Origin: Calditrichaceae bacterium
GTDB taxonomy: Bacteria; Calditrichota; Calditrichia; Calditrichales; JBFXGD01
Direction: 5' to 3'
Assembly (NCBI GenBank): GCA_050178385.1
Contig: JBFXGD010000088.1
Span: 1,257-13,886, forward strand
Length of the DNA: 12,630 bases
Of this stretch, positions 1 through 12,630 are shown one piece after another (position 1 is the first letter of the stretch; every line of letters starts with the position of its first letter). The translations under genes were made by a program, and so were the position numbers. The notes beneath the pieces are model-generated. The model was not told where the DNA came from. It did not search any database and saw only the letters and a list, made by a program, of their open reading frames with translations.

Positions 1-65
1 TTGCCACTGCATCCGATATACCGTTTTTTATCTTTTTCACTTAACAATATATAAACATCATACAT
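1..65 (-). CDS. GIY-YIG nuclease, second tandem copy (5' part only; runs off the window edge)
   Basis: ATG at 65..63. Bases 1..65 are identical to 307..371 and encode MYDVYILLSEKDKKRYIGCSG. Confidence 0.85.
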   Translation of the reverse strand, partial: MYDVYILLSEKDKKRYIGCSG

Positions 66-127
66 GGCGGATTCGCCCGCCTAAGGCGGGTTGCAGACCT
101 CTCCCTTAGCCACTTGGGTACGTCGCC
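66..127 (-). pseudogene. Degenerate tRNA-Cys(GCA), copy 2
   Basis: Identical to 372..433; begins 1 nt after the TAA stop of the 129..371 ORF. Confidence 0.85.
76..90. repeat. Perfect short palindrome CCCGCC-TAA-GGCGGG (copy 2)
   Basis: 6-bp all-GC inverted repeat with a 3-nt loop. Confidence 0.9.
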
Positions 128-128
128 A

Positions 129-371
129 TTAATCTGTTAATTTTTTATTCAGAAACTCTCTACCCTTGCCGCTTTTGAAAAATTTCTCTCTGTTCATTGC
201 AGCTTGTTTATCGGGAAAAGTTTCTTTATAAACCAATTTCAAAGGTCGTCTGTTTCTGGTGGACTTTACCAGACCGGCTTGATGCTCTGACAGTCTTCGT
301 TCCAGATTGCCACTGCATCCGATATACCGTTTTTTATCTTTTTCACTTAACAATATATAAACATCATACAT
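129..371 (-). CDS. Small stand-alone GIY-YIG nuclease (UPF0213/SLX1-like family), 80 aa
   Basis: Motifs VYIL-x8-YIG, RRLSEH, KSTRxRRPLKLVYxE and AxxREKFFK include the Tyr, Arg, His and Glu positions typical of the family. Confidence 0.92.
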   Translation of the reverse strand: MYDVYILLSEKDKKRYIGCSGNLERRLSEHQAGLVKSTRNRRPLKLVYKETFPDKQAAMNREKFFKSGKGREFLNKKLTD

Positions 372-433
372 GGCGGATTCGCCCGCCTAAGGCGGGTTGC
401 AGACCTCTCCCTTAGCCACTTGGGTACGTCGCC
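372..433 (-). pseudogene. Degenerate tRNA-Cys(GCA), copy 1
   Basis: Minus strand reads GGCGACG TA CCC AAGTGGCTAA GGG A GAGGT CT GCA A (5' acceptor strand, D-arm, 5' anticodon stem, GCA anticodon), then CCCGCCTTAGGCGGG, then CGAATCCGCC (T-loop and 3' T-stem). The 3' anticodon strand (ACCTC) and the 3' acceptor strand (CGTCGCC) are absent. Confidence 0.88.
382..396. repeat. Perfect short palindrome CCCGCC-TAA-GGCGGG (copy 1)
   Basis: 6-bp all-GC inverted repeat with a 3-nt loop, directly after A37 of the pseudo-tRNA. Confidence 0.9.
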
Positions 434-454
434 GGAACCCTATAAATAAAAAAG

Positions 455-527
455 AGCGAGAGACGGGATTCGAACCCGCGACCCCAACCTTGGCAAGGTT
501 GTGCTCTACCAGCTGAGCTACTCTCGC
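455..527 (-). tRNA. tRNA-Gly(GCC); CCA not encoded
   Basis: GCGAGAGTAGCTCAGCTGGTAGAGCACAACCTTGCCAAGGTTGGGGTCGCGGGTTCGAATCCCGTCTCTCGCT folds to a complete cloverleaf with anticodon GCC and a U discriminator. Confidence 0.97.
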
Positions 528-567
528 TTAAACATTACATATATATGCTTTATTTTTAGAAGTGGAA

Positions 568-596
568 AATATAAAACTTTTTTAATTTCCTGTCAA
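568..596 (-). promoter_or_regulatory. Sigma70-type promoter for tRNA-Gly and the downstream array
   Basis: TTGACA (596..591), 17-nt spacer, TATATT (573..568), about 40 nt upstream of the tRNA, with AT-rich sequence further upstream. Confidence 0.75.
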
Positions 597-620
597 ATAT
601 TTTTTATCAAATTTTAAGTG

Positions 621-752
621 TTATTTCCACCTGTCTTTTATCTGCTGCTTCAGCCTGTTCTTTCTCCTGGCTGCTTTCTTACCAGATTCTCTGGCTTGCA
701 TCAGATAAAACACAAAAATAAATACTAACAGTATTACTATTATACTTTCCAT
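621..752 (-). CDS. Hypothetical 43-aa single-pass membrane peptide
   Basis: ATG at 752. MESIIVILLVFIFVFYLMQ is a hydrophobic helix followed by a Lys/Arg-rich tail. The longer track ORF (start 821) overlaps tmRNA, so the start was trimmed. Confidence 0.6.
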   Translation of the reverse strand: MESIIVILLVFIFVFYLMQARESGKKAARRKNRLKQQIKDRWK

Positions 753-760
753 AATATTAG

Positions 761-1115
761 TGGAGACGCCGGGAGTTGAACCCGGGTCCGAACATGGACC
801 AACATAAACATCTACAATCATAGCCGGTTATTAGTTCTCGTTTTGCAACAGGCTGACCGACAGGCCAGTTTCAAAACCAGTTCATAAAGTTTTTGAAACT
901 TAACGCATGAACATCATTAAGCTCAAATCCACCCAAATACGGCGCTTAACTTATCCCCGGTGAATCAGAGAAGAGCAAAGCGTGACAGCATTATTAAGCT
1001 GCCATTGCATAATTATAATCGGCACTTATCGTGCTTCTGACTAATTACGGGATAGTCAGGATCCCGGATTGCCGTTCATATCCTTCACATGCCCGTCGAA
1101 TCCAAAATCGTCCCC
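761..1115 (-). ncRNA. ssrA: tmRNA
   Basis: 5' GGGGACG..TGGATTCGACGG; 3' T-arm CCGGGTTCAACTCCCGG and CGTCTCC-A acceptor strand with G3:U70. Tag frame 1023..994 encodes ADYNYAMAA followed by TAA TAA. Length 355 nt. Confidence 0.96.
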
Positions 1116-1130
1116 GGACATATATTGACT

Positions 1131-1142
1131 CTTCAAAGAACT
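1131..1142 (-). promoter_or_regulatory. boxA-like antitermination motif upstream of tmRNA
   Basis: Minus strand AGTTCTTTGAAG resembles rRNA-leader boxA; lies 15 nt before the tmRNA 5' end. Confidence 0.4.
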
Positions 1143-1143
1143 A

Positions 1144-1213
1144 AAGGAAGGTGACCGTGATCAGGGGAAGGCCGGGGGAGGACCTTTTATGCTGAACCTT
1201 AGTCACCTTCCTT
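1144..1213. other. 70-nt imperfect stem-loop in the tmRNA leader (candidate structured RNA)
   Basis: Perfect 12-bp inverted repeat aaggaaggtgac (1144..1155) / gtcaccttcctt (1202..1213), with inner pairs tcag/ctga and aagg/cctt. Confidence 0.6.
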
Positions 1214-1246
1214 AAATTCTCTGAAAATCGTATTTCAATAGCTATA

Positions 1247-1275
1247 AATATACAAGTTATTTATAATTTTATCAA
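1247..1275 (-). promoter_or_regulatory. Sigma70-type promoter upstream of the stem-loop and tmRNA
   Basis: TTGATA (1275..1270), 17-nt spacer, TATATT (1252..1247); same -10 hexamer as the tRNA-Gly promoter. Confidence 0.65.
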
Positions 1276-1341
1276 GTATCAGCGTTTGTTAATATGATAT
1301 ATTTTCGAAAGATAATTCCGTTAGTTTAATTTTTTCGCAAA

Positions 1342-1740
1342 TCAGGTCAAAAACCGGTCCAGCTCTCCCGTATCAGGCACCGGACATGATTCATATTTAC
1401 CAAACCAGCGGTACCGATGATTTGCGATCAGATCATAAATCCAATCTCTTATAGTCCCCGGGATCAATATAAAAACATAAAGCACAGGCCATAATCCGTC
1501 AAGTTCCTTTACAATCCTTAATGCTGCCGATGATCTTAAATATGCACTGCCCTCCCTGAACAAAACAATAGAATGCGCGTAATTTTCCCGTATTCCGGAC
1601 AGTTTTAATATCTCCTTTGCTTTATCTGAATCCAGATGCGCAAAACTGAATTTTCTCGCTGAATCTCTTTTTATAATAAATCTCACACTGCCGTTACAAA
1701 ACTTACAGATTCCGTCATATAAAACAATTTGTTTGTCCAA
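1342..1740 (-). CDS. DCC1/DUF393-family thiol-disulfide oxidoreductase (YuxK-like)
   Basis: N-terminal YDGICKFC (DGxCxxC) motif, RSSAAL and RDWIYDLIANHRYRWFGK..SC; TTG start. Confidence 0.92.
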   Translation of the reverse strand: MDKQIVLYDGICKFCNGSVRFIIKRDSARKFSFAHLDSDKAKEILKLSGIRENYAHSIVLFREGSAYLRSSAALRIVKELDGLWPVLYVFILIPGTIRDWIYDLIANHRYRWFGKYESCPVPDTGELDRFLT

Positions 1741-1863
1741 TTACAGCCCTGACATTCCAATTTACTCTATTTACTGAACGATTTAAAATATTGTAAAGTT
1801 CATTCCCGTTCATGCGGACTTAACTATATTTCCGGAAACTGATGTTAAAATAGAGCTAAATAG

Positions 1864-3924
1864 TCAATCTGCATTTTCTTTGCGGGTGGCTTTAACAAGA
1901 ATATTACTCAAAACAGTCGCATCAACCGGCTTTTCCAGAAACTCAAAAATATGGTACTTTTTCATCATTTCAGTTATATTGAGATCCATTGTTCCGATCA
2001 TCAGAATCACCGGCAATTCGGGTCTGTAACTGTGAATCTCACAAGCCAGATCAATACCGGTCATTCCTGGCATATTCATATCCGAAACGATCACATCATA
2101 TTTCGATGGATCTTTCCTGAAATTTTCTAATGCATTGAGACTACTGTCAAACGCTTTGACACTATAACCGATTCTCTTCAACAACTGACTGCCCGCTTTT
2201 ATTAACTGAGATTCGTCATCAACCAGCATAATCATCCCTTTACCCCTTTGAAGCTGAATTTTTTCAACTTTAGCGTCAACCGGTTCATCAGAGATCATGG
2301 GGAGCAGAACAGTAACATTCGTCCCGATACCCGGCTCACTTTCAACAAAGATCTCCCCATCATGGCTTTTGACAATTCCATGAACTACGGACAACCCCAT
2401 ACCTGTACCTTCTCCTGCCTCATGGGTTGTAAAAAAAGGTTCGAATATCCTGTCCATGATTGATTGATCTATTCCTTTGCCCGTATCCCTGACTGATATT
2501 GAAGCATACTTCCCATTATCCATATTTATTTTTTCAGGAATACTCACATCTTCCGGTACCTCTACAGAATTCACTCTGATCTCTATTATCCCCTTGCCTC
2601 TTTCAAGCATTGCCTGGTAGGCATTTGTACACAGGTTCATCAATAATTGCTGTATTTCTACATCGTTAGATAATATAACGCCGCTGTTTTTATCTATTTC
2701 CAGCTTAATCTCCATGTTTGTCGGCAAAAGTGATCGAATCATTTTCATAGAATCTTTGATTGCCGCTGCAATATTTATCGGTTTATATTCTCTTTCAACT
2801 CTCCTGCTGAAGGTGAGAAGCTGCCTGACCAGTTCTTTTCCCCTTTTTCCAGCTTCCGCGATTTCTCTAAGATGCTGTTGTGCCTTATGATGTTCGGACA
2901 GATCATCAGATGCCAGAAATGTAAAACTTTGAATCGCGGCAAGTATATTGTTGAAGTCGTGAGCAATTCCTCCGGCCAGCGTTCCGATCGCGTCCATTTT
3001 TTGTGATTGCCTTATCTGAGCTTCCAGTCTTTTGTTCTCATGTTCGGCCTTCTTTTTAGCGGAAATATCAATACTTAGGGTCATAAGCCCTGCAAAATCA
3101 CCGTTTTCATTGATTATGGGTTGTCCTGCTCTTATGACATCGACCAAATGGCCATCCTTGTGGAGCATCTGCATCTCAATTTGCAGCGCTCTGCCTTTCA
3201 TAATCTCATCAAATCGTTCTCTGACTTGTGCGAGATATTTAGGGGCGATAAATTCTATCATCGGTCTGCCAATAACCTCTTCTCTTTGGTAGCCCAATAA
3301 CCGCTTGATCCCCCGGCTGCAATCAGTAATAATTCCATTTTCGTCAATCATTTCCCCTCCGTAGGGCAAAAGGTCAAATAATAGACGGTTTCTTTTTTCA
3401 CTAATGGCCAGCGCATTTGCGGCTTTAATTTGCTCCGTCATATTTCTGGCTATTCCACGCACAGCCATCGCCAGACCGCGTTCATAAGTAATGGAATTTC
3501 GATACTCGAAAATGAACTCTTCTCTCTGATTGCTCATCAAAAACAACAGTCCGTTTGTCTCCGTCTTGTTCAGCACGGAATCAAGATATTCCTGGTATTC
3601 AGCAGCATGTTCCAGACTCACCAGATTCATGAGCGGTTTATTTATCACTTCGTCTATTTCATACCCTAAAATCCGGGTGACCGCCGTATTTATCTGTAAA
3701 ATATATCCGTCCAGAGAGTGTACATATACAATATCAGTCACGTTATTGAAAAGATTGTCATATTTCTGCTCTCTCTCCCGTAGCTCTTCATATTTTGCTT
3801 TTTGGCTGGCGATATTTTTTTTCTGATTATAAAGAAACACACTGGTAAGGCTAAATCCAAATAAGATGACGATGCTGGAAATTATCAGCACAGCCCACCA
3901 TAATTCGACAGAAATTGTCTGCAT
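1864..3924 (-). CDS. Hybrid sensor histidine kinase (TM - PAS - PAS - HisKA - HATPase - receiver)
   Basis: N-terminal TM helix; two PAS-like repeats; H-box GTLAGGIAHDFNNIL; N-box QLLMNLCTNAYQAM; G1 DTGKGI; F-box IFEPFFTT; G2 GTGMGL; receiver motifs LVDD, SDMNMPGMTG and KP. Confidence 0.95.
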   Translation of the reverse strand: MQTISVELWWAVLIISSIVILFGFSLTSVFLYNQKKNIASQKAKYEELREREQKYDNLFNNVTDIVYVHSLDGYILQINTAVTRILGYEIDEVINKPLMNLVSLEHAAEYQEYLDSVLNKTETNGLLFLMSNQREEFIFEYRNSITYERGLAMAVRGIARNMTEQIKAANALAISEKRNRLLFDLLPYGGEMIDENGIITDCSRGIKRLLGYQREEVIGRPMIEFIAPKYLAQVRERFDEIMKGRALQIEMQMLHKDGHLVDVIRAGQPIINENGDFAGLMTLSIDISAKKKAEHENKRLEAQIRQSQKMDAIGTLAGGIAHDFNNILAAIQSFTFLASDDLSEHHKAQQHLREIAEAGKRGKELVRQLLTFSRRVEREYKPINIAAAIKDSMKMIRSLLPTNMEIKLEIDKNSGVILSNDVEIQQLLMNLCTNAYQAMLERGKGIIEIRVNSVEVPEDVSIPEKINMDNGKYASISVRDTGKGIDQSIMDRIFEPFFTTHEAGEGTGMGLSVVHGIVKSHDGEIFVESEPGIGTNVTVLLPMISDEPVDAKVEKIQLQRGKGMIMLVDDESQLIKAGSQLLKRIGYSVKAFDSSLNALENFRKDPSKYDVIVSDMNMPGMTGIDLACEIHSYRPELPVILMIGTMDLNITEMMKKYHIFEFLEKPVDATVLSNILVKATRKENAD

Positions 3925-4210
3925 TTCAGATCCCGATAAATGATAAGAGTCAGAGTATATTTTTGTTAAGATTTTGCGAATGAAACAATTTTATAAAGCG
4001 ACGGCCAATTGTTCGGGTGACTATATTTGTCTAAACGTTAATCCACTGAACTTTAAATTTATTATTGTTGATGCAGTATACGAGAATGTATTCCGTCCCT
4101 ATTGGATCATATATTCCGACTAAAATAAATTCTGCATCACAATCTAATAACTTTTTTTGGGATTTTCACCTGGGAATCTTTTTTCCTGAAAAATCATAGC
4201 ATCTTCCAAC

Positions 4211-4987
4211 CTATTTGCGTAGGCTTAAGGACTTCACAAAATCATAAAGTGTATCAAATATCATATCCGGTTTCACAGGAGAATTGTCAAGATCCCGCTC
4301 CCGGAATTTACCGGTTTTCACCAGACAGGTTGTGATTCCAAGTGCTGCCGCGCCTGCGATGTCAGATTCGATGTCATCTCCTATCATCAGAACATTTTCC
4401 GCAGGTAAGGCAATATCCTTTAGTGCCATTTCAAAAAAAGGTTTCGCCGGTTTTCCAATCAGAACTGAATCGATGCCAGCGGCATATTCCAGAAGAGCCA
4501 CAAATGCCCCCGCATCCAGCTTATATCCATCATCGCTCAGCCAAAAACGATTTTTTTGTAAGGCGATTAACCGCGCCCCATTATGAAGATAAAGAAATGC
4601 TTTGTTCAATTTATCATAGGTAAACTCTTTACCGAGATCACCCGCCACAACATATTTGACATGCCCGCTGTCAACGGGAATATCATTAAACTCTTTTTTC
4701 GCGTCATCAGGAAGCATCAGATGACATTTCGGATAATTCAGCGCGCGCAGGTAAACCGTTGCCGCATAAACTGCTGAAAATATCTTTTCCTTATCAACAG
4801 CGATACCCATCTCAGACAATTTCAGTCTAAGAGTATCCCGGCTTTTCATGGTCGTATTTGTAATAAATCTAAATGGGATATCGCTTTTTGATAAAACACG
4901 AATGGCTTCTTCAGAACCCGGAATTGGTGTGTTTTCATTATAAATCACACCATCCAGATCAATCAAAAGGCCCTTTATCTTACTCAT
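4211..4987 (-). CDS. HAD subfamily IIA hydrolase, TIGR01458/LHPP-HDHD2-like
   Basis: Motif I IDLDGVIY, motif II FITNTT, LDAGAFVALLEYA, GKP, motif IV MIGDDIESDIAGA and LVKTGKFR. Confidence 0.92.
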   Translation of the reverse strand: MSKIKGLLIDLDGVIYNENTPIPGSEEAIRVLSKSDIPFRFITNTTMKSRDTLRLKLSEMGIAVDKEKIFSAVYAATVYLRALNYPKCHLMLPDDAKKEFNDIPVDSGHVKYVVAGDLGKEFTYDKLNKAFLYLHNGARLIALQKNRFWLSDDGYKLDAGAFVALLEYAAGIDSVLIGKPAKPFFEMALKDIALPAENVLMIGDDIESDIAGAAALGITTCLVKTGKFRERDLDNSPVKPDMIFDTLYDFVKSLSLRK

Positions 4988-5042
4988 ACGTCCATCCAGA
5001 TATCATACTAATTTTGGAATAGTCTATCCTGCGGCAGGATTA

Positions 5043-6500
5043 TTATTCCAGGATTTTACGATACAAATTTACATACTTATGGCTTTGTATCTCCCAGGAA
5101 TAATTTTTTTTCATACCGTTTAGCATTAATTTTTTCCAGGCGTTTTTCTGTCTGTAAGTTTCAATCGCAAAAGAGACAGCCCAGGATAACGCGTCCGAAG
5201 CGTAATGTTCAAAAACAAATCCGGTCCCGGTTCCGGTCGGTCTGTTATACAGCTCAACTGTGTCTGCCAGACCACCTGTTTTTCTGACTACGGGTACCGT
5301 ACCATATTTCAGGCTGTAAATCTGGTTTAAGCCACACGGTTCATATCTGGAAGGCATAATAAACATATCCGCGCCGGCTTCGATTAGATGCGCCAGCTCA
5401 TTGTTGTATCCTTTGAAGAATGCTAATTTATTTGGAAATTTATTCTGAGTTTCCTCAAAAAACTGCTCATACAATGCCTGGCCGTTTCCGAGAACAACAA
5501 ACTGAATATCATAATTTTCCAGTAGGAATGGCAGACTACTGTATAAAAGTTCAATCCCCTTTTGTTCGGCCAATCGGCTTACAATACCGGCCACGGGTAT
5601 TTCCGGATTATACTTCAACCCCATTCGTGACAATAGCTCAATCTTGTTTTTTTCCTTACCGGAAAGATCGTTCTCTGAATAGTTATAGGGGATCAATTTA
5701 TCTGTACCGGGATTCCATTCATCATAATCCACCCCGTTTAAAATTCCGCTAAGATCTTCACTGCGTGACTGCAGCAGCTGATTCAACCCTTCGCCAAGTG
5801 ATTCCGTCTGAATCTCTTCCGCGTATGTGCGGCTCACTGTCGTGATCTTATCGGCGTGAGTAATTCCTGTTTTTAAGAAGTTAATCTGCCCTGTGTACAG
5901 ATCATCCTGATCAAACAGGTCCGAATACTCCATCAGGCCAAGCTCATCTATTTTATCTGCAGCGAAAATCCCCTGATAACCAATATTATGGATAGTGAGA
6001 ACCGTTTTAGTGTGCTCAAATAATTTATCCCAGCTGTAAACAGACTTAAGATAAGCCGGGATTAACGCTGTCTGCCAGTCATTGCAATGTAATATATCAG
6101 GAGCCCAATTCATTCTCTGGCAAATTTCCAGAGATGCCCTGGCTAAAAGCGCGAATCTGATATGTTCATCCTCATCATTTGTGTAAATATCGGATCTGTC
6201 AAAAAGGGATGGACAATGGATAAAATAGACATTGGCATGGGTACCCGGGAGTTTAGCCGTAAAAACCGAATATACCTTTTTATCCCCTGAAAACCAGAGC
6301 TCCAGATTCTGCATGGATTTAATGATCCGAAAATCCTGAGATTTCAGATCAATTGAAGAATAGAAAGGCATTACCAATCGTATATCATGACCTTCCGCGT
6401 GCAGATATTTACCAAGCGCTCCTGAGACATCGGCCAGGCCGCCTGTCTTTGCAAAAGGAACAATTTCTGATGAAACAAAACATATTTTTAATGAATCCAT
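5043..6500 (-). CDS. glgA: Glycogen synthase (ADP-glucose, GT5)
   Basis: PFAKTGGLADV, LHCNDWQTA, TIHNIGYQG, MPSRYEPCGLNQ and VRKTGGLADTV. ATG at 6500 is preferred over the TTG at 6515. Confidence 0.96.
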   Translation of the reverse strand: MDSLKICFVSSEIVPFAKTGGLADVSGALGKYLHAEGHDIRLVMPFYSSIDLKSQDFRIIKSMQNLELWFSGDKKVYSVFTAKLPGTHANVYFIHCPSLFDRSDIYTNDEDEHIRFALLARASLEICQRMNWAPDILHCNDWQTALIPAYLKSVYSWDKLFEHTKTVLTIHNIGYQGIFAADKIDELGLMEYSDLFDQDDLYTGQINFLKTGITHADKITTVSRTYAEEIQTESLGEGLNQLLQSRSEDLSGILNGVDYDEWNPGTDKLIPYNYSENDLSGKEKNKIELLSRMGLKYNPEIPVAGIVSRLAEQKGIELLYSSLPFLLENYDIQFVVLGNGQALYEQFFEETQNKFPNKLAFFKGYNNELAHLIEAGADMFIMPSRYEPCGLNQIYSLKYGTVPVVRKTGGLADTVELYNRPTGTGTGFVFEHYASDALSWAVSFAIETYRQKNAWKKLMLNGMKKNYSWEIQSHKYVNLYRKILE

Positions 6501-6530
6501 GATTTCCCGGAGCAAAATTAAGCTGTTTTT

Positions 6531-7103
6531 TTAATTAAATATTCCATAAAGAAGAAGAAACACCACCGGGATCAGAACCCCGGTCGTCGCGAGCCAGGCT
6601 CCTCTGCCCTTAATTCCATTTTTCCCTTTTAAAATAAACAAACCGGATATAGCGAGAAACAATAGGACAAATCCGTAAATATCCGAAATAAATGTCCAGA
6701 TCTTATTTGCTTTGTTTAAATGTAAAAATTTAAAATAATGAAACATAAAATGATCTTTAAAAATAGTCTGCCTGACATCACCGCTCTGCAGATTAAGTTC
6801 CAGTATATTCGCTCTGGGAGTGCTTCCTTTGAGTAAAATCTTTAAAACATCAGGAGACAGCTTTGCGACAGATATTACACTATCTTCAATGCTTAGTTGT
6901 TTAAGCGCCACCCCGGCAATCTCTTCATCACCTGAAACTTTTATAGGGTTAATTTTTAATTCTATCACTTTCTTTTTATAAACAAAACTCCAGTCATTGA
7001 TATGATTTAACAGGATACCTGAAACAGCAAAAACAATTGTCAGACCAACGGCCAGATATCCAAGATCACGATGTAATAGGTTGTTCCACTTTCTCCACTT
7101 CAA
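6531..7103 (-). CDS. PepSY-associated TM helix domain protein
   Basis: LHRDLGY..VSGILLNH N-terminal TM motif, second LH motif (FLHLNK), W..SD and SGLF. TTG start preceded by a strong SD AAGGAGG at 7120..7114. Confidence 0.85.
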   Translation of the reverse strand: MKWRKWNNLLHRDLGYLAVGLTIVFAVSGILLNHINDWSFVYKKKVIELKINPIKVSGDEEIAGVALKQLSIEDSVISVAKLSPDVLKILLKGSTPRANILELNLQSGDVRQTIFKDHFMFHYFKFLHLNKANKIWTFISDIYGFVLLFLAISGLFILKGKNGIKGRGAWLATTGVLIPVVFLLLYGIFN

Positions 7104-7124
7104 TTTTCGAGTTCCTCCTTAAAC

Positions 7125-7152
7125 AAAAAAAACCGCCATCTATGCGGTTTTT
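7125..7152 (-). terminator. Intrinsic terminator directly upstream of the PepSY-TM RBS
   Basis: Minus strand AAAAACCGC-ATAGATG-GCGGTTTTTTTT: GC-rich stem followed by 8 U. Confidence 0.75.
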
Positions 7153-7306
7153 CGGTCAATTACAATATGAATAATATACCGCTTTAGTTAATCCCCAACC
7201 CCCTGATGTATAACTTTTATATATTTTGTGATTCATCCCCGTCGATTCACTTTGGACGGACAATCTGTTGATTAATGCTTAAATCAGCGATTTTTCCGCG
7301 CGGTCT

Positions 7307-7335
7307 AATTTAATCAATAGATTTATCTTATGCAA
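7307..7335 (-). promoter_or_regulatory. Candidate sigma70-type promoter in the spmB / PepSY-TM intergenic region
   Basis: TTGCAT (7335..7330), 17-nt spacer, TAAATT (7312..7307). Confidence 0.4.
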
Positions 7336-7361
7336 AGATGTATCCGTCACATTTTTAATTT

Positions 7362-7901
7362 TCAGAATAATAATCTGCATATCAGAACAGCCGTTATCAA
7401 ACCCGCTGCGTCAGCCAATAACCCGGCCGGAAGAGCATATCTTGTGTTTCGGATGTTCACCGCGCCGAAATAAACGGCAATGACATAAAAAGTCGTCTCA
7501 GTGCTGCCGAACATGGTTGATGCCATAAACCCAAAAAGTGAATCAACGCCATAGGTATTCATGATTTCTGTCATTACACCCAAAGATCCGCTGCCGGAAA
7601 GAGGGCGCATTAGGGCCATTGGCAGCACTTCAGAGGGCATTCCTATCAGCGCTGTAAGGGGACTGACAAGGACAGTGAAAAAATCCAGCGCCCCGCTGGC
7701 CCGAAGCATGGCAATCGCCACCAGCATTGCCACCAGATAAGGTATAATCTTTACTCCTATATTGAATCCTTCTTTAGCCCCTTCAACAAAAGTCTCATAT
7801 ACTTTCACTTTTTTTAGACCGCCGTACCCCAAAAACACCAGAATAATGAGCGGGATGGCAAGAATAGACAGCCAGTCGATTGAAGTTTTTAGAATTTCCA
7901 T
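7362..7901 (-). CDS. spmB: SpmB-family membrane protein (nucleoside-recognition Gate domain)
   Basis: KVKVYETFVEGAKEGF, MRPLSGSGSLG, GSTETTFYVIAVYFGAV and RYALPAGLLAD; SD GGGAGAGGA. Confidence 0.92.
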   Translation of the reverse strand: MEILKTSIDWLSILAIPLIILVFLGYGGLKKVKVYETFVEGAKEGFNIGVKIIPYLVAMLVAIAMLRASGALDFFTVLVSPLTALIGMPSEVLPMALMRPLSGSGSLGVMTEIMNTYGVDSLFGFMASTMFGSTETTFYVIAVYFGAVNIRNTRYALPAGLLADAAGLITAVLICRLLF

Positions 7902-7913
7902 AGTCCTCTCCCG

Positions 7914-8576
7914 CTATTTAGACCTTTTATGTTGATATCTTTGAATTAATTTAACCGTAGTAACGCCCACCAGTGTCGCCATACTCGCCGCGATAATGGA
8001 AGGGATAACAATTTGCTGAGGATTCACTGACCCGAGAGATGCTCTGATGGCGATGGCGGTGGCGGGCACAATGGTAATGGCGCTGGTATTAATAACCAGA
8101 AATGTGATCATATCATCACTGGCCGTGCCTTTTTTTGGATTAATTTTTTCCAGCTCATCCATTGCTTTCAACCCGAGAGGAGTTGCCGCATTACTCAAGC
8201 CAAGCATATTAGCCGCAATGTTCATAAGCATGGCGCCGATGGCCGGATGATCAGACGGTATTGCCGGGAAAAGCCTTTTTGTGACCGGGCGGACAATTCG
8301 GGCCAGAATTTTTATCATCCCTGCTTCTTCCGCTACTTTCATAATCCCCAGCCAGAGAGCCATCACCCCTATCAGGCCTATTGATATTTCTACAGCCGTG
8401 CCTGCAGCCTTTATAGCAGCGGTGGTTACCTGCCCCAGCTTTGTTTCCTCATTCAAATTCCGTTTCTGATTGACGCACTCGACCGGCACCGGCTCTGATA
8501 CTTCGGTATAAATATCTATGCCCGCCGCGACGAGGATGCTCAGTACGATCATCCAAAGCCAGATATGATTTAACAT
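7914..8576 (-). CDS. spmA: SpmA-family membrane protein (nucleoside-recognition Gate domain)
   Basis: MLNHIW start, LWLGIMKVAEEAG, ANMLGLSNAATPLGLKAM and FLVINTS; SD GGGAGG at 8586..8581; 12 nt from spmB. Confidence 0.92.
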   Translation of the reverse strand: MLNHIWLWMIVLSILVAAGIDIYTEVSEPVPVECVNQKRNLNEETKLGQVTTAAIKAAGTAVEISIGLIGVMALWLGIMKVAEEAGMIKILARIVRPVTKRLFPAIPSDHPAIGAMLMNIAANMLGLSNAATPLGLKAMDELEKINPKKGTASDDMITFLVINTSAITIVPATAIAIRASLGSVNPQQIVIPSIIAASMATLVGVTTVKLIQRYQHKRSK

Positions 8577-8790
8577 AAAACCTCCCGGTTGGATCTGTTA
8601 ATAATCCCGTTTCTGTAATTTCAGATGTTACTTATTTTAAATTTTAAATTCAACTCCCTGTCAATATGCAGTTTATCCGGCTTTTAACATCCGGGAATTG
8701 TGATATGGTGCACAATAGCAACATACTCATATTTTTTATATATTTAATGGTTTAATTGACAAGCGGGATGACAAAACTTCCGGAGATATT

Positions 8791-9723
8791 TTGGACAGAA
8801 GAGATCAATTCGATTATTTTGAGCTGCGCTGGTATGATCGGATTGACCGAAGATTTTCAGCTATCCTGTTCCTTTGTCTTATACTGACTTTTACATGGGT
8901 TTATATTGCCGCTAATTTTAACTATGATAAGTTTCAAACCGAGGTCCGCTCACAAATCATCACAAAATACAAACAGTTCGCTGCTGAACTAATCATTGAA
9001 CCGCCAGAAATATCTGATATGGCAGTGGATTCAGAATCACTGTCTTTTTCCGAAACGGAAAGTACGCGGGAAACTCCCGAACGTATTTCTCCCGGGGAAA
9101 GACGCGACCGCGAAAGGAAACGAATCGAAGATGAAATAGGGAAAAGTGAGTTTATGTCATCTATCGCCAGATCAGATCCATATGCCGATCTGCCTGATCC
9201 TGAGACAGATTTCCTGTTTGATGACGGGAGATCTTTTATTGAATTAGAACGCCCGTCTCCTGAAAGCCGGATAATACCATCCGGAAGATCCGGTCATGAT
9301 AATTTTGACGCCGGAACACTTGATGATCCTTTAAAGAGCCCTTTTAATTACAAACTGGAAAGAAGAGGCGCGGCTTATATCGAGTTCACGGATGAACTCC
9401 TGCGCCAGCCCGATGAACCCAACGGTTATCGTGATCCTGAAGAAATCAACCGGGTAATATATGACTACCGGCCGATGATTGAGTACTGTTTCAGGAAAGG
9501 CTCCAGACTCAACACCGGCATGAAGGGTTATATAAAAGTGCAATTCAGGATATCCTACAAGGGCCATGTTCTGCCGGAGAGCATAAAAATTATCGGCTCA
9601 ACCATTCATGACCGGAACGTCGAGCAATGTATTAAGAATTACATCAGCCGCTGGCGCAATTTTAAACGCCTGGATGAAACAATGGGGATCGCTAAAGTTG
9701 TCCAAAAATTTGTTTTTAATTAG
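8791..9723 (+). CDS. Single-pass membrane protein with an AgmX/PglI-like (TonB-C-like) C-terminal domain
   Basis: TTG start after GGAGA; one N-terminal TM helix; acidic, Pro/Ser-rich linker; C-terminal RDPEEINRVI..IEYCFRK..GYIKVQFRI..G.V..STI....VEQCI..F with the characteristic Cys pair. Confidence 0.75.
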   Translation: MDRRDQFDYFELRWYDRIDRRFSAILFLCLILTFTWVYIAANFNYDKFQTEVRSQIITKYKQFAAELIIEPPEISDMAVDSESLSFSETESTRETPERISPGERRDRERKRIEDEIGKSEFMSSIARSDPYADLPDPETDFLFDDGRSFIELERPSPESRIIPSGRSGHDNFDAGTLDDPLKSPFNYKLERRGAAYIEFTDELLRQPDEPNGYRDPEEINRVIYDYRPMIEYCFRKGSRLNTGMKGYIKVQFRISYKGHVLPESIKIIGSTIHDRNVEQCIKNYISRWRNFKRLDETMGIAKVVQKFVFN

Positions 9724-10366
9724 CAGTTCTCACATGTGCTTTTTTCTGTTTAGCCATTAGTTTCTGAAATACTTCTCTGGTGCGTTCTTTCAGTTCATCA
9801 AGGGTTGCATCATTCGTAATCACATAATCCGCCCATTTAACTTTGTCCTCCAGGGGAATTTGTTTATCAACCCTTTCCATAAACTGCCGTCTGATCATTC
9901 CGTCCCGCCCTATCACTCTCATCTGCCTCAGATTCAGGGGTGCGTTGACTACAACTACAAAATCAAAAAATTTTTCAATACTGATTTCATAAATCAAGGC
10001 GGCATCGACAATGACAATCGGAAACCGTTGAGAAAATCTGGCTTTTTCCATCTCTTCAATGAGACATTCCACCATTCTCGGGTGAACGAGGTGATTTAAT
10101 TTCATCGTGCTGAGTTCATCCTTAAACGCAAGTTCGGCAAGCTTCTTGCGGTCAAGTTCACCATTTTCCATAAAAACCCCGTTCCCGAATGTATTTTTTA
10201 ATAAACGCTGCAAATTCCGGTCTTTTTGTATCACTTCACGCGCCTTTAGATCGGCGTTTATTACTTTACAGGACATCTTCTCAAAAAATTCACATACAGT
10301 TGACTGTCCACTACCTATTCCACCGGTAACACCCACTACAAGCGGATTTTTATATTGTCTGCGCAT
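9716..10366 (-). CDS. coaE: Dephospho-CoA kinase with an atypical P-loop (GGIGSGQST)
   Basis: VVGVTGGIGSG.STV, GELDRKKLAELAF, LNHLVHP, RVIGRDG, KQIP and ADYVITN; 216 aa. Confidence 0.92.
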   Translation of the reverse strand: MRRQYKNPLVVGVTGGIGSGQSTVCEFFEKMSCKVINADLKAREVIQKDRNLQRLLKNTFGNGVFMENGELDRKKLAELAFKDELSTMKLNHLVHPRMVECLIEEMEKARFSQRFPIVIVDAALIYEISIEKFFDFVVVVNAPLNLRQMRVIGRDGMIRRQFMERVDKQIPLEDKVKWADYVITNDATLDELKERTREVFQKLMAKQKKAHVRTAN

Positions 10367-10369
10367 CTG

Positions 10370-12630
10370 TTACCTCACTATTACAATTTTTCCAGATTTA
10401 TCATAACCTGCTGATTTGATTATAAATATATATACTCCGGTTGCCACCCGTTTTCCATCGGTATCCTTGAGATCCCAGGAAATTCCTCCAAAATCCGGCA
10501 ATTTATTAATATTCCTTATGAGCTTTCCGTTTATACTATAAATATAGATTTCGGCTCTCTCCGGAATACCTCCAAAAATAATTTCGTCATGATACGGCCT
10601 GACAGGGTTCGGGTAAACAATAAAATCATCTTTTAATGTGGCTTCAGTTAAAAGATTGATTTTGCCCGTTTCGTCAAGCTCAACCCCATTTTCCCCTTTC
10701 AGATTGTTCAGGATGAGATATGACGGTTGTCCAAATGAACCGGCAAAACTTTTCCGGTCCAGACTCAGCTCGACAATCCTGCCATCCTTATCTGTATTCA
10801 GTGCATCTGTCACCTCTCCCGAAGGCACCAGTTCATAATTATCCCTGTTCATGAGCTGCATCCGATCCATTGAGACGCTGAATCTCAACTTCAAATGATA
10901 CCGGTCTAAAATTTCAATTTGCTCCAGATAAGGTTTTTCAGGTTTCCGATCAAAAATATATTGAGTAAAATTATATTTTTCATCTACCGGCACACCGTCC
11001 TGATCTGTTATATTCCGTACATTTACAGTATCCGTTTGCCCGTCTTTAAAGGCTTCATTAAAACTGACCAAAAGTTGTTTTTTGTCTTTTATATTCAAAA
11101 CTGATGTCGCGATCCGGTAATTCTGCGATGTAAATATATTATAATTCCGGATATCCGGTACCAGTACATTCTCATTGAAAGTCAATATTAACTGCCGTTC
11201 ATTGATCACATCCGCTTTGACTAATCTCGGGGGATAACTTGTTTTCGCCGAGTCCGTATCGCAAAGAAATCCTTCAGGAATTATATAAACCGAATCGATT
11301 GCCGAAACCGCGTAATAGTATAATTTTTCCGATTCTAACCCCGTATCCGTAAATTCCGCATCAGATGTATATGCTAACAATGTGAGCTCATCGTACCGGC
11401 TGCCGCGATAAACCGCGTAATTTCCGGCAGTTGCCGCACTTCCCCACCACAACCTTATCCGGGTACTGTCAAGAGGCTGTACTCTCAACGGATACGGAGC
11501 GGCCGGTCTGTTGGCACTCGCCCGGGTAAATCCGGTAATGTTGTTTCCATCATTAAAATAAAATTCATCATTACCGTCACCATCCATATCGTCTATCAAA
11601 ATCGAATTGGATCTTGAACGCGATGTATGCCAGATAGCTTGTAAACCATCTTCCTCAATAGCGAAAATATACATATTAGGAAAAAAAGAAACAAACAAAC
11701 ATGGACGATTGTCAAAATAAGATATGGATATTCCGCTGTCATAGTCACGTGTGGAAAAGTACCCATAGAAATTTAAGGTGTCCCGCGGAACCAGTTTTCC
11801 GTCATAATCACGATACCGGAAACGCTCCAAGGTCCAGTAACGGGCATCAAATTCATGCTCATAATTCAGATTGTCTATTGTATGTGTAGCTGCAAATACA
11901 TCCGCAAGTGATAAAACGCTGTCCTTTGCGGCCAGCATTTCAGTAGCGTCGGGAAACCTCGTCCGTCCTGTCGCCAGTACAACAAAATTATTGTCTCCCA
12001 TGCTGCTGTAAGTGATTAAATCGCCGTCGTAATCCCCGAACGTCAGATCGTTCAGATGATCTCCGTTAACATCGTTATTCAGCACTAAAGGCACCCCGTA
12101 GCGATTCAATCCCTGAGTCGGATTGCTTAAAACACCAATTTCATTAAAATTATTATCACCCGCCGATTCCAGCAGGACATAATCCCCCTTTTTTCTACCC
12201 GCAAGCTCAATCAGCCCATCTCCGTCAAGATCCGAATATCCGGCCGCCCAGAATTCGGTTGTATCAACCCAGACAATTTTTACCGGAAAATTATATTCTG
12301 ATGTTGATTCGAGAATATAAGCATCGTCTCCGTATCCCAGAAGAATATCGCTTAATCCGTCATGATCCGCGTCGCCGGCATCCCGCGGAATTGCGCTGAA
12401 GGATGTTTGCGCCCTTTTTTCAAACCGACCATTTTCAAATTCATATATTTCAACCGGGCCGAACATATTTTCCTCATCATAGCGGCTGATGATGATCTCT
12501 TTCTTACCGTCGTGATCGAGATCCGTGCTTTTATTCAGCATATATCCGGCAGGTATGGTCCAGTCAACCTTATTAAATGTTTCTTTTGTGATTATCGTAT
12601 TGTTTTCAAACGTATAAAATTCCCCGTCAT
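10370..12630 (-). CDS. Large secreted protein, 5'-truncated: FG-GAP/VCBS-like repeats, FN3, Ig-like domains and a T9SS type A / FlgD-Ig C-terminal domain
   Basis: The frame stays open from 12541 to the window edge (DGEFYTFENNTIITKETFNKVDWTIPAGY before the track's Met). Repeated DxDxDG..E/D loops; FN3-like IRLWW..YAVYR..FTDTGL..YYYAVSAID; C-terminal VYPNP..IYSINGKLI..WDLKDTDGKRVATGVYIF..GKIVIVR. Confidence 0.88.
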   Translation of the reverse strand, partial: DGEFYTFENNTIITKETFNKVDWTIPAGYMLNKSTDLDHDGKKEIIISRYDEENMFGPVEIYEFENGRFEKRAQTSFSAIPRDAGDADHDGLSDILLGYGDDAYILESTSEYNFPVKIVWVDTTEFWAAGYSDLDGDGLIELAGRKKGDYVLLESAGDNNFNEIGVLSNPTQGLNRYGVPLVLNNDVNGDHLNDLTFGDYDGDLITYSSMGDNNFVVLATGRTRFPDATEMLAAKDSVLSLADVFAATHTIDNLNYEHEFDARYWTLERFRYRDYDGKLVPRDTLNFYGYFSTRDYDSGISISYFDNRPCLFVSFFPNMYIFAIEEDGLQAIWHTSRSRSNSILIDDMDGDGNDEFYFNDGNNITGFTRASANRPAAPYPLRVQPLDSTRIRLWWGSAATAGNYAVYRGSRYDELTLLAYTSDAEFTDTGLESEKLYYYAVSAIDSVYIIPEGFLCDTDSAKTSYPPRLVKADVINERQLILTFNENVLVPDIRNYNIFTSQNYRIATSVLNIKDKKQLLVSFNEAFKDGQTDTVNVRNITDQDGVPVDEKYNFTQYIFDRKPEKPYLEQIEILDRYHLKLRFSVSMDRMQLMNRDNYELVPSGEVTDALNTDKDGRIVELSLDRKSFAGSFGQPSYLILNNLKGENGVELDETGKINLLTEATLKDDFIVYPNPVRPYHDEIIFGGIPERAEIYIYSINGKLIRNINKLPDFGGISWDLKDTDGKRVATGVYIFIIKSAGYDKSGKIVIVR

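Follow-up and report, generated by a model that had tools for sequence, protein, structure and literature searches.

A candidate minimal selfish nuclease cassette repeated in a tRNA-Gly/Cys/Leu operon of a Calditrichota-type genome

SegB, a free-standing GIY-YIG homing endonuclease of T-even phages, is encoded in a tRNA gene cluster, targets the T-psi-C motif (stem-loop) of tRNA genes and cuts near tRNA 3' ends, as described in the available text of two papers (PMC2330249, PMC13096335). In phage T6, SegB drives the formation of tandem repeats of a 718-bp tRNA-Tyr+segB unit via a double-strand break and homologous recombination (PMC13096335, available text). The nucleases of the Ssn family (cd10448) act site-specifically on single-stranded DNA and are associated with hairpin repeats termed NTS/SRM (Chenal et al. 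2025, PMC11893778, available text). The known systems closest to the locus described here are SegB, with its tandem amplification of tRNA+segB, and the Ssn nucleases with their flanking hairpins, and in the literature that we searched we found no published description of such tRNA-linked nuclease/hairpin cassettes.

The locus lies at the start of the window (the whole stretch of 12,630 nucleotides that was analyzed) and on the adjoining part of its contig, in the genome that we call G000. Once merged across a scaffold gap, it reads promoter-like site, tRNA-Gly, at least two cassettes, intact tRNA-Cys, tRNA-Leu and terminator-like site. We consider the cassette to be probably a minimal selfish nuclease element of ~0.3 kb that targets tRNA genes, occurs in at least two copies within the tRNA-Gly/Cys/Leu operon and is expressed from that operon.

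As with SegB, a GIY-YIG gene is found here among tRNA genes, many tRNA isotypes are associated with its family, and close relatives that keep the tRNA cluster lack the gene, in our case at the empty site of the same-genus genome G001 (PMC2330249, PMC13096335). Unlike the 80-aa protein studied here, however, SegB was cloned from a 687-bp fragment and is far larger; it is phage-borne, the published tRNA association concerns phage and archaeal-virus proteins only, and the available text of the two papers mentions neither a hairpin-plugged pseudo-tRNA nor a cognate palindrome for SegB (PMC2330249, PMC13096335). In its fold, our protein also resembles Slx1/UPF0213 (TMq 0.65-0.70) more closely than it does the Tev/Seg-type catalytic domain (0.48). 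The extra part of SegB is a DNA-binding region; in place of the long Seg-type architecture with a catalytic and a DNA-binding region, we find 80 aa and one domain.

Ssn proteins, as described in the available text, are likewise single-domain GIY-YIG proteins (~90 aa, against 80 aa here), and their catalytic residues Y6, Y17 and E64 are near-equivalent in position to Y5, Y16 and E62 of our protein (PMC11893778). Their genes are flanked by short GC-rich hairpins, an arrangement likened by the authors to an insertion sequence, and a C directly after the palindrome matters for Ssn binding (PMC11893778, available text). In the cassettes, ORF a has the hairpin P1 on both sides (382-396 and 76-90), and a C also follows P1. 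In contrast, the word tRNA is absent from the available text of PMC11893778, and the nearest solved relatives of our protein are named UPF0213, the Ssn proteins being compared by their published description and the SRM pattern. That SRM search pattern gave 11 matches in G000 versus 14 in the reversed control, and none in C88 or C99, the two contigs that carry nuclease genes.

The best sequence matches (1zg2, 1ywl) and the best fold matches of our protein belong to the Slx1/UPF0213 (YhbQ-like) group. Slx1 differs in carrying a further domain and in needing Slx4, as the titles of PDB entries indicate, and the literature searched did not connect UPF0213 genes with tRNA genes, hairpins or tandem cassettes. 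Integrase-borne tRNA islands and tRNA group I introns resemble the cassettes in that they insert at tRNA genes and keep the tRNA functional by duplication or splicing. We rejected both classes for this locus: the unit holds no integrase or other recombinase, and its repeat is tRNA nt 1-37, the 5' part rather than the tRNA 3' end; an intron in the tRNA anticodon loop is contradicted by the lack of any group I intron core or intron family match at E<=1 in the cassette and by the presence of an uninterrupted tRNA-Cys.

Layout, copy number and expression of the cassettes

Table 1. Features of the tRNA-Gly/Cys/Leu locus. Positions are window coordinates unless C88 (contig JBFXGD010000088.1) is given.
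Feature	Position	Strand	Remarks
Promoter-like site, 5' of tRNA-Gly	568..596 (L001 1852..1824)	-	TTGACA, 17 nt, TATATT; 11/12 consensus match
tRNA-Gly(GCC), intact	454..527	-	ARAGORN; Rfam tRNA 70.8 bits
Spacer between tRNA-Gly and first cassette, 20 nt	434..453	-	Same-genus empty site also 20 nt, with substitutions near its start
Pseudo-tRNA-Cys, cassette a, 62 nt	372..433	-	Compared with intact tRNA-Cys C88:940..867
Hairpin P1, cassette a (CCCGCC-N3-GGCGGG)	382..396	.	Ends 10 nt upstream of ORF a ATG
ORF a, intact 80-aa single-domain GIY-YIG nuclease gene	129..371	-	Stop codon 131..129; PF01541
Single base, stop codon to next tRNA 5' end	128	-	
Pseudo-tRNA-Cys, cassette b	66..127	-	Same DNA as C88:1185-1246 across gap
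Hairpin P1, cassette b	76..90	.	38 nt downstream of ORF a
ORF b, first 65 nt	1..65	-	Remainder left of gap (C88:942-1184), with premature TGA
Intact tRNA-Cys(GCA)	C88:940..867		Outside window; downstream of ORF b after 1 base
tRNA-Leu(UAA)	C88:844..758		Outside window
Terminator-like hairpin	C88:747..722		Outside window, after tRNA-Leu

A preliminary description made from the sequence alone had divided the repeat unit (128-433) into a 62-nt tRNA-Cys-like piece, an 80-codon ORF with its stop and one spare base, and our analysis agrees with this division (Table 1). It had also reported that integrase, transposase and group I intron core are missing from the unit; Pfam domain and Rfam searches of the 306 bp agree, and the GIY-YIG gene is the only ORF. 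Its 21-nt spacer after tRNA-Gly holds if the Rfam match sets the tRNA end, whereas ARAGORN gives 20 nt.

A conserved hairpin had been overlooked. The pseudo-tRNA-Cys consists of tRNA-Cys nt 1-37, a 15-nt hairpin replacing nt 38-55, and then nt 56-65, without the 3' acceptor strand. ARAGORN makes no tRNA call on it and Rfam none at E<=1; with no covariance-model match at that threshold and the acceptor strand missing, we discarded the idea that it is a functional, if odd, tRNA. The sole tRNA-Cys of this genome is the intact, uninterrupted copy at the end of the array (Rfam 63.9 bits), and the nuclease gene therefore does not occupy a broken tRNA-Cys locus, as had been supposed. ORF b is flanked by P1 upstream and by this intact tRNA-Cys downstream.

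The repeat itself had been recognized from the 100% identity of window positions 1-127 with 307-433, at a spacing of 306, which we recover. Base 1 of the window is, however, immediately preceded by a 10-N scaffold gap (C88:1247-1256), and the 127 nt on either side of the gap are identical. An overlap of exactly 127 nt is found at 8 of the 14 gaps of this assembly. Positions 1-127 are thus an unmerged k=127 overlap and not a further copy, so that the array leaves the window in another sense than first thought: past the gap to the left lie a second full unit and then the intact tRNA-Cys(GCA) and tRNA-Leu(UAA). In this respect the earlier observation is confirmed in part, the repeat and the unit being real and the additional copy in the window being assembly overlap. 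The real cassettes, a and b, are identical at 302 of 306 positions, and copy b carries E24K, one synonymous change and Q56->TGA. The claim of perfect identity, and with it that of ongoing amplification, rested on the overlap; 4 differences separate the true copies, one of which is a pseudogene. This premature TGA in copy b is an observation that counts against a selfish-cassette reading.

The junction of ORF a stop, single base, pseudo-tRNA, hairpin and ATG is contiguous inside the window, so two units must be adjacent. The locus accordingly holds at least two head-to-tail cassettes; more than two copies, or a mixture of strains, are possible. Tandem Repeats Finder returned 0 rows for the window because it holds only 1.4 units. 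When Logan contigs were compared with window positions 60-371, one contig each in X2 and X3 closed a 306-nt loop, but a single cassette would close the same loop, since the shared 37-nt tRNA segment exceeds k-1=30 (k=31 in Logan); contigs of X1 and X18 covered the tRNA-like part only.

A relative with an empty Gly-Cys locus, as the preliminary description had anticipated, exists within the genus. In G001 (97% complete), tRNA-Gly, 20 nt, tRNA-Cys, 19 nt and tRNA-Leu follow one another, and a search of this genome with the GIY-YIG protein query gave no match. G000 differs from this empty site by 612 bp (2 x 306), which is accounted for by the two cassettes.

The promoter-like site upstream of tRNA-Gly is the sole strong candidate start of the tRNA operon (by consensus match only), and the same motif is found upstream of tRNA-Gly in G001. 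On this strand, a terminator-like site occurs only after tRNA-Leu. Both kinds of site were called by consensus match, and their overall count is at chance level (6 found versus 4.6 expected). The ORFs, having no promoter of their own, would be transcribed from the tRNA operon promoter and may be released by tRNA processing, a possibility suggested by relatives in which the ATG lies 0-3 nt after the tRNA 3' end.

The nuclease family, its tRNA neighbors and its hairpin

The GIY-YIG assignment made in the preliminary description is borne out by a PF01541 match of 57.2 bits against a cut-off of 22.6 (E 2.1e-15), covering residues 3-70 of the 80 aa, with no second domain. A whole-genome scan of G000 found three PF01541 matches above cut-off, two at C88 and one paralogue at C99; all three are linked to tRNA genes, the C99 copy lying beside tRNA-Asp with hairpin-bearing tRNA-Asp pieces. 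Residues Y5, Y16, R26, H30 and E62, which we take to be catalytic, are invariant in 20 of 20 aligned relatives. Their assignment also leans on Ssn mutants described in the available text of PMC11893778. The AF2 model (pLDDT 93.3) has strands at 2-9, 15-20 and 44-52 and helices at 23-32, 55-66 and 68-79, and so predicts the beta-beta-alpha-beta-alpha fold of GIY-YIG domains. A phmmer search against the PDB retrieved BH0048 (1zg2, E 5.7e-6) and EF2693 (1ywl, E 4.5e-4), both named UPF0213. Foldseek ranks 1-13 are UPF0213, Slx1 and HIGLE proteins (nearest TMq 0.65-0.70, against 0.48 for I-TevI), the top matches being 1zg2 and Slx1 from Slx1-Slx4 complexes bound to branched DNA. By its closest sequence and fold neighbors, the nuclease belongs to the Slx1/UPF0213 branch. 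A PHROGs search with the nuclease returned no family, and NCBIfam gave sub-threshold matches only, including a group I intron endonuclease model at 24 bits against a cut-off of 56.

Homologues were detected in 37 of the 41 genomes scored (G000 included), with up to 10 matches per genome. A tRNA gene is present in 21 of the 29 loci retrieved from relatives, and nine ORFs of relatives start 0-3 nt after a tRNA 3' end. Many predicted homologues bear N-terminal extensions, which probably reflect read-through of tRNA sequence. At the same locus in other genera, hairpin pseudo-tRNAs again accompany tandem copies, and copy pairs lie 290-480 nt apart among relatives. Many copies sit at contig ends or on very short contigs, and some are pseudogenized. 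Duplication of the tRNA 5' part, stressed in the preliminary description, is true of our locus but is no rule of the family: in many relatives the ORF lies 0-3 nt behind an intact tRNA and the tRNA 3' part is duplicated instead. The 5'-duplicating layout recurs in loci titled Ignavibacteria, Bacteroidetes, Wirthbacteria and Desantisbacteria.

We also searched public genomes with a 7-sequence alignment of homologues, and 564 of 600 candidate stretches encoded relatives; loci from Melioribacter and Caldithrix were among the matches. Locus statistics refer to the best 80 loci, 5 of which coincide with loci already among the relatives, so that the two sets overlap. The predicted association of homologues with tRNA genes is strong in this set: a tRNA lies within 300 nt at 74 of the best 80 loci (within 100 nt at 70 and within 10 nt at 32), and it is on the ORF's strand in 73 of the 74. 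Twenty-one anticodon types are represented at these tRNA-linked loci. At least two cassette copies occur in 11 of the best 80 loci, so tandem copies, too, extend beyond this genome as had been proposed.

All rows with at least 59% identity and a tRNA within 300 nt are situated at the tRNA-Cys gene cluster, in loci whose titles carry at least five phylum-level names, and identity of 60-70% is seen between loci whose titles name different phyla. Mislabeling is possible for some records, such as the 'uncultured Gammaproteobacteria' bins. On the protein tree, the tRNA label requires 27 changes (minimum in 300 shuffles, 42) and the phylum label 42 (minimum, 52); these counts overstate the signal because relatives share labels, and the tree is poorly resolved, with 47 of 82 inner branches open.

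A hairpin with a CGCC/GGCG core was found within 160 nt of the ORF at 52 of the best 80 loci. The density of CGCC-N3-GGCG-type hairpins is 2.77/kb within this distance versus 0.152/kb farther away, an 18-fold enrichment. The positions at which hairpins interrupt the tRNAs were mapped with an approximate numbering, whose accuracy in the D region is 1-3 positions, and show a tendency only. P1 itself is a dispersed repeat, with 23 copies in G000, 13 in G001 and 0-32 in other relatives (0-2 for a control pattern), and is therefore not exclusive to the cassette; it may move by other means. Across the 41 relatives we saw no clean relation between P1 abundance and the GIY gene: G001 combines 13 copies with no GIY match, and G016 has 3 copies and a strong match. 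Homologues of Y1_Tnp occur in all five hairpin-rich genomes tested. The four Y1_Tnp matches in G000 are all on other contigs; P1 is absent from the 600 nt around them, and a single GC-rich perfect hairpin of another kind was seen there, beside C243. Membership of the cassette in the IS200/IS605 or REP-RAYT groups was rejected on this ground and because the unit has no Y1_Tnp.

Explanations for the cassette and its spread

The data establish the anatomy, the empty site, the association with tRNA genes and with the hairpin, and the occurrence across phyla. Mobility is suggested by this distribution, and we infer cleavage, target, homing and the origin of the array. In a Calditrichota-type genome, the cassettes would have entered the tRNA-Gly/Cys/Leu operon, each bringing a GC-rich hairpin, 10 nt of tRNA T-loop/T-stem, the 80-aa GIY-YIG gene and nt 1-37 of tRNA-Cys as a spare copy. 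Compared with the empty site, the outcome corresponds to an insertion behind the anticodon loop. With the spare 5' part, a whole tRNA-Cys would be rebuilt downstream, and the original 5' part would stay behind upstream as a dead pseudo-tRNA plugged by the hairpin. The rebuilt tRNA would again be an intact target, so that a second round would produce a tandem array, either by re-insertion or by break-induced unequal recombination between the 37-nt or 306-nt repeats. Amplification by cutting and recombination, which the preliminary description had proposed, has an experimental precedent in the tRNA+GIY-YIG unit of phage T6 SegB (PMC13096335, available text). Since the nuclease lacks a DNA-binding domain, we propose that it most likely recognizes structured or single-stranded DNA (the hairpin, tRNA-gene loops) and not a long duplex site. 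Taken as a whole, the earlier interpretation is supported as regards the tRNA link, the tandems and the empty site, and fails as regards the broken locus and the perfect identity.

We considered whether the gene could instead be a domesticated or housekeeping host nuclease that uses tRNA operons, with pseudo-tRNAs and tandems as by-products of slippage or unequal recombination and without self-promoted spread. In its favor are the position of the ORF within a tRNA transcription unit, its start 0-3 nt behind tRNAs in relatives, its conserved catalytic residues and the wide occurrence of UPF0213 proteins as single-copy host genes; Ssn nucleases, too, have been proposed as domesticated (PMC11893778, available text). 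Yet a host gene would hardly be present in one member of a genus and absent from another, reach 10 matches per genome beside 21 different tRNA types, decay into pseudogenes, sit so often at contig ends or on very short contigs, or keep 60-70% identity across loci titled with different phyla, and we regard this explanation as unlikely. We give slightly less credence still to the idea that the hairpin is the mobile agent, P1 being a REP-like sequence that another enzyme (e.g., a Y1 transposase) spreads into redundant tRNA copies, with the GIY-YIG gene a passenger duplicated locally. The dispersal of P1 and the Y1_Tnp homologues of the hairpin-rich genomes fit such an agent, but the Y1_Tnp genes of G000 have no P1 near them, hairpins with the same core are enriched around the ORFs of loci whose titles name many phyla, and the abutment of ORFs to tRNA ends to within a few bases would be left unexplained.

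Finally, a single cassette might have been turned into a repeat by mis-scaffolding or strain mixing. The assembly of the source genome has 320 contigs and 14 N-gaps, one of which, with the 127-nt overlap on its flanks, directly precedes the window, and the Logan contigs at the locus cannot distinguish one unit from two. However, a single cassette would contain no repeat longer than 37 nt, so that assembly at k=127 would not have broken there; the junction between units is contiguous in the window, the two copies carry distinct variants and are each tied to a different right-hand neighbor, and independent assemblies of other genera also show tandem copies. An artifact is in our judgment very improbable.

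Within the selfish-cassette reading, we tentatively raise a more far-reaching version, in which an autonomous element of ~300 bp, consisting of one hairpin and an 80-aa Slx1/UPF0213-like nuclease that reads DNA shape, copies itself at tRNA genes; we think this possible but doubtful. The nuclease would recognize its hairpin as well as the loops that a tRNA gene forms when folded as single-stranded DNA. After it had cut in these loops, host repair would copy the element in, and the partial copy carried along would rebuild the tRNA, with the hairpin replacing a tRNA arm of the leftover copy. Expression would depend on transcription of the tRNA operon and on tRNA processing. As the target would be rebuilt each time, arrays could grow at the same tRNA, and lineages could keep to one tRNA type while crossing phylum borders.

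The nuclease and hairpin are a candidate pair of site- or structure-specific DNA-cutting tools, and the pseudo-tRNAs and tiny ORFs of such loci are easily mis-called in annotation. If the cassettes are spread by their own nuclease, they would rank with the smallest self-sufficient mobile elements known from bacteria, and would colonize essential single-copy tRNA genes without breaking them. Such spread would also explain why pseudo-tRNA debris and assembly breaks are found next to tRNA genes in many uncultured lineages. The hairpin-guided single-domain nucleases of the Ssn type (2025) would thereby be joined with SegB tandem amplification at tRNA genes (2026), and both themes would extend from Neisseria and phages to the bacterial chromosomes of many phyla.

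At least two cassettes between tRNA-Gly and tRNA-Cys

Every feature of the tRNA and cassette locus lies on the minus strand, and window positions 1-127 match 307-433 perfectly (100%, offset 306). The repeated unit has the composition given in the preliminary description, with which our coordinates, the GIY-YIG match and the absence of a tRNA call agree; neither ARAGORN nor Rfam (at E≤1) calls a tRNA in its 62-nt tRNA-Cys-like piece. Relative to the intact tRNA-Cys, this pseudo-tRNA consists of nt 1-37, then a perfect 15-nt hairpin (P1: CCCGCC, 3 nt, GGCGGG) that substitutes for nt 38-55, and then nt 56-65. The 3' acceptor strand is absent, and the ATG of the ORF follows directly. Since nt 1-37 occur twice, the insertion can be described as a block placed after the anticodon loop and made up of P1, 10 nt, the ORF, 1 nt and tRNA nt 1-37; this leaves a rebuilt tRNA downstream.

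Features of the cassette locus, of its surroundings and of a second locus in the source genome
Feature	Coordinates	Strand	Remark
306-bp unit	window 128-433	minus	three pieces
tRNA-Cys-like piece	window 433..372	minus	62 nt
ORF a	window 371..129	minus	80 codons + stop
Spare single base of unit	window 128	minus	
tRNA-Gly(GCC)	window 527..454	minus	ARAGORN
tmRNA	window 1115..760	minus	ARAGORN
C-terminal part of 66-aa ORF 621..821	window 621-753	minus	small hydrophobic Lys/Arg-rich tail
Inverted repeat	window 1132-1225		24-nt arms, 88% complementary, 46 nt apart; just upstream of tmRNA gene
310-aa ORF	window 8791-9723	plus	between Gate-domain genes and coaE; no Pfam match at E≤0.01
Run of 10 N	C88:1247-1256		directly before window start
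Second complete unit (copy b)	C88:941-1246	minus	left of gap
Intact tRNA-Cys(GCA)	C88:940..867	minus	left of gap
tRNA-Leu(UAA)	C88:844..758	minus	left of gap
Second cassette of same class	C99:11575-12583		outside window
GIY-YIG ORF of second cassette	C99:11868-12101		40% identical to ORF a

The contig that holds the window, C88 (the window being C88:1257-13886), is interrupted by a scaffold gap, and the 127 nt on the left of this gap (C88:1120-1246) are repeated exactly on its right (window 1-127). An exact 127-nt overlap flanks 8 of the 14 N-gaps of the assembly, which merging could close. Such overlaps are what unmerged neighbours in a k=127 graph leave behind, and window 1-127 is therefore not a third copy. 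The C88 gap is the sole 10-N gap among the 14, the remaining gaps being 100 N. The merged order is tRNA-Gly, 20 nt, a unit with ORF a, a unit with ORF b (each made of pseudo-tRNA-Cys, ORF and 1 base), tRNA-Cys, 22 nt and tRNA-Leu.

Extending the contig leftward thus yields at least two units, followed by the only tRNA-Cys of the genome and by tRNA-Leu. An array running past the window had been described; this holds for the second full unit left of the gap, and the partial repeat at window 1-127 is assembly overlap. The perfect identity attributed to the repeats does not stand, since 4 of the 306 positions differ between the true copies; copy b carries E24K, one synonymous change and two neighbouring substitutions that turn Q56 into TGA. 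As to copy number, the junction inside the window is unbroken (ORF a stop, 1 base, pseudo-tRNA, hairpin, ATG), and a lone cassette shares just 37 nt with the tRNA and would give no k=127 break, so that at least two units adjoin. The assembly graph would also allow further copies of unit a. A 306-nt loop is closed in Logan contigs from two runs of two studies; we do not count it as evidence because at k=31 a lone unit gives an identical loop.

The empty Gly-Cys locus sought for comparison is found in a genome of the same genus (97% complete), in which a search with the GIY-YIG protein gave no match. There the order is tRNA-Gly, 20 nt, tRNA-Cys, 19 nt and tRNA-Leu, with the same upstream promoter-like motif and downstream neighbour, and the difference at the locus is 612 bp, or 2 x 306. 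In this genome the tail of the 66-aa ORF is also conserved upstream of tRNA-Gly; the real gene is probably shorter than ORF 621..821, whose 5' part overlaps the tmRNA gene. The tmRNA gene of the relative (97% identical) is on another contig than Gly-Cys-Leu and its Gly-facing flank sequence is unrelated, so either the tmRNA/tRNA-Gly adjacency or the contig arrangement differs between the two genomes.

A compact nuclease that accompanies tRNA genes

ORF a encodes a GIY-YIG domain (PF01541, 57.2 bits, E 2.1e-15) with no second domain. Residues Y5, Y16, R26, H30 and E62 are unchanged in 20 of 20 aligned relatives, and the AF2 model is confident (pLDDT 93.3). Among solved structures, the nearest by sequence are the UPF0213 proteins 1zg2 (E 5.7e-6) and 1ywl (E 4.5e-4); by fold they are Slx1 nuclease domains (TMq 0.65-0.70) and 1zg2 (0.56), against 0.48 for I-TevI. 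Of the representatives in a 50%-identity protein library, 706 match at E≤1e-10 and 6066 match when the threshold is E≤1e-3. The names given to relatives in their source records are "GIY-YIG nuclease family protein" and "putative endonuclease".

All three PF01541 matches in the source genome are tRNA-linked. The third is found on contig C99, some 220 nt beyond tRNA-Asp, and has on both sides tRNA-Asp 3' pieces in which another palindrome (TCCCGA..TCGGGA) stands in for the T-arm. The order there is tRNA-Asp(GTC) with a terminator-like hairpin, a palindrome-bearing tRNA-Asp 3' piece, the ORF and two more pieces.

Homologues occur in 37 of 41 genomes scored, the source genome included, many of them paired 290-480 nt apart or at contig ends. 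A tRNA gene is present in 21 of 29 retrieved loci, and for nine ORFs the distance from the 3' end of a preceding tRNA of the same strand to the start codon is 0-3 nt. At the Gly-Cys-Leu locus of other genera, an intact tRNA-Cys precedes a single ORF or a pair, and a tRNA-Cys 3' piece bearing P1 comes after each ORF; P1-bearing pseudo-tRNAs without an ORF occur as well.

Relatives are encoded in 564 of 600 candidate stretches from a collection of species-representative genomes. We examined the best 80 loci for the association with tRNA genes and tandem copies that the preliminary description had proposed, and found both. A tRNA lies within 300 nt in 74 loci, within 100 nt in 70 and within 10 nt in 32; tRNA and ORF share a strand in 73 of the 74, and 11 of the 80 loci hold at least two copies. 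The ORF is at a contig end in five of the six loci lacking a tRNA. Twenty-one anticodon types lie near these ORFs. The two samples overlap, since five of the best 80 loci are also among the relatives' loci. Matches of at least 59% identity with a tRNA within 300 nt are all at the tRNA-Cys cluster, under titles naming Ignavibacteria, Melioribacter, Calditrichia, Bacteroidetes, Wirthbacteria and Desantisbacteria; several share the arrangement of the present locus (a pseudo-5' part, then the ORF, then an intact tRNA), including one tandem pair. A tree built from 86 proteins is weakly resolved (open at 47 of 82 branches), and kin share labels; on it, tRNA type required 27 changes (minimum 42, mean 44.9 in 300 shuffles) and phylum 42 (minimum 52, mean 57.5); as judged from this tree, the labels show clustering, not co-evolution.

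Hairpins inside and outside the pseudo-tRNAs

Of the best 80 loci, 52 have a hairpin with CGCC/GGCG at its core and at least 6 bp in its stem no more than 160 nt from the ORF; the density is 2.77/kb within this distance versus 0.152/kb farther off. In cases where the sequence on either side of the hairpin corresponds to the adjacent tRNA, the hairpin tends to take the place of the stretch between one cloverleaf loop or junction and the next (approximate numbering 9 to 18/19, about 21-26 to 32-37, 37 to 56, and 49 to 65). P1 itself occurs 23 times in the source genome, 13 times in the same-genus genome and 0-32 times in other relatives, against 0-2 copies of a control pattern. Among relatives, its abundance shows no clean relation to presence of the GIY-YIG gene. 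Y1 transposase homologues are present in all five hairpin-rich genomes tested, and no P1 flanks those of the source genome. P1 is also the core of dispersed repeats there, with some 20 sites spread over 15 further contigs (C53:4246, C187:5427 and C229:721 among them), which combine a few recurring flank modules variously; several are close to contig ends.

Known systems and a proposed mechanism

The nearest functional analogue of the cut-and-recombine amplification first suggested for this array is SegB, a GIY-YIG homing endonuclease of the T4 tRNA cluster, whose 27-bp site contains the T-psi-C motif and which cleaves at tRNA 3' ends (PMC2330249). Chihara et al. (2026) report that SegB gives rise to tandem 718-bp tRNA-Tyr+segB repeats through a double-strand break and homologous recombination, and that phage genomes have segB homologues and tRNAs at shared locations (PMC13096335). 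SegB, however, is a far larger phage protein from another GIY-YIG branch, and the available portions of both papers mention no counterpart of the hairpins and pseudo-tRNAs that are part of the cassette. Ssn proteins are ssDNA nucleases of 94 aa with a single GIY-YIG domain, and hairpin repeats flank them; the paper that describes them never mentions tRNA (PMC11893778). The Ssn SRM pattern has no match in the cassettes here. In the portions available, a 2006 GIY-YIG superfamily survey brings up tRNA solely in connection with a methyltransferase fusion (PMC1564403), and an account of CPR rRNA insertions with sparse GIY-YIG ORFs does not mention it (PMC11270868). Full-text literature outside subscription journals yielded no account of bacterial mini GIY-YIG cassettes that are tRNA-embedded and have pseudo-tRNAs bearing hairpins. 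We class the cassette as a variant of a kind already known, to which selfish free-standing GIY-YIG genes and mini nucleases associated with hairpins belong.

The preliminary description is thus partly confirmed in its observations and partly supported in its interpretation. The best explanation, which we hold with somewhat better than even confidence, is a minimal selfish nuclease cassette targeting tRNA genes. The anatomy and the empty site are observed, as are the close abutment of ORFs on tRNA ends, the hairpin link, the spread over many tRNA types and phyla, and the tandem and decayed copies; the mechanism that follows is inferred. Expression may rely on the operon promoter and tRNA processing, as suggested by the one promoter-like site before tRNA-Gly (11/12 consensus match) and by the only terminator-like site on the minus strand, a consensus match after tRNA-Leu. 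The lack of a DNA-binding domain and the Slx1/UPF0213 branch favour, as a lead, recognition of structured or single-stranded DNA. The nuclease would break DNA in or beside a tRNA gene, and host repair would copy the cassette in, with tRNA-derived segments as homology. The carried tRNA part would rebuild the gene, and the target would thereby persist, after which arrays could expand through renewed insertion or through unequal recombination induced by breaks. The leftover hairpin-substituted copy would no longer be a tRNA and probably no target either.

Follow-up and report, generated by a model that had tools for sequence, protein, structure and literature searches.

The stretch of DNA analysed here (hereafter the window) comprises 12,630 nt of a metagenome-assembled contig from a Calditrichaceae bacterium, and the elements described below all lie on its minus strand, the palindromes being strandless. 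A candidate sigma-70-like promoter at positions 568..596 (TTGACA, a 17-nt spacer and TATATT; 11 of 12 matches) stands about 40 nt 5' of an intact tRNA-Gly(GCC) gene at 454..527, which was called by ARAGORN and scores 70.8 bits against Rfam RF00005. This tRNA-Gly is the first gene of a conserved Gly-Cys(-Leu) tRNA operon, the Gly-Cys-Leu order being found also in another Calditrichaceae genome (locus L008). It is followed by a first partial copy of tRNA-Cys at 433..397, corresponding to tRNA positions 1-37 and covering the 5' strand of the acceptor, the D arm, the 5' strand of the anticodon stem and the loop, with the anticodon GCA and A37 as its last bases. A perfect 15-bp palindrome, CCCGCCTTAGGCGGG (382..396), then stands in place of tRNA positions 38-55, and a remnant of the T-loop and T-stem, CGAATCCGCC (372..381), represents positions 56-65. 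The ATG of a GIY-YIG nuclease ORF lies immediately after this remnant, at 371..369; the ORF itself (129..371) encodes P0001, a protein of 80 aa with a minimal SLX1/UPF0213-type domain. The same series is then encountered again, namely positions 1-37 of the pseudo-tRNA-Cys (91..127, a 100% repeat of 397-433), the palindrome (76..90), the T-loop remnant (66..75) and the start of a second ORF (1..65), of which 21 codons are present before it runs past the window edge; followed beyond the window as the 55-aa protein P0006, this copy shows one difference, E24K. The locus thus contains a 306-nt tandem repeat, positions 1-127 being 100% identical to 307-433, with both palindrome copies inside it, and its order is promoter, tRNA-Gly and at least two units, each made up of a dead tRNA-Cys carrying a hairpin for positions 38-55 and a nuclease ORF. 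No promoter-like site was found between the tRNA-Gly and the ORFs, and positions 1..1350 contain no terminator-like site, the hairpin continuing into CGAATCC and not into the T run of an intrinsic terminator. The site at 568..596 is likely the promoter of the whole tRNA-Gly, pseudo-tRNA and nuclease unit, and its components, with a promoter upstream only and no terminator found, appear to be co-transcribed.

The 37 nt of 433..397 agree without exception with the first 37 positions of an intact tRNA-Cys(GCA) gene in the L008 genome, in which the alignment continues with the 18 nt AACCTTTATGCGCCGGTT and then CGAATCC. A preliminary description of this DNA had proposed that the palindrome overwrites the tRNA from just after A37 to the T-loop, and that it does so by replacement and not by simple insertion. 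The alignment bears out both proposals, since the 15 nt occupy the place of the native 18 nt. The resulting copy is not a functional tRNA-Cys: positions 38-55 are replaced, the ORF begins straight after CCGCC and occupies the sequence past position 65, and the 3' strand of the acceptor is absent from the window. ARAGORN reports no tRNA-Cys in the window, only the tRNA-Gly and a tmRNA. Within 1..450, RF00005 has no match even at E ≤ 10, and all covariance models of Rfam 15 together give only chance-level matches (E about 3), so that no family covers the pseudo-tRNA with its hairpin. A tRNA-like RNA fold of the 79-nt pseudo-tRNA was also rejected, as the whole RNA folds no better than its shuffles (z +0.33).

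The palindrome CCCGCCTTAGGCGGG has perfect arms of 6 bp around a loop of 3 nt, and as single-stranded DNA its hairpin has a predicted energy of -7.4 kcal/mol; a palindrome of 6-7 bp is short for cruciform extrusion in duplex DNA. Searched with up to two mismatches, CCCGCCNNNGGCGGG has 2 matches in the 12,630 nt (76-90 and 382-396), against 0.15 expected, and none of 200 shuffles reaches 2.

The neighbouring protein P0001 matches Pfam PF01541 (E 2.1e-15), with the catalytic domain spanning all 80 aa. Its closest relatives in the PDB are the UPF0213 structures 1ywl (E 2.2e-13) and 1zg2 (E 5.6e-13) and the SLX1 structure 7wme (E 7.8e-6), and the columns invariant among 36 relatives (Y16, G18, R26, H30 and E62) are all present in it. 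Judged from its sequence, P0001 is a minimal stand-alone SLX1/UPF0213-type GIY-YIG domain of the structure-specific SLX1 lineage. The catalytic domain fills the protein and leaves no separate DNA-binding domain, so that the I-TevI/Seg-type combination of a catalytic with a C-terminal DNA-binding domain (NUMOD, zinc finger or HTH) is not seen in P0001. No longer fused homologues were found in the range of 141-2000 aa, which is weak evidence. The family is large (25,326 clusters at 50% identity, E ≤ 0.001), and the nuclease is under purifying selection, with pN/pS of 0.05-0.36 in 11 informative pairs, a set that omits L003 versus L016 (0.75; ungapped and probably out of register) and two identical pairs having no ratio.

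Relatives were examined at 80 loci (of 85 confirmed) from at least 15 phyla, each with 2.5 kb on either side, which together with the window amount to 357.5 kb. Two of these loci, L050 and L051, do not differ over 5,240 nt (100% identity); L051 was dropped from the T-psi-C counts and from the census by the broader definition (arms ending CC), and both are included in the other relative-wide counts of palindromes and linkage. In the 357.5 kb the specific motif is found 78 times, whereas 20 shuffles give a mean of 0.9 and at most 2. The 150 nt preceding nuclease starts contain it at 2.26/kb, compared with 0.14/kb elsewhere, and most of the copies counted as elsewhere lie 17-47 nt 3' of a nuclease ORF. 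By the broader definition, 103 copies fall in cluster zones (2.04/kb) and 20 outside them (0.07/kb), with 6-15 per shuffle. Within the 12.6 kb of this genome and the 2.5 kb to either side in the relatives, the palindromes therefore cluster at nuclease/tRNA loci: 61 of 83 full-length nuclease genes have one at most 220 nt upstream or 90 nt downstream. An intact tRNA on the same strand adjoins 56 of 57 complete nuclease clusters, and the palindrome is present in 42 of the 57, all of which (42/42) also have the intact tRNA; only 8 tRNAs were found away from clusters, in 235 kb. The hairpin is not obligatory, because about 10 of 56 complete clusters possess full-length nuclease genes and yet no perfect palindrome by either definition. 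The check proposed in the preliminary description, namely co-location with homologous GIY-YIG genes and tRNA fragments, was run, and this co-occurrence across many genomes favours its reading of the palindrome as a REP-like hairpin tied to the adjacent nuclease. The same architecture is found in isolate genomes and complete chromosomes (L003, L007, L050, L063, L046 and L072).

Nearly all GC palindromes of the 42 clusters are embedded in dead copies of the adjoining tRNA. Both 10-nt flanks match a tRNA for 65 of 108 palindromes and for 43 of 3000 random sites, a both-flank figure used alone, since with one mismatch allowed 496 of the 3000 random sites match on one side. The palindromes sit at D-loop, anticodon and T-loop positions, and at L075 all three loops are replaced in one tRNA copy. 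The cassette has a core of GCC, 2-4 nt and GGC, its arms being CCCGCC or TCCGCC in most cases. Unrelated tRNAs and phyla share these arm types, and the arm sequence is conserved beyond what pairing alone would demand. Arm type tracks protein clade and not host phylum, in a tree that is weakly resolved and with an association that is confounded with relatedness; of the CPR loci, L004 and L011 belong to the CCCGCC clade and others have TCCGCC or GTCGCC. At L016, the T-stem and acceptor of the downstream pseudo-copy are those of a different Melioribacter tRNA-Cys and not of the local intact gene, a mismatch that fits movement of the unit as a block. Palindrome-bearing tRNA copies can be miscalled, for instance at L049 and L063.

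The state is discrete, and the palindromes stay perfect. Between the anchors CTGCAA and CGAATCC, 55 sites comprise 23 native sequences, 28 perfect palindromes and 4 unrelated sequences; all 28 same-junction elements are thus perfect, with no intermediates between native and palindromic forms. The hairpin is still perfect where the outer pseudo-tRNA flanks are truncated or decayed, an observation not used quantitatively, since the anchors fix the inner flanks, and mismatches in the outer ones reflect truncation as well as substitution. Arms are paired in 108 of 108 cells across relatives, and the fifth pair changes from C-G to U-A in two rows and to G-C in one. Both the perfect arms and these compensatory changes could be maintained by intrastrand template switching, without selection. 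The loop ends are complementary (TNA) in 34 of 61 cases versus 15 expected (p 3e-7), and among variants with one mismatch there are 5 G.T and 7 C.A, hence no excess of sense-strand G.U. These two observations favour action of the hairpin at the DNA level over the RNA level.

The window palindrome is one copy of a conserved self-complementary GC hairpin cassette that travels with an 80-aa GIY-YIG gene in tRNA operons. How it does so can be proposed only tentatively, and to the reading that we favour, a nuclease-coupled hairpin cassette belonging to a selfish element resident in tRNA clusters, we would give a little under an even chance. The hairpin would be the cis element of this selfish module, a structured DNA site (a single-stranded hairpin or small cruciform) that the structure-specific nuclease may bind or nick. 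Action of the nuclease on the stem-loops of tRNA genes and on the hairpins would call in recombinational repair between tRNA-derived repeats, and such repair would insert the cassette into the loops of tRNA copies that are redundant, give rise to tandem arrays, and carry the block of tRNA, pseudo-tRNA and nuclease from one locus or genome to another, with selection always retaining one intact tRNA copy. The logic would be that of REP/RAYT, a nuclease paired with its own hairpins, and the habitat would resemble that of the homing endonuclease T4 SegB, whose gene lies in a tRNA cluster and is transcribed with the tRNAs. For the model to hold, hairpin-free tRNA DNA must be cleaved too, because cutting at hairpins only, with repair from the intact copy, would erase the hairpins.

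Several other readings were weighed against the nuclease-coupled cassette. The likeliest of these is an immunising scar, an idea also raised in the preliminary description. T4 SegB and the F-Tfl enzymes of phage T5 are free-standing GIY-YIG homing endonucleases in tRNA gene clusters, and SegB recognises GGTTCRANTCC (the T-psi-C motif) and cleaves tRNA genes at their 3' ends (PMC2330249). A nuclease of this kind would attack tRNA-gene DNA, for example at T-psi-C, and the palindrome would be no more than the patch that destroys the target in every redundant copy, which could then not be cut any more, the one intact copy surviving because its loss is lethal. The window palindrome does remove the 5' strand of the T-stem and the TT of the T-psi-C motif; for 96 of 105 palindromes the next 70 nt downstream contain no intact T-psi-C motif belonging to the same unit, whereas 106 of 116 intact tRNAs have one, and these counts, like the intact copy beside palindrome-bearing copies in every one of the 42 clusters, fit immunity; the T-psi-C counts do so as well as they fit the cassette. 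However, nothing requires a scar to be a perfect palindrome whose arms are kept across phyla, or to stay perfect while its outer flanks decay. Nine units keep an intact T-psi-C and have the palindrome only in the D-loop or anticodon arm, three different tRNA-Cys segments are replaced within one protein clade, the 80-aa protein lacks a DNA-binding domain with which a 27-bp site could be read, and the adjacent intact tRNA would stay cuttable. We consider the scar possible but rather unlikely. Still less probable is an RNA-level element, in which the hairpin would act within a polycistronic tRNA-mRNA, whether by shielding the termini of the nuclease mRNA, by preventing the dead copy from being processed like a tRNA, or by holding down translation of a nuclease that could be toxic. 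The apparent co-transcription with tRNA-Gly, the preserved pairing of the arms, and the position of hairpins 10-70 nt 5' of many start codons and 17-47 nt 3' of many ORF ends would suit such a role, and two brakes on expression have been proposed for SegB, namely tRNA processing and a hairpin that covers the ribosome-binding site (PMC2330249). Yet at L003 five hairpins all lie 5' of an intact tRNA that processing would separate from the mRNA, with none after the ORF, and at L078 and L020 there are pseudo-tRNAs with hairpins that are separated from the nearest nuclease gene by hundreds of nt. A symmetric duplex site results from the excess of TNA loops, and this excess argues against the RNA level together with the arm conservation beyond pairing, the absence of a G.U excess and the failure of the 79-nt RNA to outdo its shuffles.

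About as improbable as the RNA-level element is a passive by-product, whereby fold-back or template-switch repair of breaks in hairpin-prone, highly transcribed tRNA DNA would make functionless palindromes and keep them perfect, frequently where the nuclease breaks DNA. Quasi-palindrome template switching is an established mutational route, and the binary state without intermediates agrees with it, as do the CPR loci L059 and L075, where a constant CCTAGG centre is flanked by outer arms similar to the local stem sequence, and L024, whose right arm coincides with the native strand of the anticodon stem. Against this, the arms at the window junction do not derive from the native sequence that they replaced, CCCGCC occurs also where the T-stems differ, and the same arm types appear in unrelated tRNAs and phyla. 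The preliminary description had further suggested that the palindrome shares microhomology with the T-stem, and that GGCGG can pair with either the upstream or the downstream CCGCC in a two-state fold gating access to the AUG. Both pairings are indeed possible in the window, but the downstream one is not conserved. Among 21 same-junction elements CCGCC follows downstream only in the window, which speaks against the microhomology, and native tRNA-Cys T-stems in relatives are GCCGG/CCGGC, GTCGG/CCGAC and AGCGG/CCGCT. The alternative helix is paired in 77.8% of cells, a level that 320 of 500 shuffles reach, with its pair 2 unpaired in 15 of 18 distinct rows and no covariation, and the ORF start of most relatives is displaced downstream by 18-215 nt or follows an intact tRNA. 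The two-state fold is thus largely refuted and very improbable. An assembly artefact is even harder to credit. The source is a MAG contig, many related loci stop at contig edges, and the length of the exact repeat, 127 nt, is also a k-mer size often used by assemblers, so that a collapsed or mis-joined assembly could in principle yield both tandem repeat and palindrome. The 127 nt are set by the window edge and not by the repeat itself, however, and the second ORF copy diverges by a residue beyond that edge, for which reasons a k-mer artefact was rejected; the isolates and complete chromosomes with the same architecture also stand against it.

Among known systems, REP sequences with their associated tyrosine transposases (RAYT) resemble the cassette in that several short GC-rich hairpins flank one small nuclease-type gene, the hairpin type goes with the linked gene, and the nuclease is proposed to recognise and propagate its own hairpins. 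They differ in that the linked gene here is a GIY-YIG gene (PF01541) and not an HUH/Y1 (IS200/IS605-like) transposase, the GTAG head that is a feature of REP hairpins is absent, and the hairpins replace tRNA segments inside tRNA-derived DNA, whereas REPs lie in arbitrary intergenic DNA. Integrative elements with tRNA genes as their target create a partial duplicate of the tRNA, and their cargo lies between the intact tRNA and this direct repeat. That layout is shared here, as are junctions in the anticodon loop and T-loop; unlike in those elements, no integrase is adjacent, the palindrome interrupts the repeat, and the cargo is a single 80-aa nuclease gene. The GC clusters of yeast mitochondria and the hairpin repeats of sponge mitochondria, which are organellar, reportedly are also short, GC-rich and hairpin-forming and invade genomes including RNA gene regions; to our knowledge, a dedicated linked nuclease gene has not been established for them, and we know of no specific overwriting of tRNA loops by such repeats. 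T4 SegB likewise has a GIY-YIG gene in a tRNA cluster, transcribed with the tRNAs (as appears to be the case here), and a target in tRNA genes (the T-psi-C motif) and co-inheritance of flanking tRNA genes are further points of resemblance to the proposed element; the accessible part of its account mentions no palindrome cassettes or dead tRNA copies (PMC2330249). SegB has, like I-TevI, a C-terminal DNA-binding part with a NUMOD3 motif, whereas P0001 is a bare catalytic domain. The elements here are, unlike SegB, bacterial-chromosomal, and records of phages with a relative of the nuclease are few (14), the single one examined, from a Rhizobium phage, showing no tRNA or palindrome context; on these grounds a phage link was rejected. 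By sequence, UPF0213 (YhbQ, COG2827), or the prokaryotic SLX1-like proteins, is P0001's own family, as its matches to 1ywl, 1zg2 and SLX1 chains indicate. The N-methyltransferase COG4123 is presumably the tRNA m6A37 methylase TrmN6, which would add another tRNA link to this family. The accessible text on SLX1-like proteins describes recurrent fusion or operon links with COG4123 and one TrmH fusion, regards the bacterial Slx1 homologues as minimal stand-alone domains and treats the family mainly as vertically inherited repair proteins, with no mention in that text of tRNA-operon residence, tandem arrays or linked palindromes (PMC1564403).

A literature search, mostly without subscription journals, found nothing on bacterial tRNA-linked mini GIY-YIG genes with palindromes. 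The hairpin in the dead tRNA-Cys is one case of a pattern in the tRNA clusters of many bacterial phyla, which points to an apparently undescribed selfish element that resides in tRNA genes and rewrites them. In its boldest form, which we put forward as a speculation more doubtful than the cassette itself, a new class of selfish elements, each consisting of a bare 80-aa nuclease and a 14-16-bp hairpin cassette, would colonise the tRNA operons of many phyla, among them FCB, PVC, Chloroflexota and CPR. Stem-loops of tRNA-gene DNA would be the target of the nuclease, and in each redundant copy the cassette would enter the D, anticodon or T loop, leaving the sole intact tRNA beside the nuclease gene. 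Such an element would be a homing element and an addiction module at once, as it would carry the only intact tRNA copy and the host could therefore not delete it without losing an essential tRNA. If so, the smallest known GIY-YIG nucleases would be more than housekeeping repair proteins, and many members of the family would be mobile residents of tRNA operons that kill duplicate tRNA genes and rewrite them with a defined hairpin. This would account for the repeated occurrence of pseudo-tRNAs, and of contigs that break at tRNA loci, in Bacteroidota, Ignavibacteriota, Calditrichota and CPR. The annotation of tRNA genes is affected too, copies with a palindrome being open to miscalling. It would also offer a very small pair of nuclease and site, directed by structure or by sequence, for study, and give a lead to the function of UPF0213, a family with solved structures and a role so far unassigned.

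At the left end of the window, the minus strand carries a standard one-piece tmRNA gene (1115..758; 184 bits; ARAGORN and Rfam; tag peptide ADYNYAMAA), a sigma-70-like promoter (596..568; 11/12 matches) and an intact tRNA-Gly(GCC) (527..454; ARAGORN and Rfam), followed, after a 20-nt spacer, by a pseudo-tRNA-Cys. The 37-nt 5' part of this copy (433..397) is identical in alignment to positions 1-37 of the intact tRNA-Cys(GCA) of L008, a Calditrichaceae MAG (L-numbers denote loci of relatives of the window's GIY-YIG protein). Where that tRNA continues with the 18 nt AACCTTTATGCGCCGGTT, the window has the palindrome CCCGCCTTAGGCGGG (396..382); the T-loop then resumes with CGAATCC, and the tRNA is cut short after CCGCC (372), where it runs directly into the ATG of an 80-aa ORF (371..129, minus strand). 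No tRNA is called at this copy by ARAGORN or by Rfam (E ≤ 10). One base past the stop codon, a second pseudo-tRNA, palindrome and ORF start occupy 127..1 on the same strand, and the unit is amplified in tandem, with a period of 306 nt and 100% identity across the 127 nt shown by the window. The tRNA-Gly, pseudo-tRNA and nuclease gene likely form a single transcription unit. The palindrome pattern has only two sites in 12,630 nt (0.15 expected; two reached in 0/200 shuffles), and in the alignment to L008 tRNA positions 38-55 are replaced, with no insertion; therefore, the preliminary description of a perfect GC palindrome overwriting a tRNA-Cys was correct as to position and kind of element.

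Elsewhere in the window, a 66-aa ORF (621-821) without a Pfam match overlaps the tmRNA 3' end and is probably spurious. A 24-nt inverted repeat (1132-1155/1202-1225; 88% complementary, 46 nt between arms), flanked by a promoter-like site (1275..1247, minus strand) and the tmRNA 5' end, could form a structure in the leader of the tmRNA precursor or mark the transcript end of the upstream DCC1-like gene. A 310-aa plus-strand ORF (8791-9723) has no Pfam family at E ≤ 0.01, and is surrounded by housekeeping genes (glycogen synthase, HAD hydrolase, CoaE, a hybrid histidine kinase and a T9SS-tailed FG-GAP protein).

A repeat of 127 nt recalls an assembler k-mer size, an artefact that was rejected since this length is fixed by the edge of the window. 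A 55-aa protein from a Calditrichaceae MAG represents the second ORF copy, with a single substitution, E24K, just past that edge, and the architecture recurs in isolate genomes or complete chromosomes (L003, L007, L050, L063, L046, L072), many of the other loci being MAG-derived. On these three grounds, the repeat and the palindrome are treated as real. L007 is a whole contig of 666 nt with a coverage of 753, and many nuclease loci lie a few hundred nt or less from a contig end, a pattern to be expected when a multi-copy repeat collapses and interrupts assemblies.

The 80-aa ORF encodes a GIY-YIG catalytic domain alone (PF01541, E 2.1e-15). Among solved structures, it is closest to the two of UPF0213 determined by NMR and to SLX1 chains, which puts it with the prokaryotic Slx1-like minimal nucleases (in the accessible part of Dunin-Horkawicz et al. 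2006, PMC1564403); judged by its sequence, it belongs to the UPF0213/SLX1-like family. All residues at columns invariant among 36 relatives are present, and pN/pS is 0.05-0.36 across 11 informative pairs of homologous ORFs (one out-of-register pair ignored, two pairs identical). The protein, a catalytic domain on its own from the structure-specific SLX1 lineage, is thus under purifying selection. A profile search returned 25,326 clusters (50% identity) at E ≤ 0.001 and 6,824 at E ≤ 1e-10; longer, fused relatives did not turn up, which counts as weak evidence. Some predicted proteins of 157-214 aa (P0107, P0108, P0114) contain two matches to the 80-aa profile, and are possibly read-through calls over tandem arrays. 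COG4123 is presumably a tRNA m6A37 methylase. In the part of the 2006 survey available (PMC1564403), methyltransferase fusions are the only link mentioned, a TrmH fusion being named. Full-text literature searches yielded no account in which this family resides in tRNA operons, forms pseudo-tRNA arrays or is linked to palindromes.

Relatives were collected by a protein-profile scan of representative genomes (80/85 confirmed loci, none of them from the window's source genome). They span Ignavibacteriota, Calditrichota, Bacteroidota, Chloroflexota, Planctomycetota, Verrucomicrobiota, Lentisphaerota, Pseudomonadota, Acidobacteriota, Elusimicrobiota, Omnitrophota and several CPR phyla; since L050 is identical to L051, the association counts include one duplicate. 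The nuclease gene is almost always linked to a tRNA gene. An intact same-strand tRNA lies ≤450 nt upstream or ≤250 nt downstream of 56 of the 57 clusters with enough flank, and ends ≤150 nt upstream of 45/90 nuclease gene starts; only 8 tRNAs in 235 kb are found >700 nt away from clusters. The linked tRNA varies with lineage (Cys-GCA, Arg-ACG, Arg-TCG, Val, Met, Asn, Pro, Trp and others). The specific palindrome motif numbers 78 at the loci and in the window versus 0.9 per shuffle, and a broader definition gives 103 palindromes inside cluster zones (2.04/kb) and 20 outside (0.07/kb), with 6-15 in shuffles. Co-location of palindromes, GIY-YIG genes and tRNA fragments, proposed earlier as a check, is borne out at the 80 loci: a palindrome lies ≤220 nt upstream or ≤90 nt downstream of 61/83 full-length nuclease genes and in 42/57 complete clusters, every one of which (42/42) keeps an intact tRNA. 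The palindromes sit in dead copies of the neighbouring tRNA; both 10-nt flanks match tRNA for 65/108 of them versus 43/3000 random sites.

The order of the parts varies: intact tRNA, nuclease and pseudo-copy; pseudo-copy, nuclease and intact tRNA (L004, L011); tandem arrays of pseudo-copy and nuclease (the window, L007, L013, L050); and, in a Melioribacter isolate (L003, 1913-2406), five tandem ORF-less 99-nt tRNA-Cys pseudo-copies, each with a palindrome, followed by an intact tRNA-Cys and the nuclease gene. On either side of the palindrome, pseudo-copies agree with the intact tRNA at their own locus, except in L016, where the T-stem and acceptor of the downstream copy are those of another Melioribacter. 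At L020 (2850-3350), a 166-aa ORF without a Pfam match lies between an intact tRNA-Trp and a partial copy bearing the same palindrome at the same junction, the layout being that of the nuclease gene with a different cargo.

The junction seen in the window (after A37, before C56) is also present in tRNA-Cys copies from Melioribacter isolates, Ignavibacteriaceae, Calditrichaceae and a Wirthbacteria MAG, and in tRNA-Trp copies from two CPR MAGs. A search from CTGCAA-type to CGAATCC-type anchors, with the middle unconstrained, found 55 sites: 23 native tRNAs, 28 15-nt palindromes with zero arm mismatches, 4 unrelated sequences and no intermediates between tRNA and palindrome. Among 21 elements at this junction (18 distinct rows), 108/108 arm cells are paired, and both bases of the fifth pair are altered in three rows, C-G becoming U-A in two and G-C in the other; the hairpin is discrete and perfect, with compensatory changes. 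At other junctions, the palindrome replaces the D loop (tRNA-Arg-ACG in Chitinophagaceae; tRNA-Cys in L017, L021, L022), the entire anticodon arm (GTCGCC type), positions 22-32 (L013, L015) or the T loop, or is purely an insertion, of 19 nt, into the D loop (tRNA-Arg-TCG in L049, L063); the hairpin is located at loop positions of tRNA-derived DNA. Several of the dead copies contain two palindromes each. Another hairpin type (TCCCGC, 5-9-nt loop, GCGGGA; L002 63-79 and L016 about 2290) occupies the D region of decayed tRNA-Cys copies also bearing the main palindrome. ARAGORN reports the insertion-bearing tRNA-Arg(TCG) copies of L049 and L063 (2734-2827) as a 94-nt 'tRNA-Cys', and palindrome-bearing copies can therefore mislead tRNA annotation.

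Two further proposals did not extend to the relatives, on which the comparison rests since the window carries no native tRNA-Cys of its own genome. The strand after the palindrome, CCGCC in the window only, is CCGAC, CCGAT, ACGCT, CCGGC or CCCAC elsewhere, and the alternative helix of a supposed two-state switch at the AUG pairs no better than shuffles, its second pair being broken in 15/18 rows. Thus, T-stem microhomology and switch are at best peculiarities of the window copy.

The main rival explanation, homing of the SegB kind in which the palindrome serves as an immunising patch, would be rather unlikely by our estimate. T4 SegB, in the accessible part of its description (PMC2330249), resides in a tRNA cluster, is co-transcribed with tRNAs and recognises GGTTCRANTCC. 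Half of this motif is removed by the window palindrome, and an own-unit intact motif is missing ≤70 nt downstream of 96/105 palindromes, but the patch gives no reason why a mere scar should keep its arms conserved and its palindrome perfect. It is improbable that the palindrome is a by-product of fold-back repair without a function, despite hints from some CPR palindromes whose arms resemble local stems around a constant CCTAGG centre; in L075 (2729-2830), all three loops (D, anticodon and T) of a tRNA-Val copy that follows the nuclease gene are swapped, each for a 14-nt palindrome with this centre and with outer arms partly like local stems. An RNA-level role of the hairpin is equally improbable; one-mismatch variants show no sense-strand G.U bias, and the loop ends are complementary (TNA) in 34/61 cases versus 15 expected (p 3e-7), so that the site in duplex form is a 15-bp palindrome.

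The element would work like REP/RAYT and like the free-standing homing endonucleases of tRNA clusters, yet belongs to neither: its linked protein is not a Y1 transposase, and the nuclease lacks the DNA-binding domain by which I-TevI/Seg enzymes are defined. Arm type tracks protein clade and not host phylum, with the CPR loci L004 and L011 falling within the CCCGCC clade (in a poorly resolved tree, relatedness being a confounder), which fits the hairpin as a cis partner of the nuclease. We hold this reading tentatively, at somewhat less than an even chance. The hairpin would be a structured DNA site, recognisable by a domain without a DNA-binding module; the nuclease would act on tRNA-gene stem-loops and hairpins, and the ensuing recombinational repair may insert the cassette into redundant copies of the tRNA, multiply the unit, and carry the block from locus to locus and from host to host.
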